Part shown: piece after piece, positions 1 through 64,000 of the stretch | Layout: each line of letters opens with the position of its first letter | How positions within the stretch are numbered: the stretch's first letter is position 1 | Sequence record: OQ031495 | Source of the DNA: Escherichia phage MRostami-2023e | Length of the DNA stretch: 64,000 nt | Reading direction: 5' to 3' (one strand) | The notes under the pieces: generated by a model | Databases searched by the model: none | What the model saw: the letters and a program-made list of their open reading frames with translations, nothing else | What the model was told of the DNA's origin: nothing | Translations under genes and position numbers: made by a program

Positions 1-2214
1 ATGATTATTGAAACGGCTAAAGAAACGATTATTGGTTCAGGCGGTAAGAGCACAGCATTCACTATTCAAGGCAATAGTAAAGTTTATAAGATTTTGTCTA
101 ATGACCTTTATACAAACAAAGAATTGGCTTGTGTACGTGAATTAATCACAAACTGTATCGATGGACAAATTCTTAATGGTTGCACTGATAAGTTTATTGT
201 TCAGGCTCCAGGTCGTTTAGACCCGCGTTTTGTAGTTCGAGACTTTGGTCCTGGTATGAGTGATTTCACCATTCGAGGTAATGACGAAGAGCCAGGAATC
301 TATAACTCATATTTTGCTTCAACTAAAACATCGAGTAACGATTTCATTGGTGGATTCGGACTCGGCTCTAAAGCTCCACTAGCATATACCGATACGTTTA
401 ACCTTACGTCTTATCACAACGGTGAAGTTCGTGGTTACGTAATCTACCAAGATGACAGCGGTCCACAGATTAAGCCAACCTTCGTAGATAAGATGGGTCC
501 TGATGACCGAACCGGCGTTGAAGTAGTTGTGCCTGTTAACCCAGAAGATTTTGAAAAGTTCGCATCCGAAATTGCTTATGTTATGCGTCCTCTCGGCGAT
601 ATTGCAGAAGTTCGGGGAGTTAAAGATATTAAATACTTTCCTGAATTTGACGATGTATATTTGGCCAAGGAAGCTCCATGGGGTGAACGTGGTAATATCA
701 TGGCTGTTTATGGTGGTATTGTATATCCAATCGGAAGTGTTATTAAAGAACAAACATGGATGATGACGCGATGCACTACAGCTTATATTAAATTCCCTAT
801 GGGTGAACTAGATGTAGCCCCGTCTCGTGAAGCATTGTCATTTGATAAACGTACAGTAGCAAATATCCATAAACGCGTTGCAGAAATCGATGCTAAATTG
901 TTCGCTGAAGATTCTAAGAAATGGATTGATTGTAAATACCCACGTCATGTGTTCCGTGAAATTGATTCTCTTGGTTATACCGCTCGTAAATACATGGAAA
1001 AAGCCGGGTCTAATATTGAATCACTGAAATACTCTAAAGAACAACTAACTTATTCCGAGTTGTACAAACGTTTTAAAATGGGGCCCGAATGGTGTAATCT
1101 TGGCGTCGTATACGATATCGTTGAATCCCCACGTCTTCGGCGTATTCGTGAAAATGGTAGCTCATCTGCAACTATTTCAATTAACAGTCTGATTGGCATT
1201 AACATTAAAAACGTTGAAATTGTTATTGATGACGTTAAGGGACGTGTTCCATTAATGCGAGCTCTTAANNNNNNNNNNNNNNNNNNNNNNNNNNNNNNNN
1301 NNNNNNNNNNNNNNNNNNNNNNNNNNNNNNNNAGCGTACTATTCGTTGACCCTACAGACGAAGATGCAATGAAACTTCTGGAACGCCTTAAAGTTATCTT
1401 TGATGGCGACAACATTAACATGTACAAGACTTCAGAGCTTTTACAAATCGTTAAGCCGTGGATTGAAGTCAAGACTCGTTCTAATGGGCCTCGTCCTAAA
1501 TCCCCAAGTGCTCATCGGTTCTTTAAGAATGAAAACGATGTTTGGGTATCGGAAGATCTCTTTATTCCAGCGAGTGAAGCTGATGAAATCCAAGGTTATG
1601 CTATAGTTCGTAATCGTTCTAATGCTGAATGTCTTGACGCAGATAAAGGTTGGTTGAACTATGACTCCAATTTCTTGGCCCGTATTGCTGATTTGTCAGG
1701 TATTAAAGAGTTCACTGTAGTCCGTCCACAGATTGCTAAGAAAGTTCGTAAACTTGGTGAAGTAGAATGCTTGTTCGAAAAATCAATTAACGACTATATT
1801 ACGCTAATTGATAAAGTGGATTATGATGAGTATGTATCACCAAGTCGTAGAGCACAGCCTTATTTGAATCATATTACTCGTAACGAAGAGCTTAACTTCC
1901 TTAGTAAGTATTTTAGCTCTAAGAACAAAGAAATCAGTAAAGATTTTGCAAAACTCTCCACAGTAAATAATCGCTGGGGATGGAATCGATTCGCAGGTGC
2001 TACTAATACAGACCTGAATAAGAAGTTAGAATTGTGTGCTAAAATTTTCGATAAGCTTAAAGATAATGCTTACGATAATGATGATAAAATGGTTATTGAA
2101 TTCGAAACCAATTATCATATTGTGTCAGAATACATGGGACGACGTGGTACTCTTTCTAAAGAACAGGTCGCTCAAATCGTTAAATTCATGAAGGCCGTGG
2201 AAGCGGCCAAATAA
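1..2214 (+). CDS. rIIA: rIIA protein (membrane-associated; lysis inhibition / Rex exclusion sensitivity)
   Basis: 737-aa ORF starting at window base 1; N-terminus MIIETAKETI.. and length match T4 rIIA; rIIB follows; 64-nt N block inside keeps frame. Confidence 0.93.
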   Translation: MIIETAKETIIGSGGKSTAFTIQGNSKVYKILSNDLYTNKELACVRELITNCIDGQILNGCTDKFIVQAPGRLDPRFVVRDFGPGMSDFTIRGNDEEPGIYNSYFASTKTSSNDFIGGFGLGSKAPLAYTDTFNLTSYHNGEVRGYVIYQDDSGPQIKPTFVDKMGPDDRTGVEVVVPVNPEDFEKFASEIAYVMRPLGDIAEVRGVKDIKYFPEFDDVYLAKEAPWGERGNIMAVYGGIVYPIGSVIKEQTWMMTRCTTAYIKFPMGELDVAPSREALSFDKRTVANIHKRVAEIDAKLFAEDSKKWIDCKYPRHVFREIDSLGYTARKYMEKAGSNIESLKYSKEQLTYSELYKRFKMGPEWCNLGVVYDIVESPRLRRIRENGSSSATISINSLIGINIKNVEIVIDDVKGRVPLMRALXXXXXXXXXXXXXXXXXXXXXXSVLFVDPTDEDAMKLLERLKVIFDGDNINMYKTSELLQIVKPWIEVKTRSNGPRPKSPSAHRFFKNENDVWVSEDLFIPASEADEIQGYAIVRNRSNAECLDADKGWLNYDSNFLARIADLSGIKEFTVVRPQIAKKVRKLGEVECLFEKSINDYITLIDKVDYDEYVSPSRRAQPYLNHITRNEELNFLSKYFSSKNKEISKDFAKLSTVNNRWGWNRFAGATNTDLNKKLELCAKIFDKLKDNAYDNDDKMVIEFETNYHIVSEYMGRRGTLSKEQVAQIVKFMKAVEAAK

Positions 2215-2223
2215 GGAAACATT

Positions 2224-3160
2224 ATGTACAATATCAAATGCTTGTCCCAAGAAGAACAGTTAGAAGCTTACGACCTGGTCAAATCAGGCAAATGGACTCG
2301 TAAAGAAATTGCCGATTACTTCGACATTTCAACAGATACTCTTCGTAAGATTGTTAAGAATTTTAAAGCTGAAGGAGAAAGCAGCTGAATTTGAAGACGA
2401 AGAACAGGTCCCAGAAAATGATGAACCTATTATTACCGGCCATCGTCCTGAAATCGTATGGAACGCGTCATCTAAATTTATTTCAATTATTGAAGGACGC
2501 GTAGCATACAATGCGACTCCATCAAGTCATGCAAATTTTGAAGAAATTAAAGCTAATCTGGTCGCAGGAAACCTTAGTAAAGCTGTCGAACTTATTAACA
2601 TCAAGAAAGCTATTACTAAGTTTGTTGATGGTAATGTTACTATTGAAGGTGGTAGTTTATTTTATCAAGGTATAGAGATTCGTTCAGGGCTGGTTAACCG
2701 TATTATTGATTCCATGGAAAAAGGTGAAGACTTTAAATTCTATCTGCCATTCCTTGAAAACCTGTTAGAAAACCCAAGCGAAAAAGCTGTACAACGTTTA
2801 TTCGACTTCTTGGTTGCAAACGATATTGAAATCACTGAAGATGGGTATTTCTATGCGTGGAAAGTAGTTCGTAAGGACTATTTAGACTGCTATAGTGGTA
2901 CATTTGATAACTCGCCTGGTAAAGTTGTTTCAATGCCTCGTACTCGAGTTAACGACGATGATACTCAAACCTGTTCTCGCGGTCTCCACGTTTGTGCTAA
3001 ATCTTATATTCGCCACTTTGGTTCAAGCTCAGATAAAGTTGTTAAGGTTAAAGTTCATCCACGTGATGTTGTATCCATCCCAGTTGACTATGGTGATGCT
3101 AAGATGCGTACATGTCGTTATGAAGTAATTTCAGACGTTACTGAATTGTTTGCAGAATAA
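2224..3160 (+). CDS. rIIB: rIIB protein, reading frame interrupted by an apparent 1-nt insertion near 2378-2380
   Basis: ATG 2224 gives MYNIKCLSQEEQ.. (rIIB N-terminus) in frame 1, stop at 2388; frame 2 ORF 2309-3160 carries the conserved rIIB C-terminal part; total 937 nt = 312 codons + 1. Confidence 0.85.
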
Positions 3161-3165
3161 TAATT

Positions 3166-3190
3166 GGGGACTTCGGTCCCCTTTTTCTTT
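3166..3190 (+). terminator. intrinsic terminator, GGGGAC-UUCG-GUCCCC hairpin plus T tract
   Basis: ggggacttcggtcccc followed by tttttcttt directly after rIIB stop. Confidence 0.7.
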
Positions 3191-3200
3191 AGGGGTAATT

Positions 3201-3488
3201 ATGATTCATCCATTTGACGTATCAGAATCCAAAATTGCTAATCTTCGTGGTCATCATAAGTGTAAATCAGTTTATTGTGCTAAATTGGTAAAACATCCTG
3301 GCGATGCACACTACGGGTGGTTAGAATGCGACGAAGTTGTTATTGAAATTCCGCCTGTAGATGCAGAATATCTTGAAGAAGGTGACCGCATTTATTTTGG
3401 CGAACTACACATCAGAGGTATCTATGGTAAAGACGAACTTGGGGCTGTTGAGGCTGAAGAGTCTTCCGACATTTATCCTGTCGAATGA
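3201..3488 (+). CDS. hypothetical protein (rIIB-denB intergenic slot)
   Basis: ORF with ATG 3201 after the terminator; the track ORF 3150-3488 would start inside the rIIB stop region. Confidence 0.5.
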   Translation: MIHPFDVSESKIANLRGHHKCKSVYCAKLVKHPGDAHYGWLECDEVVIEIPPVDAEYLEEGDRIYFGELHIRGIYGKDELGAVEAEESSDIYPVE

Positions 3489-3504
3489 GTTTTTGACTAG
3501 CGAA

Positions 3505-3981
3505 ATGAAGGTTAAGATCGCTGATACTGCTCGGTACTCGTTGAAACAAGATCCAGGTCAAATAAAAGAAGACGTTGTTCGACGTTGTAAGGTTGCAGTC
3601 TTTGCAGAGTATGTAGTAGCAAATTGGCTAGACGGATATGTTAATAAAGGTATTGAAGACGTCGAAGACCCGTACACGTATGCATGGGACGTGTTAGCTC
3701 ATCCCAAGTATTGTGGAATTCGTGTAGAAGTCAAGACGCACCAGATAGATTCTAAATGGATTTCGGTTACCACAGGATACAGTGGTGATTATCCTGGTGG
3801 TAATGGAATCAATATAGGGCCCTTCTTGAACCATCGAGTCGCAGATTGCATTATTATATTAGATGTCAAAGAAACCTCACCTGACGTCTTCTCTTATTCT
3901 ATAAAGTTTGTGGGAGACCATGAAGACCTAAAGAAAATCGTCCGCAAGAGCAACTACAGCGGGTGGTATCTTCATCTTTAA
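3505..3981 (+). CDS. denB: endonuclease IV (DenB)
   Basis: MKVKIADTARYSL..CKVAVFAEYVVANWL..KVEVKTHQIDSKWISVTTGYSGDYPGG matches T4 DenB as I recall it; position between rIIB and ndd. Confidence 0.85.
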   Translation: MKVKIADTARYSLKQDPGQIKEDVVRRCKVAVFAEYVVANWLDGYVNKGIEDVEDPYTYAWDVLAHPKYCGIRVEVKTHQIDSKWISVTTGYSGDYPGGNGINIGPFLNHRVADCIIILDVKETSPDVFSYSIKFVGDHEDLKKIVRKSNYSGWYLHL

Positions 3982-3993
3982 TTTCATAAAAGT

Positions 3994-4029
3994 GTTTACA
4001 ACTAAGTAGGACTATGATATAGTAGTCCT
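3994..4029 (+). promoter_or_regulatory. early promoter (GTTTAC -35, TG-extended TATAGT -10) with palindrome TAGGACTA/TAGTCCTA around the -10
   Basis: gtttac 3994-3999, tgatatagt 4015-4023, inverted repeat 4006-4013 / 4022-4029. Confidence 0.6.
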
Positions 4030-4049
4030 ATCTAAAAGAGGATAACATC

Positions 4050-4313
4050 ATGAAATTTAAATTTTTCTACGCAAAACATAAAGTAACAGGCGAATTTGTT
4101 TCAATGTACAACACTGCAGATGACGAAGGGATGATTTACACCCATTTGGGTCTATCTCATTGGGACTCAGACGTGCCTTATATGTCATCTGAAGCCGAAA
4201 TAACTCGTTTAGTTAACGGGCATATGAACGACCATTTTGGTGTTATTCTTTCTAAAGACCTTAAAGAGGTTATCAATAAAGGATATATGGAACTCGCGGA
4301 AGTTGAGATATGA
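4050..4313 (+). CDS. hypothetical early protein
   Basis: 87-aa ORF with RBS, downstream of early promoter. Confidence 0.55.
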   Translation: MKFKFFYAKHKVTGEFVSMYNTADDEGMIYTHLGLSHWDSDVPYMSSEAEITRLVNGHMNDHFGVILSKDLKEVINKGYMELAEVEI

Positions 4314-4396
4314 GCTCTAAAATGTGGATCGGAATATGGTTGCTTAGTATCCCAATGATTTGTATAATATTTTCAATTGTGTTGAGGTACTTATGA
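4310..4396 (+). CDS. small hydrophobic peptide (28 aa), putative
   Basis: MSSKMWIGIWLLSIPMICIIFSIVLRYL; ATGA start/stop overlap with the upstream ORF; below the 60-aa track cutoff. Confidence 0.3.
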   Translation: MSSKMWIGIWLLSIPMICIIFSIVLRYL

Positions 4397-4503
4397 AAAA
4401 TGCACTTCTTATTGTACTAAGAACAATTTGTGATACTGGTTTTTACATTGCATGTTCGTTCACTGGAACATGGTTGGCTTTAACATATTTTAATGTAATT
4501 TAA
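4393..4503 (+). CDS. small hydrophobic peptide (36 aa), putative
   Basis: MKNALLIVLRTICDTGFYIACSFTGTWLALTYFNVI; ATGA overlap with the previous small ORF. Confidence 0.3.
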   Translation: MKNALLIVLRTICDTGFYIACSFTGTWLALTYFNVI

Positions 4504-4505
4504 TT

Positions 4506-4544
4506 GTTTACATCACGGTAGGATTATGGTATAGTAGTCCTATC
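4506..4544 (+). promoter_or_regulatory. early promoter with imperfect palindrome around the -10
   Basis: gtttac 4506-4511; taggattatggtatagtagtcctatc. Confidence 0.55.
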
Positions 4545-4563
4545 AAAACACAAGGAACACAAA

Positions 4564-4764
4564 ATGGCTAAGCTTTTTAAAGATGTTGAAATTGGTGAAA
4601 AATTTGTTCTGAATAATGGTCAGCAGCTTATTCGTGTAGCTTCTATCGCCGGACAAACTCATAACTGTATCGCCCCAACGTGTTGGACTCGATTCTTTAT
4701 TGAAGATGACACTGAATGTTTAACTGTTGAAGAGCTTTTTGAACGTTCTGATATAGCCGAATAA
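4564..4764 (+). CDS. hypothetical early protein
   Basis: 66-aa ORF with AAGGAA RBS downstream of promoter. Confidence 0.55.
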   Translation: MAKLFKDVEIGEKFVLNNGQQLIRVASIAGQTHNCIAPTCWTRFFIEDDTECLTVEELFERSDIAE

Positions 4765-4767
4765 AAT

Positions 4768-4802
4768 TGTACAAACTCTTGAGAGCAGAGTATAATGCTC
4801 TC
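4768..4802 (+). promoter_or_regulatory. early promoter (TTGTAC -35, TATAAT -10) with palindrome GAGAGCA/TGCTCTC flanking the -10
   Basis: ttgtacaaactcttgagagcagagtataatgctctc. Confidence 0.55.
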
Positions 4803-4840
4803 ATGGATTACAAAAACATTAATCAATTGAGGAAATTAGC

Positions 4841-5287
4841 ATGTCCAAATATTTAACTCGTAAAGACCTTCTGACAGTTGGTGGTGAAGTTGTTGCAGTA
4901 GTTCGTAATGGCGAATACGGTTCTGAAGTTTCTAAAGAGTTTCGTTCTCGTGAAGGTTTTTACTTCTTCGTTAAAGGTTCATCTGATTGGCGACAAGTAG
5001 CAGCACGATTCTTTGTAGGACGTCAACGTTCTAAACAAGGGTTGGATGCAATTCTTTCTCATATTCGTCAAGGCCGTTCGCAACTAGCCCGTACTATGGG
5101 CACTAACAATATTGAATATGATGTAATCTTTGTTGCAGCTAAGAACATGAAACCACTGACTACTGGTTATGGTAAAGGACAATTGACTCTGGCATTCACT
5201 CGCAACCATACATCAGAGTATCAAACACTCACTGAAATGAACCGTCTTCTGGCAGATAATTTCAAATTCATTCTGCAGAGTTACTAA
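4841..5287 (+). CDS. ndd: nucleoid disruption protein Ndd
   Basis: 148 aa; ..[59 protein letters not shown] matches T4 Ndd. Confidence 0.9.
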
Positions 5288-5339
5288 TTTATACGGGCCT
5301 AGCTTAATAGGCCTTTAATTTATTTTTGAGGTAATTAAA

Positions 5340-5486
5340 ATGGTAGCATGGATTATTGCATTGCTGTGTTGGTCGTTTTTATTCGTTAACACTTTAGTTA
5401 CAGGTGAAACAACAGTATTTCAACAGGCCGTATCACAAGGTACCTTAGCGGTCTTAGCTCTTCTTAACGTATTAAAAGGCGAGTAA
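5340..5486 (+). CDS. small membrane protein (48 aa), in the ac / 52.1 position
   Basis: MVAWIIALLCWSFLFVNTLVTG..; hydrophobic; between ndd and gene 52. Confidence 0.4.
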   Translation: MVAWIIALLCWSFLFVNTLVTGETTVFQQAVSQGTLAVLALLNVLKGE

Positions 5487-5626
5487 TGATTAAGAAAATC
5501 TTAGCAGGAGCCTTCGGGCTCTTGTTGTTGCTTACGGTTCTGTACTATGGTGTGATGTTTGGACTAATCCAAGTAGTGCTTTTCATTTCAGATGTTATAA
5601 TGGCTATTCGTTCATTAATATGGTGA
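5486..5626 (+). CDS. small membrane protein (46 aa)
   Basis: MIKKILAGAFGLLLLLTVLYYGVMFGLIQVVLFISDVIMAIRSLIW; TAATG overlap with the previous ORF. Confidence 0.4.
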   Translation: MIKKILAGAFGLLLLLTVLYYGVMFGLIQVVLFISDVIMAIRSLIW

Positions 5627-5630
5627 AAAT

Positions 5631-6956
5631 ATGCAATTGAATTCTCGTAATCTAAAAAGTATTATTGATAACGAAGCCTTAGCATATGCGATGTACACCG
5701 TTGAAAACCGTGCAATCCCAAACATGATTGATGGATTTAAGCCGGTTCAACGTTTTGTGGTTCATCGTGCGTTAGATTTGGCTCGTGGTAATAAAGAAAA
5801 ATTTCATAAACTTGCGTCAATTGCAGGTGGTGTTGCAGATTTAGGTTATCACCATGGTGAATCTTCTGCACAAGATGCAGGTGCATTGATGGCTAACACG
5901 TGGAACAACAACTATCCACTGTTAGATGGCCAAGGCAACTTTGGTTCTAGAACAGTCCAAAAAGCTGCAGCATCTCGTTATATTTTTGCTCGTGTAAGTA
6001 AAAATTTCTATAACGTATATAAAGATACTGAATATGCTCCAGCTCATGAAGATAAAGAACACATTCCACCAAAATTCTATCTTCCTATTATTCCGACAGT
6101 TCTTTTGAATGGTGTTTCTGGTATTGCAACCGGTTACGCAACAAATATTCTGCCTCATAGTTTTAAATCGGTAAAAAAGGCCGTATTACAAGCTCTTCAA
6201 GGTAAAAATGTCACTAAGCCAAAAGTTGAATTCCCGGAATTCCGTGGTGAAGTACATGAAGTTGATGGGCGTTATGAGATTCACGGAACATATAAGTTCA
6301 CATCTCGCACTCAAATGCAGATAACTGAAATCCCATATAAATTCGACCGTGAAACGTATGTGAGTAAGGTTCTTGACCCGTTGGAAGACAAAGGTCTAAT
6401 CTCTTGGGAAGATGATTGTGGTGAACACGGCTTTGGGTTTAAGGTGAAGTTCCGTAAAGAGTACTCGCTTCCTGATGATGAAGAGCTACGTCATGAAAAA
6501 ATCATGAAAGATTTTAGTCTCATCGAACGTCGTTCACAAAACATCACAGTGATTAATGAAAAGGGTAAATTAGCTGTCTACGATAACGTAGTGGACTTAA
6601 TCAAAGATTTTGTTGAAGTCCGTAAGACTTACGTTCAGAAACGTATTGACAACAAAATCCTTGAATCTGAAAAAGCATTTAAACTGGCTTTTGCTAAGGC
6701 ACACTTCATCAAAAAAGTTATTACAGGTGAAATTGTGATTCAGGGCAAGACTCGTAAAGCTTTGACTGAAGAGCTAGCACAAATCGAAATGTATAAAGAA
6801 CATGTCGATAAACTGGTAGGTCTTAACATCTTCCATATCACTTCCGACGAAGCACGTAAACTAGCAGAAGAAGCTAAAGCTAAGAAAGAAGAAAATGAGT
6901 ATTGGAAGTCTACTGATGTTGTGACCGAGTACACTAAAGACTTGGAGGCACTTTGA
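5631..6956 (+). CDS. 52: DNA topoisomerase II medium subunit gp52
   Basis: 441 aa; AYAMYTVENRAIPNMIDGFKPVQRF (GyrA-type N-terminal domain); matches T4 gp52 in length and position. Confidence 0.95.
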   Translation: MQLNSRNLKSIIDNEALAYAMYTVENRAIPNMIDGFKPVQRFVVHRALDLARGNKEKFHKLASIAGGVADLGYHHGESSAQDAGALMANTWNNNYPLLDGQGNFGSRTVQKAAASRYIFARVSKNFYNVYKDTEYAPAHEDKEHIPPKFYLPIIPTVLLNGVSGIATGYATNILPHSFKSVKKAVLQALQGKNVTKPKVEFPEFRGEVHEVDGRYEIHGTYKFTSRTQMQITEIPYKFDRETYVSKVLDPLEDKGLISWEDDCGEHGFGFKVKFRKEYSLPDDEELRHEKIMKDFSLIERRSQNITVINEKGKLAVYDNVVDLIKDFVEVRKTYVQKRIDNKILESEKAFKLAFAKAHFIKKVITGEIVIQGKTRKALTEELAQIEMYKEHVDKLVGLNIFHITSDEARKLAEEAKAKKEENEYWKSTDVVTEYTKDLEAL

Positions 6957-7033
6957 GTGCCCTAGCCTTAGGATTTCTCGGTGCAATAGCTGTACTAGTG
7001 ATTTGGCTGTATTGGTTGGACAAACATGATTAG
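6953..7033 (+). CDS. possible 26-aa hydrophobic peptide with TTG start
   Basis: GGAGG RBS 6944-6948 then TTG; LSALALGFLGAIAVLVIWLYWLDKHD; overlaps the gene 52 stop; speculative. Confidence 0.25.
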   Translation: MSALALGFLGAIAVLVIWLYWLDKHD

Positions 7034-7054
7034 GGAGCTTCGGCTCCCTTTTGT
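7033..7054 (+). terminator. intrinsic terminator, GGGAGC-UUCG-GCUCCC plus T tract
   Basis: gggagcttcggctcccttttgtg after gene 52. Confidence 0.7.
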
Positions 7055-7074
7055 GCATTTTTCTCACAAAACAG

Positions 7075-7105
7075 TTTACTTTTGCTTCAAACATGATAGT
7101 ATAGA
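7075..7105 (+). promoter_or_regulatory. early promoter with embedded MotA-box-like TGCTTCA (possible early/middle hybrid)
   Basis: gtttac 7075-7080; tgcttca 7083-7089; -10 region gatagtataga. Confidence 0.55.
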
Positions 7106-7141
7106 CCTATCAAAACAAAACAACCAAATTGGAGAAATAAA

Positions 7142-7357
7142 ATGTCTAAAATGAAATTAACCCAAAACACAACTACTCGTTTCGGTAAAGTTAAACCTGG
7201 TATGAATGCTCCACGTAAAGCACTTGTTGAAGAATTAAATTTCTTAGAAGTTGAAATCAATTCTTTAGTGGTTCGCGGTTCAAATGGACATCATTTAGAA
7301 AAGCTTCGTTCTAAAAAGGCAAAACTTATTAGCCTTATTAAAGAAATGAGTTTGTAA
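7142..7357 (+). CDS. hypothetical basic early protein
   Basis: 71-aa ORF, GGAGAAATAAAATG RBS/start; MSKMKLTQ.. Confidence 0.55.
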   Translation: MSKMKLTQNTTTRFGKVKPGMNAPRKALVEELNFLEVEINSLVVRGSNGHHLEKLRSKKAKLISLIKEMSL

Positions 7358-7394
7358 ATTTTACCAGGGCTTTTGAAAAAGAGCCCAAAATAAA

Positions 7395-7426
7395 GTTTAC
7401 TTTTGCTTCAAACATGATATTATAGA
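7395..7426 (+). promoter_or_regulatory. early promoter with MotA-box-like TGCTTCA; near-identical copy of the 7075 cassette
   Basis: gtttacttttgcttcaaacatgatattatagacctatcaaaacaaa. Confidence 0.55.
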
Positions 7427-7460
7427 CCTATCAAAACAAATACTAATTTGGAGAAATAAA

Positions 7461-8093
7461 ATGTCTAAAGTTACTTACATCATCAAAGCTTCTGAAAACG
7501 CTCTGAATGAAAAAACTGCTGCAATAATGGTTTATATCATTAAGAACAACTTCACCACTGCTGCCAATGTCCGTGAAGCTCTGGAAGCAGAATACAATGC
7601 ATCGGTTGTTAACTCTAACATTGGTGTATTGATTAAGAAAGGTTTAGTCGAAAAATCCGGTGATGGACTTGTAGCAACAGGCGAAGCAATGGATATTATC
7701 CAAAAAGCTGCAGACCTCTTTGCCCAAGAAAATGCTCCAGAACTTCTTCAGAAACGTAACACTAGAAAAGCACGTGGAGTTACTCCTGAAATGCATGAAT
7801 TAGCAAACTTTGTTTTTGAAAATATTAAAGATAAAGTTGAAGTTAAAGAAATTGGTGAAAACCGTAGTAACTTGGAAGTTCGATTTGCAAAACGAGTTCT
7901 AGGTATTCGTCAGATCGAAATTCGTCGAGATGGTTCTCTTAGAATCTTTGCATACAACATGTCAGAAACTGAATCAAAGCTGTTTACTTCTCTTGAAAAT
8001 GATGTTAAGATTAAGATCGGTGGTAAATATACTTACATTGACTTCCCTAATGTGTCCAAAGAAATCATTACCCTTGTAACTAACGTACTGTGA
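7461..8093 (+). CDS. motA: MotA, activator of middle-mode transcription
   Basis: 210 aa; MSKVTYIIKAS..NSNIGVLIKKGLVEKSGDGL..ENAPELL matches T4 MotA (211 aa). Confidence 0.9.
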   Translation: MSKVTYIIKASENALNEKTAAIMVYIIKNNFTTAANVREALEAEYNASVVNSNIGVLIKKGLVEKSGDGLVATGEAMDIIQKAADLFAQENAPELLQKRNTRKARGVTPEMHELANFVFENIKDKVEVKEIGENRSNLEVRFAKRVLGIRQIEIRRDGSLRIFAYNMSETESKLFTSLENDVKIKIGGKYTYIDFPNVSKEIITLVTNVL

Positions 8094-8103
8094 GGAATAC
8101 ATA

Positions 8104-8448
8104 ATGAATAAGCTGAATATTATTAACGAACTTCGTAAATGTGCAGAACCTACTCAAGAAGGATGGGATATTTGGTACCACGGGGCTTATTTAGGGACAA
8201 TTGTAAAGATTAAAGCAGGCCAATATACGGTTATTCGTGAAAATNNNNNNNNNNNNNNNNNNNNNNNNNNNNNNNNNNNNCGTAAAAACTACATGGCAGC
8301 GATCAGTTCATTTGTTGATGCAGCTTACGAAATCTATAAAGAAGATTATAAAGAATATCAGCAGTCACAACCGGTTATTCGTTCGATTGGTGTAAATAAA
8401 CAAGCACAAAAATCTATTTGGCAACGTATTAAAGGATGGTTTAAATGA
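8104..8448 (+). CDS. hypothetical protein
   Basis: 114-aa ORF containing a 36-nt N block; ATGA overlap with the next ORF. Confidence 0.5.
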
Positions 8449-8906
8449 AAACTTTTAAAGAACGTTTAGCTCTGTTAGATAAAGCTTTGTCGCGTGAGAC
8501 TCCGGAAAGTCTGGCTGCTAAATTAGCTTCTTACGGCGGTGAATATACAGAACAAAATGTTTTAGATGAAGTTCCTGAAATCTGTTGGCAGACTCTGTAT
8601 TGGGATGAAAACCAAAAGTATCAACGACGAATTGTCTGTGCAGCTAATCGTTTTAAATTAAAAGATGGACGAACTCTTATTATTCCAGGTGCTCGTCATT
8701 ACTCTAAAGATATGGCTGAAGTACTTGATATAGTTGGTCCTCAATTAGTCTCGCAGCAAGTTTGTGGCGACGACCAAGGCTTTATTGATCAATACTCTAA
8801 TTACTGGACACGTGAAGAAGCAATGATTATTGCAACTTACGCTGGACAAGTACGTATTGAACGTGGTGGTAATGAAAAAGAACTTTACTCTGAGGATCTT
8901 TACTAA
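8445..8906 (+). CDS. hypothetical protein
   Basis: 153-aa ORF, translationally coupled to neighbours. Confidence 0.55.
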
Positions 8907-9187
8907 TGAATCTTAAACAACTCCAGATTGATGCTATTGAAGCACACATTAATCATATCAAACGCCTGAATGCTATGATGGAAGAAAATTATGGTATGTA
9001 TGCTAATCAGCCTGGTTGGGATGCTTTAGACCATCCTTATTTGGTTAATTTATGTAAAGGTGATACGTTAGCAATTATTCGTGATGGGTTAAAACCTTTC
9101 TTGCGTGACATGTATATTAAAATGAACGAAGAAATTATTAGCTCGTTGCAATATCAATTAAGGAAATTAGATGATGAGAATAATTGA
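8906..9187 (+). CDS. hypothetical protein
   Basis: 93-aa ORF, start overlaps the previous stop. Confidence 0.5.
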   Translation: MNLKQLQIDAIEAHINHIKRLNAMMEENYGMYANQPGWDALDHPYLVNLCKGDTLAIIRDGLKPFLRDMYIKMNEEIISSLQYQLRKLDDENN

Positions 9188-9389
9188 TTCTAAAGCAGAT
9201 TATTTTAATTCTGTTAATGATAAGAATAAAGCTTTAATTCGCCACTTTATTACTGAGATGGGTTATACTGACTCTAAAGATTTGAAAGAGCACATTATCG
9301 AATGTTCTGTGGCTAAAAAGTTTTCTTTCACTAGTAAATGTTTAAACGAGGTTATAAAGCATTATGAACAATCTTGTAGCAAAACATGA
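9171..9389 (+). CDS. hypothetical protein
   Basis: 72-aa ORF. Confidence 0.5.
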   Translation: MMRIIDSKADYFNSVNDKNKALIRHFITEMGYTDSKDLKEHIIECSVAKKFSFTSKCLNEVIKHYEQSCSKT

Positions 9390-9772
9390 TTTCAATAAGG
9401 CTTCCGTCCATAAGGACAAAAAGAAATCAGAACTTCAATCTAAACGTAAACAAAAACATAAGGGTAAAGACTATGCTTACTAAAATCAAAGAAAATCCTG
9501 CCACTGAACTTGTTATTCGATGTGAAGAACTTGCAGAGCTTTATCAGGTTAACCGAGAAGTGTGTCGTAGTGTTATCGTAGATATGGCAGACGAAGTATG
9601 TTCTCGTATTCCTTTTAGTGTTGATTTCAATCACATGAAGCCTGGTGAAATCACTATCGTCTTTGGTTCTGACTATACTGAAGAACGGGCTCTTAATGCC
9701 CTAGAATATGAAATGACATTCTTTGACATACAGGACTACATTGATAGTTATAAGGAACGATATGAGTCATAA
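9386..9772 (+). CDS. hypothetical protein (alternative start at ATG 9472)
   Basis: 128-aa ORF; ATGA overlap at 9386. Confidence 0.5.
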   Translation: MISIRLPSIRTKRNQNFNLNVNKNIRVKTMLTKIKENPATELVIRCEELAELYQVNREVCRSVIVDMADEVCSRIPFSVDFNHMKPGEITIVFGSDYTEERALNALEYEMTFFDIQDYIDSYKERYES

Positions 9773-9923
9773 TCTTCAGAACGTAGTAGAGGCCGAACGT
9801 GAGCGTGAGGCCTTAGTCTATAATGAATTATTAGCTCTGTTCTTAGCCTTACACTCGTACGAACAGGAAGACTATACCAATTACGTTAAAAGCGTAGAAA
9901 AAGCCGTTTACAATCAACACTGA
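9762..9923 (+). CDS. hypothetical small protein
   Basis: ATG 9762 preceded by AAGGAA; the track ORF 9723-9923 starts further upstream in the same frame. Confidence 0.4.
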   Translation: MSHNLQNVVEAEREREALVYNELLALFLALHSYEQEDYTNYVKSVEKAVYNQH

Positions 9924-9969
9924 TAATGGTACTATATCCATATCAACTAAGTGGAATGAATAAAACGTT

Positions 9970-10242
9970 ATGAATAAAGACATTGAAATCGTACGTGAAA
10001 TTATTACTATTGCTTCTATTTTGATTAAATTCTCTAGGGAAGATATTGTTGAAGACCGAGCAAGTTTCATCGGATTCTTGAATGAGATTGGAATTAAAAA
10101 AGATGGTCGGCAGCTAAATCAGAATTCGTTCAGAAAACTAATTACAAATTTAACTGCCGAAGAAAAGAAAACACTGATTAGTGAATTCAATGAAGGTTTT
10201 GAAAATATTTATCGTCATTTAGCGATGTATTCTAACAACTAA
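9970..10242 (+). CDS. hypothetical protein
   Basis: 90-aa ORF; its stop abuts the convergent holin gene. Confidence 0.5.
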   Translation: MNKDIEIVREIITIASILIKFSREDIVEDRASFIGFLNEIGIKKDGRQLNQNSFRKLITNLTAEEKKTLISEFNEGFENIYRHLAMYSNN

Positions 10243-10902
10243 TTATTTAGCCCTTCCTAGTATTCGGACCGCTTGGTTGCATATAGCCGCTAAGCGGTCC
10301 TCCTCAAGTATATTATTCCCCTTATACCAATACATCGTCACAGTTCCAGCATAGATGTTATCCAAATTAAAGTATGGACAACTATACATATAAGAAAGTT
10401 CGGCGGTCTTAGATTTTGTAGGCAAAAATGCAAATTCTGATTTAGATGAGAAATGACGGCCGCTTAAATGAATTATATATTCATCGGCCGTTTTATCCAC
10501 TGGGAATCCGCCAAGGGACTTTTCAGAAATCGTGCTAGGTAGTTTGCCTTCATAAGCTATAAGGTCGACAAAATAATTTAAGTTTTTAGGTCTGAAAGAA
10601 TACACAGCACTAAAATCTGCACCAGATGAGATATGAACTATTTGCAGTTGTTCTAGAGCCGCAGATTCAAAACGTAAAGCTCGTTCTTTTTGGATTATTT
10701 CAGTATAAGTATCATACTTAGCTCTTACATAATAATCCAGTAAAATACTTCCTTTGTACCATATTAGTGCCATTAGGAACAAAAGAATAATTACCGCTAC
10801 TCGGGACATTAAAACCTTTCCAGTAGCGTTATCTTTGAAAATACGATCTAGCAACCCAAATAGAATATCACTAAGCGAAAATGATACTTTTGGTGTTGCC
10901 AT
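10243..10902 (-). CDS. t: holin T (lysis-timing holin with large periplasmic domain)
   Basis: 219 aa; ..SDILFGLLDRIFKDNATGKVLMSRVAVIILLF..YSCPYFNLDNIYAGT..RILGRAK matches T4 T (218 aa). Confidence 0.93.
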   Translation of the reverse strand: MATPKVSFSLSDILFGLLDRIFKDNATGKVLMSRVAVIILLFLMALIWYKGSILLDYYVRAKYDTYTEIIQKERALRFESAALEQLQIVHISSGADFSAVYSFRPKNLNYFVDLIAYEGKLPSTISEKSLGGFPVDKTADEYIIHLSGRHFSSKSEFAFLPTKSKTAELSYMYSCPYFNLDNIYAGTVTMYWYKGNNILEEDRLAAICNQAVRILGRAK

Positions 10903-10911
10903 AATACCTCC

Positions 10912-11463
10912 TTACTTAAAGATATTTATAATCGCTTTGACAATAGATTTGTTTTCAAGGTCCGGGAATTTAGGGAATTCACCGCCAAGATGTTCATGTT
11001 TTTCTAAAAGGGCAAAGAATTTTTTGAGCTCTTTAAATTTTCGTTTTTCTTCTCTATTAGCAACCTCTGCGTCAATAAGAGAACTTAAAACACTGAATAA
11101 TTTATAGAGTTCATGAATTTTCTTATCACGTTGAACTACGCGTTTATATGCTTCATCTTCCTTCCACCCGTCATCGGTCCAAATGTCAAATTCACCAGGT
11201 TCTTCTGTAGTAACATTTTGAAGAGCACCTGGAGTGTCAATAACAATTTTTTGCTTATCATAAGTCCATACTGTTTTTCCACGATGGTCTTCAACATATA
11301 CCCATTCTTGCTCGCGTTCGTCAAATATAACAGCATAGCCTTCTTTAGGGTCTAAAGGTTTTTTTGATGTCGAGTGAGCCGGAAGACCCATACCTTTAAT
11401 CGGTTTGTAATTTTCTTCTTTGTAAAATTCTTTAGTGTCAAAATAATAATGATATATTTTCAT
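10912..11463 (-). CDS. 38: gp38, T4-type tail fibre assembly chaperone
   Basis: 183 aa; MKIYHYYFDTKEFYKEENYKP.. matches T4 gp38; adjacent to gp37. Confidence 0.9.
   Translation of the reverse strand: MKIYHYYFDTKEFYKEENYKPIKGMGLPAHSTSKKPLDPKEGYAVIFDEREQEWVYVEDHRGKTVWTYDKQKIVIDTPGALQNVTTEEPGEFDIWTDDGWKEDEAYKRVVQRDKKIHELYKLFSVLSSLIDAEVANREEKRKFKELKKFFALLEKHEHLGGEFPKFPDLENKSIVKAIINIFK
10923..10930 (-). promoter_or_regulatory. late promoter TATAAATA for t, inside the 3' end of gene 38
   Basis: plus-strand tatttata 21 nt upstream of the t start codon. Confidence 0.55.
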
Positions 11464-11470
11464 ATTTAGA

Positions 11471-11486
11471 AGGGGCCGAAGCCCCT
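11471..11486 (-). other. GC-rich UUCG-loop hairpin between genes 37 and 38, no clear U tract
   Basis: aggggccgaagcccct; possible attenuator or RNA stability/processing element. Confidence 0.4.
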
Positions 11487-11490
11487 CTCC

Positions 11491-14400
11491 TTATGCTAAA
11501 CGAACGATATAGTTAAAAGCAACGTTTTTAACTGTGTTTTCTGTATTACCTGTACTATTTACAGTTATTGTATGTCCATGGGAACCAATTGCAACAGTAT
11601 GAGAATGAGCACCAATACCAACAGTATGAGAATGAGCACCAATACCAACAGTATGAGCATGGTTACCAGTAGCGCTAGTAGTTCCTGACCAACTATGAGT
11701 GTGGGCACCATCTGAAGAAGTTTTGGCCATATTCGACGATGCAGTAGCACCGCTCACGGTTGCAGTGAATTTAGCGTTGCCGTTTGGACCCGCACTATTG
11801 TATCCATCATAGAATATGCTAGTGGGTATGCCGCCTTGTACCTGAGGACCTGAACGCGCGTGTTGGTGCGCACCAGCGGAACTAGTATTACCACTCACTG
11901 TATGGTTATGGTTGCCAGTGGTATTACTGGTCTTAGTACCATAATCAAAGCTTGAAGTCGTTTTGCTACCGTAATCAAAACTAGAAGTGGTCTTAGTACC
12001 CAAATCTGTGTTTGATGCACTTGCACTATGGCTATGTGACTTAACACCGTCTGCTTCTGTACTTAATACAGCACGCCCAGATGGTTTACCCTTAATAGTT
12101 TGCCCACGCATATCAGGAATAGTACCTGTAGGATATGCGATAGCAAGCTTAGGATAAGCTGCGGTATCAAAGGTCTGACCTTCCATTAAAGCAAATCCAG
12201 CAGGAATTGAATCGCTTGGCCATGGAATNNNNNNNNNNNNNNNNNNNNNNNNNNNNNNNNNNNNNNNNNNNNNATTTAATGTGGTATTCAGGTTAGCAAA
12301 GTTTCCTGAACCGCCCGTGATATTACCATCAGTGCCAANNNNNNNNNNNNNNNNNNNNNNNNNNNNNNNNNNNNNNNNNNNNNNNNNNNNNNNNNNNNNN
12401 NNNNNNNNNNNNNNNNNNNNNNNNNNNNNNNNNNNNNNNNNNNNNNNNNNNNNNNNNNNNNNNNNNNNNNNNNNNNNNNNNNNNNNNNNNNNNNNNNNNN
12501 NNNNNNNNNNNNNNNNNNNNNNNNNNNNNNNNNNNNNNNNNNNNNNNNNNNNNNNNNNNNNNNNNNNNNNNNNNNNNNNNNNNNNNNNNNNNNNNNNNNN
12601 NNNNNNNNNNNNNNNNNNNNNNNNNNNNNNNNNNNNNNNNNNNNNNNNNNNNNNNNNNNNNNNNNNNNNNNNNNNTTGTCCTAATTGCATTCTGAAATTA
12701 GGAGCAATACGACTATGACTTGCTAATACAACACGCTTACTGTCATTGTCCACAGTAATCATATTACCGCCAGCGCCATCATCTCCTAACGTAACAGAAT
12801 GGCGCATTTGTACCATACCATTATNNNNNNNNNNNNNNNNNNNNNNNNNNNNNNNNNNNNNNNNNNNNNNNNNNNNNTCTTTAGGAGTCGGGATAATATG
12901 TAATGCTGTTTCTGAACGACGGAAAATAGCACCGTATTCGGCGTTCCAAATTCTCAATGCATTTGCTGTTCCGCCAAATTTAGCTTGTCCATTTACAGAC
13001 AATCCATTATTTGCAACTAAGCTTGATTCGGTTGTAATAGAACCNNNNNNNNNNNNNNNNNNNNNNNNNNNNNNNNNNNNNNNNNNNNNNNNNNNNNNNN
13101 NNNNNNNNNNNNNNNNNNNNNNNNNNNNNNNNNNNNNNNNNNNNNNNNNNNNNNNNNNNNNNNNNNNNNNNNNNNNNNNNNNNNNNNNNNNNNNNNNNNN
13201 NNNNNNNAATGAGTTACCCCATGCCTTAATAATCACATAGTTTTTATTCTGTCCTTCGCGAGTACCACCGTTCCATTGGATAGCTCTTGTTTCATCAACT
13301 TTGCTAGGGGCGCCAAATTTAAGGCCTGCAATATTATTAGAATTATTTAAAAATAATTCATTGTCTAATTTAACAGGTTGGATAGAAGAAATAGTGCCGT
13401 CAGCATAAAACTGTACGTTATTAGAACCAGTTACCAGTTTAAGAATACCTGGGTTAATTTCCATACCTTCCTGTGTATTAATGTTGGTTTGGCCTTTACC
13501 ACGGAAATAATGGGAAAATTTACCGCCAGAATTATATCCAATGTGGGTTTGACCATCACCTGCATTGTTTGTATCAGCCTGGGTTTGAACCGATAAAAGT
13601 GCGGCGTTGGTTCCAGGCATTGTCCAGGTTCCGCCTTGGTCTTCTGAGCGTCCAAATAATGCTTTACGAGTACTACGGAAACTATCAGGAGTAATAGAAG
13701 CAACAGAATTCCAATTACCTACTAAATCATAAACACCCTGCTTAATGTATTTTAAACCAGTGGCAGCATCACCTAAAGCAATATATCTTTCTCCCATTGG
13801 AGTAGGAGAACCATAGTTGTTAGTATTTTCATCAGTGGTAATTGTGCCAATAGCAAGTGAACGACGTAATACCATTGCGCCATCATTACGAAGACCCATT
13901 AATTTAGTAGTAAGTGTATTTCCGGTCCACCAAGAAATTTCATCATTCTTACCAGTTTGAGCTGAAGCGATTTCATGGTAAATAGTTCCGCCTGATTTAG
14001 CGCGAACTTTACGAAGATAGTTTACACCATTTTCTTCGCCTGTTCCAGGATAAACATATTGAACTAATGATTGCGAATCATATTGTCCGAATGCTTTTGT
14101 GTCCAAAACAATGGTTTTCGTATTAACTTGTGGAGCAGAAACTATACCATTGGCAGAGTTAATATTGCCTGATGCAGAAATATTACCTGCGCGGACCTCA
14201 ATACTACCAGAATCTACAATAAAATTACCATTACGGTTAAAGACCCAGTGTTTAGAATTGTCTGGAGCTGTAGAATCAATATAATGAACTCTAAATGAGC
14301 CTTCGCTTACTAGTGTACCTACCGAAAAAGTACCGTCTTTATAACGTTGCTTAATCAAAGGGTGGTATTCTGAAACAGAAGTAGTTGAACTTAAATCTGT

Positions 14401-14733
14401 AAAGATAGGGGCTTTATTCGAATGTTGGTTAGCCCAAGCGCCATTACCAGCTATTTTAGGCAAGAATTCGATATACTTTCCTGCATAAACAAACTGGTTT
14501 CCATTAAGATTATATGAGCCGTTTTGTAAATAATCACCATTTTGAGTTACATTACCGTTAATATCCCCGCCCTTAGCAAAGCCTAGGCTAATAATATTAC
14601 CAAGGTCATCTTTAGTAAAAAGAGTTCGATCTTTTAAGTTTATCGCTAATTCGCCTTCGGCTAATTGTGCTGCAGTAGGATTAACTCCTGCCACTTTGCT
14701 TCTTTTAAATTGTATCTGTTTTAATGTAGCCAT
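11491..14733 (-). CDS. 37: gp37 long tail fibre distal subunit (receptor-binding tip)
   Basis: 1080 aa; N-terminus [13 protein letters not shown]..; C-terminus with HxH repeats ..[34 protein letters not shown]..; four N blocks inside. Confidence 0.93.
11585..11665 (-). repeat. three tandem 27-bp units encoding the repeated HSHTVGIGA / HxH motif of the gp37 tip
   Basis: accaat(t/a)(g/c)caacagtatgaga(a/c)tgagc repeated 3 times. Confidence 0.7.
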
Positions 14734-14741
14734 AAGTCCTC

Positions 14742-15407
14742 TTAATAATAGCCGAAATCTTGAACAGAATCTTTAATTACAATCTGGTCGAAACGAGGAA
14801 CATGATTAGCCTCAGACGCCGGATTCTGTGAGAAAAAGTTTGGTGCTGTTAAAGTACCAGTCATGGTATCGCCTTTACGCAATACACGGGAATTTGCGTT
14901 ATCCGTAACAATATTTATTCGTCCATCAACATAATCTTTTCTTGTGAGATCATTTGCTGCAACCGGAGCAGTAGCGTTAGAACGGACAGGACCAGTTGAA
15001 TAAATACCACCTTTAGTGCTGATATCACCAGTACGAGTGTTAACAACAACAGTTCTACCTGCAGATCCTTGTGATGATTTAAAACCAATGCCATACCATG
15101 AAACAATATCAATATTTGCTGTATCAAAAGTAGCAGCATCGCCATTGCCAGGATAAATACCACTTTGATTTGTGTTATTTACGGCATAAGGTACTTGCAC
15201 ACCATTATTAAATGTTACTCGAGCGGCATACGTACCACCATTTGCTTTAGAAACGAAATCGTTATCAGCCGCTTGTGGTTTATTATATTCTGAATAGAGT
15301 TTAAACGTTTTATACAGGACGTCATCACCTGCTGGCATTAAAGGGAAATTACCTTGATGCCATATAACAGCACCGCCAGTTGTACTACCAGCTTTTAAAT
15401 CGGCCAT
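14742..15407 (-). CDS. 36: gp36 long tail fibre distal connector
   Basis: 221 aa; [29 protein letters not shown].. matches T4 gp36. Confidence 0.92.
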
Positions 15408-15431
15408 AGTTGTCTCCTTATATGTATACCA

Positions 15432-15439
15432 TATTTATA
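15432..15439 (-). promoter_or_regulatory. late promoter TATAAATA for gene 36
   Basis: plus-strand tatttata 25 nt upstream of the gp36 start. Confidence 0.6.
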
Positions 15440-15446
15440 CAAAAAT

Positions 15447-15464
15447 GGGAGACCGAAGTCTCCC
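15447..15464 (-). terminator. GGGAGAC-UUCG-GUCUCCC hairpin after gene 35
   Basis: gggagaccgaagtctccc; minus strand reads hairpin then AUUUUUG. Confidence 0.6.
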
Positions 15465-15469
15465 TAAAT

Positions 15470-16597
15470 TTAGTCTGATGCTTCTTTAAATTCTTGACCA
15501 AATACCTTACCAGTATCGGTTGAAGATTGAGTAGTTAATGTCATTATGTCTGGGGCACTTAAAGATTCTGAAACATAATTTACACGAATACCATTTATAC
15601 CAAACTCGGCAGGTTTTGAAACGCTTCCATTACATGATACTTCAGTGAATATAACGTTTCTTAATCCACCTTGCCCGACTGGAGCTGTACGATAACAATA
15701 AATCGTGAACCCGTCAGCACCAGCAGGAATTTCTATGTAGTCTTCATATATCTTCCATTCACCTGCAGCCCCATCAAAGTTTGTATCCTTAAATGAAATA
15801 GGTGAAGTAGAAGGAGATTTAAAGAAACGAATAGAAAGTCGCGTCGTCCCTTGTGCTAACAAATCGGCATCGGCCATTAGTTGGAATTTCATATAAAGGA
15901 AATCTCCAGGCTTCAATTTATACCCAGTGAGAGGTGTAATAACGGACGTTGTAGGCATCCTTTTAATTTCATTATTAGCACCTCCAACAGCAGATAAAAA
16001 TGTGTCTGTCGATTCGTACGTACGTCTAGGGAAGCCGGTAGCACCAATATCATCGATCGTGTCGTACACAACATCAAGTGGTGTACTATAGTCGGTTGAA
16101 GTTTTCTTATTACTATACTTAATATGTTCTAGTGCTATAGCATTCTTACCAGAAATATAAAACGCAGAATAAGAAATGTCCACTATATTTAAAACTTGTT
16201 GAGCTAATGGAATAACAGAACTCCCAGCTTTAGTAAACCATGCGAGAACTTCAGGTGGAAAGTTTGTTTTAGCGTTAGTAACAAGAGCAAATATAAAATT
16301 TGAAGCATATGTGTCCATGTAAGTAACAAATGCACTTGACGTGGCGTCGTTTTCAGTAGAGAAATTATATGACTTAGATTCAACTACTGCACCTGTTGTA
16401 GGATTTATTACACGAACGTTTAATCCAACGGAAAAAACCTGGGACCCAAGTGGATTATCTTGAAACTTAATATAAGCAGGAGATGTTGATAGCGGGCAAG
16501 ATCCCGCTATGCTTAATTTAAATCGTACCGAATTGCTTTCCGATAAAAATGGCGTTTGGACGTATCCTTGTCCAAACTTAGCCATAAATTTTTCCAT
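15470..16597 (-). CDS. 35: gp35 long tail fibre hinge connector
   Basis: 375 aa; MEKFMAKFGQGYVQTPFLSESNSVRFK.. matches T4 gp35. Confidence 0.92.
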   Translation of the reverse strand: MEKFMAKFGQGYVQTPFLSESNSVRFKLSIAGSCPLSTSPAYIKFQDNPLGSQVFSVGLNVRVINPTTGAVVESKSYNFSTENDATSSAFVTYMDTYASNFIFALVTNAKTNFPPEVLAWFTKAGSSVIPLAQQVLNIVDISYSAFYISGKNAIALEHIKYSNKKTSTDYSTPLDVVYDTIDDIGATGFPRRTYESTDTFLSAVGGANNEIKRMPTTSVITPLTGYKLKPGDFLYMKFQLMADADLLAQGTTRLSIRFFKSPSTSPISFKDTNFDGAAGEWKIYEDYIEIPAGADGFTIYCYRTAPVGQGGLRNVIFTEVSCNGSVSKPAEFGINGIRVNYVSESLSAPDIMTLTTQSSTDTGKVFGQEFKEASD

Positions 16598-16605
16598 AAT
16601 ACCTC

Positions 16606-19600
16606 TTATTCAATCCACTCGAATTTAACAGATTTATTCACAGGGTCTGGAATAATGCGGACATTACCAATCCTTAAGAAATCCCTTATTGTCAAGTTTC
16701 CGATTGTTGCATTATCAGAAGGTAAGGCACCAATATCAGAAGGTTGAGGAGGGTTTCCGCCATCAAATACCTGAACAAAACTTGACCAAGAATTTTTAGT
16801 TTTCTGCCATGTACGTGTCCAGCGAGTGGTACGTGCGTCTGGAGTTGTTGGATAAGTAATCCAATCTTGGTAAAGTGAATCAAGAGTATTGCCAAATTGA
16901 GTCAAAGTACCAGGAGATTTAACTTCTTCACCACGTTCTAAGTATGGAAGCCCAGTCACTTCATTAGTTTTTTCAACCATTTTAAAATAACCTGGGAACT
17001 GGTTATAAGTGGCTGAATCATTAATATCAATTGACCAGAATCCTACAGTATCGGATGTTGGCGCACGAGTATATAAGTCAGATGTTTTAGTACCCTGAGA
17101 ACGAATTCTAGAGTTAACAGTCAAACCATCTGAATTTATAGTAGCACCTTTGGCAATGATTAAGCCTTCACCAATCGTTACTTGGCCGGATGCATTATTA
17201 ATAGCTAAAGGACGTAATCCATTAAATCCGCCAGTCTGATCGCCTGATGCAGTGAGCATAAAATAGGTATTAGCAGCGTCATTACGAATAAAGAATCCGT
17301 AATCACCACTAATTGCTCTGAAAGCATTTGCAGACTTACTAATGAATTCGCCATTAGCAGTAACTGAACGTCCGAATGTTGCAACGCCATTAACATTCAT
17401 CAAACCGGAAGCATTAATGTTTATTGGCATCACAGTACCATTAATGCTAAACGCTATATTCCCATCTTTATTACGTTGAGAATAAAAATGATTAGACGTT
17501 TCATCACCAACTTCAAATACAGTAGAACGTGTTGTATCTGATCCGCCACCAAACTGATTTCCCCAAACTCTGATAGTCATTGTCTGTGCTGGATTAGTTC
17601 CAGTTTGAGGTCCTTTCTCAAAAATCAGACGAGTTGCCGTTCCAGTATTAGAAATAGTTAATGTACTATTTGCCGAAACTGACCCACCAAACGTAGCAGT
17701 ACTAGATGATACAAGAGGGGCACTCAGATTAGTTTGTTTCGTTAAGGTTAGTGAACCATTAACCGTCTGTGCAATATCCCTACGAATGAACTGAGATGAA
17801 TCTATGCCATCTAATAAATTTGCGTCAGCAGCTTTTGCTTTTAATGGCAAATAGTTAGCAAGTACACGGTTTAATTCATATGGAGATATAGCATAGCTAT
17901 TTTTTTCATATGATTCTAAAGGTTGTGTTGAACCGACTGTATCATTACCAACGAATGTAATTGAACCAGATGAAGTTTTAACAAAACCTCTTATCGCCGT
18001 AGTAGCAGCCCATGTTGGTTCACTCTGGACAATCCATTTTAAATTCTTAGGCGATACAGCAGTATTAGCAGAAGTTCCTGTTACAGTTTCAGCCCGAGTA
18101 GCAACCTTAATTACACCTTCAGACGTTTCAGTGGACTTAGTCCCTAAAAGCTTTTTAGGAGTAATAAGAACATCATCTAAAGTTCCTGCATTAGATTCTG
18201 CCTGGGTCGCTACGCGAAGTGTACCACGTTGTGTTTCATTTGCTTTAGAAATATCAAGAGTATAATGGTTCCACAAGGTTCCTTCTTCAATAAGTCCGGA
18301 ATCAGAATTAACACTGGTACGGTCAGAAGAATCAAAATGAGTTTTAATTTTCAGTGGAGTCGAGATACGAGTATCATCAGTTCCAGTATCAAATTCAACT
18401 TGCGTAGCAAGTTCGGCTATGCCGGATAATCCTTCCGTAGCTTTCCTATCATTTAACGTCTTAGGCGTTACTGCCCGCGTATAATCAGTCCCAGCATTAG
18501 TTTCTGCTTGCGTAGCAATTTCAATTAAACCAATACGTCCATCAGTAGAAGTTTTCTTATGTAGTGTTTCAGGAGTTACTACAGCATGAGAATAACCTGC
18601 TTGAGATTGTCCAGCAATTACTTCACTATCGACAGCTAAAATTACTGCACCTTGTTGAGCATAAGTTGCTTTATATTGGTCAAGGGCTTTAGGAGAAATA
18701 GTTAACGTGGTTGTGTCTTTATTATAAACATTAGTGCCTGCAGCTCCACGAGTCGCGGCAGGTGTAGCAGAAGTAGTTGATACATATTTAACTATACCAG
18801 ATAGTGTTTCAGAACCCTGACGTGCCTGCAATTTCTTAGGTGTAATAATTGTTGTGTCATCAAGACCGGCATCAGTTTCAGCCTGAGTAGCAATTTCAGC
18901 AAGACCACGACGAGTTTCAGTTGCTGTACGCTCGTTTAGTTTTTTAGGCGTAACAATAGTATCATCCACAAATGCTGCAGTGGAATTCTGGTTAACTTGT
19001 GCTGTTGTAGCAATTTTAGCGATACCACGACGAGTTTCAGTTGCTGTACGATTTGCCAACGTTTCAGGAGTAATAGCCACTTCTTTAGCTGGAGTATTCT
19101 CTAAATCAACATTTGCTTGCGTTTGAGTAGCAAGAGCAATAACACCTAAACGAGCTCGTGTAGCATCAGTTCCAGCATCAACACGTTCTACCGTAGGGAC
19201 ATTCTGTTGCACAACCCAATAATGAGTGTCAGAATCGGTGTCTTCGATATACGCTAATTCTAATACAGGAACATATGAAGTAGTGCCATTGAATTCTAGT
19301 TCAGTAACAGAGACCCATTGAGTATCAGGTGGATATTCAGAACGTTTAGGGAACTGAAGTAATGCAACAGAAGAAGCAATTGTATCACCTTCGGCAGCTT
19401 TAATTTTTACTGTTTGGCCTTTACGCATGTAGTTCATTGAAATTTTAACAGTGTCACCGGTCAAAATTCCTGTAGGAAGCGTAAGGTTAATAGTTTCTGC
19501 TGTAGCGTTATTTGTACCAAAAATAAGAACTTCTTCATTTGGGCGAATATTTGAATCTGTACGGATAATACGAAGACGTGATTTCTGGTCGCCTTCCCAT

Positions 19601-20481
19601 ATACGCCATAAACTATTTGCAGCATCAAAAACAAAAAACGAGTCAGAAGAAGTTCTACCTTCGACGATATGAGTCCCGACTTCGCCAATAGACGTTGTAT
19701 CATCAAATGTTTTAATAATCGTATGATACAGTGGGTTTAATTTATCTAAATCAACTAGGCTGATTATATCACCATTGTTAGCATTACGTGGAAGTGTAAT
19801 GTTGATTGGTGCTGCACTAGTAAAACGAAGAACAATAAAATCGTTTGCTTGCGCTTGATATGGTGTAGCAGGTGTAACAGTGATTGATTCTTTACCGTAA
19901 TCAATGATATACATCTGCCACAAACGATTACTAAACACAAACACTAGTTGTGAACGCGGACGCGTCATTAAAACTGTACGAACTTGTTCGCCTCTAAAGT
20001 TTAAAATACTCTGCACAGACGCGTTAATCTGTACTTTAACTGCCCCGGTTCTTCCACCAATATCAGCCAAAACAATAGTGTCACCATCAACCGGCGCATT
20101 TGGCAACGTGAAAACCATATCATTGCCGGCACCAGTGTTAACCGAAATCGATTCACCTGAAGAAAGTTGATAAGTCCCAGAAGCTACAGTTATCCATTGT
20201 GCATCGGTACGAACTGCACGCCATTGTAAAAGGTTAAATGCCCCGGAAGGAGACACGATATCATTTATTGCTTGATATAAACGGTTGTCATAAAGAACAA
20301 CAAATCCTTTGTTATATCCACGCGTAGAATCATATACTTGAACGGTGTTTTCTTGTACCAGGAAGTCAACGTTTACGCCATCAGTACCTACTGTACGGTC
20401 GGCTAATGCTACGTTAACAATCTTGTCGCCACCGGCGTCCAGACCGTCTTCGGCTCTGAACTTACGTTTGATGTCGGCCAT
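16606..20481 (-). CDS. 34: gp34 long tail fibre proximal subunit
   Basis: 1291 aa; MADIKRKFRAEDGLDAGGDKIVNVALAD..; internal ~22-aa repeats (..ATETRRGIAKIATTAQ.. etc.). Confidence 0.95.
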   Translation of the reverse strand: MADIKRKFRAEDGLDAGGDKIVNVALADRTVGTDGVNVDFLVQENTVQVYDSTRGYNKGFVVLYDNRLYQAINDIVSPSGAFNLLQWRAVRTDAQWITVASGTYQLSSGESISVNTGAGNDMVFTLPNAPVDGDTIVLADIGGRTGAVKVQINASVQSILNFRGEQVRTVLMTRPRSQLVFVFSNRLWQMYIIDYGKESITVTPATPYQAQANDFIVLRFTSAAPINITLPRNANNGDIISLVDLDKLNPLYHTIIKTFDDTTSIGEVGTHIVEGRTSSDSFFVFDAANSLWRIWEGDQKSRLRIIRTDSNIRPNEEVLIFGTNNATAETINLTLPTGILTGDTVKISMNYMRKGQTVKIKAAEGDTIASSVALLQFPKRSEYPPDTQWVSVTELEFNGTTSYVPVLELAYIEDTDSDTHYWVVQQNVPTVERVDAGTDATRARLGVIALATQTQANVDLENTPAKEVAITPETLANRTATETRRGIAKIATTAQVNQNSTAAFVDDTIVTPKKLNERTATETRRGLAEIATQAETDAGLDDTTIITPKKLQARQGSETLSGIVKYVSTTSATPAATRGAAGTNVYNKDTTTLTISPKALDQYKATYAQQGAVILAVDSEVIAGQSQAGYSHAVVTPETLHKKTSTDGRIGLIEIATQAETNAGTDYTRAVTPKTLNDRKATEGLSGIAELATQVEFDTGTDDTRISTPLKIKTHFDSSDRTSVNSDSGLIEEGTLWNHYTLDISKANETQRGTLRVATQAESNAGTLDDVLITPKKLLGTKSTETSEGVIKVATRAETVTGTSANTAVSPKNLKWIVQSEPTWAATTAIRGFVKTSSGSITFVGNDTVGSTQPLESYEKNSYAISPYELNRVLANYLPLKAKAADANLLDGIDSSQFIRRDIAQTVNGSLTLTKQTNLSAPLVSSSTATFGGSVSANSTLTISNTGTATRLIFEKGPQTGTNPAQTMTIRVWGNQFGGGSDTTRSTVFEVGDETSNHFYSQRNKDGNIAFSINGTVMPININASGLMNVNGVATFGRSVTANGEFISKSANAFRAISGDYGFFIRNDAANTYFMLTASGDQTGGFNGLRPLAINNASGQVTIGEGLIIAKGATINSDGLTVNSRIRSQGTKTSDLYTRAPTSDTVGFWSIDINDSATYNQFPGYFKMVEKTNEVTGLPYLERGEEVKSPGTLTQFGNTLDSLYQDWITYPTTPDARTTRWTRTWQKTKNSWSSFVQVFDGGNPPQPSDIGALPSDNATIGNLTIRDFLRIGNVRIIPDPVNKSVKFEWIE

Positions 20482-20511
20482 TCGTTTTTCCTTTATTGTT
20501 TCAATAATACT

Positions 20512-20519
20512 TATTTATA
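20512..20519 (-). promoter_or_regulatory. late promoter TATAAATA for gene 34
   Basis: plus-strand tatttata 31 nt upstream of the gp34 start. Confidence 0.6.
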
Positions 20520-20522
20520 CCA

Positions 20523-20552
20523 GTTTACGCTTTCAAATGAGTGTGTTACTAT
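20523..20552 (+). promoter_or_regulatory. early promoter for rnh, back-to-back with the gene 34 late promoter
   Basis: gtttac 20523-20528; tgttactatag. Confidence 0.5.
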
Positions 20553-20584
20553 AGACAAGTTGACTAACTGAACAAGAGGTTCAT

Positions 20585-21502
20585 ATGGATTTAGAAATGA
20601 TGTTGGATGAAGATTACAAAGAAGGTATTGCACTTGCCGACTTTAGTAACATTGCGTTGGCCGCCGCATTAAACAACTTTGAAGACGGTGATAAAATTAC
20701 TGTTCCAATGGTTCGACATGTAATCTTGAATTCAATTCGTAAAAACGTAGTGATGTTCCGTAAGCAAGGCTATACAAAATTTGTATTGTGTATGGATAAT
20801 GCTACTTCGGGTTATTGGCGTCGTGACTTTGCTTACTATTACAAGAAAAATCGCAAAACCGATCGTGAAGCTTCAAAGTGGGATTGGGAAGGATATTTTA
20901 CTGCACTCCATCAAGTTGTTGATGAGATTAAGAAATACATGCCATACGTTGTAATGGATATTGACAAGTATGAAGCGGATGACCATATCGGTGTATTAAC
21001 TAAATATTTGTCATTAGCTGGACATAAAGTATGTATTGTTGCATCAGATGGTGACTTTACACAATTACACAAATATCCTAACGTTAAACAGTGGTCGCCA
21101 CCACAGAAAAAATGGGTTAAAATTAAGAATGGTTCTGCTGAAATTGATTGCATGACTAAAATTCTTAAAGGCGACCGTAAGGATGGTGTTGCATCTGTTC
21201 GAGTTCGTGGTGACTTCTGGTTTACTCGAGTTGAAGGTGAACGAACTCCAAGCATGAAAACAACAATTATTGAAGCAATTGCTAATGACCGTTCTCAAGC
21301 TGAAGTGTTATTAAGTGCTGAAGAATATAAACGGTACCAAGAAAATTTGGTTCTCATTGATTTTGATTATATCCCTGATAATATTGCTTCAACCATTATA
21401 GAGTATTATAACTCATATAAACAACAACCTAAAGGCAAGATTTATTCATACTTTGTAAAATCGGGTCTTTCTAAATTAACAAGTGTAATTAACGAATTCT
21501 GA
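20585..21502 (+). CDS. rnh: RNase H (5'-3' exonuclease / flap endonuclease)
   Basis: 305 aa; ..FKYVLCMDNATSGYWRRDFAYYYKKNRK.. matches T4 RNase H (305 aa). Confidence 0.93.
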   Translation: MDLEMMLDEDYKEGIALADFSNIALAAALNNFEDGDKITVPMVRHVILNSIRKNVVMFRKQGYTKFVLCMDNATSGYWRRDFAYYYKKNRKTDREASKWDWEGYFTALHQVVDEIKKYMPYVVMDIDKYEADDHIGVLTKYLSLAGHKVCIVASDGDFTQLHKYPNVKQWSPPQKKWVKIKNGSAEIDCMTKILKGDRKDGVASVRVRGDFWFTRVEGERTPSMKTTIIEAIANDRSQAEVLLSAEEYKRYQENLVLIDFDYIPDNIASTIIEYYNSYKQQPKGKIYSYFVKSGLSKLTSVINEF

Positions 21503-21509
21503 GGTAAAC

Positions 21510-21779
21510 ATGGCTAAGAAAGAAGCAGTTGAATTTAATCAAGATGTGCATGGTGAAGAACTGGCTAAACTAGTCAAGGAAGCTTCCGATAACAAACTTA
21601 AAATTTCTGGTTATAATGAACTGATTAAAGACATTCGTACTCGTGCTAAAGAAGAGCTTGGTGTCGATGGAAAAATGTTTAATCGTTTGTTAGCTCTTTA
21701 TCATAAAGACGCTCGTGACCAATTTGAAGCTGAAAATGAAGAGGTAGTCGAGCTTTATGACACAGTTTTCACTAAGTGA
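21510..21779 (+). CDS. dsbA: DsbA, double-stranded DNA-binding late transcription enhancer
   Basis: 89 aa; MAKKEAVEFNQDVHGEELAKLVKEASDNKLKISGYNELIKDIR.. matches T4 DsbA. Confidence 0.9.
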   Translation: MAKKEAVEFNQDVHGEELAKLVKEASDNKLKISGYNELIKDIRTRAKEELGVDGKMFNRLLALYHKDARDQFEAENEEVVELYDTVFTK

Positions 21780-22095
21780 TATTAAACCGGTTGATGAGGC
21801 CGGTTTATCTGAACAAGAATTAGCAGTAAAACACGATAAAGATGATATCGCTAAATTGCTTGACCGCCAAGAAAACGGATTCATTATCGAATCTATGGTT
21901 GAACAATTTGGTATGTCTTATTTAGAAGCAACAACTGCTTTCTTGGAAGAAAATTCTATTCCAGAAACACAATTTGCTAAATTTATTCCTACAGGAATTG
22001 TTGAAAAAATTACAAGCGAAGCAATTGACGAAAACATGCTTCGCCCGTCAGTTGCTCGTGGTGAAAAAACTAATACGTTAGATTTCTTATTATGA
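21757..22095 (+). CDS. 33: gp33 late transcription co-activator
   Basis: 112 aa; MTQFSLSDIKPVDEAGLSEQEL..TNTLDFLL matches T4 gp33. Confidence 0.92.
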   Translation: MTQFSLSDIKPVDEAGLSEQELAVKHDKDDIAKLLDRQENGFIIESMVEQFGMSYLEATTAFLEENSIPETQFAKFIPTGIVEKITSEAIDENMLRPSVARGEKTNTLDFLL

Positions 22096-22745
22096 TTAAA
22101 ATACGCATGCCTCCTGATGGAGAACGTTATATTAACGGAAAATCGGTATACAAACTATACTTGATGTGCAAACAACATTTTAATGGTCGGTATGACGTAA
22201 TCAAATATAACTGGTGCATGCGTGTTTCGGATAATGCGTATCAAAAACGCCGAGATAAATATTTCTTTGAAAAACTAGCAGAGAAATATAAATTGAAGGA
22301 ACTCACCTTGATATTCATAAGCAACTTAGTTGCTAACCAAGACGCATGGATTGGTGAGATATCAGACGCTGATGCATTAGTTTTCTATAGGGAATATATT
22401 GGACGTCTCAAACAAGCTAAAGAGACGTTTGCTGAAGACGTACGTAACATCTACTATTTCAGTAAGAAAGTTGAAGTTAGTGCGCTTCAAGAGATATTTG
22501 ATTATAATAACAACGTTCAGTCGAGCTACATATTCAAATTGCTACAAAGCAATATAATTTCATTTGAGACTTTCTTATTGTTGGACTCATTTTTGAATAT
22601 TATAGATAAGCACGACGAACTCACTGACAATTTAGTCTGGCAAAATTATTCTACCAAATTAAAGGCATATCGAAAAATACTTCAAATCGATGTAAATGCT
22701 GCTAAGAAATTGTTCATAGAAACAATAAAATCATGTAAGTATTAA
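22092..22745 (+). CDS. 59: gp59 helicase loader
   Basis: 217 aa; MIKIRMPPDGERYINGKSVYKLYLM..NWCMRVSD.. matches T4 gp59. Confidence 0.93.
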   Translation: MIKIRMPPDGERYINGKSVYKLYLMCKQHFNGRYDVIKYNWCMRVSDNAYQKRRDKYFFEKLAEKYKLKELTLIFISNLVANQDAWIGEISDADALVFYREYIGRLKQAKETFAEDVRNIYYFSKKVEVSALQEIFDYNNNVQSSYIFKLLQSNIISFETFLLLDSFLNIIDKHDELTDNLVWQNYSTKLKAYRKILQIDVNAAKKLFIETIKSCKY

Positions 22746-22774
22746 GCTTTATTTTATCTGTGTTAGAATTACCG

Positions 22775-22782
22775 TATAAATA
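22775..22782 (+). promoter_or_regulatory. late promoter TATAAATA upstream of gene 32
   Basis: tataaata 22775-22782. Confidence 0.55.
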
Positions 22783-22862
22783 AAACATACCAGCTACGAG
22801 GTATAAGTGTCGTAGCAACCAACTGTAAAATTTAATTAATAATCTAAATAAAGGCAAATAAA
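22783..22862 (+). promoter_or_regulatory. gene 32 mRNA leader: hairpin plus AU-rich stretch (translational autoregulation operator)
   Basis: gctacgaggtataagtgtcgtagc hairpin then taattaataatctaaataaaggcaaataaaATG; T4 gp32 autoregulation is established. Confidence 0.55.
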
Positions 22863-23762
22863 ATGTTTAAACGTAAAAGTACCGCAGACCTCGCAGCTCA
22901 GATGGCTAAACTGAATGGTAACAAAGGTTTCTCTTCAGAAGATAAAGGTGAATGGAAGCTGAAACTCGATGCATCCGGTAATGGTCAAGCGGTAATTCGT
23001 TTCCTGCCGGCAAAAACAGATGACGCACTTCCGTTTACAATTCTTGTTAACCACGGGTTCAAGAAAAATGGTAAATGGTATATTGAAACCTGTTCATCTA
23101 CACACGGCGATTATGACTCTTGTCCTGTATGTCAGTACATTAGTAAAAATGACCTGTACAATACCAACAAAACTGAATATTCTCAACTGAAACGTAAAAC
23201 TTCTTATTGGGCTAATATCCTGGTTGTTAAAGACCCACAAGCTCCAGATAATGAAGGTAAAGTATTCAAATATCGTTTCGGTAAAAAGATTTGGGACAAA
23301 ATCAATGCAATGATTGCAGTCGATACTGAAATGGGTGAAACTCCTGTTGATGTAACTTGCCCATGGGAAGGTGCTAACTTTGTACTGAAAGTTAATCAAG
23401 TTTCTGGTTTTAGTAANNNNNNNNNNNNNNNNNNNNNNNNNNNNNNNNNNNNNNNNNNNNNNNNNNNNNNNNNNTTCCAGAAAGAATTGTTCGAACAAAT
23501 GGTTGACCTTTCTGAAATGACTTCTAAAGATAAGTTCAAATCGTTTGAAGAATTGAATACTAAATTTAATCAAGTTCTTGGTACTGCCGCTCTTGGTGGT
23601 GCAGCAGCCGCAGCAGCTTCTGTTGCAGATAAAGTTGCTTCTGACCTTGATGATTTTGATAAAGACATGGAAGCCTTTGGTTCTGCAAAAACTGAAGATG
23701 ACTTCATGAGTTCCTCGTCTTCTGACGATGGCGACCTCGATGACCTGTTAGCTGGTCTATAA
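22863..23762 (+). CDS. 32: gp32 single-stranded DNA-binding protein
   Basis: 299 aa; [40 protein letters not shown].. acidic C-terminus; 58-nt N block keeps frame. Confidence 0.95.
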
Positions 23763-23768
23763 TAAATT

Positions 23769-23791
23769 GGGAGACTTCGGTCTCCCTTTTG
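23769..23791 (+). terminator. GGGAGAC-UUCG-GUCUCCC terminator plus T tract
   Basis: gggagacttcggtctcccttttg after gene 32. Confidence 0.75.
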
Positions 23792-23817
23792 AGTATCTGT
23801 AAATTGCCGAAAAAGTT

Positions 23818-23850
23818 GTTTACTTCTCCTCTAGGTATGATATTATAGAC
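23818..23850 (+). promoter_or_regulatory. early promoter
   Basis: gtttac 23818-23823, tgatattatag, then ctatcaaaacaaa leader. Confidence 0.55.
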
Positions 23851-23876
23851 CTATCAAAACAAACGAGGAAATCAAA

Positions 23877-24281
23877 ATGGAAGTCGGAAAAACGTACATC
23901 ATTAACCCTTTATCTAAAAATGACTTTGNNNNNNNNNNNNNNNNNNNNNNNNNNNNNNNNNNNNNNNNNNNNNNNNNNNNNNNNNNNNNNNNNNNNNNNN
24001 NNNNNNNNNNNNNNNNNNNNNNNNNNNNNNNNNNNNNNNNNNNNNNNNNNNNNNNNNNNNNNNNNNNNNNNNNNNNNNNNNNNNNNNNNNNNNNNNNNNN
24101 NNNNNNNNNNNNNNNNNNNNNNNNNNNNNNNNNNNNNNNNTACTTTACCGAGGTAACATTAGAAAAGCCTCAACAGGTTAACGAAGGTATAGATTTGGGT
24201 GTAACAAAAATTCATTGTGTTGTAGATAAAACCAACGTCGATGAAATCATTGAACTTTTACAAAAAACTTTTAAAAAGTAG
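23877..24281 (+). CDS. hypothetical protein, mostly masked by a 212-nt N block
   Basis: ATG with RBS after promoter; ends ..IELLQKTFKK; interior unknown. Confidence 0.35.
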   Translation: MEVGKTYIINPLSKNDFXXXXXXXXXXXXXXXXXXXXXXXXXXXXXXXXXXXXXXXXXXXXXXXXXXXXXXXXXXXXXXXXXXXXXXXYFTEVTLEKPQQVNEGIDLGVTKIHCVVDKTNVDEIIELLQKTFKK

Positions 24282-24316
24282 TTTACACCATGATAGGGCT
24301 ATGTTATAGTAGTCCT
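24281..24316 (+). promoter_or_regulatory. early promoter with imperfect palindrome around the -10
   Basis: gtttac 24281-24286; tagggctatgttatagtagtcctatc. Confidence 0.55.
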
Positions 24317-24342
24317 ATCAAATAAAAGTGAAGGAGAATAAA

Positions 24343-24591
24343 ATGAGATTGCAACGCCAAAGCATCAAAGATTCAGAAGTTAGAGGTAAATGGTACTTCA
24401 ACATCGTCGGTAAAGACGCTGAACTCCTTGAACAAGCTGAAGAAGCTTTACGTGAAATGGGTTGGAACGAAGAATGTGATGGATGTCCACTCTACGAAGA
24501 TGGTGAAAGCGCAGGATTCTGGATTCACCACTCTGATGTTGAATCGTTTAAAGCTGATTGGAAAGTTGTTAAGAAAAATCTGAGGAAATAA
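24343..24591 (+). CDS. hypothetical protein
   Basis: AAGGAG RBS 24331-24336 then ATG 24343; the track ORF starts at an upstream GTG. Confidence 0.5.
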   Translation: MRLQRQSIKDSEVRGKWYFNIVGKDAELLEQAEEALREMGWNEECDGCPLYEDGESAGFWIHHSDVESFKADWKVVKKNLRK

Positions 24592-24593
24592 TT

Positions 24594-24842
24594 ATGAATG
24601 TTGTTGTTGAATACTCTCAAGGCGCTGATGTCGGATATGAAGTTTATACTTCAGTTAATTTAGACCATCCGGATTTGGCCGAATTCATTGGTGACGCATT
24701 TGATTTGTCTGGGCGATACACAACAAAACCTCGCGTTTGTGTTATAGTATTTGACCCGACCGATGGTTGTCAAATCCAGACTGATTTGGTTTCTTCTAAA
24801 TCACAAATCCAAAAAGTTATTAAAGGACTTAAAAATGCTTAA
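24594..24842 (+). CDS. hypothetical protein
   Basis: 82-aa ORF. Confidence 0.5.
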   Translation: MNVVVEYSQGADVGYEVYTSVNLDHPDLAEFIGDAFDLSGRYTTKPRVCVIVFDPTDGCQIQTDLVSSKSQIQKVIKGLKNA

Positions 24843-25422
24843 ATTAGTATTCGCATGTGCTCCGTCTAAAACAGTTGATGATAAACTGGAATATGCTTTT
24901 GGATTAGGTGATGGACTTCCATGGAAGCATATCAAACAAGATATGAGTAACTTTGTTGCTCGCACTAAAAACACTGTAATGGTTATGGGTGCTAAGACAT
25001 TTGCATCATTACCTCGTCTACTCCCAGATCGTACTCATGTGGTTGTCACTGATATGGCCAGAAAACTGCCTAGGACTAAAACAAACGAACTTGCACGGTT
25101 CTATATCACCCAAGCAGAATTTATTACCCTGGTGACTGGCACTGAAATTAACCTGTTTAGCCCTGCAACTGACGTACCGTTTAAACTTTCTACTGAACAT
25201 GTTGATGTCTCGGTTATTGGCGGTCCTGCATTATTAAAACAAGCACTGCCTTATGCCGATGAAATCGTGATGACTAAAATCATTAAGAAATGTCGTGTTA
25301 ATTCCGATGTTCAACTTGATAAAGATTTCGTCCAAGATATTATGCTTCAACGTTCTATGGTAGAATCTCATTACTACAGAATCGATGAACTCACCGAAAT
25401 TACTGAGAGCGTTTATAAATGA
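24835..25422 (+). CDS. frd: dihydrofolate reductase
   Basis: ATG 24835; MLKLVFACAPSKTVDDKLEYAFGLGDGLPW..VIGGPALLKQALPYADE.. matches T4 Frd. Confidence 0.9.
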   Translation: MLKLVFACAPSKTVDDKLEYAFGLGDGLPWKHIKQDMSNFVARTKNTVMVMGAKTFASLPRLLPDRTHVVVTDMARKLPRTKTNELARFYITQAEFITLVTGTEINLFSPATDVPFKLSTEHVDVSVIGGPALLKQALPYADEIVMTKIIKKCRVNSDVQLDKDFVQDIMLQRSMVESHYYRIDELTEITESVYK

Positions 25423-26280
25423 AACAATACCAATACCTGATTAATGATATCCTAGAAAATGGCTACGAAACAGACGACCGTACAGGTACCGGCACTATTG
25501 CCCTGTTCGGAACTAAATTACGTTGGGATCTGACTAAAGGATTCCCTGCAGTAACAACTAAGAAATTAGCATGGAAAGCTTGTATTGCCGAGTTACTGTG
25601 GTTCATGTCCGGTTCTACCAATGTTAATGATTTGCGTATTCGTACTCATGGTAGTCTAATTGAAGGTAAAACTATTTGGGACGACAACTATGAAAATCAG
25701 GCAAAAGACCTTGGATATCATAGTGGTGAACTTGGTCCTATTTATGGTAAGCAATGGCGTGATTTTGGTGGTGTAGACCAATTAGTTGAAACAATCGACC
25801 GTATTAAAAAATTACCAACTGATCGTCGTCAAATTGTTTCTGCCTGGAATCCAGCTGAAATAAATCAAATGGCTCTTCCTCCTTGTCATATGTTCTATCA
25901 ATTTAATGTGCGTAATGGGCATCTTGATTTACAATGGTATCAACGCAGTGTAGATGTTTTCTTGGGCCTGCCGTTCAACATTGCCTCGTACGCTGCCTTG
26001 ACGCATATTGTAGCGAAGATGTGTAACCTTATCCCAGGTGATTTAGTGTTCTCAGGCGGCAACACGCATATCTACAGCAATCATGTAGAACAATGCAAAG
26101 AAGTTCTTCGTCGTGAACCTAAAGAGTTATGTNNNNNNNNNNNNNNNNNNNNNNNNNNNNNNNNNNNNNNNNNNNNNNNNNNNNNNNNNNNNNNNNNNNN
26201 NNNNNNNNNNNNNNNNNNNNNNTTTAGTTCTTAAAAATTACGAATCTCATCCAGCTATCAAAGCTAAAATGGCGGTATAA
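25419..26280 (+). CDS. td: thymidylate synthase; no intron; frame changes inside the 90-nt N block 26133-26222
   Basis: MKQYQYLINDILENGYETDDRTGTGT..PPCHMFYQF..; post-mask C-terminus LVLKNYESHPAIKAKMAV is in a different frame from the pre-mask part. Confidence 0.85.
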
Positions 26281-26281
26281 A

Positions 26282-26527
26282 ATGATTTTACGTTTTATTA
26301 ATTCATATGGCACCACAATTTTTGAAATGAAAAATCCAAGTGAACTGGATATCCCTTCACCGAATAGTGAAATCACAGTTAAGGGTGAACGATTCATTTG
26401 TTATTCACATGAACGAATTTATGAATATCGTGAATTTTGTGGTGGATTCGGTATAGAAAAAGAACCGTTGGTTTATTTTAATATCACGGTCTTGACTCCT
26501 AAAGAATACGAAGAAATTATTGCAAAG
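26282..26527 (+). CDS. hypothetical protein, 3' end hidden in an N block
   Basis: ORF starting ATG 26282; true stop lies within the masked 26528-26614. Confidence 0.4.
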
Positions 26528-26622
26528 NNNNNNNNNNNNNNNNNNNNNNNNNNNNNNNNNNNNNNNNNNNNNNNNNNNNNNNNNNNNNNNNNNNNNNNNN
26601 NNNNNNNNNNNNNNGAGGACAT

Positions 26623-28878
26623 ATGCAAGTAACTAAGAGCAGTGGCGTATCCCAAAATTTTGATGCACAGAAAATTATCCAAGTTCTGACCTGGCAATGT
26701 GAAGGAACACAAATTGACCCATATGAATTGTACGAAGAAATTAAGACCCATCTTGTTGACGGGATGAGCACCAAAGATATCCAGAAGATTTGTATTAAAG
26801 TTGCAGCTAACTCGATTTCTGTCGAAGAACCTGATTATCAGTATGTCGCCGCCAAAGGGCTAATGTTTGCACTTCGTAAAGATGTATATGGGCAGTTTGA
26901 ACCGCCTGCTTTTATCGACCATATTTCTTATTGTGTTAATGAAGGCAAATATGACCCTGAGCTTTTGTCTCAATATTCAGCAGAAGAAATCATTTATCTC
27001 GATTCACAGATTAAACATGAACGAGACTTTGACCTGACTTATGCTGGTGCTATGCAGCTTAAAGAAAAATACCTGGTTAAAGATAAAACAACCGGGAAGA
27101 TTTATGAAACTCCTCAGTTTGCTATCATGGCTATTGGTATGGCCTTACACCAAGACGAAACCCATGACCGTTTGAAACATATTATTCGTTTTTATGATGC
27201 CGTTTCTACTCATCAAGTTTCGTTGCCTACCCCAATTATGGCAGGTGCTCGTACTCCGACTCGCCAGTTCTCTAGTTGCGTAGTTATTGAAGCCGGTGAT
27301 TCGTTAAAATCTATTAACAAAACTTCAGCATCAATTATTGAATATATTTCTAAACGAGCTGGTATCGGTATCAACGTTGGTATGCTTCGCGCAGAAGGTT
27401 CTAAGATCGGTATGGGTGAAGTTCGACATACTGGTGTTATTCCATTCTGGAAACATTTCCAAACTGCAGTAAAATCTTGTTCTCAAGGTGGTATTCGTGG
27501 TGGTGCTGCTACAGCGTATTATCCGATGTGGCACTTAGAAGTAGAGAACCTATTAGTTCTGAAAAATAACAAAGGCGTGGATGAAAACCGTATTCGACAT
27601 ATGGACTATGGAATTCAGATTAATGACCTCATGATGGAACGCCTTGGCAAAAATGATTATATTACTTTATTTAGCCCTCACGAAATGTCAGGCGAACTAT
27701 ATTACTCGTTCTTTGAAGATCAAGATAAATTCCGTGAGCTTTATGAGAAAGCTGAAAAAGACCCAACAATCAGAAAGAAAAGAATCAAAGCACTAGAACT
27801 CTTTGAATTGTTCATGACTGAACGTTCTGGCACCGCTCGAATTTATCCGCAATTCGTTGATAACACGAACAACTACACTCCATTTATTCGTGAAAAAGCT
27901 CCAATTCGTCAGAGTAACTTATGTTGTGAAATCGCTATTCCAACTAATGATGTGAATGGTCCTGATGCTGAAATTGGTTTATGCACATTATCTGCATTCG
28001 TGTTAGATAAATTTGATTGGCAAGACCAAGATAAAATTAATGAACTTGCTGAAGTACAAGTACGTGCACTTGATAACCTGTTAGACTATCAAGATTATCC
28101 GGTTCCAGAAGCTTTAAAAGCCAAAAAGCGTCGTAATCTTGGTATTGGTGTTACGAACTATGCTGCATGGTTAGCTTCTAACTTCGCTTCATATGAAGAC
28201 GCTAACGATTTGACTCATGAATTGTTTGAGAGATTGCAATATGGCCTTATCAAAGCTTCAATCAAACTCGCCAAAGAAAAAGGATGTTGCGAGTATTATT
28301 CAGACACTAAATGGTCTAGAGGCGAATTACCTATCGACTGGTACAATAAAAAGATTGACCAAATCGCAGCCCCGAACTACGTATGTGACTGGGAAGAACT
28401 TCGAGCTGAACTCAAAGAACATGGAATTCGTAACTCAACGTTGTCTGCACTCATGCCTTGTGAGTCAAGCAGTCAAGTATCAAACTCTACAAACGGGATT
28501 GAACCGCCGCGTGGTCCAGTGAGTATTAAAGAATCTAAAGAAGGCAACTTCCGTCAGGTTGTTCCTAATATAGAACATAACATGGGTCTTTACGACTACG
28601 CGTGGAAACTTGCTAAGAAAGGTAATAAACCTTATTTGACCCAAGTTGCTATCATGTTGAAATGGGTGTGCCAATCTGCTTCTGCTAATACTTACTATGA
28701 CCCTGCAGTATTTGAGAAAGGTAAAGTGCCAATGTCGGTAATGCTTGACGATCTGCTTTACTTCTGGTACTTTGGCGGAAAAAACCTCTACTATCATAAC
28801 ACTCGTGATGGGTCAGGTACAGATGACTATGAATTAGAAACACCTAAAGCTGAAGATTGTTCTGCTTGTAAGCTTTAA
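26623..28878 (+). CDS. nrdA: aerobic ribonucleoside-diphosphate reductase alpha subunit
   Basis: 751 aa; class I RNR large subunit; matches T4 NrdA in length and position. Confidence 0.95.
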   Translation: MQVTKSSGVSQNFDAQKIIQVLTWQCEGTQIDPYELYEEIKTHLVDGMSTKDIQKICIKVAANSISVEEPDYQYVAAKGLMFALRKDVYGQFEPPAFIDHISYCVNEGKYDPELLSQYSAEEIIYLDSQIKHERDFDLTYAGAMQLKEKYLVKDKTTGKIYETPQFAIMAIGMALHQDETHDRLKHIIRFYDAVSTHQVSLPTPIMAGARTPTRQFSSCVVIEAGDSLKSINKTSASIIEYISKRAGIGINVGMLRAEGSKIGMGEVRHTGVIPFWKHFQTAVKSCSQGGIRGGAATAYYPMWHLEVENLLVLKNNKGVDENRIRHMDYGIQINDLMMERLGKNDYITLFSPHEMSGELYYSFFEDQDKFRELYEKAEKDPTIRKKRIKALELFELFMTERSGTARIYPQFVDNTNNYTPFIREKAPIRQSNLCCEIAIPTNDVNGPDAEIGLCTLSAFVLDKFDWQDQDKINELAEVQVRALDNLLDYQDYPVPEALKAKKRRNLGIGVTNYAAWLASNFASYEDANDLTHELFERLQYGLIKASIKLAKEKGCCEYYSDTKWSRGELPIDWYNKKIDQIAAPNYVCDWEELRAELKEHGIRNSTLSALMPCESSSQVSNSTNGIEPPRGPVSIKESKEGNFRQVVPNIEHNMGLYDYAWKLAKKGNKPYLTQVAIMLKWVCQSASANTYYDPAVFEKGKVPMSVMLDDLLYFWYFGGKNLYYHNTRDGSGTDDYELETPKAEDCSACKL

Positions 28879-28933
28879 GACTTTTGATTATAATTTACTC
28901 ATGGATGAGTTAATAACTAAGTGAGAAAATATA

Positions 28934-30112
28934 ATGAGTACAGTTTTTAACACGCAACAAGTCGATGTTTTGAATGAACCGATGTTCTTTGGTTCTGGTC
29001 TTGGCCTCGCACGTTATGATATTCAGCGACATAAAGTTTTTGAAGAACTTATTGAAAAGCAATTGTCGTTTTTCTGGCGCCCAGAAGAGGTAAACTTGAT
29101 GTTGGACTCTGCGCAGTTCAATAAGCTTCCTCAGTTCCAACAGGACATCTTTACAAACAATCTTAAGTATCAATCATTATTAGATTCTATCCAAGGCAGG
29201 GCCCCATCTGCGGTACTTATGGCACTGATTTCTGACCCTTCATTAGATACATGGGTTGCAACATGGACATTCAGTGAAACTATTCACTCTCGTTCGTACA
29301 CTCATATTATGCGAAATCTTTATACCGATCCATCCAAAGTATTTGATGAGATTGTATTAGACGAAGCAATCATGAAACGAGCTGAATCCATTGGACGTTA
29401 TTATGATGACGTTCTGATTAAAACCCGTGAATGGGAAAANNNNNNNNNNNNNNNNNNNNNNNNNNNNNNNNNNNNNNNNNNNNNNNNNNNNNNNNNNNNN
29501 NNNNNNNNNNNNNNNNNNNNNNCTAAACGTGCTTTAATGAAGTCTCTTTATCTCTGTTTGCATGTTATCAACGCCTTAGAAGCTATTCGTTTTTACGTAT
29601 CATTTGCATGTACTTTCAACTTCCATAAAAATATGGAAATTATGGAAGGTAATGCAAAGATTATGAAGTTCATTGCTCGTGACGAACAACTCCATCTCAA
29701 GGGTACTCAGTACATTATCCGTCAACTTCAATCTGGTACTGACGGTGATGAGTGGGTTCAAATTGCTAAAGAATGTGAACAAGAAGCAGTTGACATTTTT
29801 ATGGAAGTAAATAGTCAAGAGAAGGAATGGGCTGCACACCTCTTTAAAGATGGTACATGTCCAGGTATCAATACGCAGAGTATGTGTGCTTTTGTTGATT
29901 ACTTGACTGTGTCTCGTATGAAACAGTGTGGTTTGCCATGCCCAATCACTGATGCTCCGACCAAGCATCCGTATCCTTGGATTCGTGAATATCTGAACTC
30001 TGATTTAGTTCAAGCAGCTCCTCAGGAAGTTGAAATCAGTTCTTATCTTGTCGCACAAATTGATAATGATGTAGACCAAAATGTAATCAATTCATACAAA
30101 AAATATTTCTAA
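28934..30112 (+). CDS. nrdB: ribonucleoside-diphosphate reductase beta subunit; no intron
   Basis: 392 aa; matches T4 NrdB; 83-nt N block keeps frame. Confidence 0.95.
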   Translation: MSTVFNTQQVDVLNEPMFFGSGLGLARYDIQRHKVFEELIEKQLSFFWRPEEVNLMLDSAQFNKLPQFQQDIFTNNLKYQSLLDSIQGRAPSAVLMALISDPSLDTWVATWTFSETIHSRSYTHIMRNLYTDPSKVFDEIVLDEAIMKRAESIGRYYDDVLIKTREWEXXXXXXXXXXXXXXXXXXXXXXXXXXXXXKRALMKSLYLCLHVINALEAIRFYVSFACTFNFHKNMEIMEGNAKIMKFIARDEQLHLKGTQYIIRQLQSGTDGDEWVQIAKECEQEAVDIFMEVNSQEKEWAAHLFKDGTCPGINTQSMCAFVDYLTVSRMKQCGLPCPITDAPTKHPYPWIREYLNSDLVQAAPQEVEISSYLVAQIDNDVDQNVINSYKKYF

Positions 30113-30116
30113 GGAC

Positions 30117-30140
30117 GGGACTTCGGTCCCACTTTATTAT
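30117..30140 (+). terminator. GGGAC-UUCG-GUCCC hairpin after nrdB
   Basis: gggacttcggtccc followed by actttattat. Confidence 0.5.
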
Positions 30141-30549
30141 GAAAGATATTGCCGCCGAATATTCCTTTATTAAATATACAGAATTGGAGCTATTAGAAGA
30201 TGCAACAATTAAAACAGTTGATGTCCCTAATAAGAAAAATGTCATATACGCTATTGCTATAGATGACGAACTTGTGTATATTGGTAAAACCAAGAATTTA
30301 AAGAAACGCATTAACTATTATCGAACAGCCATAAATCGAAAAGACCAGACTTCAGATTCAAGAAAATCACTTATGATTTTGGATGCCTTAATGCAAGGCA
30401 AAAAGGTTGAATTCTGGGCCCGCCAATGTTTTGACCTTTCAGTCACCAACGAACTTGGTTCAATGACCATCGCAACAATGGACCTTGAAGAACCGCTTTT
30501 TATCAAAAAGTTCAACCCGCCTTGGAATATCCAACATAAGAAAAAGTAG
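30139..30549 (+). CDS. denA: endonuclease II (GIY-YIG family)
   Basis: 136 aa; GIY-YIG motif VIYAIAIDDELVYIGKTKNLKKRINYYR; matches T4 DenA. Confidence 0.9.
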   Translation: MKDIAAEYSFIKYTELELLEDATIKTVDVPNKKNVIYAIAIDDELVYIGKTKNLKKRINYYRTAINRKDQTSDSRKSLMILDALMQGKKVEFWARQCFDLSVTNELGSMTIATMDLEEPLFIKKFNPPWNIQHKKK

Positions 30550-30578
30550 TTTACACGCCACAAGGATTGTGGTACAAT
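30549..30578 (+). promoter_or_regulatory. early promoter with palindrome CCACAAGGATTGTGG in the spacer
   Basis: gtttac 30549-30554; tggtacaat -10. Confidence 0.55.
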
Positions 30579-30595
30579 TTAAAAAAACTAACTGA

Positions 30596-31729
<1,134 letters not shown>

Positions 31730-31731
31730 TG

Positions 31732-31762
31732 GTTTACAAACACCAAGGATGGTGATACTATG
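31732..31762 (+). promoter_or_regulatory. early promoter with CACCA/TGGTG palindrome in the spacer
   Basis: gtttac 31732-31737; caccaaggatggtgatactat. Confidence 0.55.
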
Positions 31763-31790
31763 GGTTTATCAACAACACGAGGAGAAAATT

Positions 31791-32291
31791 ATGAATATGC
31801 AATTGATTACTAACGATATGGTCGTAAACGCTTTTGGAGACACAACTGACGGAATCCGGGTCTTTAAGAAAGGACGTCCAGTTGGTTATCTTACTGACCT
31901 ACGTGTTACACTGGCCAAAAATCTTAAAAAGAAAGTAAAACAAAAAGAGTATTCAACCCGATACGCTGAAGAGAAACGCGAAGCGATGCCAGAAGCAGTT
32001 AATGCTATGGTAGAATTTCTTCAAAACAATTTGACTAAATATGACGCTAATGTGTTCGTTAATATTAGTCAACCAAACGTACATATCGCAGGTATCAAAT
32101 TCTATATTATTTGCGACCCTCTTACCGACAAATTCAACCGTCTCGGAATCTCAAGCCCATATCATACAGCAGAAGAGTTGTGTGTATTGTTTGAATCATA
32201 CAAAATCCAAACTGACGGGCCTAAAACAGTTCTTATCAATGGATTATCCCGAGACGAAATCATTGAGATTATTCAAACATGCTTAAAGTAA
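31791..32291 (+). CDS. alc: Alc, inhibitor of host transcription on cytosine-containing DNA
   Basis: GGAG RBS then ATG 31791; ..FGDTTDGIRVFKKGRPVGYLTDL.. resembles T4 Alc (167 aa). Confidence 0.8.
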   Translation: MNMQLITNDMVVNAFGDTTDGIRVFKKGRPVGYLTDLRVTLAKNLKKKVKQKEYSTRYAEEKREAMPEAVNAMVEFLQNNLTKYDANVFVNISQPNVHIAGIKFYIICDPLTDKFNRLGISSPYHTAEELCVLFESYKIQTDGPKTVLINGLSRDEIIEIIQTCLK

Positions 32292-32635
32292 ATGCATCAT
32301 ATATTGTAGTGGCAGCTTTTGCAGTTGTTGCTACTGTAACAATAGCATTTCTGAACCATAAAGTCGATTCGCTGAATACTGAATTGGCTTCTGTTAAAGA
32401 GACTGCTAAAAACAATGCTAAAGTATTAGACGACTTCAAGATTCAATATCAGTCAATCGAAGAAATGACTTATAAGAACCGTGTTTTAGTTGACCAACTT
32501 AAGGCTGAAAATGAAAAGCTCCGTAAGGATTCGAAGAAGAAGAACGTGGTGGCAAGTAAGCCAGGATTGGTCGAAAAACAAATCAACAGGTCCTTCGATT
32601 CCTTTGCAGAAGACCTCAGGAAGCTCTCAGAATGA
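32279..32635 (+). CDS. i-spanin (inner membrane spanin subunit, PseT.3-like)
   Basis: 118 aa; N-terminal transmembrane segment YIVVAAFAVVATVTIAFL then coiled-coil-like region; precedes the o-spanin with overlap. Confidence 0.8.
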   Translation: MLKVNASYIVVAAFAVVATVTIAFLNHKVDSLNTELASVKETAKNNAKVLDDFKIQYQSIEEMTYKNRVLVDQLKAENEKLRKDSKKKNVVASKPGLVEKQINRSFDSFAEDLRKLSE

Positions 32636-32922
32636 TTAAATTAACTGTGGCTGTATTATCTATTGGTCTCCTAGTTGGATGTACTCAGGATGTGCCAGTA
32701 AGCCCTAAAGAAACTTTACATCCTTCATGGCCTACGCCTATTTCCGAATACAACCAGAAATGGCAAGTAAAGGTTATTGATGGTAATCCGTGGGTTGGAA
32801 TGCCATTTGAAGACTCTCAAGAATTTCGTATCTGGTTAAACGACGTAAAAAGATATATACATGACCAGAAGACTATGTTATGTTATTATCGTAGTGGTTT
32901 AAAAGAGGAAAAATGCCAATGA
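32632..32922 (+). CDS. o-spanin (outer membrane lipoprotein spanin subunit, PseT.2-like)
   Basis: 96 aa; signal peptide with lipobox LLVGC (MIKLTVAVLSIGLLVGCTQ). Confidence 0.8.
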   Translation: MIKLTVAVLSIGLLVGCTQDVPVSPKETLHPSWPTPISEYNQKWQVKVIDGNPWVGMPFEDSQEFRIWLNDVKRYIHDQKTMLCYYRSGLKEEKCQ

Positions 32923-33137
32923 CTAAAGAACAGCATGAATACATTAAAGGGCTTATCTATGAATCTGAAATGGCGGCTATGATTTATGGACGCCAGATTC
33001 AACGATTAGAATCTTTGCCTCCGACTAATGACCGCTTGTTAGTTCAGTCTCGTGCTAATCTGAAAAATGAATATCAGAATAAGTGGGCAGTAGCGACTAA
33101 AGCTCTTCATGAGTATATTGAATCTTTAGTAAAATAG
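32913..33137 (+). CDS. hypothetical protein
   Basis: 74-aa ORF. Confidence 0.5.
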   Translation: MPMTKEQHEYIKGLIYESEMAAMIYGRQIQRLESLPPTNDRLLVQSRANLKNEYQNKWAVATKALHEYIESLVK

Positions 33138-33171
33138 TTTACAAACTCTCGGGAGCAGAGTATAATGCTCC
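33137..33171 (+). promoter_or_regulatory. early promoter with palindrome GGGAGCA/TGCTCC flanking TATAAT
   Basis: gtttacaaactctcgggagcagagtataatgctcc. Confidence 0.55.
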
Positions 33172-33194
33172 TATGGATAATTGAGGAAATCTAA

Positions 33195-33493
33195 ATGAAA
33201 ACATTACTAGAGAATTACATCAAACGGTCTGATGAGTATATTGATATCTGCCGCGGAATGTCACTTGGCAATTATGATAAAGATGCGGCAAAAGCACTAG
33301 ATGAAGCAGGTAAAGCTCTTCGTAAAGCTGCTAAAGAAAAAGGGTTGGATTTGCAACAACTCAAAAGTCATATGATTAAATTTATTTCTTCAAACGTTAG
33401 AAGTACGTCAATTAATAAAAACGTTGCTGAAATTAATAAAGACCGGCGCGAACTCAACATTCGTATTCTTGAAGCTTTCTTAGGAATCAAATA

Positions 33494-33494
<1 letters not shown>
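33195..33494 (+). CDS. hypothetical protein
   Basis: 99-aa ORF. Confidence 0.5.
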
Positions 33495-34580
<1,086 letters not shown>

Positions 34581-34581
<1 letters not shown>

Positions 34582-34772
34582 TGAAACGATTATATGAAGT
34601 GATTGAGGACATCGAACAGCATAAAGAATATTTGTTTGTAGTATGGCCTTTAGTAAATGGACGGTTCGGTATTGATGTGCTGGACTATGAACATGAAGAA
34701 TGGTTGGACGGCGGTATATTTGATAACGTCGACCAGGCAATTGAATGGTTAAATGAAAACTATGTACGATAA
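34581..34772 (+). CDS. hypothetical protein
   Basis: 63-aa ORF. Confidence 0.5.
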
Positions 34773-34977
34773 ACATCATGAAATCGAAGATGAAGCATAC
34801 AAAATGCTTCGTAAACTAGTGGGTCTTAATATGAGTCCTACATTAATCAACAAACTCGCAGGAATTCGTAATGATCTGAATACTCGTTACAAAGGTGAAT
34901 ATCATGTAGAGTTTGTTCCTGTAGGTGAACCGACCGAGCGATTTGTTGTTCGAGTTAAAGTAAATACTGTACACTGA
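34753..34977 (+). CDS. hypothetical protein
   Basis: 74-aa ORF. Confidence 0.5.
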   Translation: MKTMYDKHHEIEDEAYKMLRKLVGLNMSPTLINKLAGIRNDLNTRYKGEYHVEFVPVGEPTERFVVRVKVNTVH

Positions 34978-34984
34978 GGTAATT

Positions 34985-35260
34985 ATGTTCCCAACTTATT
35001 CTGAAATTGTAAAGGTAGTCTTCAGTCAGATTATTGCTAATAATATGTTTGAAGTGCTTGATAATGCAGCCGAACTCAGAGTTCATGCTCAACTAACTCA
35101 TGTACTCAATGCTTTGCTCCCAGACCAAGTAGATTCTATTGCTATTACTCTTCTCCCTGGGTCTGCACACGTCATCGTGGTATTTGATCTTGACGGCGAT
35201 TTAGTTATCCAATGTGATATCAATTTCGGTACACAAAAAATTGAATGCAAAGCAATTTAA
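34985..35260 (+). CDS. hypothetical protein
   Basis: 91-aa ORF. Confidence 0.5.
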   Translation: MFPTYSEIVKVVFSQIIANNMFEVLDNAAELRVHAQLTHVLNALLPDQVDSIAITLLPGSAHVIVVFDLDGDLVIQCDINFGTQKIECKAI

Positions 35261-35262
35261 TG

Positions 35263-35300
35263 GTTTACAACATGGTAGAGTTGTGATACTATAACTCTAC
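35263..35300 (+). promoter_or_regulatory. early promoter with palindrome GTAGAGTT/AACTCTAC flanking the -10
   Basis: gtttac 35263-35268; gtagagttgtgatactataactctac. Confidence 0.55.
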
Positions 35301-35321
35301 CAACACAATGAGGAAAACAGA

Positions 35322-35558
35322 ATGCTAAGTGAAAACCCAATTACAGTGCACGAATTTCAGATTAAAGTAAAAGAATTTGCTCAAGCACTCATAAATAAAG
35401 TGTCTGAACGTTTCAAGGATGCAACATTACGAGTTATTCAAGAATCTCCACGTTCTTTTCTCATAATTGTTAATCCTAAAGATGGCGACCAAATTACTAA
35501 TCTTAAATTAGGCAGTGATGGTCTTGTTGAAGCAACTCGAGTATATGGAACACTATAA
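35322..35558 (+). CDS. hypothetical protein
   Basis: 78-aa ORF. Confidence 0.5.
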   Translation: MLSENPITVHEFQIKVKEFAQALINKVSERFKDATLRVIQESPRSFLIIVNPKDGDQITNLKLGSDGLVEATRVYGTL

Positions 35559-35678
35559 TGAGAGCTATCTCATTACTATCGAGAATGGTCATAAATCTGA
35601 GCACTACCAACTTAGCCTGTCTAATCCGGTTAAAGGTATTGTTGAATCAGAATCTGTTTATATCTCCTAAGGATTGTT

Positions 35679-36671
35679 ATGTTACCTGTCGTCGGAAAAC
35701 TTATTTCTCCAAAAGAACTGGCTGAGATTATTCCTTTGTCGGAAGCTTACGCATCACAAGTGGCTTCTCATCGCGAACAAGTTAATTCGATTATGAACGG
35801 TGAAGACCCACGCAAACTTATTGTTGTAGGTCCTTGTTCAATTCATGACCCTATTGCTGCTGTTGAATACGGCAAACGTCTGGCTGAACTTCAAACTCGT
35901 CTTCCTAATGTTCTGTTAGTGATGCGCGTTTATTTTGAAAAGCCTCGAACTACCGTAGGTTGGAAAGGTCTTGTAAATGATCCATATCTTGACGGAAGTT
36001 TTGATATGAACCACGGTCTTATAGTTGCACGAACATTGTGTCGTAAACTTCTACGTATGGGACTTCCATTAGCAACTGAAGTATTAGACCCATTCACGAT
36101 TAAGTATCTTTCTGGTATTTTCTCATGGGTTGCTATTGGCGCCCGTACGACTGAAAGTCAGACACATCGTGAAATTGCTTCAGGTCTACCGATGTGCGTA
36201 GGCTTCAAGAACGCAACCAATGGTTCTATTAAAGTAGCTACAGACGCGATGTATAGTGCCGCCTGGCCTCATCGGTATATGGGTATGGACGTCGATGGTA
36301 CTGTAGGCATTGTTGAAGCTGAAGGTAATCGGAATACGCATATTGTATTGCGTGGCGGGACCAACGGCCCGAACTATCATTCTTCTGATATTCAAGAAGC
36401 TTCTAACAAAGCAAGTGCAGTAGGTCTGAATCATTATGTAATGGTTGACTGTAGCCATGCAAACGCTGATGGGCATTATAGCAATCAAATTGGTATTGGT
36501 AAAAATTTAGCAGCTAATGATTTGGTCAAAGGAATTATGATAGAATCATTCCTACATGAAGGAAATCAAAAAATTTCTGATAATATGTCCTATGGCGTTT
36601 CCGTTACCGATGCGTGCATCAGTTGGGAACAAACTAAAGAGCTGTTAACTTATATTAATAAGGTTCAATAA
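35679..36671 (+). CDS. 3-deoxy-D-arabino-heptulosonate 7-phosphate (DAHP) synthase, class I (AroG/AroF/AroH-like)
   Basis: 330 aa; GPCSIHD, MRVYFEKPRTTVGWKGL, GARTTESQ, GFKN, ILRGG, CSHAN, ESFLHEGNQ, ITDACISWE; Cys/His/Glu/Asp metal ligands present. Confidence 0.85.
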   Translation: MLPVVGKLISPKELAEIIPLSEAYASQVASHREQVNSIMNGEDPRKLIVVGPCSIHDPIAAVEYGKRLAELQTRLPNVLLVMRVYFEKPRTTVGWKGLVNDPYLDGSFDMNHGLIVARTLCRKLLRMGLPLATEVLDPFTIKYLSGIFSWVAIGARTTESQTHREIASGLPMCVGFKNATNGSIKVATDAMYSAAWPHRYMGMDVDGTVGIVEAEGNRNTHIVLRGGTNGPNYHSSDIQEASNKASAVGLNHYVMVDCSHANADGHYSNQIGIGKNLAANDLVKGIMIESFLHEGNQKISDNMSYGVSVTDACISWEQTKELLTYINKVQ

Positions 36672-37252
36672 TGAAAGCTAGCACATACCTTCAGATTGCA
36701 TATCTGATTTCTCAAGAATCAAAATGTTGTTCATGGAAAGTTGGCGCAGTCATTGAAAAAGATGGGCGCATTATTTCTACTGGGTATAACGGTAGCCCGG
36801 CCGGTGGTGTTAACTGTTGTGAACATGCATCCGAAAACGGTTGGTTGAAGAATAAACCAAGCCCGGTCATCGTTGCTGGGCATAAAGAAGGCACTACAGC
36901 ATTTGGACGGGTGGATAATTTTGTTTTGGCTAAAGAACATAGGGCCGCTCATAGTGCATGGTCTGCTAATAACGAAATCCATGCGGAACTGAACGCAATT
37001 TTGTTTGCAGCTCGTAAAGGTAATTCTATTGAAGGTGCTACGTTATATACTACGCTTTCTCCGTGTCCTGATTGCACTAAAGCTATTACGCAGTCAGGTA
37101 TTAAAAAGGTTGTATACGCGGAATTATATGACAGATCTCCTGAAAATTGGGCCGACATTCTAAAACAAGCCGGTATTGAAGTAATTCAGTACTCTCGTAA
37201 TAATCTTCGTTCTCTGAATTGGGAACAAATCCGAAACTTTTGTGGTGAATAA
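36671..37252 (+). CDS. cd: dCMP deaminase
   Basis: 193 aa; ..SKCCSWKVGAVIEK..HAELNAILFAARKG..LSPCPDC.. matches T4 Cd (193 aa). Confidence 0.93.
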   Translation: MKASTYLQIAYLISQESKCCSWKVGAVIEKDGRIISTGYNGSPAGGVNCCEHASENGWLKNKPSPVIVAGHKEGTTAFGRVDNFVLAKEHRAAHSAWSANNEIHAELNAILFAARKGNSIEGATLYTTLSPCPDCTKAITQSGIKKVVYAELYDRSPENWADILKQAGIEVIQYSRNNLRSLNWEQIRNFCGE

Positions 37253-37253
37253 T

Positions 37254-37550
37254 ATGATTTTAACTGAACGAGAAACTATGGTTCTTCGTGAACGTATTAA
37301 AACTATTCTATCTGTAGGCGTTCATTGTGTTGTATTTGAAAAGGCTAACGGTGATGTTCGTACGATGTTTGCCTCCCGCGATGAACTTGAAGTCAAATAT
37401 GAAAATAGTAACCCATCAACAGAAGTTCGTTCTGAACCTCGTGAATCAGTTCGAGCATTCGATACCGAGTTAGGTCAGTGGCGTTCTTTCCGCCTTGATA
37501 AAGTAATTTCGGTTGATGGTACTCCAGTAGAACGTTTGCTTCTTATGTAA
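37254..37550 (+). CDS. hypothetical protein
   Basis: ATG 37254; the track ORF starts at an upstream GTG. Confidence 0.5.
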   Translation: MILTERETMVLRERIKTILSVGVHCVVFEKANGDVRTMFASRDELEVKYENSNPSTEVRSEPRESVRAFDTELGQWRSFRLDKVISVDGTPVERLLLM

Positions 37551-37607
37551 TATGCTTTACGAATAGTATGGTATTATTAATCTATCGTCAAACAACAAGG
37601 AAATAAG

Positions 37608-37940
37608 ATGTCTGAAGTACAACTCCCAATTCGTGCTGTTGGTGAATATGTTATTCTGGTTTCTGAACCCGCTCAAGCAGGTGATGAAGAAGTTACCGAA
37701 TCAGGACTTGTGATTGGTAAACGTGTTCAAGGTGAAGTTCCTGAACTATGTGTAGTTCATTCTGTAGGTCCTGATGTTCCTGAAGGTTTTGTTGAAGTCG
37801 GTGATTTGACTCCACTACCAGTTGGACAAATTCGAAATGTTCCACATCCATTTGTGGCTTTGGGACTTAAACATCCTAAAGAAATTAAACAGAAATTCGT
37901 AACATGCCACTATAAAGCTATTCCGTGTCTTTATAAGTGA
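37608..37940 (+). CDS. 31: gp31 co-chaperonin (GroES analogue for capsid protein folding)
   Basis: 110 aa; [44 protein letters not shown] matches T4 gp31. Confidence 0.93.
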
Positions 37941-38064
37941 TATAAATAACTATATGAAGAGAACACTCTTCTAAGCGGTAGCCTACAACTGAGAGACTTG
38001 TCGAAAGGAAGTGAAATTCAGACGAACGTGGCTACTAAATATTATCTCGAATTGAGAATTTAAA

Positions 38065-38313
38065 ATGATTAAACAATTACAACACGCTCTTGAACTGCAA
38101 CGAAACGCATGGAATAACGGCCACGAAAACTATGGCGCATCTATTGATGTTGAAGCCGAAGCTCTTGAAATCCTGCGATATTTCAAACATCTGAACCCGG
38201 TACAGGCAGCTTTGGCTTCTGAACTGGAAGCAAAAGATGAACTGAAATATGCTAAGCCTTTGGCTTCTGCAGCTCGTAAAGCAGTACGTCATTTTGTTAT
38301 CACCCTTAAATAA
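38065..38313 (+). CDS. rIII: rIII lysis inhibition accessory protein
   Basis: 82 aa; MIKQLQHALELQRNAWNNGHENYGASIDVEAEALEILRYFKHLNP.. matches T4 RIII. Confidence 0.92.
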   Translation: MIKQLQHALELQRNAWNNGHENYGASIDVEAEALEILRYFKHLNPVQAALASELEAKDELKYAKPLASAARKAVRHFVITLK

Positions 38314-38582
38314 GTTNNNNNNNNNNNNNNNNNNNNNNNNNNNNNNNNNNNNNNNNNNNNNNNNNNNNNNNNNNNNNNNNCCCCGGCAGTTTTACGGTGT
38401 ACCTCTTGAATGTATTTTATACTATCACGCGTCAGAAAAAGGTTATCTGTCTAAGTCGTGGTTGGTATGATGACGAGGTTTATGGTTATCCTGTCGTTAA
38501 ATATCCAAAACCTATGTTCCCCTTGAGGGCTTGCGCAGGCAATGTCAATAAGTCCTGCATTTTCATTTAAAGAGAATTTATA

Positions 38583-38762
38583 ATGGCAAAACAAGCTAAA
38601 GCAAAGAAAGCAGTTGAAAAGAAAGTTGATGGTACCTCTAAACGCGCTGGATACAAGCGTGGGTCGAACTCTCGTATTAATCAAACAGTTGAGAAGATCA
38701 TGCGCAGAGCACGTGCAGTTCTTCGAGATGATGCTTCTCGTTTTGGAAAGGTTGTTGCATAA
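38583..38762 (+). CDS. small lysine-rich basic protein (59 aa), hypothetical
   Basis: MAKQAKAKKAVEKKVDGTSKRAGYKRGS..; followed immediately by a terminator; below the track cutoff. Confidence 0.45.
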   Translation: MAKQAKAKKAVEKKVDGTSKRAGYKRGSNSRINQTVEKIMRRARAVLRDDASRFGKVVA

Positions 38763-38767
38763 TTTTA

Positions 38768-38790
38768 GGGAGACTTCGGTCTCCCTTTTG
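38768..38790 (+). terminator. GGGAGAC-UUCG-GUCUCCC terminator plus T tract
   Basis: gggagacttcggtctcccttttgtg. Confidence 0.75.
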
Positions 38791-38821
38791 TGCGTTTAGG
38801 GCAGAAAAAGTTTAAAAAGAT

Positions 38822-38850
38822 GTTTACTCTCCTGTAGGATGTGTTACTAT
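38822..38850 (+). promoter_or_regulatory. early promoter
   Basis: gtttac 38822-38827; tgttactatag. Confidence 0.55.
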
Positions 38851-38892
38851 AGACTTGTACCATCTAATCAATAAAACCACCTGGAGAACAAA

Positions 38893-39261
38893 ATGAAAAT
38901 CAATCTGAACTCATACATCAAATGTAAAGACCACGATGGTTATAAAGCTATCGAAATTAAAGAATTCCAGTGGATGTTATACAAAGAGCAATTTGAGTTC
39001 GTAGGTTGTATGACCCCTGAAGGTCCTTCTGATGATTTCTCTTGGAAAATTGTGTTAGCAAACTTTTTCACAGGTGACACATACGAATTAAAAACTATTA
39101 TTACCGGTAAAATTCGTTCAGAAACATATGTTGACGAAGAAACTGGTTACTCTGAAGATGTTACATGGTATCAAAATGGACGCATTACAGCAGATAACCT
39201 GATCGAAAAAATGAAAGCCAAAGGTGTTTTAAATTTAGACAATTGGATTAAAGTTGCATAA
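38893..39261 (+). CDS. hypothetical protein
   Basis: 122-aa ORF after promoter. Confidence 0.55.
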   Translation: MKINLNSYIKCKDHDGYKAIEIKEFQWMLYKEQFEFVGCMTPEGPSDDFSWKIVLANFFTGDTYELKTIITGKIRSETYVDEETGYSEDVTWYQNGRITADNLIEKMKAKGVLNLDNWIKVA

Positions 39262-39265
39262 AACA

Positions 39266-39305
39266 GTTTACTTTGGTACAGGTTATGTTATTATAGACCT
39301 GTACC
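39266..39305 (+). promoter_or_regulatory. early promoter with palindrome GGTACAGG/CCTGTACC flanking the -10
   Basis: gtttac 39266-39271; ggtacaggttatgttattatagacctgtacc. Confidence 0.55.
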
Positions 39306-39335
39306 AACAAACAACTTAAACATCTGGAGAATAAA

Positions 39336-39701
39336 ATGAACTACACCAACTTCGAACGTAAATATGTTTCTAACGGTATCGCTGGTTCTATCGATATGGT
39401 TTGTTTGTGGAAGCATAAAAATGGTTCAGTATGTGAAATTGAGCAGTATATGACTCCTAATTATGTTTATATGCGATTTGAAAATGGCATCACGGTTTCA
39501 ATCACAATGGAAGGTTCCAACTTCAAAATTGCATTAGATGATGATTTCCGTCAACGTGATTTAGGTACTCATCCTTGCTGGAATGGTGTTAATCGTAAAC
39601 TTCTGGTTAAAACTTGGATTCGTCATATCCTGAGTAACCGAGCTAAACCTGAACATCTCGAAGCAATCTTTGATGTAGTTCTTAACGAATTTGATATCTA
39701 A
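39336..39701 (+). CDS. hypothetical protein
   Basis: 121-aa ORF. Confidence 0.55.
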   Translation: MNYTNFERKYVSNGIAGSIDMVCLWKHKNGSVCEIEQYMTPNYVYMRFENGITVSITMEGSNFKIALDDDFRQRDLGTHPCWNGVNRKLLVKTWIRHILSNRAKPEHLEAIFDVVLNEFDI

Positions 39702-39708
39702 TTTAACT

Positions 39709-39726
39709 GGGAGCTTCGGCTCCCAT
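39709..39726 (+). terminator. GGGAGC-UUCG-GCUCCC hairpin, weak U tract
   Basis: gggagcttcggctccc. Confidence 0.5.
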
Positions 39727-39736
39727 TGAGGAAATT

Positions 39737-40351
39737 ATGTTTAAAGTTAATACTTTTTATAAAATGAATTTTAAAAATGGGGATATTACTCCACGCCTTA
39801 AAAACATGTTCTCATATGATCTTATCGAGCCTTTTGAAGTTTTAGAAGTTACTGATGCTGGCTCGGTTTGTGAAATTAGAACGTCTGAAGGTAAAATTTA
39901 TCAGGCAGGTGTTGGTAAATTTAGTAATTGTTTTACTTTAATATTCTCGACTGATTTAGATGAGCATTTTATTGAATGTCCTAACCCTAAGGTCCATGAA
40001 GTTCCACATCAAGAAACTAAGAAAAACGGCCCACACGAATATACGAAGGTTGAAACTCCTCACGGCGTGATGTGGCGTCATAACTCTCCTTTTGGAAGTA
40101 AAGGAACATTTGCTCAACTGCCTAAACCTTATGACGATGAAAAATACATCGTCGCCTTTTTATCTGAACAGGGTACTCAAGACCGTGGATGTCAACGAAG
40201 TGGTTTACTAAGTGAACTTGAAGCTCATAACCAAGCACGTGAATTCGTTGAGAAAAATCCTGGCTCTGAAGCTCTAGTCATGAAAGCAATTACTCAATAT
40301 ATCACTGCTCAACCTGTTGTTCATCCGGTAGAAATTAATTTCATTAAGTAG
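39737..40351 (+). CDS. hypothetical protein
   Basis: 204-aa ORF. Confidence 0.55.
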   Translation: MFKVNTFYKMNFKNGDITPRLKNMFSYDLIEPFEVLEVTDAGSVCEIRTSEGKIYQAGVGKFSNCFTLIFSTDLDEHFIECPNPKVHEVPHQETKKNGPHEYTKVETPHGVMWRHNSPFGSKGTFAQLPKPYDDEKYIVAFLSEQGTQDRGCQRSGLLSELEAHNQAREFVEKNPGSEALVMKAITQYITAQPVVHPVEINFIK

Positions 40352-40381
40352 TTTACATCCAAGGACGGATTAGAGTATAAT
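40351..40381 (+). promoter_or_regulatory. early promoter
   Basis: gtttac 40351-40356; tagagtataat. Confidence 0.5.
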
Positions 40382-40405
40382 GATTTCTTTAGTAAGTGGA
40401 AAAAT

Positions 40406-40603
40406 ATGAAATTTTTAATAGCACAAACAGTCCAATTAAAAGGTGTTGGAATTCCTGGGGTGATTTTTAAAGTTCTCCCTGAATTTAAAACCGCCGCTGG
40501 AATTATCAATGAAGCGTATGCTGTTCAATGGGTTGATTGGACTTCTGACATACGTATGGGTAAAGAGTTATCTCCTATTAAAGGGTTGAAACATGTTGAA
40601 TAA
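40406..40603 (+). CDS. hypothetical protein
   Basis: 65-aa ORF. Confidence 0.45.
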   Translation: MKFLIAQTVQLKGVGIPGVIFKVLPEFKTAAGIINEAYAVQWVDWTSDIRMGKELSPIKGLKHVE

Positions 40604-40788
40604 ATTAATCCAGAAATTGTTTGGTACGGAAATGATCGAAGTTACTTATCGTGTAACAGACTNNNNNNNNNNNNNNNNNNNNNNNGAACCATTCGTTTAG
40701 TCAATTAAAATGCCTAAAAATGACGGAAATTTATCTATCGAAGACCGTATACCTGGATACGGCCATTGGGCTGATGTTGAAATTATAA

Positions 40789-41256
40789 GTGTTAAAGATG
40801 TCTGAATTAGAAATAAGAAGTAATTTCAAGTGGCCGTCATGTGCATTAAGTAACTTTGCTCAATGGCCTTTTGTTATGGATGGTATTCAATTCGGAGGTC
40901 TTGAAGGGTTTCTCCAAGGATGTAAGGTGAAAAATGTTGAACAACAAAGACGTATATTTGGGTTGTCTGGATTGGCTGCACAGCAAGCTGGAAGGTCTTA
41001 TGCAAGAGCTCAGGACCGTGGGACCCTCTTCTGGTTAGGAGTTCCATTTTCAAGATACTCTGAAGCGTGGAAAGAATTATACACAAATGCATATTTTGAA
41101 GCCGCGATCCAAAATAAGGGATTTCGTGATGCCTTACAAGCCTCTAAAGGAAAAATTTTGAAGCACAGCATGGCTAGCCACCTAACAAAAGATGATACAA
41201 TACTAACTGAAGCTGAATTTATTGATGTGTTAAACCTATTAAGAGACTCTTTATGA
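40789..41256 (+). CDS. NADAR / YbiA-like (DUF1768) domain protein, putative ADP-ribose-processing enzyme
   Basis: 155 aa; LSNFAQWPF..DG..F...EGFLQGCK resembles the conserved N-terminal core of E. coli YbiA / NADAR family (recalled, not searched). Confidence 0.45.
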   Translation: MLKMSELEIRSNFKWPSCALSNFAQWPFVMDGIQFGGLEGFLQGCKVKNVEQQRRIFGLSGLAAQQAGRSYARAQDRGTLFWLGVPFSRYSEAWKELYTNAYFEAAIQNKGFRDALQASKGKILKHSMASHLTKDDTILTEAEFIDVLNLLRDSL

Positions 41257-42068
41257 AGCCTACTATTTTGACTGATATTGATGGTGTATGTTTAAGTTGG
41301 CAATCTGGACTTCCTTATTTTGCCCAAAAATATAATCTTCCATTAGAACATATTTTAAAAATGATTCAGGACGAAAAATTTATTTCTCCTGGTAAACTGT
41401 TCAATACAGACGATAACCTTGGTAAACAATTAATAGAAAAATATAATAGCTCTGATTTTATTCGTTACTTAGCGCCTTATTCAGATGCTCTTCGAGTTAT
41501 CAATAAACTAAAAGAAGACTATAATTTTGTAGCCGTGACGGCGCTAGGTGATTCAATTGATGCTCGATTGAATAGACAATTTAATTTGAATGCTTTGTTC
41601 CCAGGCGCTTTCTCTGAAGTAATGATGTGTGGTCATGATTCTTCAAAGGAACAATTATTTGAACTAGCTAAAACAAAATATAACGTGATTTGTTACGTTG
41701 ACGATTTAGCTCATCACTGTGACCATGCAGCAGAAATTCTTAATGTACCGATTTATTGGTTGGCTCGTGGTGAACGTGATGCCATTCCTCGTACTGCACA
41801 ACGTGTACACACGTGGGATGATATTGAATCTCGATTGGTTCCGCCAGAGCATAATTCAGATTCAGATCGTGAAGACCTTTTAAAACGATTGGCAGATTTG
41901 CTTAAAGAATCTGGTGCAACAAGTCCAGGTGCATGGCCTAATCAAATTGGCACTCCGTCGAATCCGTATACTTGGCGAACTCCAGGACCAACCGATATGC
42001 AGCCATGGTGGACGATTCAAAACTTTCCTTTAGATTCGTCTAAATGGACTTGGTCTATAAATTGTTAA
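41253..42068 (+). CDS. HAD-superfamily hydrolase, possibly 5'(3')-deoxyribonucleotidase-like
   Basis: 271 aa; N-terminal HAD motif I ILTDIDGV; ATGA overlap with the upstream NADAR-like gene. Confidence 0.5.
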   Translation: MKPTILTDIDGVCLSWQSGLPYFAQKYNLPLEHILKMIQDEKFISPGKLFNTDDNLGKQLIEKYNSSDFIRYLAPYSDALRVINKLKEDYNFVAVTALGDSIDARLNRQFNLNALFPGAFSEVMMCGHDSSKEQLFELAKTKYNVICYVDDLAHHCDHAAEILNVPIYWLARGERDAIPRTAQRVHTWDDIESRLVPPEHNSDSDREDLLKRLADLLKESGATSPGAWPNQIGTPSNPYTWRTPGPTDMQPWWTIQNFPLDSSKWTWSINC

Positions 42069-42077
42069 GGGCTAATT

Positions 42078-42347
42078 ATGTTTGTAGTTCATGATATTAC
42101 AGATGGCAAAAACACAACGCGTGACTACGGTCATGTTAACATGTTCTTTCGAGACTGGCCGGTGTTTCGTTCAGTAAAAGACGCAGAAATATTTAAAGAG
42201 TGTGTTGAACAAGGGTTCATCTACATTTCAGAATATTATGTTGAAGGACTCGGTAAATGGATTACCACTTATCAGAAAACGCTGAAATCGCTTCTAGATG
42301 AAGTGGCTTATAATAGAACCGTAACCAAAATCGAGGACATCAAATGA
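42078..42347 (+). CDS. hypothetical protein
   Basis: 89-aa ORF overlapping the ligase start. Confidence 0.5.
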   Translation: MFVVHDITDGKNTTRDYGHVNMFFRDWPVFRSVKDAEIFKECVEQGFIYISEYYVEGLGKWITTYQKTLKSLLDEVAYNRTVTKIEDIK

Positions 42348-43837
42348 TTTTAGATATTTTAAACCAAATAGCTGCGATCGGTTCTACTAAAACAAAACAG
42401 GAAATCCTTAAGAAAAATAAGGACAACAAATTACTTGAACGTGTATATCGTTTAACGTATGCACGTGGCATTCAGTATTATATTAAGAAATGGCCGGGGC
42501 CAGGTGAAAGGTCTCAAGCGTATGGCCTTCTTGAATTAGATGACATGTTGGATTTTATTGAGTTCACATTGGCCACTCGTAAACTCACTGGTAATGCAGC
42601 AATTAAAGAGCTCATGGGTTATATCGCCGACGGTAAACCTGATGATGTTGAAGTACTACGCCGTGTAATGATGCGAGACCTTGAAGTAGGTGCTTCAGTG
42701 TCTATCGCGAATAAGGTATGGCCTGGACTTATTCAATTGCAACCACAGATGTTAGCATCTGCATATGATGAGAAATTGATTACTAAAAATATTAAATGGC
42801 CTGCATTTGCCCAATTAAAGGCAGATGGTGCTCGTTGTTTCGCTGAAGTTCGCGATGATGGCGTTCAATTCTTTTCTCGTGCCGGTAACGAATACCATGG
42901 TCTTACTCTATTAGCAGATGAACTAATGGAAATGACTAAAGAAGCTCGCGAAAGACACCCTAATGGGGTTTTAATCGACGGTGAATTAGTTTATCATTCA
43001 TTTGATATTAAAAAGGCTGTGAGCTCAGGAAATGACCTGTCGTTCTTATTTGGTGATAATGAAGAATCCGAAGAAGTACAAGTTGCAGACCGTAGCACTT
43101 CAAATGGTTTAGCAAATAAATCTCTTCAAGGGACTATTTCTCCTAAAGAAGCGGAAGGTATGGTTCTTCAAGCCTGGGACTATGTTCCTTTAGATGAAGT
43201 CTATTCTGATGGCAAAATTAAAGGTCAGAAATACGATGTTCGTTTTACTGCTCTTGAAAATATGGCTGAAGGCTTTAAGCGAATTGAACCAATTGAAAAT
43301 CAGTTAGTTCGTAATCTTGACGAAGCTAAAGTGGTTTATAAAAAATATGTTGACCAAGGTCTTGAAGGTATTATCCTTAAAAACCGTGATTCATATTGGG
43401 AAAACAAACGCTCTAAGAATCTAATTAAATTTAAAGAAGTTATTGATATCGCTTTAGAAGTTGTAGGATACTATGAACACTCTAAAGATCCTAACAAATT
43501 AGGTGGTGTCGAACTCGTATCACGTTGTCGTCGTATTACAACCGATTGTGGTTCAGGTTTTAAAGATACAACTCATAAAACAGTTGACGGTGTAAAGGTT
43601 CTTATTCCTTTAGACGAGCGTCATGATTTAGACCGTGAACGATTAATGGCCGAAGCTCGTGAAGGTAAATTAATTGGACGTATCGCTGATTGTGAATGTA
43701 ATGGTTGGGTTCATTCTAAAGGCCGTGAAGGTACTGTAGGTATTTTCCTTCCAATTATTAAAGGGTTCCGTTTTGATAAAACAGAAGCGGATTCGTTTGA
43801 AGACGTATTTGGACCGTGGTCCCAGACAGGTTTATAA
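42344..43837 (+). CDS. 30: ATP-dependent DNA ligase gp30
   Basis: 497 aa; ..FAQLKADGARCFAEV.. (KxDG adenylation motif); matches T4 DNA ligase. Confidence 0.95.
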   Translation: MILDILNQIAAIGSTKTKQEILKKNKDNKLLERVYRLTYARGIQYYIKKWPGPGERSQAYGLLELDDMLDFIEFTLATRKLTGNAAIKELMGYIADGKPDDVEVLRRVMMRDLEVGASVSIANKVWPGLIQLQPQMLASAYDEKLITKNIKWPAFAQLKADGARCFAEVRDDGVQFFSRAGNEYHGLTLLADELMEMTKEARERHPNGVLIDGELVYHSFDIKKAVSSGNDLSFLFGDNEESEEVQVADRSTSNGLANKSLQGTISPKEAEGMVLQAWDYVPLDEVYSDGKIKGQKYDVRFTALENMAEGFKRIEPIENQLVRNLDEAKVVYKKYVDQGLEGIILKNRDSYWENKRSKNLIKFKEVIDIALEVVGYYEHSKDPNKLGGVELVSRCRRITTDCGSGFKDTTHKTVDGVKVLIPLDERHDLDRERLMAEAREGKLIGRIADCECNGWVHSKGREGTVGIFLPIIKGFRFDKTEADSFEDVFGPWSQTGL

Positions 43838-44025
43838 TGAAAGCTTATTTAGAAACAGTTATTGTAGCTAAGAAGGATGGTGGAGATGTTTCCACCTCTT
43901 GCTCTCAGATTATATTAGATTTTCCTAATAACGATTCCTATAATATTTTTATGGACAATTTCGATAAGTACGAAAAAGGCTCTAATTTTGAAGTTTATCG
44001 TACTTTGCTTCCGATTGTGGATTAA
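43837..44025 (+). CDS. hypothetical protein
   Basis: TAATG overlap with the ligase stop; MKAYLETVIVAKKDGG.. Confidence 0.45.
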   Translation: MKAYLETVIVAKKDGGDVSTSCSQIILDFPNNDSYNIFMDNFDKYEKGSNFEVYRTLLPIVD

Positions 44026-44036
44026 GAGCCTTCGGG
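44015..44036 (+). terminator. GAGCC-UUCG-GGCUC hairpin plus T tract
   Basis: gagccttcgggctctttttgg. Confidence 0.65.
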
Positions 44037-44080
44037 CTCTTTTTGGCATAAATATAAATTATTACTAAAAGGAAAACACT

Positions 44081-46168
44081 ATGTCTGAACAATTAAATGA
44101 AGTGTTTGAATCTGAAGGCAGTCTTCCTGTCGTCAATTTGAACCCTAAAGCTAAAGTTCCACAAGTCTGGAAAATTGGTGATATCGATACAAATATTGTA
44201 GTTCGTTTATTCTCTTACCTTTCCGAAGGCGACGCTGTAAAACAAGTTAAACTTGGCGACAAATACGCTCATGTTGTTATTATGAGTCTGTCTGAAAAGG
44301 GTAATCTCGCTGAATTGAAAAATGGCCTTGGTCCTGCTCCTATTGATGCAATCAACACCATTTTCAATACAGTATATGAACAAGTTAAAGCTCTTCGTAT
44401 GGATGCCGTTCTGTTTCGATTCCCTACCAAGAAATTGAAAGGACGTGGACAACAGCTTCAAACTCTTCTTGCTCGTTTAGTTTCTACTAAAACCGGTGGT
44501 CGTTTTAAAGTATTGTCGGCAATGTATCAATTCACAGGTAAACACACCTATGTGATGATGGTTCGTAAAAATGCCAACATTGAAGATATTAAAGGCATCC
44601 CTAACATTAACACAGAGTTGTATACGAAAGTAGATTCTGATGTTGGCGAAGTTTATGTGAGTAAAAAGACCGGCGAAACGGTCACCAAAGAAACGGCTAT
44701 CGCTGGTTCTATTGCTGCTGTAGAAGAAAAACGTAAAGATAAGCCTGTTATTGCTCGTACTAAAATTTCTCGTCGTGCTATTGCGGCAAGTCAATCTTTA
44801 GAAGCTGACCGCCAAGAAGGTGAGTTATTCCAGAAATACGAAAATTCTGCTAAAGAAGTTAGCGGCCCAGCTACAGCCGAATTACTTCCTGAAGCATATG
44901 AAATCGTACTAGCCCAAGCATCGTCCACAGCAAAAGGCACTTTAGTTGCTGATATCGAAAATAAGATTTATAATCGTATTGATGAATCCTTTAGATTTGC
45001 TGATGAAGTTTCTTATGGTAGTGTTATTAAGCCAACTTTAGAAAAGTTTGCTAAGAAAATTAAAACTGAAAAAACAACATCTGTTAAAGCATTAGCTGCT
45101 TTTGTTGAAGCTGCAAACGAAATTGCAGACTCTATTAAAGACGAATGGTTTGAAGATTTTAGACGTGATAATTTCCAACTGGCCGACGATGTTTTAGCTG
45201 AAGTATCTGAAAAAACTTGGAAACAACGTAAATCAGCGTTCTTGTCTAATGTGATGTATACTTATGCACGAGAATCGGCTAGAGGCACCTTTAATATAAC
45301 AATGAATCGGGACCCTAAACAATACTCTGTTGCTGAAAAACGAGCTATTCGTGAATATGCCTCTTCTGCGTATACCGATATCAATAATATGTTGTTAGGT
45401 CGTTATAAACCAGATTTTTACGATGTTGCGGATGAAGATGAAGTTAAACGCGCTATTGATGGTCTTGATTCAGCGTTTTTAAATGGAGACCGTTTACCTG
45501 AAGGACTAACGTTATATAGAGCTCAGTCTATCAGAATGCCTATTTACGAAGCAATGGTTAAAAATAAGGTATTCTACTTCAGAAACTATGTTTCCACTTC
45601 ACTAGCTCCTATTATTTTCGGTGGGTTTAAAGAGAACGTTGCCCTTGGACTTGCTCCTGAAGAAGTTCGCAAAGAGCTTAACATTGACAATAATGATGAA
45701 GGTGTTACTATTTCTCCTAGTCAAGTAAGAACAGCTATGCATGCGCCAGAACAAATCCGTGTTAACGTTGGATGGGCTATTGATGGCGCCCATAAAGTTA
45801 ACGTGATTTATCCGGGACAGTTGAGTAATCACCCTAATGAGCAAGAAATTATTTTGCCTAGAGGCATTCTCTTACAGATAAATAAAATTACAGATGCGTC
45901 ATCTGACACTGGTGCGGGTTTAGAATCCAACCTTAAATTTATTCAAGCTGAAGTCATGTCCTCGGACCAGTTGGACGAAGCTGTCATTTATGATGGTGAT
46001 GTTCTCATGGAAACAGGCGAGGTGGTTGCTATGACGGGTGAAATCGAATCAGATGAGCCGGTATCGTTCTCTTCATTTGTAGAAAAAACTAGTGCACCTA
46101 AAGGATTGAAATTGTTAGCATCTTTAATGGATTTAGAATCAGTTCCGTTTAAATTTGTCCAAGGATAG
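44081..46168 (+). CDS. alt: Alt-like ADP-ribosyltransferase (virion-packaged, modifies host RNA polymerase)
   Basis: 695 aa; position next to gene 30 as in T4; C-terminal ART signature R..STS..EQE (LYRAQ, NYVSTSLAP, NEQEIILPRG). Confidence 0.8.
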   Translation: MSEQLNEVFESEGSLPVVNLNPKAKVPQVWKIGDIDTNIVVRLFSYLSEGDAVKQVKLGDKYAHVVIMSLSEKGNLAELKNGLGPAPIDAINTIFNTVYEQVKALRMDAVLFRFPTKKLKGRGQQLQTLLARLVSTKTGGRFKVLSAMYQFTGKHTYVMMVRKNANIEDIKGIPNINTELYTKVDSDVGEVYVSKKTGETVTKETAIAGSIAAVEEKRKDKPVIARTKISRRAIAASQSLEADRQEGELFQKYENSAKEVSGPATAELLPEAYEIVLAQASSTAKGTLVADIENKIYNRIDESFRFADEVSYGSVIKPTLEKFAKKIKTEKTTSVKALAAFVEAANEIADSIKDEWFEDFRRDNFQLADDVLAEVSEKTWKQRKSAFLSNVMYTYARESARGTFNITMNRDPKQYSVAEKRAIREYASSAYTDINNMLLGRYKPDFYDVADEDEVKRAIDGLDSAFLNGDRLPEGLTLYRAQSIRMPIYEAMVKNKVFYFRNYVSTSLAPIIFGGFKENVALGLAPEEVRKELNIDNNDEGVTISPSQVRTAMHAPEQIRVNVGWAIDGAHKVNVIYPGQLSNHPNEQEIILPRGILLQINKITDASSDTGAGLESNLKFIQAEVMSSDQLDEAVIYDGDVLMETGEVVAMTGEIESDEPVSFSSFVEKTSAPKGLKLLASLMDLESVPFKFVQG

Positions 46169-46200
46169 TTTACAAACACATGGATGTGTGATACTATCAT
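46168..46200 (+). promoter_or_regulatory. early promoter with palindrome ACACATG/CATGTGT-like in the spacer
   Basis: gtttac 46168-46173; acacatggatgtgtgatactat. Confidence 0.5.
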
Positions 46201-46226
46201 CCCATCAACAACATGAGGAAAACGTT

Positions 46227-46520
46227 ATGAAATCTATGCTTCGCTTTAATGGTCAAGAACTAGTAGTTGAAGATACTATCCCAGCGGATGATGCTTTTAA
46301 CGAAGCTGTGATTGACGAATTGAATCGAGTATTCCCAGGTGCATTCCATATTGCTATGGAACCTCTTAAAAACTTTCGTGACCCTGAGCACACTGATCAA
46401 ATTTTTATCGGTGTAGTGACAGGTCATTTAGAAACAGAGGTACCAATGGTCGTATTAGTTAAATACTCTAAAGATGATACTCCATTCCGAGCACCAGCAT
46501 TCCTTTCATTCCGTAAATAA
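46227..46520 (+). CDS. hypothetical protein
   Basis: ATG 46227 after promoter; 97 aa. Confidence 0.5.
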   Translation: MKSMLRFNGQELVVEDTIPADDAFNEAVIDELNRVFPGAFHIAMEPLKNFRDPEHTDQIFIGVVTGHLETEVPMVVLVKYSKDDTPFRAPAFLSFRK

Positions 46521-46529
46521 ACCCCTAAA

Positions 46530-46551
46530 GGGAGACGTTGTCTCCCTTTTT
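46530..46551 (+). terminator. GGGAGAC hairpin plus T tract between convergent genes
   Basis: gggagacgttgtctccctttttc; lies between the + ORF and gp54 (-). Confidence 0.65.
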
Positions 46552-46552
46552 C

Positions 46553-47515
46553 TTATAGTCCTAAAACTTTTGACGCAGAATTCACCACACCTGTCAATGT
46601 GTTTATATTAGACACACCACCAGCAGTCCCACCTAATCTAGAAAGTCTTGATACTGCACTTCCTAGCCCAGAATCATTCTGATTATTTCCAAACATTCCT
46701 GAAACACTACTAATAAGTCCTGATTCCAGCCATTCTAAAGCAGCCTGTCTATTTACAGCACCTGATTGCATAACGCGATAAGCAAATGTTACATCAAAAA
46801 CTGTTATCTGATTATCACCATCATACGTTAACTCAGGAGAAGAGACGCTAACAGGAATACATCCAGTGAACATGACAGCGGTATGTGGTAAACCATTTCG
46901 TGCGTGTAAATTAACCTGAATATCTGCTTCGACGTCTTGTGGTAAAGCACGAAGACCTGTTACAGGGTCTTGGACTGAGTTTACCCAGTCTTGCATTGCT
47001 CTAAAGTTAGATGCTTCGGAATCCATTCTAAAGCTTATTACTAACGGGTCCATTTCACGACCGGTAATTCGGATGTTCGGGGAGTTATAGTTGAAATCCG
47101 TTTCATAAGATAATCGGTTCTCAGGCATTTTTACAGAATAAATCATTAAACCTGTATTATTATATGCCATATTGAAGAAGTCTATCAGATAAGTTCCTAC
47201 TGTGAACTCACCTAACAAGCTTTGTACCGTACGTTGACTCATTGCTCCAATCAGATATTTACTTGCACCCGATTTTCGAATTAATTTCTGTGTTCCTGCT
47301 GTAATCAGGGTTGTTACGCCCTGATTGATATCACCTTGAGACAATCCTAGCCAATCTGAATCCAACCCTAAGTTATTATAAGCAAAACTACCAATTGACG
47401 AAATTAGTGAAGATGATTTAGTCGATGGGGTAGTAGCAAATACACAACTAAACATATTGTTTCGTTGGAAATCCGCATTTATAGCGTGGTTATTAAATTC
47501 TTCTAAAGAGTACAT
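46553..47515 (-). CDS. 54: gp54 baseplate tail-tube initiator
   Basis: 320 aa; matches T4 gp54 in length and order 48-54. Confidence 0.93.
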   Translation of the reverse strand: MYSLEEFNNHAINADFQRNNMFSCVFATTPSTKSSSLISSIGSFAYNNLGLDSDWLGLSQGDINQGVTTLITAGTQKLIRKSGASKYLIGAMSQRTVQSLLGEFTVGTYLIDFFNMAYNNTGLMIYSVKMPENRLSYETDFNYNSPNIRITGREMDPLVISFRMDSEASNFRAMQDWVNSVQDPVTGLRALPQDVEADIQVNLHARNGLPHTAVMFTGCIPVSVSSPELTYDGDNQITVFDVTFAYRVMQSGAVNRQAALEWLESGLISSVSGMFGNNQNDSGLGSAVSRLSRLGGTAGGVSNINTLTGVVNSASKVLGL

Positions 47516-48624
47516 TAGAAAGTCCCCGCATAAAGTGAAGAACGGTTTAATGTAATAATTTCTCGCATTGTTATCTCTAACGTAAATGTTGATGGTAAGT
47601 TAGGAGCAACAGCGAGACCATTAAATTGTCCATTTGGAGTTTTATCAAAACGTACGCTTTGAATTTGACATGGGCCAAATACGTCAGTTAATCCATCAAA
47701 TTTAGATGTATAACCAAAGTTTTTAACCATCCAAATTGTAGGGTTGCTTACAACTAATACGTTTGTTAATGACGCAGTAATCTTTTCAAACAATGTCTTA
47801 TTTTTTACTGCATCATCTGGCGTCATAGGCTCAATAAACGTTGAACGGTACCATTCGTCTAAATAACTTTTAATCTCTTGGGCATACTGTGATTTACCAG
47901 TCTCACCATAAGAGAAATAGTTAAAATACTGGTAAATGTTTATAATAGCCATAAGGTCTTCAGTCGAACGTGGAGTTAAATCCCATGTAAAGACTTTAGT
48001 ACGGTTCTCAGCACCGCCATACATACTACGAGAAGTCGTATAAATCTGTTCGTTGTTATCAGCCATAAGCCCTTGAGTAATAGAATCTAATGCACCAAAG
48101 ACTGCAGTAGAAGCAATGTTACTTAAAACACCTGTAGCAGTACCTCCACCTTTAGTAATAAGACTATCACCGATATCATTAAAACGATGTGAAGTTGTAT
48201 CAACGTCAGATTTGGAACGTGGCAAAAGGATATTAGCAACAGGAGTTTTATTTATAGTAGACTTATTAGCTCCGGCAGGAAGCAATCCATTTGAGAATTT
48301 AGTCACCGCATCTTTCACATTATCAGTTAAATCCGATATGATACCATTAGATGAAGTCCCGGCGTATGCCGGACGTAAATTCCTGAGGGATCCTGAATCG
48401 CGTGCAGACATATTGTACGCGGTAAATAATAATCCGTTCTTATAAAGGTCTGTTACCTGGAAGTCTCCTGTGGAGTCATTTCCGGCTGCTCTTCCTGTAG
48501 GAAATTGAGCAACATAAGTTTTAGTAGTTGTTTCGGTTTTAGTGCTTTGCCCAGCACTTTCTGAGACTGGGATTGCTTTATTTAAATCCTTTGCATCTAC
48601 TACTATTTCTTTTACACTAATCAT
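47515..48624 (-). CDS. 48: gp48 baseplate tail-tube cap
   Basis: 369 aa; matches T4 gp48; order 29-48-54. Confidence 0.93.
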   Translation of the reverse strand: MISVKEIVVDAKDLNKAIPVSESAGQSTKTETTTKTYVAQFPTGRAAGNDSTGDFQVTDLYKNGLLFTAYNMSARDSGSLRNLRPAYAGTSSNGIISDLTDNVKDAVTKFSNGLLPAGANKSTINKTPVANILLPRSKSDVDTTSHRFNDIGDSLITKGGGTATGVLSNIASTAVFGALDSITQGLMADNNEQIYTTSRSMYGGAENRTKVFTWDLTPRSTEDLMAIINIYQYFNYFSYGETGKSQYAQEIKSYLDEWYRSTFIEPMTPDDAVKNKTLFEKITASLTNVLVVSNPTIWMVKNFGYTSKFDGLTDVFGPCQIQSVRFDKTPNGQFNGLAVAPNLPSTFTLEITMREIITLNRSSLYAGTF

Positions 48625-48632
48625 AATAATCC

Positions 48633-50405
48633 TTAATTAACACCGGTGGCATGGAAAATTCCAGGAGCCGTTGTACTTGTTACAGGGGTCATATTCTGGA
48701 CTACGGTATTCTTTTTGACGACATTATTTGTGTTACTAATCGCCGCTACCGGTTGTTGTTGTTTAGATTCAGAAGCCCGTCCTTTCTCTATTGACTGAAC
48801 TTGTTTTGCTTCCGGAGATTTAGTCGAAGATTCAGGCTTAACTGTTGTCTGAGCCTTTTTGGCTTCAGCCATTTTATTATTTAGCTTTTCAAATCTAGCA
48901 TCTATTTCCTTTTTAACAACAGGAGTTTTATTAAGTTCAGGGTCTTTAATAAGTTTACTTAAATCAGCATAAGACTTCTCGACGTTTTTAGCATTTTCTG
49001 GATTAGTCATATCGATTTTATCGATATAATCCTCAAATCTAACCAGTGCCGCACGAGTTTCATTAGCTTTTATATACGCCTCTTTACGCTCCTCTTCAGG
49101 TAACTCTTTTAATTTTGCTGATTCCGCAGCACGCTCATCGCTTGTACTAAACTCTTCTTTATTGTCATTACCACGAACCCAGTTAGTAACGAATGTTTTG
49201 CCGCGTTGTAACATATCAAGACCTTTAGAAACGGTTCCTAATTCCCCATCGTCACGCTTCATTTGATATTTAGCGACTTTCTCTTGGTCTTCTTTCTTTA
49301 ATTTATTCCCAGTAGTTTCTTGGAATCCTTCCAAAGCACGTCCTTCTATTTCGTCCGCGGTATCGCCAAAACCTATAGCACGCAATATAGACGCAGAGAG
49401 TTTAGCCATTCCTAATTGAATTAGTTCACCTAAGTTCATTAATGCTGTTCCTACACCTTTGACGATAGCAACGGTTAAACCACCCCAGTCTCCAGCTTCC
49501 CACATTTGTTTTATCGAGTCAATAGAAGTGAATATATCACTTAAGAATTTACCCCACTCTTTAGCTTCATCAGAGAATTTAGTAAAGTTTTCATCAAATA
49601 AATCCCAAGCAGAAGTGAACTTGTCTGTCCAATATTTGAAATGGACTATCAATAAATCAATACCGATAACAATACCAAGAATAAGTGCGGCCATTTTTGC
49701 TGCTTCAATAGCAGCCGTTATAGTGTATTTGAAAAGCATTCCAGCAATTCTGTCTGAAATTGATATTGATTTATTAAACCCGGTTTGAACTGTTTTGGTG
49801 AGCATTGCAATTTTATCACTCAATTTAAAGCTAATTCCGCCTTTAGAATCGGAAGTAGAATTAGCACTTTCTTGAACCGGGGCCGGGAAGAAATCTTCGT
49901 CTGGCTTATTATCAATCTTTTCAGGTGTAGGTAATGCTTTAAACAACTCATCAGAAGTTTCATTCTCAACCACTTTAACAGGTATTGCGTTCTCAATTAC
50001 TTCAAGAGAGGTGCCTCCTGTATTTTGAATAGCGGTAGATGTTTGTAATTTTTGCTCTAATAATGTAGCTAATCGGTCTAACTTAGAGCTTATTGCACTA
50101 GAAACTTCGTTTATACTTTTAGTGACTTCAGTTTGTTTTTCAATAACTTCTGCGATAAGCTCTGTGCCTTCAGCAGTATTATCTGTCGAATTCTTTAAGT
50201 CTCCAATTGATTCAATAATTCCATTGCCTTTATCTTCTACACTTTGTGATGTGAGTTCAGACGCGGCTTGGACATCGTCTAGTTTTGATGAAATGTCATT
50301 CAATGCTTCTAATGAATCGGTAGCTGCTGTTGCAGCTACTTTTTGTGGTTTATTATCGGCAATGACCTTATTTCTACGCATGGATTTCATTTCTTCAGGT
50401 TTCAT
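48633..50405 (-). CDS. 29: gp29 baseplate hub / tail length determinant
   Basis: 590 aa, same as T4 gp29. Confidence 0.93.
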   Translation of the reverse strand: MKPEEMKSMRRNKVIADNKPQKVAATAATDSLEALNDISSKLDDVQAASELTSQSVEDKGNGIIESIGDLKNSTDNTAEGTELIAEVIEKQTEVTKSINEVSSAISSKLDRLATLLEQKLQTSTAIQNTGGTSLEVIENAIPVKVVENETSDELFKALPTPEKIDNKPDEDFFPAPVQESANSTSDSKGGISFKLSDKIAMLTKTVQTGFNKSISISDRIAGMLFKYTITAAIEAAKMAALILGIVIGIDLLIVHFKYWTDKFTSAWDLFDENFTKFSDEAKEWGKFLSDIFTSIDSIKQMWEAGDWGGLTVAIVKGVGTALMNLGELIQLGMAKLSASILRAIGFGDTADEIEGRALEGFQETTGNKLKKEDQEKVAKYQMKRDDGELGTVSKGLDMLQRGKTFVTNWVRGNDNKEEFSTSDERAAESAKLKELPEEERKEAYIKANETRAALVRFEDYIDKIDMTNPENAKNVEKSYADLSKLIKDPELNKTPVVKKEIDARFEKLNNKMAEAKKAQTTVKPESSTKSPEAKQVQSIEKGRASESKQQQPVAAISNTNNVVKKNTVVQNMTPVTSTTAPGIFHATGVN

Positions 50406-50935
50406 TCAAGCAATCCAATAATTTCTGCTATACCCTTAATAGGGCCATTAGGGCCTGGAATAGCAATAGTTGTCGAAAGGTCTTCTGCCCATTTGATTAC
50501 AAAAGCAGGCATCTCAAGGAAAGAAATTTCTTTCTCTTCGTCATTAACTTTTATTAAGCAATTTGATAGCATTTCACTGATTGTAGCGAATTGTTCAAAT
50601 TTGCCTGGAGGTCTAAAATAAAAAGTATTGCCTTGGAATTGGAATTCTGTTCGTTGGCATACATAGACGTCATCTAGTTTATACGTGAATCCGTCTTTTT
50701 CAACTTCAGACTTAAGTTTGTTATTAAATTCCAATATGTGTAGACATGCAAAATCAAAATCTGCAGGACTCATATTTTTACAAATAGAATCAGCTAAGAT
50801 TTTCATGTTTTCATCAGGACCTTTAACGTCCTTTAAAAGATTATAATGTTTGAGCCCTAATTTAGGAATCATTACCTTTTTATTAGACTGTGGTAGAATT
50901 ATTTTCTTTAGAGGTAGAATCAGATTTAAGTTCAT
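50402..50935 (-). CDS. 28: gp28 baseplate distal hub subunit
   Basis: 177 aa, same as T4 gp28; overlaps gp29 start. Confidence 0.9.
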
Positions 50936-52055
50936 TTTTAACCTTAACTGGGTTAACAGGTTCTAACACCATTGAGTTGGTAAACATGTACAGATGAGTT
51001 TGTGAGTTATTATTTGATAACTCATGAATAACTTCATCGACGTAAAATTCGGATTTGAATTGGTTCTTTTGGTCAACAAATATAATTTTAGTAGCAGGCG
51101 TTATGTTAAAATTACCTGTAGTAGTGCATTTAGCATATCCATCATATTGAGCCATTGTCTGAAGACGACTTGCTTCTTCAAATCCATTACGATAAGTCAT
51201 TTCGGAATATCCACCGGATCTTGACACAACAATAGCATTATCACCATCGCCTGTAACAATAACCGGAATAGATGTATCTAAAAATGAATGAGCGAATATC
51301 GTGGCGTTTTTAATAGGGTCTCTTGTAAATTGGTTAGCTTTAGTCATCCAGGTGAAATCCCATACTAATGGATACTCAAGCTCTTGAATATACTGACCTA
51401 CGGTATTTGGCTCGCCTACAATCATCTTAATGCCTTCCTGACCAATAAGAGTATCATAGTCAATCATGTTTACGCCTAAAATATCTTGCCATACGAATAC
51501 GAACTTATCACTCGCTGTAGCAAGTCCTAATTCTCTGACATATGCCAAATAATCATCAAATGTGCTTGTCCAAGGGATATCAGGAACATAAGCATTAATA
51601 GTGTTTATTGGCGGAGTAATTAACGCACGGTCTTTGTATATGACACCTAACATTTCACGTATAGATTCTCCTGCGTCCGGGAAGAATGGCCGCCCAAATT
51701 TAAGGTTCTCTATAGAATGTATTGTTCCAAGCTCAATTGCAATAATATTGTCACCTTTTGAGTCCACAGACACAGAATAATGTTTGCATCCATAAATTCG
51801 AGTTCTAACTTGGAGAGGCGTGTTTGAATTTGAAACAGAGATTTGAACTATCTGTCTACCGTCCATTTTAGTGTGGATGTTTTTAGTGTCATAAAATTGA
51901 AGAATCCCTTCATTTCTTCCATATAACGAATCTCGCATGGTTAAAGTTGTTATTGTTGCTGCGAGTTCAACGTATCTATTTTCTTGCCAAGCCGAATAAT
52001 CTTGGTATAATTTAACGCTTAAGTTAGGATATCCTGGACGTTGGAATACTTTCAT
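50883..52055 (-). CDS. 27: gp27 baseplate hub subunit
   Basis: 390 aa; T4 gp27 is 391 aa. Confidence 0.93.
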
Positions 52056-52804
52056 TTTTTATGGTCCTTTTCTACTAATGTTAAAGCAATACCACGTTCA
52101 ACAGGAATCATTTGCATAATAGAATCCAATGTGTATTGACTCTTTACCAGTGAATGGTTTATCTGATAGAATGTAAAAATCTCATCAGGGTTAACTAACA
52201 ATTTAAAAACCTCTAAGATATCAGTATATGTTTTAACATGACGTTCACAACAACCTAATCTAAGGGTCAAATTAATAGGGTTCATAGAAGCAATAACCTT
52301 CTCAAGAGAGTCAATATCTATTGCTTCTATTACTTGGATTTGGTTCTCTTCAGTCAAATCATTCCATGGGTACCATTCATCATTATAATATATTTCTTTT
52401 ATGTTTTCACTTATCATTAATGCTTTATTGTCATAAAACTTTTCAGGGAAAGAAAAACGTATTTTTATACCAGCAACATCAAGTTCAGGTTCGACTAGTT
52501 CTTTTTGATATATCTCAAATGGCGCAGTTTTTTCTTTAGAGCATTTAGGGCAAGTGAAAATAACGGGAACTTTTGTTTTGCCTATAGAGCCTGCAAAAAC
52601 TTGCAGGAATATAAATGGTTGCCATGTTTTAGGGTACTCGCCAAAATAATCATCAATCAGATCGGCAATTATTTCTTTTTGTTCTTGCGGCGAACGATGT
52701 TCGATATCATTTCTAACTAGTAAAAAGTCTCTATAATCCGCCACAGTGAACGGCTTAAAACGATGAACACCATCCGGTAATTTACAACGAATTATATTAG
52801 CCAT
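52052..52804 (-). CDS. 51: gp51 baseplate hub assembly catalyst
   Basis: 250 aa; position upstream of gp27, divergent from gp26. Confidence 0.9.
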
Positions 52805-52821
52805 AATTACTCCTTTTCTAT

Positions 52822-52833
52822 TATTTATAAATA
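52822..52833. promoter_or_regulatory. palindromic divergent late promoter TATTTATAAATA (TATAAATA on both strands) for genes 51 and 26
   Basis: tatttataaata in the 47-bp gap between the divergent gp51 and gp26 start codons. Confidence 0.6.
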
Positions 52834-52851
52834 CACAATAAAGGAGTTAAC

Positions 52852-53478
52852 ATGTACAAATATACGTTTACCGTACGTTTAGGCGATAAAGAAGTGAATT
52901 GTAGAGCCTTTACTTTAAAAGAATATTTAGGACTCATAGGTGCGCGGGCTACCGGTACTATTGAATCAGCAGTGAACAATATTATCACTAATTGCTCTAA
53001 CGCTAAAAACTTGACTAAACAAGAAGCCGAGTTATTGTTGGTAAATCTGTGGGCACATTCGTTAGGTGAAGTGAATCAAGAACACACCTGGAATTGTTCC
53101 TGTGGGCATTCATTTCAAGTCTATATGAATTTATTGCACACTCAATTAGATGAACAGGCCGATCCCTGGTATTCGTTTAGTGGTATTAAAATTAAGTTCC
53201 GTCAACCTAAATTATTTGACGATAAAAATATCGCATTAATGATTGCTTCATGTATTGAGGCCGTTTTTGTAAATGGAGAGTCCATCGCTGTTGAAGATTT
53301 AACTGAAGCAGAAATAAACGACCTTTACGGCCTTATAACAGAAGATGATATGATCAATATTAAAAATCTTTTGGTGTCGCCATCAATTTATCTGGCAACC
53401 CCTATTAAATGTCCCAAATGTGGGGCGTCACACGTTCACACAATACGAGGCCTCAAAGAATTCTTTGAGTTACTATAA
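52852..53478 (+). CDS. 26: gp26 baseplate hub subunit
   Basis: 208 aa, same as T4 gp26. Confidence 0.9.
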   Translation: MYKYTFTVRLGDKEVNCRAFTLKEYLGLIGARATGTIESAVNNIITNCSNAKNLTKQEAELLLVNLWAHSLGEVNQEHTWNCSCGHSFQVYMNLLHTQLDEQADPWYSFSGIKIKFRQPKLFDDKNIALMIASCIEAVFVNGESIAVEDLTEAEINDLYGLITEDDMINIKNLLVSPSIYLATPIKCPKCGASHVHTIRGLKEFFELL

Positions 53479-53876
53479 TGTCTAATATCAATAAACTTTA
53501 TTCAGATATCGACCCAGAAATGCGTATGGATTGGAACAAGGACGTTGCTCGTTCTGTAGGACTTCGTTCTATTAAAAATAGTCTTCTTGGCATAGTGACA
53601 ACTAGAAAAGGCTCACGCCCCTTCGACCCTGAATTTGGATGCGATTTGGTTGATGAACTTTTCGAGAACATGACACCACTTACAGCCGATACGATTGAGC
53701 GTAATATCCAGGCAGCCGTCCGTAACTATGAGCCGCGCATCGACAAACTTTCTGTAAGTGTAACGCCAGTATATGATGACTATACAGTTATAGTAGAGAT
53801 TAGATTTTCGGTCGTAGATAACCCTGATGATATCGAACAAATCAAACTTCAGTTAGCATCAAGCAATAGAGTGTAA
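53478..53876 (+). CDS. 25: gp25 baseplate wedge subunit
   Basis: 132 aa; MSNINKLYSDIDPEMRMDWNKDVAR.. matches T4 gp25. Confidence 0.93.
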   Translation: MSNINKLYSDIDPEMRMDWNKDVARSVGLRSIKNSLLGIVTTRKGSRPFDPEFGCDLVDELFENMTPLTADTIERNIQAAVRNYEPRIDKLSVSVTPVYDDYTVIVEIRFSVVDNPDDIEQIKLQLASSNRV

Positions 53877-53901
53877 TGCTTCAAGGCAACCTATGTATAA
53901 T
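53877..53901 (+). promoter_or_regulatory. middle promoter: MotA box TGCTTCA at -30 and TATAAT -10, upstream of uvsY
   Basis: tgcttca 53877-53883, 12-nt spacer, tataat 53896-53901. Confidence 0.6.
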
Positions 53902-53956
53902 GGTTTTAGGTCCTTCCGATACAGCCGGGAGATTATTAGTTAAAAGAGAGAATATT

Positions 53957-54370
53957 ATGAAGCTGGAAGATTTACAGGAAGAGTTAGACGCAGACTTAGC
54001 TATTGATACGACAAAGTTGCAATATGAGACAGCGAATAATGTTAAGTTATACAGCAAATGGCTACGTAAGCACTCATTTATTCGTAAAGAAATGTTGCGT
54101 ATAGAGACTCAGAAGAAAACTGCTCTAAAAGCGAGATTAGACTACTACTCGGGACGAGGTGATGGTGATGAATTCAGTATGGACCGATACGAGAAATCTG
54201 AAATGAAAACTGTCCTGGCTGCAGATAAAGATGTGCTTAAAATAGAGACTACTTTACAATACTGGGGAATTTTACTTGAGTTCTGTAGTGGTGCACTTGA
54301 CGCAGTTAAGTCTCGTAGTTTTGCACTTAAACATATCCAGGATATGCGAGAATTTGAAGCGGGGCAATAA
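53957..54370 (+). CDS. uvsY: UvsY recombination mediator
   Basis: ATG 53957; MKLEDLQEELDADLAIDTTKLQYETANNV..YYSGRGDGDEFSMDRYEKSEMK.. matches T4 UvsY (137 aa). Confidence 0.9.
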   Translation: MKLEDLQEELDADLAIDTTKLQYETANNVKLYSKWLRKHSFIRKEMLRIETQKKTALKARLDYYSGRGDGDEFSMDRYEKSEMKTVLAADKDVLKIETTLQYWGILLEFCSGALDAVKSRSFALKHIQDMREFEAGQ

Positions 54371-54594
54371 TGCGTTATTCAATTGAAGATGCCTTTAATA
54401 ATGATGAAGAATTTGAAACTGAAATTAAATTCTTAATGGAAAAGTATCGTCTACGTCGTCAGGATATTCGTATCCTGGCAGACCATCCTTGTGGCGAAGA
54501 CGTCCTTTATATTAAAGGGAAGTTTGCTGGGTACATCGACGAGTATTTTTATACAAAAGATATGGGTATCGATATGTGCATGCGAGTTATATAA
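54370..54594 (+). CDS. hypothetical protein (uvsY.-1 position)
   Basis: 74-aa ORF, ATGA overlap with uvsY. Confidence 0.5.
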   Translation: MRYSIEDAFNNDEEFETEIKFLMEKYRLRRQDIRILADHPCGEDVLYIKGKFAGYIDEYFYTKDMGIDMCMRVI

Positions 54595-54626
54595 ATAGAT
54601 ATGTAATTTCAACTTAGGAGGCAATC

Positions 54627-54794
54627 ATGTCAGATAAGATTTGTGTTGTCTGTAAAACTCCAATCGATTCTGCATTGGTTGTTGAAACAGACAAAGGTCC
54701 AGCACATCCTGGACCTTGTTATAATTATGTCCAACAAATGCCGGTTTCAGAAAGTTCAGAAGAGCAATTGAACGAAACCCAACTTTTACTATAG
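54627..54794 (+). CDS. small Cys-containing protein (55 aa), possible zinc ribbon (uvsY.-2 position)
   Basis: AGGAG RBS then ATG; MSDKICVVCKTPIDS..HPGPCYNY..; below the track cutoff. Confidence 0.4.
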   Translation: MSDKICVVCKTPIDSALVVETDKGPAHPGPCYNYVQQMPVSESSEEQLNETQLLL

Positions 54795-54819
54795 TGTTAC
54801 CTTTTTTGCCTATGGTTTT

Positions 54820-54850
54820 GGCCCTTCCAAAAAGGTCGGGCCTTTTTTTA
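54820..54850 (+). terminator. imperfect hairpin plus T7 tract between convergent genes
   Basis: ggcccttccaaaaaggtcgggcc then ttttttt. Confidence 0.45.
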
Positions 54851-54851
54851 A

Positions 54852-55085
54852 TTAGAAGTCTTCTTCCTCATCCTCATCATCGTCGCCTTCAAGTTCGGCA
54901 CGCTTACCTGCTAAGGCATCCCTGACAGAAATATCATCTGTATCTTTTAATTCCGTTTCTTTTATACGTTTCTTATAATAAGCTTCCAATTCTTCAAGCC
55001 CTTCTAAGGTATGACAACTAGCAATTTTACCCATGAATTCGTCAATAGATGCTTCGTATAAAAATTGTTTAAATTCAAGTACCAT
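54852..55085 (-). CDS. uvsW.1: UvsW.1 small acidic protein
   Basis: 77 aa; MVLEFKQFLYEASIDEFMGKIASC..; acidic tail DDDEDEEEDF; directly downstream of uvsW as in T4. Confidence 0.85.
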   Translation of the reverse strand: MVLEFKQFLYEASIDEFMGKIASCHTLEGLEELEAYYKKRIKETELKDTDDISVRDALAGKRAELEGDDDEDEEEDF

Positions 55086-55096
55086 TTTTATCTCCT

Positions 55097-55112
55097 AAGG
55101 GCCGAAGCCCTT
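55097..55112 (-). other. UUCG-loop hairpin overlapping the uvsW stop, no U tract
   Basis: aagggccgaagccctt. Confidence 0.35.
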
Positions 55113-56625
55113 ATAAATTAATTGTTTTCATTACATAGTTAAATTTCTCATCAGCGTAACGCTGGATACGATCAATACCGTGTTTTAACAAGTAATTAAG
55201 ATGAGTATACTTCTTTTTAGTATTTAATGATTTAGGTTTTACACCTGCGTCATCGATGAGATCCCAAACTGTAGCAACAGCTTTAGAACCATGCTTACGA
55301 AGCACACGACCTACTGTTTGAAGTACGATAATTTTTGATTTAACACCATGGGCAAAAATAACATGATGAAGATTCTTGACTGAAATACCAGTAGAGAATA
55401 CTCCATATGATGCGACAATAATAATGCCTTTACCATTTTCTGCCATGACTTTAAGCGCGTTACGTGTTTCAGTATCAACTTCACCTGATACGTAATAAAC
55501 TTTTTCGTATCCAAGCTCTTTAATAGCTTCAAATATTTCTTTACCGTGCGTAACGTGTTTAAACATTACAAAGGCGTTCTCGTCTTTCTTAGCCAATTTG
55601 ACTGAAAGTTGAGCAATCCACTTTGTACGTCGTTTTAGTCCGGTAATAATTTTAACTTCTTCTTGGTATGTTTTACCTTTTAATTTAACGGTGAATTCGT
55701 CCGGATAACGAAGGAAAATACTATTAATCTTAAGCTCAGTTACCTGTCCATCTTCCATTAATTTAGACGTGCTAACAGGACGGAAGATTTCGCCGAACAT
55801 ACCTACGTACTGCATTACATTGGCTTTTCCGTCTCTTAATGAGCCAGATAAACCGAATTTAAACATACAATTATTTAATCCTGAGATGATTGAAGAAATA
55901 CTTTTGCCTGTTGCTAAGTGGCATTCATCGTTCATCATCATACCGAACTGAGAGAACCATTCTTTAGGCTGCTTAACTACCGTTTGCCATGTGCCAACAA
56001 TAATTGGAGCGTCGTTTTTAGCTCTGTCTGCTTTATCAGCACCACCGCCAATTTTCTTAATCATTGAATGACTAAACAAGCGATAATCAACAAAATCATT
56101 AGCCATCTGAGTTGTCAATGCTGTTGTAGGGACGATAATGAGAATTTTACCTTCATAGTTCTCTAGATAATATCGAGCTAAAAGTGCTTGGATTAGTGAT
56201 TTACCTGCTGATGTCGGAAGGTTTAAAATTCGACGACGATTAACTAGTCCTTCATATACTGCATCTTTTTGATACCAATGTGGTTCGATTTTGGAGTTGC
56301 CCGAATAAATTTCTTGTTTAGAAAGCCATGCGTCAAAATCTTCCCTGGTAAGGTCTTCGGTCTCAAAGATTTTAGGGTCAATCCATACAGAGTAACTCAT
56401 ATTGTTACAGAACTTTTTTATTTGTCCTACAAGTCCATATGGTAACAAACGGTTGTAATCTAAAAGTCGAATTCTACCATCCCATTGCCCATAGCGATAT
56501 TTTGGGTTAAATTTATACCCGTCAGCTTCAAAGCTAAAAAAGTCACGAAGTTCGTAAAACGTACTTTCGTCGCATTCAATGCGCACGTGACTAAAATCAT
56601 AAAAATGTACTTTAATGTCAGTCAT
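55111..56625 (-). CDS. uvsW: UvsW helicase (SF2; RNA-DNA and DNA-DNA branch migration)
   Basis: 504 aa; Walker A PTSAGKS; DEAH-box-type MMNDECH; matches T4 UvsW. Confidence 0.95.
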   Translation of the reverse strand: MTDIKVHFYDFSHVRIECDESTFYELRDFFSFEADGYKFNPKYRYGQWDGRIRLLDYNRLLPYGLVGQIKKFCNNMSYSVWIDPKIFETEDLTREDFDAWLSKQEIYSGNSKIEPHWYQKDAVYEGLVNRRRILNLPTSAGKSLIQALLARYYLENYEGKILIIVPTTALTTQMANDFVDYRLFSHSMIKKIGGGADKADRAKNDAPIIVGTWQTVVKQPKEWFSQFGMMMNDECHLATGKSISSIISGLNNCMFKFGLSGSLRDGKANVMQYVGMFGEIFRPVSTSKLMEDGQVTELKINSIFLRYPDEFTVKLKGKTYQEEVKIITGLKRRTKWIAQLSVKLAKKDENAFVMFKHVTHGKEIFEAIKELGYEKVYYVSGEVDTETRNALKVMAENGKGIIIVASYGVFSTGISVKNLHHVIFAHGVKSKIIVLQTVGRVLRKHGSKAVATVWDLIDDAGVKPKSLNTKKKYTHLNYLLKHGIDRIQRYADEKFNYVMKTINL

Positions 56626-56654
56626 GTCAAATTACCATGTAATAAATATAGTTA

Positions 56655-56662
56655 TATTTATA
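56655..56662 (-). promoter_or_regulatory. late promoter TATAAATA for uvsW
   Basis: plus-strand tatttata 30 nt upstream of the uvsW start. Confidence 0.55.
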
Positions 56663-56675
56663 ATGAGGAAATATC

Positions 56676-57344
56676 ATGATCGATAAAGACTATATTGAAG
56701 AGTTACGTGCTCTTTCTGATAAAAAGGAAGCCAAAGCTAAACTGTTTGAATATGCGGAACAATTTGGCATTAGTGTTAAGAAATCAAAATCATTCGATAA
56801 TATTGTTATTGATATCGAAGAAGCTCTTAATGCACTGGCTGATGAACCATTACCTGAAACTGATGGATTATCTATCACCGATTTAATTACTGCCGCAGAT
56901 GATGTAGACGGTGTTAATTTCACCAACGAAGAAGTTAAAGAAGAAGCTATTCTGTTGTTTGATTCTCCAACAGAACAAGTTGAAGTATTAGAAGTTGTCG
57001 AACAAGAAAAAGAATTCGACCATGATAAATTCGAAGAAGCAATTACTCAGGTTGTTGAATCTGAAAAAGAGCCTGAGCCAGAGGTAAATAAAGAAGTAAA
57101 ATTTGTTCTGCCTGAAAATTTTAGTCCTACACTCATTAAATTAGGCAAAGGCCCAGGATATGTTACTGTTCCTTGGTGGATTTATCAATGGATAGCCGAA
57201 ACCCCAGATTGGAAATCTCGTCCAACTAGTTTTGTGCATGCTTCTGCTCACCAAACATTATTTAGCTTAATTTATTATATTAATCGCGATGGATCAGTTC
57301 TAATTCGTGAAACTCGTAATTCTTCTTTCGTAACATTAAAATAA
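56676..57344 (+). CDS. inh: Inh-like protein (inhibitor of prohead protease), by position and size
   Basis: 222-aa ORF between uvsW and hoc, the T4 inh position; acidic central region. Confidence 0.7.
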   Translation: MIDKDYIEELRALSDKKEAKAKLFEYAEQFGISVKKSKSFDNIVIDIEEALNALADEPLPETDGLSITDLITAADDVDGVNFTNEEVKEEAILLFDSPTEQVEVLEVVEQEKEFDHDKFEEAITQVVESEKEPEPEVNKEVKFVLPENFSPTLIKLGKGPGYVTVPWWIYQWIAETPDWKSRPTSFVHASAHQTLFSLIYYINRDGSVLIRETRNSSFVTLK

Positions 57345-57353
57345 GGATAACTT

Positions 57354-58484
57354 ATGGCTTTTACAGTTGATATAACTCCTAAAACACCTACTGGAGTTAT
57401 AGATGAGACTAAGCAGTTTACTGCTACACCCAGTGGTGAAACTGGGGGCGGAACTATTACATATGCTTGGTCTGTGGATGATGTTCCACAAGATGGATCT
57501 GAAGCAACTTTTAGTTATGTACTAAAAGGACCTGCCGGTCAAAAGACTATTAAAGTAGTTGCAACAAATACAGTTCCAGAAGCTGAAGCTGAAACAGCAG
57601 AAGCTTCTACAACTATCACAGTTCAAAACAAGACACAGACAACTACCTTGGCAGTAACTCCCAATAGTCCTTCAGCCGGAGTAATTGGAACCCCAGTTCA
57701 ATTTACTGCTGCCTTAGCTTCTCAACCGGTTGGAGCGTCTGCTACGTATCAGTGGTATGTAGATGATTCACAGGTTGGTGGAGAAACTAACTCTACATTT
57801 AGCTATACTCCGACTACAAGTGGAGTAAAAAGAATTAAATGTGTAGCCCAAGTAACCGCGACAGATTATGATGCAAAGGAAGTTACTTCGAATGAAGTAT
57901 CATTAACGGTTAATAAGAAGACAATGAATCCACGGGTTACATTGACTCCTCCTTCTATTAACGTTCAGCAAGATGCTTCGGCTACATTTACCGCTAATGT
58001 CACTGNNNNNNNNNNNNNNNNNNNNNNNNNNNNNNNNNNNNNNNNNNNNNNNNNNNNNNNNNNNNNNTCAACTAATGTATACACCGTTGATACATCATCT
58101 ATTGGAAGTCAAACTATTGAAGTTACTGCAACTGTTACTGCTACTGATTATGATAGCAAAACTATCACAGCAGAAGGTCAAGTTCAGGTAACTGATAAAG
58201 TTGCTCCAGAACCAGAAGGTGAATTACCTTATGTTCATCCTCTTCCACATCGTAGCTCAGCTTACANNNNNNNNGGTTGGTGGGTTATGGATGAAATCCA
58301 AAAAATGACTGAAGAAGGTAAAGATTGGAAAACTGAAGATCCAGATAGTAAGTATTACTTGCATCGTTATACGCTTCAGAAGATGATGAAAGACTATCCA
58401 GAAGTTGATGTTCAAGAATCACGTAATGGATACATCATCCATAAAACTGCTTTGGAAACTGGTATCATCTATACATATCCATAA
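57354..58484 (+). CDS. hoc: Hoc, highly immunogenic outer capsid protein (Ig-like domains)
   Basis: 376 aa; MAFTVDITPKTPTGVIDETKQFTATPSG.. and C-terminus ..LPYVHPLPHRSSAY..; two N blocks keep frame. Confidence 0.93.
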   Translation: MAFTVDITPKTPTGVIDETKQFTATPSGETGGGTITYAWSVDDVPQDGSEATFSYVLKGPAGQKTIKVVATNTVPEAEAETAEASTTITVQNKTQTTTLAVTPNSPSAGVIGTPVQFTAALASQPVGASATYQWYVDDSQVGGETNSTFSYTPTTSGVKRIKCVAQVTATDYDAKEVTSNEVSLTVNKKTMNPRVTLTPPSINVQQDASATFTANVTXXXXXXXXXXXXXXXXXXXXXSTNVYTVDTSSIGSQTIEVTATVTATDYDSKTITAEGQVQVTDKVAPEPEGELPYVHPLPHRSSAYXXXGWWVMDEIQKMTEEGKDWKTEDPDSKYYLHRYTLQKMMKDYPEVDVQESRNGYIIHKTALETGIIYTYP

Positions 58485-58488
58485 TCAA

Positions 58489-58515
58489 GGGGCTTCGGCC
58501 CCTTTCTTCGTTTTT
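58489..58515 (+). terminator. GGGGC-UUCG-GCCCC hairpin plus T-rich tract
   Basis: ggggcttcggcccctttcttcgttttt after hoc. Confidence 0.7.
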
Positions 58516-58577
58516 AAAGCATACAAAACACATCTTGAGATTGATGTATATAATGGCACAAACCAAATAATACGGGA

Positions 58578-58778
58578 TTGATTATGAGAGCTGAAGTTGA
58601 AGTTTATACATTACATGGGGCGGGATTTTCATTCGTAGAAATTGCTCAAAAAATTGGTTTACAACCTAAAGAAGTTGGATTACTATGGACTAAAGCCGAG
58701 ACAGCTCGGTCAAAGTTTAAAGCAAAAGAAAAAGTTGTATACCGTAAACGTTTGATTAACAAAAAGGTGAAGAAATGA
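58578..58778 (+). CDS. hypothetical protein
   Basis: 66-aa ORF. Confidence 0.5.
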   Translation: MIMRAEVEVYTLHGAGFSFVEIAQKIGLQPKEVGLLWTKAETARSKFKAKEKVVYRKRLINKKVKK

Positions 58779-59026
58779 GTTTTGCACAGGAATTAAGAGA
58801 AAGGGCTCTGGCCACTAAAGCTAATTTGTTGAGTGATTTTATTACTAACTTCTCTGTGATGGCAGAGAAAGCCGCTGATAAAGGCCAGACACAATTCACG
58901 TACTACCCGTCAAAGAATGATTTAACTATCACTGAGCAAGTCGGGCAGTGGTTACGTGATAATGGCTTTCAGTATAAAATTAATCACGACCAGCGTGATG
59001 GTCATTGGATAGAAATCAAGTTCTAA
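58775..59026 (+). CDS. hypothetical protein
   Basis: 83-aa ORF, ATGA overlap. Confidence 0.5.
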   Translation: MSFAQELRERALATKANLLSDFITNFSVMAEKAADKGQTQFTYYPSKNDLTITEQVGQWLRDNGFQYKINHDQRDGHWIEIKF

Positions 59027-59145
59027 TATGCTTTACATTTTTTGATGGTATAATGAATCTAGGTTCTATCCATTCAAATTAAACATCTGGTCGGAGACAG
59101 AGTCTCTGCTAATTATTTTGATATTATTATTTATAATGGTGATTT

Positions 59146-60145
59146 ATGTTTAAGAAATACAGCAGTCTTGAAAACCACTACAACTCTAAGTTTATTGAAA
59201 AACTCTACACTAATGGTTTGACTACTGGTGTTTGGGTAGCACGTGAGAAAATCCATGGGACCAACTTCTCGTTAATAATTGAACGTGACAACGTCACATG
59301 CGCCAAGCGCACAGGCCCTATTCTTCCAGCAGAAGATTTTTATGGTTATGAAATTGTACTCAAGAAGTATGATAAGGCTATTAAAAACGTTCAAGAAGTA
59401 ATGGGTAGTTCTCGAGCTGTATCATATCAGGTCTTTGGTGAATTCGCTGGTGGTGGAATCCAGAAAGGTGTTGACTACGGTGAAAAAGATTTTTATGTGT
59501 TCGATATCCTTATCAATACAGAAAGTGGTGATAATACGTATTTGACCGATTACGAAATGCAAGATTTCTGTAATGAATTCGGTTTTAAAATGGCACCAAT
59601 GCTTGGTCGTGGCACATTTGATGCTCTTATCATGATTCCAAACGACCTTGATTCTGTCTTAGCCGCTTATAATGCTACTGCGTCAGAAGACCTTGTCGAA
59701 GCAAATAATTGCGTATTTGATGCTAATGTTATTGGTGATAATACTGCGGAAGGTTATGTTCTGAAGCCTTGTTTCCCCTAAATGGCTGCCAAACGGTACT
59801 CGTGTAGCTATTAAGTGCAAGAACTCTAAATTCAGTGAAAAGAAAAAGTCTGATAAGCCTATTAAAACTCAGGTTCCATTAACCGAAACTGACAAAAACT
59901 TGCTTGATGTTCTAGCTTGTTATGTTACATTAAATCGTATTAATAATGTGATTTCTAAGATTGGGACTGTAACGCCAAAAGATTTTGGCAAAGTGATGGG
60001 ATTGACTGTTCAAGATATTCTGGAAGAAACTTCTCGTGAAGGTATTGTATTAACATCATCTGATAATCCGAATCTTGTTAAGAAAGAATTAGTCAGAATG
60101 GTGCAAGATGTTCTGCGTCCTGCATGGATTGAATTAGTATCATAA
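59146..60145 (+). CDS. rnlB: RNA ligase 2, reading frame interrupted by an apparent 1-nt insertion near 59779-59782
   Basis: [33 protein letters not shown].. N-terminal part ends at TAA 59781; C-terminal part ..[26 protein letters not shown] continues in frame +1; 1000 nt = 333 codons + 1. Confidence 0.85.
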
Positions 60146-60152
60146 CGAAAAA

Positions 60153-60176
60153 GGGACCTTACGGTCCCTTTTTTTT
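60153..60176. terminator. bidirectional terminator: GGGACC-UUAC-GGUCCC with T/A tracts on both sides
   Basis: aaaaagggaccttacggtccctttttttt between convergent rnlB (+) and gp24 (-). Confidence 0.7.
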
Positions 60177-61458
60177 ATTCATCTATAATAATTTTAGGCA
60201 ATTTAACACCGAGTAAAACAGACAAGTCTGAACGTCCTGCCATTTTATCCATGTCCCCACCATCAATTATTCTCGCTTCTTTTTCGTCTTTTGCTACTGT
60301 GTAAGGATTTGCTGATAAAGCATATCTAACCAATAATCCGATAGACGGTTGCAAGCTTTCTGGATCAACTACAACTTTAAAAGCACCGACATGTTCTGGG
60401 TCATCTAAATCTACTCCTTCAGTGTATGGAGCATAAAAGATGGACCCTACAATTTCTTTTTCGCCGAGATTTTCTACAACACCCACAATAACATAATCTA
60501 ACGGGCTGTTGGTATCGCAGTAAAGAGGTAATCCATTTGCCAAGAATCCATAAGCATTTTGTGAAAGATACTTGTCATCTTCTGGCTTATGTTTTAACCA
60601 ACCAGAAGCAGCAAGAATAGCAGCTGCACGAGCTGAGGCTACACAAAACGTTGCGGTATAAGTTGTCTCTTTTTGAATGTGTGATACCATTTCACACACC
60701 ATTCGATATAATGAACGACCTGCTTCTGGAGCGGATGCATAGCTCAAGTCAATAAATCCAGTGTCAGTAATTCCAGTAACTTTATAACGTTTCGATACAG
60801 TAATTAAAGACTGAAGAATATCTTTATTAATTTCATCTGCCATTTCAGTAGCAAGCAAATCTTCTAAGAAGTTAGGGGCATCAAATCCATTCGCTTCCAA
60901 ATCTTGCGCTAATTCAACCGTGAGGCCAGTTTTAAGTTTACGAGATTTGACTGAAGTTTGCCATTTATTAATCTGGAATCTTGCATCAGAAATTTCGCTA
61001 TCAGAGCTTTCAAATTTGCTTGTTACCGCTGCATCTGAAAATAACCGTACCTTTAAATGAACGACTGCAATCTGAAGAGCTAATTCTAGATCACTTTCTT
61101 GAATATCTGCAAATGGTGTATCTTCTAACACTTTATAGACGATATTATTATATTTGAAAAAATCGCCTTTATTTAGTGTGACTTTTGATTCTTCTGTGAG
61201 CTCAGTAATTTTTTCTCGGTCTACGTATCCAGCTTCACCCGCATAAGTAGCGCCAGTTTTAAATGTGAATTCGTTATCTGGGTTAAGATATTTGATACCA
61301 TAAAAAGCAGCAACAGGTTGATTAGTTCTTTGTGTTGCTACAATGTCAGAATATATTAATTTAGTCGTAGCGCGAGTCAAAGCAACGAGATTTGGGCGAC
61401 CAATTGAGTTGCTAGTAGACGTTGTAGATTCACGCAATAATTTTTGGATTTTACTCAT
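60175..61458 (-). CDS. 24: gp24 head vertex protein
   Basis: 427 aa, same as T4 gp24; paralogous to gp23. Confidence 0.93.
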   Translation of the reverse strand: MSKIQKLLRESTTSTSNSIGRPNLVALTRATTKLIYSDIVATQRTNQPVAAFYGIKYLNPDNEFTFKTGATYAGEAGYVDREKITELTEESKVTLNKGDFFKYNNIVYKVLEDTPFADIQESDLELALQIAVVHLKVRLFSDAAVTSKFESSDSEISDARFQINKWQTSVKSRKLKTGLTVELAQDLEANGFDAPNFLEDLLATEMADEINKDILQSLITVSKRYKVTGITDTGFIDLSYASAPEAGRSLYRMVCEMVSHIQKETTYTATFCVASARAAAILAASGWLKHKPEDDKYLSQNAYGFLANGLPLYCDTNSPLDYVIVGVVENLGEKEIVGSIFYAPYTEGVDLDDPEHVGAFKVVVDPESLQPSIGLLVRYALSANPYTVAKDEKEARIIDGGDMDKMAGRSDLSVLLGVKLPKIIIDE

Positions 61459-61485
61459 TGCATTTTTTCCTTATGTGATATAGAT

Positions 61486-61493
61486 TATTTATA
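61486..61493 (-). promoter_or_regulatory. late promoter TATAAATA for gene 24
   Basis: plus-strand tatttata 28 nt upstream of the gp24 start. Confidence 0.6.
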
Positions 61494-61499
61494 AAGATT

Positions 61500-61530
61500 G
61501 TTTACAACGTATTTGGTATATGATACTATA
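61500..61530 (+). promoter_or_regulatory. early promoter
   Basis: gtttac 61500-61505; tatgatactatag. Confidence 0.5.
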
Positions 61531-61559
61531 GACTTATCAACTACAGAGGAGTAAACAAA

Positions 61560-61829
61560 ATGACTAAAGCACGTTTCTTACGAGATACTTTAAAAGTTCT
61601 GGAAGCTGAAGCAGTTAAGTTAGTAGAAAAATATGGTGCAAAAGTTAATGGTAATGCCTTCAACAAAGTATGGATGAAAGTTGATTCTGAAGCTCGAGCT
61701 AAAGGTTATTGGGCCACTGATAAACTTGCATCATTCAAAAACAAAGACGGTTCTCCGGCATATGTCCAAGAAGGTATGCCTAATTGGCAAAATATTTTGA
61801 AAACTTACATCGAAATTGCACAGAAATAA
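61560..61829 (+). CDS. hypothetical protein, at the position occupied by segD in T4
   Basis: 89-aa ORF between genes 24 and 23; no GIY-YIG motif seen. Confidence 0.5.
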   Translation: MTKARFLRDTLKVLEAEAVKLVEKYGAKVNGNAFNKVWMKVDSEARAKGYWATDKLASFKNKDGSPAYVQEGMPNWQNILKTYIEIAQK

Positions 61830-61839
61830 AACCAAAAAT

Positions 61840-61857
61840 GGGAGACCGAAGTCTCCC
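61840..61857 (-). terminator. GGGAGAC-UUCG-GUCUCCC terminator after gene 23
   Basis: minus strand reads gggagacttcggtctccc then atttttgg. Confidence 0.7.
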
Positions 61858-61881
61858 AAAATAAGATTTAATCAATTAAGA

Positions 61882-63450
61882 TTAGATGCCTTTTACATAC
61901 ACACGGCGGAAGTAAGCGTTCTTACCAAGGCTGTTCAGGATAGACGGCATACCGGACTGGATGCGAGCACCTGGAGCCTGCAGGGAACTTTCAGCAAACG
62001 GGTTAACACCGATACCGTAACGAGTTTTAAAGCCCATTACCGGCTGGAAGTTCTTAGGATCGGAACCACGCAGTGGGGTAAGTGCAACGTAAGGAGCATA
62101 GTAAATACCTGCATCCATTTCGTTAGCGCCTTTGTAACCAACGGTGAAGTAATCCTGTTTAGCATACTGGTCGATGTATACGCGGTATTTACCACCAAGT
62201 ACACCGGCAAATACAGACTTAGTAGTGTCGGTATTAAAACCAGAAGCCAGACCCTGTGCAGCGTAAGAAATACCAGTATCAACTGAAGCCAGTACGTTAA
62301 CTACGTTACGGGAAGCGATAATGAAGTTACCTTCACCACGACCGGTTTGACGAGCAATTTCAACTGCTTCTTTATCAATCTGGAACAACAGAGATTTAAA
62401 GCTTTCACCAGCCCAACGAGCACCACGGATATCAATCGGGTCCTGGAAGTCAAATACACCAGCTTTAGAACCCGGAGTCAGGGTCATACCGGATTTACCA
62501 ACCTGTGCTGAGTAGTTAATCCAATCAACAACTTCACGGTTGATTTCTAGCATAATTTCTGTAGCCAGAATACCGCTCAGTTCAGCATCAGCATCCATAC
62601 CGTGTACTGCACGGAGGTCTTGTGCTAATTCGATAGAGTAAGCAGCTTTCAGCTGGCGAGATTTAGCTTCGATAACTTGTTTATCGATACGGAAGCCCAT
62701 TTCATTCCATGGGTTATCGGTAGAACCGTTGAAACCTTCCTGGAGTTCAGCGATAGAAGTAGCCATACCTTCAGCGATTTCTACCAGTGCACCAGCTTCC
62801 ATTTGTTTCTTAACTTCTGCATCTAATTTAGCTGCATCAGTTGCACTAGAATCAAGTGTTACGATAGCAGAAGCTTGCAGATATACGGTACCAGTTTCTT
62901 GGAAGAAGTGAGTATAGATATCACCTACAACAGTAGTAGTGTCAGCAGCCAGAGCTGGGAATTTCTTAGCAGCACCCTGACCAGAGAACATCGCGTCCGG
63001 GGCATACATCGGATGGAAAGCTTCTTTAGCGCCTGCAGCGATAGGGTCTTTACCATATACTGCACGGAGAGCAAATACCTGACCGGTCGGGCTGTTCATA
63101 GGCTGAACACCACAAATATCAAAAGCAATCAGATTAGGAATAGCACGACGAACCATACCCATAACTGCCGGCCCAATTTGGGTTACTGCACCAGAGGTTT
63201 GACCTGCTGCGATGTTCTGAGCATTATAACCATGGTCACCACCAATTTCAGCTTCGGTCAAGAAAGAACCAAATGCCTGAGCGATTTTCTCGTCTTTATA
63301 TTCAGGGGATACTTCGAAATCTTTTTCCTGGTTTTCGAAGATTTTAGCGATAATAGCCTGCTTGCTATTAGCGATTTCCGGCAGGCCTTCACCTTCCAGC
63401 AGTTCTTTCCATTTGTCTACGAGCTGAGCTTTAGTTTTGATAGTAGTCAT
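61882..63450 (-). CDS. 23: gp23 major capsid protein
   Basis: 522 aa; MTTIKTKAQLVDKWKELLEGEG.. matches T4 gp23 (521 aa). Confidence 0.96.
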   Translation of the reverse strand: MTTIKTKAQLVDKWKELLEGEGLPEIANSKQAIIAKIFENQEKDFEVSPEYKDEKIAQAFGSFLTEAEIGGDHGYNAQNIAAGQTSGAVTQIGPAVMGMVRRAIPNLIAFDICGVQPMNSPTGQVFALRAVYGKDPIAAGAKEAFHPMYAPDAMFSGQGAAKKFPALAADTTTVVGDIYTHFFQETGTVYLQASAIVTLDSSATDAAKLDAEVKKQMEAGALVEIAEGMATSIAELQEGFNGSTDNPWNEMGFRIDKQVIEAKSRQLKAAYSIELAQDLRAVHGMDADAELSGILATEIMLEINREVVDWINYSAQVGKSGMTLTPGSKAGVFDFQDPIDIRGARWAGESFKSLLFQIDKEAVEIARQTGRGEGNFIIASRNVVNVLASVDTGISYAAQGLASGFNTDTTKSVFAGVLGGKYRVYIDQYAKQDYFTVGYKGANEMDAGIYYAPYVALTPLRGSDPKNFQPVMGFKTRYGIGVNPFAESSLQAPGARIQSGMPSILNSLGKNAYFRRVYVKGI

Positions 63451-63467
63451 TTGTGTTAACCTTTAAA

Positions 63468-64000
63468 TTAGAAACGAGATGCGACTTTCGCATATAAACT
63501 TACATTAGAATTCTGTTCTACCTGAGTTGTGGTAGTGTCAACTGCTTCGGCAACAAAATTAAGACCGGCAGCGTCATTGTCAACTGTATTTATACTTTCG
63601 GTAATAGCGGCTTCTTCTTTAGTAGAACCTTTAACCATTTCTACAATAGCAGTTAACTTAGTACCAAATGCGTCAGAATAATCCATACCTTCAACCAGGC
63701 CAATAACTTTTTCTTTCTGAGATTCAGTCAGGTCTTTTACGCTTTCATTAATAGCGGTTTCACGCTGAACGTAATTGATATATGCATCACGTTTGGTAAC
63801 TTCTTCGAACAAACGAGCGGTTTCTTCTTTATGTTCGGCCAGCTCTTCTTCCATTTCTGCTACAACATCTACAGATTCTTCTGGAACAACAACGTTATGT
63901 TCAACAAACAGTTCTTTCAGACCACCAAGCATGGATTCGAACAAATCAGCTTTAATGCCTTTATCAACTGCGATTTGGTTTTCTGCGAGCCATTCTTTTG
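63468..64000 (-). CDS. 22: gp22 prohead core scaffold protein, C-terminal part (5' end beyond the window)
   Basis: minus-strand frame open to the window edge; ends ..LYAKVASRF; directly upstream of gene 23. Confidence 0.75.
   Translation of the reverse strand, partial: KEWLAENQIAVDKGIKADLFESMLGGLKELFVEHNVVVPEESVDVVAEMEEELAEHKEETARLFEEVTKRDAYINYVQRETAINESVKDLTESQKEKVIGLVEGMDYSDAFGTKLTAIVEMVKGSTKEEAAITESINTVDNDAAGLNFVAEAVDTTTTQVEQNSNVSLYAKVASRF

What the first reader, a model, noticed from the sequence alone, without database searches (positions are those of the whole stretch)
35679..36671. Complete class I DAHP synthase (shikimate pathway entry enzyme) in the pseT-cd slot
The 330-aa ORF carries the signature blocks of AroG/AroF/AroH-type DAHP synthase (GPCSIHD, MRVYFEKPRTTVGWKGL, GARTTESQ, GFKN, ILRGG, CSHAN, ESFLHEGNQ, ITDACISWE), including the four metal ligands Cys, His, Glu and Asp. 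It sits where T4 has only small cd.x ORFs, among early nucleotide-metabolism genes. A phage copy of the first committed step of aromatic amino acid biosynthesis would be an auxiliary metabolic gene. Its N-terminus is several residues shorter than E. coli AroG, a region implicated in feedback inhibition, so it could be regulated differently. I cannot say from the sequence whether this has been annotated before in related phages.
Basis: partly seen in the sequence, partly recalled or inferred. Interest (0 to 1): 0.75.

Follow-up and report, generated by a model that had tools for sequence, protein, structure and literature searches.

The report
Phage DAHP synthase, probably feedback-insensitive
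This T4-like coliphage carries an intact copy of the enzyme that starts aromatic amino acid synthesis; the gene is already annotated in over a hundred related phages but never tested, and its inhibitor-binding site looks disabled.

Summary
The ORF is real: 35679..36671, + strand, 330 aa. It is a type I-alpha DAHP synthase (Pfam 1e-74; above the NCBIfam aroFGH equivalog cut-off; AlphaFold model TM 0.96 to solved enzymes). All metal and substrate ligands are kept.

It is not new. The window is 100% identical to Escherichia phage vB_EQ1, a Mosigvirus, where the gene is annotated. 212 phage records carry a homologue, PHROGs has a family for it (phrog_5045), and a 2020 preprint lists it as a Mosigvirus auxiliary metabolic gene of unknown function. 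I found no functional study.

What this work adds:
- The T4-like copies form one clade (94-100% bootstrap) in the same pseT-cd slot in four genera. They match phage base composition and are under purifying selection.
- RB69 lacks the gene; there the 1.1-kb segment, bounded by a 19-nt repeat, is missing.
- Every clade member has a short N-terminus and fixed replacements at AroG Pro150, Gln151, Ser180 and Phe209. These are feedback-resistance or inhibitor-contact positions. None of 94 cellular relatives has the Lys, Pro or Tyr.

Best reading: an early-expressed DAHP synthase that escapes Tyr/Phe/Trp feedback. This is inferred and untested.

The parts
35679..36671 (+). DAHP synthase gene (type I-alpha, 330 aa; stop TAA at 36669-36671)
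   Evidence: ORF. PF00793 E=1e-74. TIGR00034 427 bits against a cut-off of 173. phrog_5045 E=1e-181. PDB AroF 6agm E=7e-105. AlphaFold pLDDT 93.8, TM 0.96 to solved DAH7PS.
35669..35673 (+). Shine-Dalgarno-like AAGGA, 5 nt before the ATG
   Evidence: Read directly from the sequence.
35264..35292 (+). Early-type promoter-like site, GTTTACA-N17-TGaTACTAT, between the cd.3 and cd.2 homologues; candidate promoter for cd.2, DAHP synthase and cd
   Evidence: Consensus scan, 9 of 12 matches plus a TG extension; sequence. T4 has an annotated early promoter between cd.2 and cd.3. Function is inferred; the scan found no more sites than shuffled sequence gives.
35574..36667 (+). 1,094-bp segment present here and absent from phage RB69 (a 105-nt leader plus the synthase ORF)
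   Evidence: blastn of the window against the RB69 region: flanks are 96.2% and 95.2% identical and this block has no counterpart. In RB69, cd.2 abuts cd.
35555..35573 (+). Left copy of an imperfect 19-nt direct repeat, ATAATGAGAGCTATCTCAT; a degenerate duplicate of the start of cd that overlaps the cd.2 stop
   Evidence: 16 of 19 bases match the right copy; RB69 has one copy.
36668..36686 (+). Right copy of the direct repeat, ATAATGAAAGCTAGCACAT; the true start of cd
36671..37252 (+). dCMP deaminase gene (cd); its ATG shares one base with the synthase stop (TAATG), an arrangement expected to couple translation
   Evidence: PF00383 E=1.6e-26 and phrog_174; overlap read. The two genes are also adjacent or nearly so in Kanagawavirus and Marfavirus.
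33682..34581 (+). Polynucleotide kinase/phosphatase gene (pseT), the upstream landmark of the slot
   Evidence: PF25109 and PF13671; phrog_505 E=7.5e-125.

Best explanation
The ORF encodes a catalytically competent type I-alpha DAHP synthase (PEP + erythrose-4-phosphate -> DAHP + phosphate). It belongs to an old clade specific to T4-like phages that sits in the early nucleotide-metabolism region between pseT and cd. The catalytic machinery is untouched. The aromatic amino acid feedback site has lost the two side chains that hold the inhibitor's main chain (Gln to Lys, Ser to Pro). It has also lost the Pro whose mutation desensitises AroG, it has Tyr in place of Phe209, and it lacks the first 8-9 N-terminal residues. 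The enzyme therefore most likely acts as a constitutively open entry valve. [quoted passage not shown] Host enzymes would convert DAHP to chorismate for aromatic amino acids and possibly for p-aminobenzoate and folate. Shown: family, fold, intact ligands, clade, synteny, selection, and the altered pocket. Inferred: activity, early expression, feedback insensitivity and the physiological benefit.
For: Identity. C61, H268, E302, D326, R92, K97, P98, R99, G163, A164, R165, K186 and R234 are invariant in all 123 aligned sequences; T100 is Thr in every phage-clade member (Ser in 3 cellular sequences). Clade: monophyletic in 100 of 100 bootstraps (94 of 100 with viral contigs added). The closest cellular protein is at most 55.6% identical; identity to AroF is 51%. 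Long residence: the same pseT-cd slot in Mosigvirus, Kanagawavirus, Marfavirus and Bragavirus. Divergence (77, 66, 58%) lies within the range of PseT, Cd and gp31. GC is 41% and GC3 29%, like the neighbours, against 52% and 51% for E. coli aroF. Selection: dN/dS between genera is 0.15-0.22. Deregulation signature: 5-9 N-terminal residues before the AroG-L16 column against 13-50 in cellular enzymes. Ile, Lys, Pro and Tyr at AroG 150, 151, 180 and 209 occur in 32, 32, 33 and 33 of 33 unique clade sequences; Lys, Pro and Tyr occur in 0 of 94 cellular relatives. Literature: AroG P150L, S180F and F209A/S are feedback-resistant, and the Q151/Q152 and S180/S181 side chains contact the inhibitor's main chain (PMC9529685). 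Tyr-insensitive AroF arises by replacing Pro148 or Gln152 or deleting Ile11 (PMC5791370). Expression: SD sequence, TAATG overlap with cd, an early-type promoter where T4 has one, and no late-promoter motif upstream.
Against: There are no biochemical data for any phage member; I found only three passing mentions in the literature. The natural replacements (Ile, Lys, Pro, Tyr) are not the tested mutations (Leu, Ala/Ile, Phe, Ala/Ser), so loss of inhibition is extrapolated. Several pocket residues are retained: D146, the AroF-Pro148 equivalent, L179, V221, and the Tyr-type Gly at AroG-211. The replaced residues are fixed rather than drifting, which also fits a re-tooled ligand site. RB69 lacks the gene, so it is dispensable at least in the laboratory. 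One bacterial enzyme in a chromosomal context (P0097) also has an altered pocket. The promoter call is a consensus match in a scan that was not enriched over shuffles.
Confidence: 0.6

Rival explanations
1. It is an ordinary feedback-regulated isozyme, Tyr-sensitive like AroF. It only adds enzyme dosage during infection and keeps normal allosteric control.
For: The closest solved and closest E. coli relative is Tyr-sensitive AroF (51% identity). The clade has Gly at the AroG-Ser211 position, as AroF does, and keeps D146, the AroF-Pro148 equivalent, L179 and V221.
Against: Both side chains that hold the inhibitor's main chain are replaced (Gln to Lys, Ser to Pro). So are AroG Pro150 and Phe209, and the N-terminus is 8-9 residues short. 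Mutations at each of these sites give feedback resistance in E. coli enzymes.
Confidence: 0.13
2. The regulatory pocket has been re-tooled rather than lost. It binds a different effector, for example a nucleotide, a folate-related compound or a chorismate-pathway intermediate, and so ties shikimate entry to phage DNA metabolism.
For: The four replacements are fixed in a clade whose members are as little as 53% identical. The majority-residue fraction is 0.92 for pocket columns against 0.745 over all columns, and the chance that four random columns are all this conserved is about 0.03. The new Lys and Tyr add charge and hydrogen-bonding capacity. The gene is translationally linked to cd (annotated in T4 as an allosteric enzyme). 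In an unrelated 262-kb viral contig, a copy with a partly similar pocket sits next to a thymidylate kinase.
Against: There is no direct evidence for any ligand. Fixed residues could simply fill the cavity and stabilise the active state. Gene adjacency is weak evidence. The N-terminal lid is missing.
Confidence: 0.15
3. The enzyme's value is not aromatic biosynthesis. It might act as a sink that redirects PEP or erythrose-4-phosphate flux, have another moonlighting or counter-defence role, or be nearly neutral cargo.
For: Only the first of seven pathway steps is encoded. RB69 lacks the gene. Published mentions call its function unknown.
Against: Purifying selection and invariant catalytic residues persist across four genera. 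The gene has stayed in one slot with backbone-like divergence. Draining erythrose-4-phosphate would lower, not raise, ribose yield; that is reasoning from pathway stoichiometry, not a test.
Confidence: 0.09
4. It is a decaying or inactive gene remnant.
For: Truncated termini and two loop deletions relative to AroF/AroG.
Against: The ORF is full length and scores above the equivalog cut-off. All ligands are intact, the model is confident, dN/dS is 0.15-0.22, and the ORF is conserved in 212 phage records.
Confidence: 0.03

Closest known systems
E. coli AroF (Tyr-sensitive DAHP synthase; PDB 6agm/6agl)
   Same: Same family and fold. 51% identity across the whole barrel. All metal, PEP and E4P ligands are identical. 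Gly at the position that is Ser211 in AroG.
   Different: The phage protein lacks AroF residues about 1-9. It has Ile for Pro151, Lys for Gln152, Pro for Ser181 and Tyr for Phe210, shorter loops and a shorter C-terminus. Its GC3 is 29% against 51%.
Engineered feedback-resistant AroG/AroF (AroG P150L, S180F, F209A; AroF Gln152 replacements and Ile11 deletion)
   Same: Changes at the same positions, with catalysis preserved.
   Different: The substitutions are natural, combined and different in kind, and they are fixed across a whole clade. Their effect has not been measured.
phrog_5045 / the DAHP synthase annotated in Mosigvirus, Kanagawavirus, Marfavirus and Bragavirus genomes
   Same: This gene is a member: E=1e-181 over its full length, and 100% identical to XPQ48355.1 of phage vB_EQ1.
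   Different: Nothing; it is the same gene family. No member has been characterised biochemically, as far as the searchable literature shows.
Neisseria meningitidis DAH7PS and E. coli AroG structures (4hso, 1kfl, 8e0u)
   Same: TM 0.96 and rmsd 1.3-1.5 A to the AlphaFold model, including the beta6a/6b hairpin typical of type I-alpha enzymes.
   Different: 45-46% identity. Those enzymes have the full N-terminus and the canonical Pro-Gln...Ser...Phe inhibitor site.

Membership tests
DAHP synthase family I (Pfam PF00793) | Profile match above the gathering score | tested here: met
   251.3 bits against 25.5; E=1e-74; residues 36-323.
Type I-alpha DAHP synthase, AroF/G/H equivalog (TIGR00034; NF009395) | Score above the curated equivalog or subfamily cut-off | tested here: met
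   TIGR00034 426.6 against 173.2; NF009395 454.3 against 343.
Type I-alpha DAHP synthase | Metal ligands Cys, His, Glu, Asp (AroG C61, H268, E302, D326) | tested here: met
   C53, H260, E289 and D311; invariant in 123 sequences.
Type I-alpha DAHP synthase | PEP and E4P binding residues (KPRT motif, R92, G163-A164-R165, K186, R234) | tested here: met
   All conserved in the query and in every phage-clade member.
Type I-alpha DAHP synthase | (beta/alpha)8 barrel with the beta6a/6b hairpin insertion | tested here: met
   AlphaFold pLDDT 93.8 with strands at 198-203 and 209-214; Foldseek TM 0.96 to AroG and NmeDAH7PS.
Type I-alpha DAHP synthase | Full N-terminal extension that contributes to the inhibitor site | tested here: not met
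   7 residues before the AroG-L16 column against 13-50 in cellular homologues. Deleting AroF Ile11 gives feedback resistance. That AroG Asp6/Asp7 contact Phe is my recollection, not tested here.
Feedback-inhibited AroF/AroG-type isozyme | Inhibitor-contact residues Gln151/152 and Ser180/181, plus Pro150 and Phe209 | tested here: not met
   Lys142, Pro171, Ile141 and Tyr200; fixed in 32-33 of 33 clade members; Lys, Pro and Tyr in 0 of 94 cellular relatives. Residue roles from PMC9529685.
AroG-specific and AroH-specific NCBIfam models (NF006723, NF009396) | Score above the isozyme-specific cut-off | tested here: not met
   362.5 against 568 for AroG; 384.8 against 463 for AroH.
DAHP synthase (EC 2.5.1.54) | Catalysis of PEP + E4P -> DAHP, and its response to Tyr, Phe and Trp | not testable with these tools
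   Needs an enzyme assay or complementation.
Phage auxiliary metabolic gene (phrog_5045) | A host-type metabolic gene inside a bona fide phage genome, flanked by phage genes | tested here: met
   phrog_5045 E=1e-181. 100% identical to isolate phage vB_EQ1, between pseT and cd. Phage-like GC3.

The most novel reading that the evidence does not exclude
The T4-like phage DAHP synthases are a natural clade whose allosteric pocket was rebuilt, not merely broken (Gln to Lys, Ser to Pro, Pro to Ile, Phe to Tyr, N-terminal lid removed). The enzyme would either ignore aromatic amino acids altogether or respond to a phage-relevant metabolite. That would link chorismate and folate supply to the adjacent dCMP deaminase / hydroxymethyl-dC / dTMP machinery. 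It would be a ready-made feedback-resistant enzyme for biotechnology and a new kind of phage control over host central metabolism.
Probability: 0.15. Interest if true: 0.6.

Novelty: already known. Interest (0 to 1): 0.3.

Why it matters
DAHP synthase is the flux-controlling entry step of the shikimate pathway. A virulent coliphage that supplies its own copy, apparently stripped of feedback control, would be a clear case of a phage overriding host amino acid or cofactor homeostasis in an enteric system that is easy to work with. RB69 is a natural null for comparison. Natural feedback-resistant DAHP synthases also matter for making aromatic compounds. The presence and annotation of the gene are not new, however, so the value lies in the regulatory prediction, which is testable and untested.

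Tried and rejected
1. dN/dS within Mosigvirus: only 3-9 substitutions per 990 nt, giving ratios of 0.15-1.04, which is uninformative. I used comparisons between genera instead.
2. Ten full-text searches for a functional study of a phage DAHP synthase found only three passing mentions (passages). The GADS24 Mosigvirus paper does not mention the gene.
3. I looked for a citable statement on the role of the N-terminus beyond the AroF Ile11 deletion and did not find one. The AroG Asp6/Asp7 contact stays marked as recollection.
4. I tested whether other phage copies with altered pockets (L025/L027, Aeromonas HJ05, a faecal contig) share ancestry with the T4-like clade. Neighbour-joining support was only 3-29%, so this is unresolved.
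5. I tested whether altered pockets are exclusive to phages. They are not: P0097 lies in a bacterial chromosomal context with uvrC and ABC transporters.
6. The late-promoter motif TATAAATA is absent upstream on the gene's strand. The one MotA-box-like match nearby, at 35110 inside the cd.3 homologue, is weak.
7. No tRNA genes in the window.
8. I considered recent capture from E. coli and rejected it: 51% identity to AroF and phage-like GC3.

Full report
**Observation.** The ORF exists as described: 35679..36671 on the + strand, ATG start, 330 aa. An AAGGA sits 5 nt upstream of the start. The TAA stop shares a base with the ATG of the next gene, giving TAATG. Seven of the nine quoted motifs are exact. 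Two are off by one residue: VLRGG, not ILRGG, and VTDACISWE, not ITDACISWE.

**Identity.**
- Pfam DAHP_synth_1: E=1e-74.
- NCBIfam: the aroFGH equivalog TIGR00034 scores 427 bits against a cut-off of 173, and NF009395 scores 454 against 343. The AroG-specific and AroH-specific models fall below their cut-offs.
- Solved structures: the best match is Tyr-sensitive E. coli AroF (6agm, E=7e-105).
- Structure: an AlphaFold model built from a 43-sequence alignment has pLDDT 93.8 and pTM 0.92. It superposes on N. meningitidis DAH7PS and E. coli AroG at TM 0.96 and rmsd 1.3-1.5 A.
- Residues: I aligned the query with AroF, AroG, AroH and 119 database homologues. The metal ligands (query C53, H260, E289, D311) and the PEP/E4P residues are conserved throughout; AroG T100 is Ser in three cellular sequences.

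**Provenance and prior knowledge.** The 4-kb region is 100% identical to Escherichia phage vB_EQ1 (PQ516281.1), where the gene is annotated as phospho-2-dehydro-3-deoxyheptonate aldolase. Close relatives are classified as Mosigvirus, in Straboviridae, Tevenvirinae.
- 212 phage records encode a homologue, and 139 of them are at least 95% identical. Most annotate it as DAHP synthase, aroF or AroG.
- PHROGs holds the family as phrog_5045, in the category "moron, auxiliary metabolic gene and host takeover".
- Olsen et al. [quoted passage not shown]
- PMC11845039 discusses one in a Kanagawavirus, and PMC8022965 notes the domain in phage phiC120.
- I found no biochemical or genetic study.

The finding as stated is therefore already known.

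**Context.** T4 has pseT, cd.5, cd.4, cd.3, cd.2, cd.1, cd. Here the homologues of cd.5 to cd.2 are present and the synthase takes the place of cd.1. The same pseT-to-cd slot holds the gene in Kanagawavirus Entb_45, Marfavirus PhiKpNIH-6 and Bragavirus PM2.

RB69, the type Mosigvirus, lacks the gene; there cd.2 abuts cd. Alignment with RB69 shows that window 35574-36667 (1,094 bp) is the extra segment. It is bounded by an imperfect 19-nt direct repeat (16 of 19 bases) at 35555-35573 and 36668-36686. The left copy is a degenerate duplicate of the first codons of cd, and RB69 has a single copy. The gene is thus an accessory cassette that can be gained or lost by recombination at this repeat.

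**Evolution.**
- The T4-like phage copies are monophyletic in 100 of 100 neighbour-joining bootstraps, and in 94 of 100 when viral contigs are added.
- The closest cellular protein is at most 55.6% identical. Identity to AroF, AroG and AroH is 51%, 47% and 43%. Identity within the clade falls to 53%.
- Divergence between genera (77%, 66%, 58%) lies within the range of the neighbouring backbone proteins PseT, Cd and gp31.
- GC is 41% and GC3 29%, like the neighbours and unlike E. coli aroF at 52% and 51%.
- dN/dS between genera is 0.15-0.22; these are upper bounds because dS is saturated.

This is an old, selected resident of these phage lineages, not a recent capture from the host.

**Regulatory site (the new point).** Every member of the phage clade has only 5-9 residues before the AroG-L16 column, against 13-50 in cellular enzymes. 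The clade also carries four replacements:

| AroG position | Query residue | T4-like clade (33 unique sequences) | Cellular relatives (94 sequences) |
|---|---|---|---|
| Pro150 | Ile141 | 32 Ile | 88 Pro, 6 Val |
| Gln151 | Lys142 | 32 Lys, 1 Arg | 94 Gln |
| Ser180 | Pro171 | 33 Pro | 93 Ser |
| Phe209 | Tyr200 | 33 Tyr | 93 Phe |

According to PMC9529685, AroG P150L, S180F and F209A/S are feedback-resistant. The same paper states that the Gln151 (AroF Gln152) and Ser180 (AroF Ser181) side chains bind the main chain of the inhibitor. PMC5791370 states that Tyr-insensitive AroF arises by replacing Pro148 or Gln152 or by deleting Ile11.

Retained are D146, the AroF-Pro148 equivalent, L179, V221 and the AroF-type Gly at AroG-211. 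That AroG Asp6 and Asp7 cap the bound Phe is my recollection and was not tested here.

In IMG/VR, giant-virus MAG copies and most other viral-contig copies keep the canonical Pro-Gln...Ser...Phe set. A few other phage copies have different alterations. These are a 262-kb contig where the gene sits next to a thymidylate kinase, Aeromonas phage HJ05, and a faecal contig. Their relationship to the T4-like clade is unresolved. One bacterial chromosomal enzyme also has an altered pocket.

**Expression.** A site, GTTTACA-N17-TGaTACTAT, at 35264-35292 lies between the cd.3 and cd.2 homologues. T4 has an annotated early promoter at the equivalent place. No TATAAATA late motif lies upstream on this strand. 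Early transcription together with cd.2 and cd is inferred, not shown. The promoter scan as a whole was not enriched over shuffled sequence.

**Mechanism.** The most likely reading is an active DAHP synthase made early and insensitive to Tyr, Phe and Trp. It would keep PEP and E4P flowing into the host shikimate pathway after host transcription stops and while the host isozymes are inhibited. I put about 0.95 on the enzyme identity and about 0.6 on the full statement including deregulation.

Which chorismate product matters is open. It could be aromatic amino acids, or pABA and folate for the hydroxymethyl-dC and dTMP enzymes encoded nearby.

The rivals are a normally regulated extra isozyme (0.13), a re-tooled pocket that senses another ligand (0.15), a non-biosynthetic or near-neutral role (0.09) and an inactive remnant (0.03). 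The pocket replacements are fixed rather than drifting: pocket columns have a majority fraction of 0.92 against 0.745 overall. That keeps the re-tooled reading alive.

**Verdict.** The observation and the interpretation are correct, but the gene is already annotated and has been noted in print. The predicted natural feedback insensitivity is a modest, testable addition. Interest is 0.3.

Noticed in passing
window 33682-34581 (pseT); the PQ516281.1 annotation starts at about window 33805: The deposited vB_EQ1 annotation calls a 258-aa polynucleotide kinase. The GTG start at 33682 gives a 299-aa protein that includes the P-loop GCPGSGKS and matches phrog_505 and T4 PseT over their full length. 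The deposited start looks miscalled.
   Followed up: partly
L010 (RB69 NC_004928), cd gene, record 133742-134251: RB69 cd reads through as a near-identical 193-aa protein, except for a frameshift-like break near the C-terminus (...ILKPSWY*). This explains its shorter 169-aa annotation. It could be a real truncation or an old sequencing error.
   Followed up: no
window 35545-35670 (+): A 41-aa ORF (MEHYNESYLITIENGHKSEHYQLSLSNPVKGIVESESVYIS) spans the left repeat and the cassette leader. It is annotated as hypothetical in vB_EQ1 and SHSML-52-1 but not in moskry. Whether it codes for a protein is unknown.
   Followed up: no
window: 15 runs of N, including 12339-12675, 23929-24140 and 38317-38380: 1,385 bases of the window are masked as N in 15 runs. 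One lies about 1.6 kb downstream of the gene, in the rIII to 30.9 interval. None touches the DAHP synthase.
   Followed up: partly
L025 / L027 (IMG/VR contigs; L025 is from a 261,788-bp contig), DAHPS at L025:2956-4005: A probable jumbo-phage contig carries a DAHP synthase about 49% identical to the query. Its pocket is partly similar (Pro-Asn...Pro...Tyr) and its N-terminus is of normal length. A type IB topoisomerase-like gene and a thymidylate kinase flank it, so this is a second case of the gene sitting beside nucleotide metabolism.
   Followed up: partly
L029-L092 (many IMG/VR GVMAG contigs): Dozens of giant-virus metagenome bins encode type I-alpha DAHP synthases, 40-47% identical to the query, with canonical catalytic and allosteric residues. 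Whether these are truly viral or come from binning contamination was not examined.
   Followed up: no
window 37553-37577 (+): A MotA-box-like middle-promoter match, TGCTTTACGAATAGTATGGTATTAT, lies just upstream of the gene 31 (co-chaperonin) homologue at 37608. The pattern TGCTT-N12-15-TANNNT is enriched in the window: 27 matches against 16 expected.
   Followed up: no
L095 (JGI metagenome contig, 58 kb), gene at 6001-7083: A bacterial chromosomal DAHP synthase (P0097; neighbours include uvrC, pgsA and ABC transporters) has a non-canonical pocket (Ala-Gly...Pro...His). Divergent allosteric sites therefore also occur, rarely, in cellular enzymes.
   Followed up: partly

What the first reader, a model, noticed from the sequence alone, without database searches (positions are those of the whole stretch)
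40789..42068. NADAR-like gene translationally coupled to a HAD-family hydrolase, just upstream of DNA ligase and near alt
ORF 40789-41256 has an N-terminal core (LSNFAQWPF..DG..EGFLQGCK) that resembles the YbiA/NADAR (DUF1768) family, members of which process ADP-ribose-linked substrates and have been reported to reverse DarT-type guanine ADP-ribosylation of DNA. It overlaps by ATGA a 271-aa ORF with the HAD motif ILTDIDGV and a long C-terminal extension. The pair lies 300 bp upstream of DNA ligase and 2 kb from the ADP-ribosyltransferase Alt. Together this could be a DNA ADP-ribosylation reversal or anti-defence module, or a nucleotide-pool module. The NADAR assignment is from recalled motifs and needs confirmation.
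Basis: partly seen in the sequence, partly recalled or inferred. Interest (0 to 1): 0.65.

Follow-up and report, generated by a model that had tools for sequence, protein, structure and literature searches.

The report
Known anti-DarT NADAR gene plus phosphatase
The first gene is the T4-type phage enzyme AdfN (gp30.3), already shown by others to strip ADP-ribose off phage DNA and defeat the bacterial DarTG1 defence, and the gene overlapping it is an uncharacterised nucleotidase-like phosphatase that published transposon data show is not needed for that job, so the finding is correct but ordinary.

Summary
The window comes from a T4-like coliphage of the RB69 type, 99.8% identical to phage vB_EQ1.

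**ORF 1 is gene 30.3.** It gives a full-length Pfam Phage_30_3 match (E=2e-69) and is 147/152 identical to T4 gp30.3. That protein is AdfN, the published "anti-DarT factor NADAR". The true start is ATG 40798, not GTG 40789. The model has a NADAR fold; its only credible PDB matches are YbiA, PnNADAR and the G. lovleyi NADAR that the AdfN paper calls DarG1. The catalytic residues E36 and K43, the phage-type H123 and the C-terminal helix that RB69 lost by frameshift are all present.

**ORF 2 is gp30.2.** It is a capped HAD phosphatase whose four catalytic motifs are conserved. Its distant relatives fall in the NT5C 5'(3')-deoxyribonucleotidase family. Its substrate is unknown.

**The "module" idea is not supported.**
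- In published T4 transposon sequencing on a DarTG1 host, 30.3 drops by log2 -7.25. 30.2 (-0.12) and alt (-0.01) are unaffected.
- Start/stop overlaps occur at nearly every junction of this gene cluster.
- The 30.3-30.2 junction is confined to close T-even relatives, whereas 30.2 sits just upstream of DNA ligase in about 90% of loci.

Verdict: already known, low interest.

The parts
40798..41256 (+). Gene 30.3 = adfN (152 aa), an orphan NADAR-family DNA ADP-ribosylglycohydrolase. Catalytic E36 and K43, phage-type H123, C-terminal helix 138-151 intact.
   Evidence: Pfam PF08010 E=1.9e-69. 147/152 identical to T4 gp30.3. AF2 pLDDT 93.5. Foldseek top three PDB hits are 2b3w, 8bau and 8bat, all NADARs. 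E36, K43 and H123 are invariant in 52 homologs. Function is published.
41253..42068 (+). Gene 30.2 (271 aa). HAD-superfamily phosphatase core with a helical C1 cap (residues 1-195), then a helix (202-219) and a disordered Trp/Pro-rich tail (about 225-271).
41253..41256 (+). ATGA start/stop overlap of 30.3 and 30.2. An AAGAG Shine-Dalgarno-like element lies 7 nt upstream of the ATG, inside 30.3.
   Evidence: Read directly from the sequence. The same junction occurs in T4. In RB69 a T insertion in 30.3 shifts the frame to an early stop, leaving a 42-nt gap before 30.2.
40593..40805 (+). Gene 30.4 homolog, overlapping adfN by 8 nt (ATGTCTGA). In the window it is interrupted by an N-mask (40663-40685) and carries an in-frame TAG at 40698-40700.
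   Evidence: The T4, RB69 and vB_EQ1 annotations agree. T4 30.4 insertions are mildly depleted on DarTG1 (log2FC -1.79, adj p 0.014), probably through polarity on 30.3.
42078..42347 (+). Gene 30.1 (DUF3045, 89 aa). It fills the gap between 30.2 and ligase and overlaps ligase by ATGA.
   Evidence: Pfam PF11243 E=1.1e-26.
42344..43837 (+). Gene 30, ATP-dependent DNA ligase. It is the neighbour of 30.2 that is conserved most widely.
   Evidence: Pfam DNA_ligase_A_M E=3.2e-26 and phrog_114 E=1e-154. Ligase lies within 700 nt downstream of the 30.2 match in 64 of 72 loci.
44081..46168 (+). alt, the Alt-like RNA polymerase ADP-ribosyltransferase (context only).
   Evidence: Pfam ADPrib_exo_Tox E=6e-28 and phrog_802 E=2e-261. 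T4 alt insertions have no DarTG1 phenotype.

Best explanation
These are two independent early genes of a T4-like (RB69-type) coliphage. They sit side by side because of the compact, inherited T-even gene order 30.4-30.3-30.2-30.1-30(ligase)-alt.1-alt.

**Gene 30.3 is AdfN.** It is an orphan NADAR-family glycohydrolase. During infection it removes the ADP-ribose that the host DarT1 toxin attaches to guanine in phage DNA, and this restores replication on DarTG1 hosts. That mechanism was shown experimentally for the 97%-identical T4 protein. For this allele it is inferred from identity, fold, intact catalytic residues and an intact C-terminal helix. The phage is therefore predicted to resist DarTG1, unlike its relative RB69, whose allele is frameshifted.

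**Gene 30.2 is a Mg-dependent HAD phosphatase with a helical cap.** It is most like the 5'(3')-(deoxy)ribonucleotidases, so it probably dephosphorylates a nucleoside monophosphate or a similar small phospho-ester. That activity is inferred, and the substrate is unknown. It is not needed for AdfN's anti-DarTG1 function. Its evolutionarily stable neighbour is DNA ligase, not the NADAR.
For: **AdfN**
- Full-length Pfam Phage_30_3 match, E=1.9e-69.
- 147/152 identity to T4 gp30.3.
- The family profile hits E. coli YbiA over the catalytic motif, E=9.8e-4.
- AF2 model with pLDDT 93.5. Its only credible PDB matches are the three NADAR structures 2b3w, 8bau and 8bat.
- E36, K43 and H123 are invariant in 52 homologs. 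E36 and K43 are the residues mutated in the AdfN paper. His is the published hallmark of phage NADARs.
- The window lacks RB69's T insertion.
- Published function: ADP-ribose removal from DNA in vitro and DarTG1 counter-defence. T4 transposon sequencing gives log2FC -7.25 on DarTG1.

**gp30.2**
- HAD motifs I-IV: D8, D10, K132 and D150-D151 are invariant, and T96 is at least 90% conserved.
- High-confidence core model.
- 24 of 58 distant relatives match Pfam NT5C.
- The widened profile hits the 3bwv deoxyribonucleotidase-like protein over its full length, E=2.1e-5.

**Independence of the two genes**
- 30.2 insertions are neutral on DarTG1 (-0.12, p=0.61), on K-12 (72/72 TA sites hit) and in M9 medium (-0.10).
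- 30.3 abuts 30.2 in 15 of 72 loci, whereas ligase is within 700 nt in 64 of 72.
- Most 30.3 loci at or below 45% identity have no 30.2 within 5 kb.
Against: - AdfN-T4 works fully only during T-even infection, and the reason is unknown. An unidentified phage cofactor therefore remains possible. Redundancy could hide a contribution from gp30.2 in a transposon pool.
- This allele has five substitutions relative to T4 and has not been assayed.
- For gp30.2, the direct Pfam hits are sub-threshold (HAD_2 16 bits against a cut-off of 23.8) and there is no direct NT5C hit.
- No phenotype is known for 30.2 under any condition examined.
- The T4 tests used T4's 30.2, which is only 70% identical to this RB69-type allele.
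Confidence: 0.85

Rival explanations
1. The pair is a two-enzyme anti-DarT or ADP-ribose-disposal module. AdfN releases ADP-ribose from DNA, and gp30.2 either processes the released product or is the missing T-even cofactor that AdfN needs in vivo.
For: - The ATGA overlap is conserved in T4-type and RB69-type phages.
- AdfN-T4 is fully active only during T-even infection, and the authors propose an additional phage factor.
- RB69, which is rescued by ectopic AdfN, carries an intact 30.2.
- Both genes occur in about 1,450-1,500 phage records with the same genus distribution.
Against: - T4 30.2 insertions (71 sites) are not depleted on a DarTG1 host (log2FC -0.12, p=0.61), whereas 30.3 insertions are lost (-7.25).
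- Adjacency breaks down outside close T-even relatives.
- Overlaps are generic in this cluster.
- By general knowledge of the superfamily, HAD phosphatases cleave phospho-monoesters, not the pyrophosphate diester of ADP-ribose.
Confidence: 0.06
2. gp30.2 is a DNA-end-healing 3'-phosphatase, or another accessory enzyme that works with DNA ligase.
For: - The 30.2-(30.1)-ligase order is kept in 64-68 of 72 loci across Escherichia-, Klebsiella-, Acinetobacter- and Aeromonas-type T4-like phages.
- One distant relative hits Pfam HAD_PNKP weakly.
Against: - gp30.2 has a helical cap of about 65 residues inserted after motif I. From general knowledge of HAD enzymes, this is typical of small-molecule phosphatases, whereas DNA-end phosphatases lack a cap.
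- The best sequence links are to NT5C nucleotidases.
- T4 already encodes PseT.
- Synteny in T4-like genomes can persist by descent alone.
- 30.2 is dispensable in the conditions checked, whereas ligase is essential.
Confidence: 0.08
3. The NADAR here acts mainly on soluble ADP-ribose derivatives or riboflavin-pathway intermediates, like YbiA, rather than on DNA.
For: - The best structural match is E. coli YbiA.
- A 2022 survey proposed that phage NADARs mostly target low-molecular-weight ADP-ribose derivatives.
Against: - Later experiments showed guanine-ADP-ribose DNA hydrolysis by T4 gp30.3 in vitro, and a DarTG1-specific requirement in vivo.
- This allele is 97% identical to the tested protein.
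Confidence: 0.03

Closest known systems
AdfN-T4 (T4 gp30.3, anti-DarT factor NADAR; Johannesman et al. 2025, PMC11825919)
   Same: 147/152 residues are identical. Length, E36, K43, the C-terminal helix, genomic position and the overlap with 30.2 all match.
   Different: Five substitutions (K11R, E89P, I120V, M125I, H128G relative to T4). The host genome is RB69-like rather than T4-like. This allele has not been assayed.
RB69 gp30.3 (naturally truncated AdfN)
   Same: Same genomic background. Flanking genes are 97-98% identical at nucleotide level.
   Different: RB69 has a T insertion that truncates the last 15 residues and makes it DarTG1-sensitive. The window lacks the insertion.
DarG1 NADAR antitoxin (Geobacter lovleyi, PDB 8bat) and PnNADAR (8bau)
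   Same: Same fold (Foldseek probability 0.98-0.99). Per the literature, the same reaction on guanine-ADP-ribose.
   Different: About 16% identity. The phage gene is an orphan with no DarT partner. It has His in the last strand in place of Asp or Glu. AdfN-T4 does not act as an antitoxin in uninfected cells.
E. coli YbiA (PDB 2b3w; Pfam NADAR/DUF1768)
   Same: Best structural match (E=1.6e-4, TM 0.67) and best profile match over the SNF...E..Q..K motif.
   Different: 19% identity. The window protein gives no direct PF08719 hit. YbiA belongs to a different subfamily, with a catalytic Glu, and has a different physiological role.
NT5C-type 5'(3')-deoxyribonucleotidases (human/mouse cdN and mdN; S. 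epidermidis 3bwv) - for gp30.2
   Different: The window protein itself has no NT5C Pfam hit. Identity is at most 19%. It carries a C-terminal extension of about 76 residues that these enzymes lack. Substrate is untested.
T4 Pnkp (PseT) 3'-phosphatase domain - for gp30.2
   Different: By general knowledge of this enzyme, Pnkp lacks a cap and acts on nucleic-acid ends, whereas gp30.2 has a large cap. Identity is 11-13%.

Membership tests
Phage NADAR / AdfN (Pfam Phage_30_3, PF08010) | Full-length match to the family HMM above its gathering score | tested here: met
   232.2 bits against a cut-off of 36, E=1.9e-69, profile positions 1-138 of 138.
Phage NADAR / AdfN | Catalytic Glu and Lys (E36, K43 in AdfN-T4) and the phage-specific His in the last strand | tested here: met
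   E36, K43 and H123 are invariant in 52 homologs. Numbering matches T4 when the start is ATG 40798.
Phage NADAR / AdfN | Intact C-terminal helix (missing in the inactive RB69 allele) | tested here: met
   Helix 138-151 is present in the model. There is no T insertion relative to RB69.
Phage NADAR / AdfN | Removes ADP-ribose from guanine in DNA and confers DarTG1 resistance | not testable with these tools
   Shown for the 97%-identical T4 protein only.
NADAR superfamily (YbiA/DUF1768, PF08719) | NADAR alpha+beta fold | tested here: met
   The top three Foldseek PDB hits are the NADAR structures 2b3w, 8bau and 8bat. The next hit has E>4.
NADAR superfamily (YbiA/DUF1768, PF08719) | Direct match to the Pfam NADAR HMM | tested here: not met
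   No PF08719 hit at E<=1 for the window protein. The link is indirect: the family profile hits YbiA at E=9.8e-4, and one homolog (P0082) carries both PF08010 and PF08719.
HAD superfamily phosphatases | Motif I DxDx(T/V), with the nucleophile Asp and the Asp+2 general acid/base | tested here: met
   D8-I-D10-G-V. D8 and D10 are invariant in 56 close homologs and in 59 distant ones.
HAD superfamily phosphatases | Motif II Thr/Ser, motif III Lys, motif IV DD | tested here: met
   T96 is at least 90% conserved. K132, D150 and D151 are invariant in close homologs. K132 is invariant and T96 and D151 are at least 90% conserved in distant ones.
HAD superfamily phosphatases | Rossmann-like HAD core fold with a cap | tested here: met
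HAD superfamily phosphatases | Pfam HAD model above its gathering score | tested here: not met
   HAD_2 scores 16.0 bits against a cut-off of 23.8, E=0.013.
NT5C 5'(3')-deoxyribonucleotidase family (PF06941) | Match to the NT5C HMM | tested here: inconclusive
   The window protein has no hit. However, 24 of 58 relatives retrieved by the gp30.2 profile hit NT5C, best E=4.2e-10. The widened profile hits 3bwv at E=2.1e-5 and mdN/cdN at E about 0.01.
NT5C 5'(3')-deoxyribonucleotidase family (PF06941) | Hydrolysis of 5'- or 3'-(d)NMPs | not testable with these tools
   No biochemical data on gp30.2 were found in the held literature.
Functional AdfN+gp30.2 operon/module | Both genes are required for the same phenotype | tested here: not met
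   Published T4 transposon sequencing on DarTG1: 30.3 -7.25, 30.2 -0.12.
Functional AdfN+gp30.2 operon/module | Adjacency is conserved across distant relatives | tested here: not met
   30.3 lies within 60 nt of 30.2 in 15 of 72 loci and within 5 kb in 36 of 72. Ligase lies within 5 kb in 68 of 72. Most distant 30.3 loci lack 30.2 nearby.

The most novel reading that the evidence does not exclude
gp30.2 could be a nucleotide phosphatase functionally tied to the phage DNA ligase. It could instead target a defence-derived nucleotide. The 30.2-(30.1)-ligase block is kept in about 90% of T4-like loci, while the NADAR comes and goes. The variable Trp/Pro-rich tail might dock the enzyme onto a partner. 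Such a role would be invisible under laboratory conditions and has not been described.
Probability: 0.12. Interest if true: 0.45.

Novelty: already known. Interest (0 to 1): 0.12.

Why it matters
That idea is correct, but it was published between 2023 and 2025 as AdfN, so the finding adds no new biology.

Three things are added here:
- The annotation of this window is corrected.
- This RB69-like phage carries an intact adfN, unlike RB69, and is therefore predicted to resist DarTG1.
- The neighbouring HAD gene is not part of the anti-DarT mechanism. It is an uncharacterised NT5C-like phosphatase, widespread in T4-like phages, whose stable partner is DNA ligase.

The last point is a modest lead for anyone working on functions of unassigned T4 genes.

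Tried and rejected
- **Sequence searches of both proteins against PDB chains.** Nothing was found for gp30.3, and only E=0.11 to a deoxyribonucleotidase for gp30.2. Profiles and structure models were needed.
- **NCBIfam.** No useful hit.
- **gp30.2 as the missing T-even cofactor of AdfN.** Considered because of the paper's remark. Rejected on the T4 transposon-sequencing tables.
- **A nutrient-dependent phenotype for 30.2.** Checked in the LB versus M9 table and none was found (-0.10).
- **Domain fusions that might reveal the function of gp30.2.** The longer relatives (P0264, P0300, P0252, P0208) gave no extra Pfam domains.
- **Literature on gp30.2.** No hit for 'gp30.2', and nothing specific under deoxyribonucleotidase + bacteriophage + HAD.
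- **Promoter and terminator scan.** It showed no enrichment over shuffles and no terminator between 30.3 and 30.2. It is therefore used only descriptively.
- **A mosaic origin (T4-like 30.3 beside RB69-like 30.2).** Considered, then rejected. RB69's own 30.3 is equally T4-like, so 30.3 is simply far more conserved than its neighbours.

Full report
**What is in the sequence**

ORF listing and direct reading confirm both ORFs and their ATGA overlap at 41253-41256. A 2-kb stretch around them is 99.8% identical to Escherichia phage vB_EQ1 and 96-98% identical to many RB69-like coliphages. The window is therefore from a T4-like (Straboviridae) phage.

Pfam and PHROGs identify the local genes as the T4 cluster 30.3, 30.2, 30.1, 30 and alt:
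- 30.3: PF08010, E=1.9e-69
- 30.2: phrog_420, E=8.4e-78
- 30.1: DUF3045
- 30: ATP-dependent DNA ligase
- alt

The annotated T4, RB69 and vB_EQ1 records show the same order.

**Corrections to the observation**

- The annotated start of 30.3 in all three reference phages corresponds to ATG 40798 (152 aa), not GTG 40789. With that start, the published catalytic residues fall at E36 and K43.
- Upstream gene 30.4 (40593-40805) overlaps 30.3 by 8 nt.
- The '300 bp' between 30.2 and ligase is gene 30.1, which overlaps ligase by ATGA.
- In T4, seven consecutive junctions from 30.6 to alt.1 abut or overlap. The overlap is a property of the cluster, not of this pair.

**Gene 30.3 is AdfN**

The protein is 147/152 identical to T4 gp30.3.

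Published work on the T4 protein:
- Johannesman et al. (Nat Commun 2025, PMC11825919) renamed it AdfN, "anti-DarT factor NADAR". It is necessary for T4 and sufficient for RB69 to overcome DarTG1. E36A and K43A impair it. It removes ADP-ribose from DarT1-modified DNA in vitro. RB69 is sensitive because a T insertion truncates the last 15 residues.
- Its in-vitro guanine-ADP-ribose hydrolase activity was also reported in Toxins 2024 (PMC11125620). That paper notes a His in the last strand as the mark of phage NADARs.
- A T4 transposon-sequencing study (bioRxiv 10.1101/2025.11.20.689424) found 30.3 insertions lost on a DarTG1 host.

Independent checks made here:
- A profile of 52 homologs hits E. 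coli YbiA over the catalytic motif (E=9.8e-4).
- The AlphaFold model is confident (pLDDT 93.5).
- Its only credible PDB matches are the three NADAR structures 2b3w, 8bau and 8bat.
- E36, K43 and H123 are invariant.
- The C-terminal helix 138-151 is present, and the RB69 insertion is absent.

**Gene 30.2 is a capped HAD phosphatase**

Direct HMM evidence is weak. HAD_2 scores 16 bits, below its threshold, and there is no NT5C hit. Other evidence is stronger:
- In 56 homologs the residues of the four HAD motifs are conserved: D8 and D10 (motif I), K132 (III) and D150-D151 (IV) are invariant, and T96 (II) is at least 90% conserved.
- The model has a high-confidence core covering residues 1-220, with a helical cap after motif I and a disordered tail.

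For the subfamily, a full-library search with the family profile found 1,089 representatives at E<=1e-3, mostly proteins of 190-220 aa. Of 58 distant relatives, 24 match Pfam NT5C, best E=4.2e-10. The widened profile matches the S. epidermidis deoxyribonucleotidase-like protein 3bwv over its full length (E=2.1e-5), and mdN/cdN at E about 0.01.

The most likely activity is therefore dephosphorylation of a nucleoside monophosphate. This is an inference, and no biochemical study was found.

The extension of about 76 residues is variable and is absent from many Acinetobacter, Aeromonas and Shewanella phage homologs.

**Is the pair a module?**

Three lines of evidence say no.

1. *Genetics.* T4 transposon sequencing on a DarTG1 host:

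| Gene | log2FC | Statistic |
|---|---|---|
| 30.3 | -7.25 | adj p 0 |
| 30.4 | -1.79 | adj p 0.014 |
| 30.2 | -0.12 | p 0.61, 71 sites |
| 30.1 | -0.01 | |
| alt | -0.01 | |

The mild 30.4 effect is probably polarity on 30.3. Gene 30.2 is also non-essential on K-12 (72/72 TA sites hit) and neutral in M9 medium.

2. *Synteny.* Among 72 IMG/VR loci carrying a 30.2 homolog with at least 3 kb on both sides:
   - DNA ligase lies within 5 kb downstream in 68, and within 700 nt in 64.
   - 30.3 lies within 5 kb upstream in 36, and abuts 30.2 in only 15.

   From the 30.3 side, nearly all loci at or below 45% identity lack 30.2 within 5 kb.

3. *Overlaps.* Start/stop overlaps are generic in this cluster.

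Both genes occur in about 1,450-1,500 phage genomes with the same genus distribution. This fits two widespread T4-family genes, not a linked pair.

One open point remains. AdfN-T4 is fully active only in T-even infections, and the missing factor is unidentified. The transposon data argue that it is not gp30.2, at least in T4.

**Verdict**

It is not supported for the proposed module or for any role of ligase or Alt proximity.

What remains new is small:
- an intact adfN in an RB69-type genome, which predicts DarTG1 resistance;
- a transitive NT5C-like assignment for gp30.2;
- a conserved 30.2-ligase linkage.

Noticed in passing
window 40686-40700 (gene 30.4, just after the N-mask at 40663-40685): The window has three substitutions within 10 nt relative to vB_EQ1 and RB69 (GAACCATTCGTTTAG versus GAACCATACGTTACG). 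One of them creates an in-frame TAG at 40698-40700 in gene 30.4. The N-run is also 6 nt shorter than the homologous stretch. No record among 50,697 phage genomes matches these 60 nt exactly over the full length; the best is 95%. It could be a real amber or pseudogene variant or an artefact next to the mask. If real, it could affect translational coupling into adfN.
   Followed up: partly
window 41253-43837; loci L083-L159: The 30.2 HAD gene is followed by DNA ligase within 700 nt in 64 of 72 loci and within 5 kb in 68 of 72, across diverse T4-like phages. This is far more conserved than its adjacency to the NADAR. It may be a functional link or simply inherited synteny.
   Followed up: partly
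window 40798-41256 versus L001 (T4) and L002 (RB69): adfN is an island of high conservation. Nucleotide identity between the window and T4 is 89.5% in 30.3, but only 59-71% in 30.4, 30.2, 30.1 and ligase. This suggests strong purifying selection or recent exchange of adfN between Tequatrovirus and RB69-like phages.
   Followed up: partly
window 41840-42068 (gp30.2 residues ~196-271): The C-terminal tails of gp30.2 homologs are highly variable. They consist of an amphipathic helix followed by a Pro/Trp/Tyr-rich disordered stretch. Many, including T4-type and Klebsiella-phage types, end in a G(T)GIEY(L/W)xxQPT-like motif. The window/RB69 type lacks that motif and has PYTWRTPGPTDMQPWW instead.
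   Followed up: no
window 40934-41160 (+ strand, alternative frame inside 30.3): T4's annotated internal gene 30.3' (L001 3637-3864) has no + strand ORF of 40 aa or more as a counterpart in this window. This argues against 30.3' being a conserved gene.
   Followed up: no
window 39737-40351: A 204-aa ORF of unknown function (phrog_17531, E=1.8e-146) sits where T4 and RB69 carry gene 30.6.
   Followed up: no
T4 gene 30.4 (homolog of window 40593-40805): In the published T4 transposon data, insertions in 30.4 are mildly depleted on DarTG1 (log2FC -1.79, adj p 0.014). This fits polarity or translational coupling onto the overlapping adfN start.
   Followed up: no
proteins P0264 (591 aa), P0300 (660 aa), P0208 (430 aa), P0252 (365 aa): Some distant gp30.2-like HAD domains are fused to long N- or C-terminal regions that have no Pfam match.
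   Followed up: partly
window 40352-40381: The best sigma-70-like promoter match in the region (TTTACA-18-TATAAT, 11/12) lies just upstream of the 30.5-like ORF at 40406. It could drive the 30.5-30.4-adfN-30.2-30.1-ligase run. No terminator-like site lies between 30.3 and 30.2.
   Followed up: no
window 40663-40685, and within ORF 38249-38470: Runs of N (masked bases) interrupt the sequence. The first hides part of gene 30.4, which kept that gene out of the ORF list.
   Followed up: partly

Follow-up and report, generated by a model that had tools for sequence, protein, structure and literature searches.

Divergent transcription from the overlapping promoters of T4 genes 51 and 26 was reportedly mapped experimentally by Scarlato et al. 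in 1989. The late promoter box of T4 occupies positions -13 to -6 (Nolan et al. 2006, PMC1524935) and is recognised by gp55-RNA polymerase without a -35 element (PMC2988020). Late transcripts of this phage run in both directions and 50 consensus late sites have been listed, although caution is advisable, as not all of these sites have been proven active in vivo (PMC2988020). During recognition, gp55 reads flipped non-template bases at -12, -9 and -8, and gp45 encircles the DNA upstream (PMC7892883). Activation by the gp45 clamp requires that it be loaded at a nick in the non-transcribed strand; the polarity of activation is thereby set by the orientation of the clamp (PMC2988020).

The window analysed here, i.e. 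a stretch of 64,000 nucleotides of Escherichia phage MRostami-2023e (OQ031495), belongs to a Mosigvirus, an RB69-like T4-type phage. Its 51/26 region is 100% identical to that of Escherichia phage vB_EQ1 and 95-99% identical to those of about 140 other RB69-group (Mosigvirus) phages. Both ORFs flanking the gap matched the T4_baseplate family (PF12322), and their outward neighbours were assigned by Pfam to gp27 (Phage-tail_1/2) on the left and gp25 (GPW_gp25) on the right. From this, the ORFs can be identified as genes 51 (minus strand) and 26 (plus strand), the names they had already received in the preliminary description. Gene 51 heads a leftward unit, its stop overlapping the start of gene 27 (50883-52055), while gene 26 heads a rightward unit and overlaps gene 25 (53478-53876) in the same stop-to-start manner.

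The gap between the two genes contains a 12-bp perfect palindrome, TATTTATAAATA, in the sequence context ...ccttttctattaTTTATAAATAcacaat... (Table 1). The octamer TATAAATA can be read perfectly on both strands of this palindrome, and the two boxes share 4 bp (TATA, 52826-52829). They thus form an overlapping divergent pair, with elements on opposite strands facing divergent genes. The distance from the end of the box to the start codon is 17 nt for gene 51 and 18 nt for gene 26. On both sides of the gap, the box is followed by AAAGGAG and then, 5 nt further on, by ATG. The bases just downstream of the boxes are A/T-rich (CACAAT, 4/6, and ATAGAA, 5/6). The preliminary description had placed the palindrome in a 47-bp gap and had read it as two overlapping boxes, one per strand, about 20 nt from the start codons; ORF bounds and sequence agree with it in each of these respects.

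Table 1. Positions of the features discussed in the text, given for the window unless another genome is named
Feature	Position	Strand	Remarks
Gene 51, baseplate hub assembly protein, 250 aa	52052..52804	-	PF12322, E 4.6e-59
Gap 51/26, 47 bp	52805..52851		From ORF bounds 52804 (minus) and 52852 (plus)
Shine-Dalgarno AAAGGAG of gene 51	52810..52816	-	5 nt before ATG at 52804-52802; left arm of inverted repeat I6
P51, predicted late promoter box TATAAATA of gene 51, -13 to -6	52822..52829	-	Predicted start site ~52816 (A)
Palindrome TATTTATAAATA, two overlapping predicted late-promoter boxes	52822..52833	.	From sequence; invariant in 11 genus-level lineages
P26, predicted late promoter box TATAAATA of gene 26, -13 to -6	52826..52833	+	Predicted start site ~52838-52840
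Shine-Dalgarno AAAGGAG of gene 26	52840..52846	+	5 nt before ATG at 52852; right arm of inverted repeat I6
Gene 26, baseplate hub protein, 208 aa	52852..53478	+	PF12322, E 8.2e-60
Inverted repeat I6, 15 nt	52802..52816 and 52840..52854		Shine-Dalgarno and ATG regions
Hairpin CUCAAAGAAUUCUUUGAG	53452..53469		Gene 26-25 junction (53447-53480)
dsbA	21510..21779
Gene 33, late coactivator	21757..22095		PF16805, E 3.5e-26
Perfect box TATAAATA	22775..22782	+	Intergenic; 80 nt before gene 32
Perfect box TATAAATA	37941..37948	+	Intergenic; 116 nt before 82-aa ORF
Perfect box TATAAATA	54590..54597	+	29 nt upstream of uvsY.-2 homolog
Perfect box TATAAATA	59128..59135	-	Intergenic; no ORF start nearby
T4 palindrome TATTTATAAATA	NC_000866, 116450..116461		Between genes 26 and 51
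Slopekvirus-like tandem locus	Klebsiella phage Earwig_ER32, 9..2526; Pectobacterium phage POP12, 37..2526		51/26 co-directional

We examined whether such boxes occur elsewhere in the window. The raw count of TATAAATA was in only modest excess (13 against 7.0 +/- 2.7 in shuffles); the exact 12-mer TATTTATAAATA occurred once, and three matches to it were found at one mismatch or less, against 1.1 expected. Both the 37% GC content of the genome and the modestly raised box count would also suit a 12-mer that had arisen by chance in an AT-rich intergenic gap. As the raw-count signal was weak, a positional test took its place. Of the 13 boxes, eight precede a same-strand ATG by 15-32 nt, a class of slots which makes up 1.27% of window positions (binomial P 8e-13), and this argues against a chance origin. 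The genes behind the positioned boxes are t (box-to-start distance of 20 nt), 36 (24 nt), 34 (30 nt), 24 (27 nt), uvsW (29 nt), a homolog of uvsY.-2, 51 and 26. The boxes of genes 51 and 26 fall within the 17-30 nt range common to the six other positioned boxes in the window. These six single late promoters share with the pair a perfect TATAAATA, located 20-30 nt upstream and followed by a Shine-Dalgarno sequence; unlike the pair, they are unidirectional and none of them lies within a palindrome.

Late boxes at the expected distance had previously been noted upstream of t, 36, 34, 24, uvsW and 32. For the first five genes this was borne out (20-30 nt), whereas the perfect intergenic box before gene 32 lies off the standard distance. 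The box preceding the uvsY.-2 homolog (55 aa, DUF2685) was absent from that list; it is annotated as a late promoter in phage SA79RD. The two remaining intergenic boxes in Table 1, one preceding the 82-aa ORF and one with no ORF start nearby, are not at the standard distance either. The window also contains many masked runs of N (1269-1332, 8245-8280, 12229 to beyond 12594, 24082-24140 and 26133-26222, with 26528-26614, 29440-29522, 38317-38380, 40663-40685 and 58006-58067 as further examples). None of the runs touches the 51/26 region. Near the boxes at 37941-37948 and 59128-59135, ORFs may lie concealed by the runs at 38317-38380 and 58006-58067, respectively.

When the 51/26 region was compared among 17 diverse T4-like phages, the 12-mer proved to be 100% invariant in 11 genus-level lineages, namely Tequatrovirus, Mosigvirus, Karamvirus, Gelderlandvirus, Gaprivervirus, Kagamiyamavirus, Jiaodavirus, Zedzedvirus (an Acinetobacter phage), Muldoonvirus, Dhakavirus and Klebsiella phage HMGUkp2. 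Within 30 nt on each side of it, the frequency of the top base was only about 0.5 in these lineages, i.e. the flanks have diverged to background, and the palindrome lay between 15 and 33 nt from the start codons. A conserved -35 element was not found, as the upstream and flanking columns vary across the 11 lineages. Judging from this comparison, only the promoter element is held fixed in the 51/26 gap. The conservation of the 12-mer against diverged flanks effectively refutes the chance reading, to which we assign practically no probability.

Taken together, the palindrome very probably represents two T4-type late promoters placed back to back, as far as can be judged from sequence. All features of T4 late promoters that can be tested at this level were found: the 8-bp box, its position, the AT-rich downstream bases, the lack of a -35 element, and the late factors (some via RB69). 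All sequence-level and comparative tests support the earlier proposal of a compact bidirectional late promoter for baseplate hub genes. It is backed by i) perfect boxes at the standard distance from Shine-Dalgarno sequence and start codon, ii) identity with T4 and invariance in the 11 lineages, iii) the presence of gp33 in the window and of gp55, gp45 and gp44/62 in RB69, and iv) annotations in phages SA79RD and Lutter. As for iii), the gp33 gene adjoins dsbA, gene 59 and rnh; gp55 and gp45 are located outside the window, and they and the clamp loader are represented by proxy through RB69, a phage of the same genus with an identical 51/26 gap, which encodes gp55, gp45, gp44 and gp62. As for iv), SA79RD (Mosigvirus, OL960576), 99% identical to the window in the 51/26 region, has both boxes annotated as regulatory/promoter with the notes 'similar to TATAAATA T4-late promoter', and in Lutter (Tequatrovirus, NC_054924) both are annotated as promoters, unlabelled as to type. 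In either record there is one annotation per strand at the orthologous position, based on sequence similarity and not on experiments. A literature search for the 12-mer TATTTATAAATA retrieved only unrelated papers.

The similarity of TATAAA to TATAAT might alternatively suggest a host sigma-70 promoter with a -10-like (early) element, or else a MotA-dependent middle promoter. A consensus scan did return one local match, TAGAAA-18-TATAAT, on the minus strand (52820..52791). Its -10 element lies inside the first codons of gene 51, and such a promoter cannot serve gene 51 because the element is part of the coding sequence. Moreover, consensus matches in the region were at the chance level (5 against 4.0 +/- 2.1 in shuffles), no GCTT MotA box was present in the 47-bp gap, and baseplate genes are of the late class. 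On these grounds we rejected a sigma-70 or middle promoter, which is highly improbable.

Under the late-promoter reading, the RNA polymerase core of the host, equipped with the phage sigma factor gp55, would, late in infection, recognise TATAAATA on the non-template strand, with DNA opening about 6 nt upstream of the start site. The plus-strand box would give rise to a 26-25 transcript starting near 52839 and the minus-strand box, read from 52829 to 52822, to a 51-27-28... transcript starting near 52816. Both mRNA leaders would be about 12-14 nt long and begin at or just before the Shine-Dalgarno sequence. As exact spacing puts +1 of P26 on a T (52839), the real start may be shifted by 1 nt. 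Initiation would be boosted by the gp45 sliding clamp acting through gp33 and, since the orientation of the clamp on DNA is fixed, any one clamp should be able to activate either P51 or P26 but not both. With 23 bp between the predicted starts and 4 bp common to the two boxes, two polymerase complexes presumably could not share the site, so that P51 and P26 would fire alternately. The scheme thus predicts where the transcripts start, that both boxes are active and mutually exclusive, and that clamp orientation chooses between them; that both promoters are active and in competition for occupancy we infer from the separation of the starts and the size of the polymerase footprint.

It might be objected that only one of the boxes works. 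Any palindrome of this kind necessarily gives a box on both strands, one of which could be a mere by-product, with the second gene transcribed by read-through or from another promoter, and proof of activity does not extend to every T4 consensus site (PMC2988020). We consider a single active box unlikely, as each gene is the first of its own divergent unit and the gap offers no other source of transcription: diverging from the gap, neither gene is reachable by read-through from the other, and no other promoter-like element for either was present within the 47 bp. In addition, Krischvirus retains a TAAATA-type box on each strand in spite of its broken palindrome, suggesting a need for both directions.

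The palindrome could also serve mainly as a site for a dimeric DNA-binding protein, or extrude as a cruciform or hairpin. It is perfect over 12 bp, DsbA is encoded in the window, and phage DsbA has been reported to bind AT-rich sites overlapping late promoters. A protein-binding palindrome is nevertheless unnecessary as an explanation, since none of the 12 bases falls outside the two consensus boxes, which fully explain the invariance; dsbA is, furthermore, non-essential in T4. In the window, perfect palindromes of 12 nt are not in themselves rare, although the palindrome listing was dominated by runs of N and showed only that this length is not unusual. The single-stranded DNA fold of 52796-52860 (-4.6 kcal/mol, z -1.41) was no better than those of shuffled sequences, and a hairpin or cruciform was therefore rejected. 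We regard a primary role in protein binding or cruciform formation as very unlikely, and retain the interpretation as paired late promoters.

The genes on the two sides of the gap are themselves related. Proteins gp51 and gp26 both match PF12322 end to end and align by BLASTP with 24% identity over about 200 aa (E 2e-9). The Shine-Dalgarno and ATG regions form the 15-nt inverted repeat I6, nearly concentric with the promoter palindrome. By sequence comparison, gp51 and gp26 are paralogs in a mirror-image arrangement around the palindrome, and owing to this paralogy and the mirrored Shine-Dalgarno/ATG arms, the locus resembles an inverted duplication of a promoter-Shine-Dalgarno-gene unit, with the whole gap as its axis. 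Accordingly, one might ask whether the 4-bp overlap reflects more than a compact layout. It could mark the ancient axis of such a duplication, as the paralogy and the mirrored ribosome-binding sites might indicate, or it could constitute a strict either/or switch; we hold that either is the case to be possible but rather doubtful. Were the switch to operate, the orientation of the gp45 clamp would decide between the 51-27-28-29 arm and the 26-25 arm of the hub cluster, and the direction of clamp loading by replication forks or nicks would set which arm is transcribed.

Two further observations concern gene 26. At its junction with gene 25, the hairpin CUCAAAGAAUUCUUUGAG is located between GAGG and the gene 25 AUG (53478), with an RNA fold of -8.6 kcal/mol (z -1.98). 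It resembles the structured translation-initiation region of gene 25 in T4-even phages (cited in PMC3014915). Within gene 26 itself, T4 annotates an internal in-frame product, 26' (T4 locus 3303-3590, minus strand).

As a discovery, the element carries little weight: it is a feature already known, the RB69-group copy of the long-known T4 P51/P26 pair, and is annotated in related GenBank records. It is rather useful as a clean positive control, as a reader without tools recognised a functional regulatory element from sequence. In T4, the identical 12-mer lies between the same divergent genes, has the same 4-bp overlap and is flanked on either side by a Shine-Dalgarno sequence and a start codon. 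The T4 gap measures 50 bp as compared with 47 bp in the window; the palindrome is 21 nt from the start of gene 26 in T4 and 18 nt in the window, and 17 nt from that of gene 51 in both. The flanking bases differ between the two phages, and gp51 of the window is about 72% identical to that of the T4 group (72% by tblastn).

Outside the 11 lineages, other arrangements were observed. In Krischvirus (G2494, fetched locus 827-898), the sequence TATTTTATAAATA contains one extra T that disrupts the left box; gene 26 has a separate ACTAAATA further out. Two Aeromonas phages (Tulanevirus, AS4; fetched loci ~854-904) carry a 10-bp palindrome, TATTTAAATA, which reads as TTTAAATA on each strand. Both groups share with the window the divergence of genes 51 and 26 and the presence of TAAATA-type cores in either orientation. 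By contrast, in Slopekvirus-like phages genes 54-51-26-25 are all tightly packed on one strand, with no divergent promoter gap; in view of this tandem order, the inversion may have come later. The overlapping bidirectional element thus resists change, its 12-mer being frozen in 11 lineages, in contrast to the 1-bp insertion in Krischvirus, the form 2 bp shorter in Aeromonas phages, and its absence where 51 and 26 stand in tandem.

Follow-up and report, generated by a model that had tools for sequence, protein, structure and literature searches.

The rnlB gene of the phage analysed here, which encodes RNA ligase 2 (Rnl2) and is the homologue of T4 gene 24.1, was found to be divided between two reading frames by a single extra C, which lengthens a CCC run to CCCC and closes the original frame after 211 codons. 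The DNA examined was a stretch of 64 kb, referred to below as the window, and the phage from which it comes is an RB69-like Mosigvirus. From the comparison with related genomes, the extra base was judged to be, with a probability of about 0.7, a real, recent and lineage-specific +1 frameshift mutation of rnlB in a Mosigvirus similar to vB_EQ1. The gene and its parts are arranged as follows.

59146 to 60145, plus strand: rnlB (RNA ligase 2; T4 gene 24.1 homologue), 1000 nt including the stop codon, with a +1 frameshift.
59146 to 59781, plus strand: frame-0 ORF of rnlB, 211 codons plus TAA at 59779-59781.
59775 to 59778, plus strand: CCCC run holding the inserted base; CCC in RB69, AV111 and TU01, and TCC in mar007P3.
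59777 to 60145, plus strand: +1-frame continuation of rnlB, about 121-122 codons with the stop at 60143-60145.
59900 to 60145, plus strand: TTG-initiated ORF of 81 aa, the second 'RNA ligase' CDS in vB_EQ1, which begins at residue 252 of the repaired protein.

An initial annotation of the window had proposed that rnlB was split by a one-base insertion, with an N-terminal part closing at TAA 59779-59781 and the C-terminal third following in the +1 frame. These proposals were borne out by the translations: the 211-aa ORF was recovered at 59146-59781, and the C-terminal third was read in the +1 frame, where it runs to ...RPAWIELVS free of further stops or indels; the ORF at 59900-60145 was recovered as well. 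The gene length had also been counted correctly, at 1000 nt or 333 codons plus 1, compared with 999 nt in the relatives. Upon removal of one base, a repaired protein of 332 aa was obtained, collinear with T4 Rnl2 (PDB 2HVQ) in a full-length alignment (E=1e-169).

When the pieces were compared with the TIGR02307 profile (the Rnl2 equivalog, with a curated cut-off of 197 bits), the N-terminal piece matched positions 1-200 (E=4e-66) and the C-terminal piece positions 203-326 (E=9e-42), and the repaired protein covered positions 1-326 of 326 with 379.9 bits, above the cut-off. The same division was seen with Pfam, in which RNA_ligase (PF09414) was detected on the frame-0 piece, whose product covers just positions 3-157 of the 171 of this profile, and T4_Rnl2_C (PF18043; E=1.9e-23) on the +1-frame segment. 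As both pieces match a single Rnl2 profile, the pattern of a broken gene is far beyond chance. The position of rnlB between 24.2 and gene 24 is that of RB69. The profile match, motifs I, IV and V and the C-terminal domain of the Rnl2 family are thus all found, but one continuous ORF is not. Because frame 0 stops at 59779-59781 and the remainder is encoded in the +1 frame, rnlB was filed as a frameshifted allele or pseudogene and not as an intact member of the family.

To compare the junction with related phages had been suggested in the initial annotation, and alignment with RB69, mar007P3, AV111 and TU01 revealed one gap column, corresponding to a single extra C, with each of the four relatives one base shorter at this point. 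Where the relatives read TGT TTC CCT AAA TGG (C-F-P-K-W; mar007P3 carries the variant TTT CCT), the sequence here is TGT TTC CCC TAA ATG G. The extra base had at first been located within the four letters taaa; the alignments place it instead as the fourth C of the run just upstream (CCC to CCCC). Removal of a T would restore the frame too, but every relative aligned has CCT AAA, and T was rejected as the extra base.

The closest record was Escherichia phage vB_EQ1 (PQ516281.1; hospital sewage, Iran), itself an RB69-like Mosigvirus. Over positions 59146-60148 (1003 nt compared) it was 100% identical to the window and carried the same CCCC, whereas most other relatives among the matches listed had 1002 nt; the DNA identity of rnlB to RB69-like phages in general was 97-99%. 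In the vB_EQ1 record, the split gene is annotated as two separate "RNA ligase" CDSs. A 91-nt query spanning the junction matched 177 records, with 100% identity only in vB_EQ1; the other matches listed (176 of 177) were one base shorter and did not have the CCCC allele. Among these matches, the allele is private to the vB_EQ1 lineage. The exact mutant junction was not matched in IMG/VR, JGI metagenomes or GTDB genomes, although such negatives carry little weight, as the wild-type junction was missing from IMG/VR too. No match to the exact 211-aa product was found in the gene index, and no paper on vB_EQ1 was found. Among phages at large, a match at one locus spanning 80% or more of the query was obtained for 1361 of 1364 Rnl2-encoding records, and of 60 records drawn as a spread sample from the 1364, 59 had the protein in a single piece. 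The family as a whole has thus conserved an intact Rnl2, and its loss is unusual.

The window is not the vB_EQ1 record itself. The two differ by an indel in rIIB (an extra G in the window), the length of hoc, a 5-nt indel (a deletion in the window) at 60176, 30 nt past rnlB, the runs of N and other sites, and no deposited record identical to the window was found. The CCCC allele is thus shared by two assemblies of one lineage that are not identical, for which a common laboratory, stock or platform is possible. At 60176, an intergenic position in the terminator tail after rnlB, vB_EQ1 has TTTTTTTTTGTTTATTC and the window has TTTTTTTTATTC; the window agrees here with mar007P3, and so differs from PQ516281.1 only 30 nt from the rnlB allele that both share. 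The hoc gene (57354-58481) has about 376 codons, as in mar007P3, compared with 472 codons (1419 nt) in vB_EQ1, and the SNPs that distinguish the window from vB_EQ1 in this region are concentrated at 57626-58274; the difference in length probably reflects Ig-repeat copy number or repeat collapse. Between cd.2 and cd (about 35574-36667), the window contains a segment of about 1.1 kb absent from mar007P3 and annotated in vB_EQ1 as a phospho-2-dehydro-3-deoxyheptonate aldolase, an accessory gene resembling those of sugar metabolism.

The window also contains 15 runs of N, 1385 N in total (for example 1269-1332, 12339-12675, 23929-24140, 26528-26614 and 58006-58067), so its source is a masked or unfinished sequence. 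Some of these runs differ in length from the corresponding sequence of vB_EQ1 or mar007P3 (36 vs 21, 87 vs 296 and 64 vs 91), and variable regions (the gp37 tip, frd.2, nrdA.1 and hoc) contain many of them. Adjoining one of them (40663-40685), the homologue of gene 30.4 shows an in-frame stop at about 40690-40700 (EPFV*SIK, where mar007P3 has EPYVTSIK), and three SNPs distinguish it here from vB_EQ1; this stop may reflect poor sequence quality at the edge of the masked stretch and not a true nonsense mutation.

The alternative that bears most directly on the reality of the mutation is a sequencing or assembly artefact, in which the phage would truly have CCC and an intact rnlB of 332 codons, the fourth C being a homopolymer miscall in the consensus. 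The change is of one base inside a homopolymer, where indel errors typically occur, the sequence is unfinished, as its 15 N-runs indicate, and the gene is almost universally intact elsewhere, all of which would fit an error. On the other hand, a homopolymer error that reaches the consensus would usually call for a run longer than three to four bases, and two assemblies that are not identical both carry the allele. An error-prone assembly should, in addition, hit many genes, essential ones included. From the close relative mar007P3, 91 annotated CDSs were translated and compared with the window by tblastn, and a change of frame was detected in only two of these 91 reference genes, rnlB (59778/59777) and rIIB (2376/2402); wherever the sequence was not masked by N, every essential replication or structural gene was continuous. 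In the corresponding part of vB_EQ1, 1 of 91 genes was broken, namely rnlB, and in the remainder of that genome, as judged by its annotation only, the essential genes were not split. Therefore, the consensus is not generally ridden with indels.

The second lesion, in rIIB (window 2224-3160), had been likened to that of rnlB in the initial annotation, and the likeness holds in that it is also a one-base insertion. Here, an extra G at 2375 converts GAAGAG into GAAGGAG relative to vB_EQ1, in which rIIB is an intact CDS of 936 nt; frame 0 then stops at TGA 2386-2388, and the remainder continues in the +1 frame from about 2402. This lesion is not found in PQ516281.1 and is private to the source of the window.

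Further breaks of rnlB were found in two other Mosigvirus records. In TU01 an AA run near nt 710 of rnlB has become AAA, and in AV111 an AAAA run near nt 720 has become AAAAA, these being separate one-base additions of A that split the gene 80-90 nt downstream of the CCCC site. A recurrent hot spot at the CCCC site was rejected, as both breaks lie at other positions. The two insertions resemble typical homopolymer errors and to that extent favour an artefact in the same gene; they would represent either errors or the sporadic decay of a dispensable gene. In the laboratory, rnlB is dispensable.

The state of the downstream frame was considered as well. Compared with mar007P3, the +1-frame part of rnlB showed two synonymous and two non-synonymous codon differences and no stops, so the lesion is recent. 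This lack of decay fits an error as well as it fits a very recent mutation. When these observations are taken together, a miscall was considered the main alternative but an unlikely one, and we infer that CCCC is not a sequencing error.

If the extra C is a real mutation, its effect on the protein can be predicted from the position of the break, which falls after residue 211 (T4 P213), between motifs IV and V. In the numbering of the repaired protein, motif I (KIHGTN) corresponds to residues 35-40 and motif IV (EGYVLK) to residues 202-207, both in the frame-0 product, whereas motif V (AIKCKN, residues 221-226) is encoded in the +1 frame and is absent from the 211-aa product. This product keeps the adenylylation lysine of motif I and motifs III-IV, but has neither the motif V lysines (T4 K225 and K227) nor any of the C-terminal domain. 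In T4 Rnl2, K225 and K227 are catalytic residues that contact the AMP phosphate and are key to adenylyl transfer (PMC3149579), and both step 2 and the overall sealing of nicks depend on the C-terminal domain (PMC3884662). As it has no motif V and no C-terminal domain, the 211-aa fragment should be inactive as a ligase. The allele is accordingly predicted to be null or strongly hypomorphic, and null under standard decoding. The role of Rnl2 during infection is still unknown (PMC3884662).

The other components of RNA repair were retained, as rnlA and pseT, the tRNA-repair pair, were intact in the window, and the loss of the whole RNA-repair set was rejected on these grounds. The pseT gene (window 33682-34581) encodes 299 aa from a GTG start; the CDS of 777 nt called in vB_EQ1 from a downstream ATG is an annotation shortfall.

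The signals for the expression of rnlB also appear to be retained, as read from the sequence, and comprise the following.

59029 to 59054, plus strand: putative middle-type promoter, with TGCTTTA at 59029-59035, a 13-nt spacer and TATAAT at 59049-59054.
59138 to 59142, plus strand: GGTGA, the likely ribosome-binding site of rnlB.
60147 to 60174, plus strand: strong intrinsic terminator directly after rnlB, a 12-pair stem followed by a T run.

The TGCTTTA element is MotA-box-like. A sigma-70 scan gave nothing on the plus strand.

The question of whether the allele is fully null depends on how the new junction is decoded, and two further features are relevant.

59773 to 59782, plus strand: junction UUC_CCC_UAA_A (Phe-Pro-stop), a candidate 'shifty stop' by its codon layout.
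59765 to 59781, plus strand: interval open to frameshifting; the +1 frame is open after TGA 59762-59764 and frame 0 closes at 59781.

Since the +1 frame is open only from 59765, any rescue must fall within 59765-59781, and within this interval only CCC_U permits perfect +1 re-pairing (CCC to CCU at 59777-59779). After such a slip, AAA and UGG would be read, which gives exactly the ancestral CFPKW. The junction combines a P-site codon capable of re-pairing with an adjoining stop in the A site, a layout that belongs to the shifty-stop class of sites, also described in PMC5009743. The sequence CC[C/U]-[C/U] is the classic +1 slippery context (PMC4519876), and the conditions listed as provoking frameshift errors include rare codons and stop codons (PMC3617221). 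At the end of E. coli pheL, UUC_CCC_UGA supports a +1 shift of 15% in K-12 and of 1.9% in Salmonella, to which the penultimate Phe contributes (PMC3082878). In the same article, CCC_UAA is given as the site at which phages Q54 and SPP1 shift to the +1 frame. As vB_EQ1 encodes only tRNA-Arg and tRNA-Met, the slipping tRNA-Pro would be that of the host.

Other observations argue against leakiness. The 89 nt downstream of the junction did not fold better than shuffled sequences (z=0.34), and no suitably spaced Shine-Dalgarno-like stimulator was found upstream, the nearest candidate (GGAAGG) ending 22 nt before the CCC. Both release factors recognise the stop codon UAA, at which termination is better than at UGA. 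Transcriptional slippage was rejected as another source of rescue, as it needs a run far longer than four C.

The course of events proposed is as follows. One C would have been added to the CCC run of rnlB, probably by slippage during replication, after which standard decoding would terminate at UAA after 211 residues. A small fraction of the ribosomes may slip +1 on the host tRNA-Pro from CCC to CCU, perhaps between about 1% and a few per cent of them, and such a slip would produce full-length Rnl2 with exactly the ancestral sequence. By analogy with the sites cited above, the allele is plausibly leaky through this junction. The stronger proposal that the extra C is both real and self-compensating, with at least 1% of the ribosomes slipping to yield the exact ancestral Rnl2, so that rnlB would be down-tuned and not dead, is put forward tentatively and is on balance doubtful.

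A selected, programmed +1 frameshift, by which a short N-terminal product and a set fraction of full-length Rnl2 would be made, is a different claim and was considered very improbable. The junction does match the class of sites in use, with CCC_UGA in the tsh gene of Listeria phages and CCC_UAA in SPP1 and Q54 (PMC3082878, PMC5009743), and a slip would yield the exact wild-type protein. However, the ORF is uninterrupted in 176 of the 177 records covering the junction and in the wider family, and as the two-frame arrangement is not conserved, this does not correspond to a programmed frameshift. Moreover, the site has neither an upstream Shine-Dalgarno-like stimulator at about 3 nt nor a downstream structure, the 211-aa product, devoid of motif V, has no evident function, and the whole arrangement is a single mutational step away from the wild type.

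The assembly of the 211-aa N-fragment and the 81-aa C-fragment into an active two-subunit ligase has a negligible likelihood, despite the annotation of both pieces as 'RNA ligase' CDSs in GenBank and the two structurally separate domains of T4 Rnl2 (PMC3884662), because residues 212-251, motif V included, are coded by neither annotated piece, the TTG at 59900 is not preceded by a Shine-Dalgarno sequence, and the ATG at 59782, which overlaps the stop in TAAATG, belongs to frame 0 and opens a peptide of only about 10 codons. Termination-reinitiation at TAAATG was rejected for this last reason, and the 81-aa TTG ORF is most likely an artefact of ORF calling.

Under the preferred reading of a recent frameshift mutation, the allele can be compared with several known systems. 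With T4 Rnl2 (gp24.1; PDB 2HVQ/1S68) and RB69 RnlB, the repaired rnlB shares motifs I, IV and V, the C-terminal domain and the position next to 24.2 and 24, and differs from them in that the gene is broken after residue 211, whereas these relatives have a continuous ORF of 332 codons. The likeness to E. coli pheL (Gurvich et al., PMC3082878) lies in the codons for Phe (UUC), Pro (CCC) and stop in the E, P and A sites and in the perfect re-pairing on CCU. The pheL shift is incidental and not selected, and the same is held for the rnlB junction. The two differ in the stop (UGA in pheL, UAA followed by A in rnlB), in the upstream nascent peptide, and in the shifted product, which has no known use in pheL but in rnlB would be the ancestral protein.

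At the tsh sites of the Listeria phages PSA, A118 and A500 (CCC_UGA) and at those of SPP1 and Q54 (CCC_UAA), the shift occurs on the same codon with a stop occupying the A site, and the CCC_UAA of rnlB is identical to the sites of SPP1 and Q54 as given in PMC3082878. These sites are conserved, with two structural proteins made by design, whereas in rnlB the site is a private allele of an enzyme gene. A further likeness is to the 'savior' or compensated indels with low-level frameshifting, such as those in the G-run of the herpes simplex thymidine kinase gene (PMC5009743), in which standard decoding is lost through a homopolymer indel and a small amount of wild-type product could be regained when ribosomes slip on that run. 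In contrast to these cases, lowered Rnl2 is not known to bring a selective benefit, and compensation in rnlB is a candidate.

The finding is that of an ordinary frameshifted allele of a well-characterised gene and carries little weight for biology at large; GenBank already showed the split, in the form of two neighbouring 'RNA ligase' CDSs. Its value for annotation is that a single frameshifted rnlB pseudogene should replace the two CDSs, the 81-aa TTG CDS most likely not being a gene. A natural rnlB-deficient Mosigvirus in which rnlA and pseT are intact would offer a small handle on the role of Rnl2 in infection, and also on whether a UUC_CCC_UAA junction made by mutation is decoded with appreciable +1 slippage. 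If the allele is indeed leaky, a T4-like phage would provide a natural case in which incidental frameshifting rescues a homopolymer indel.
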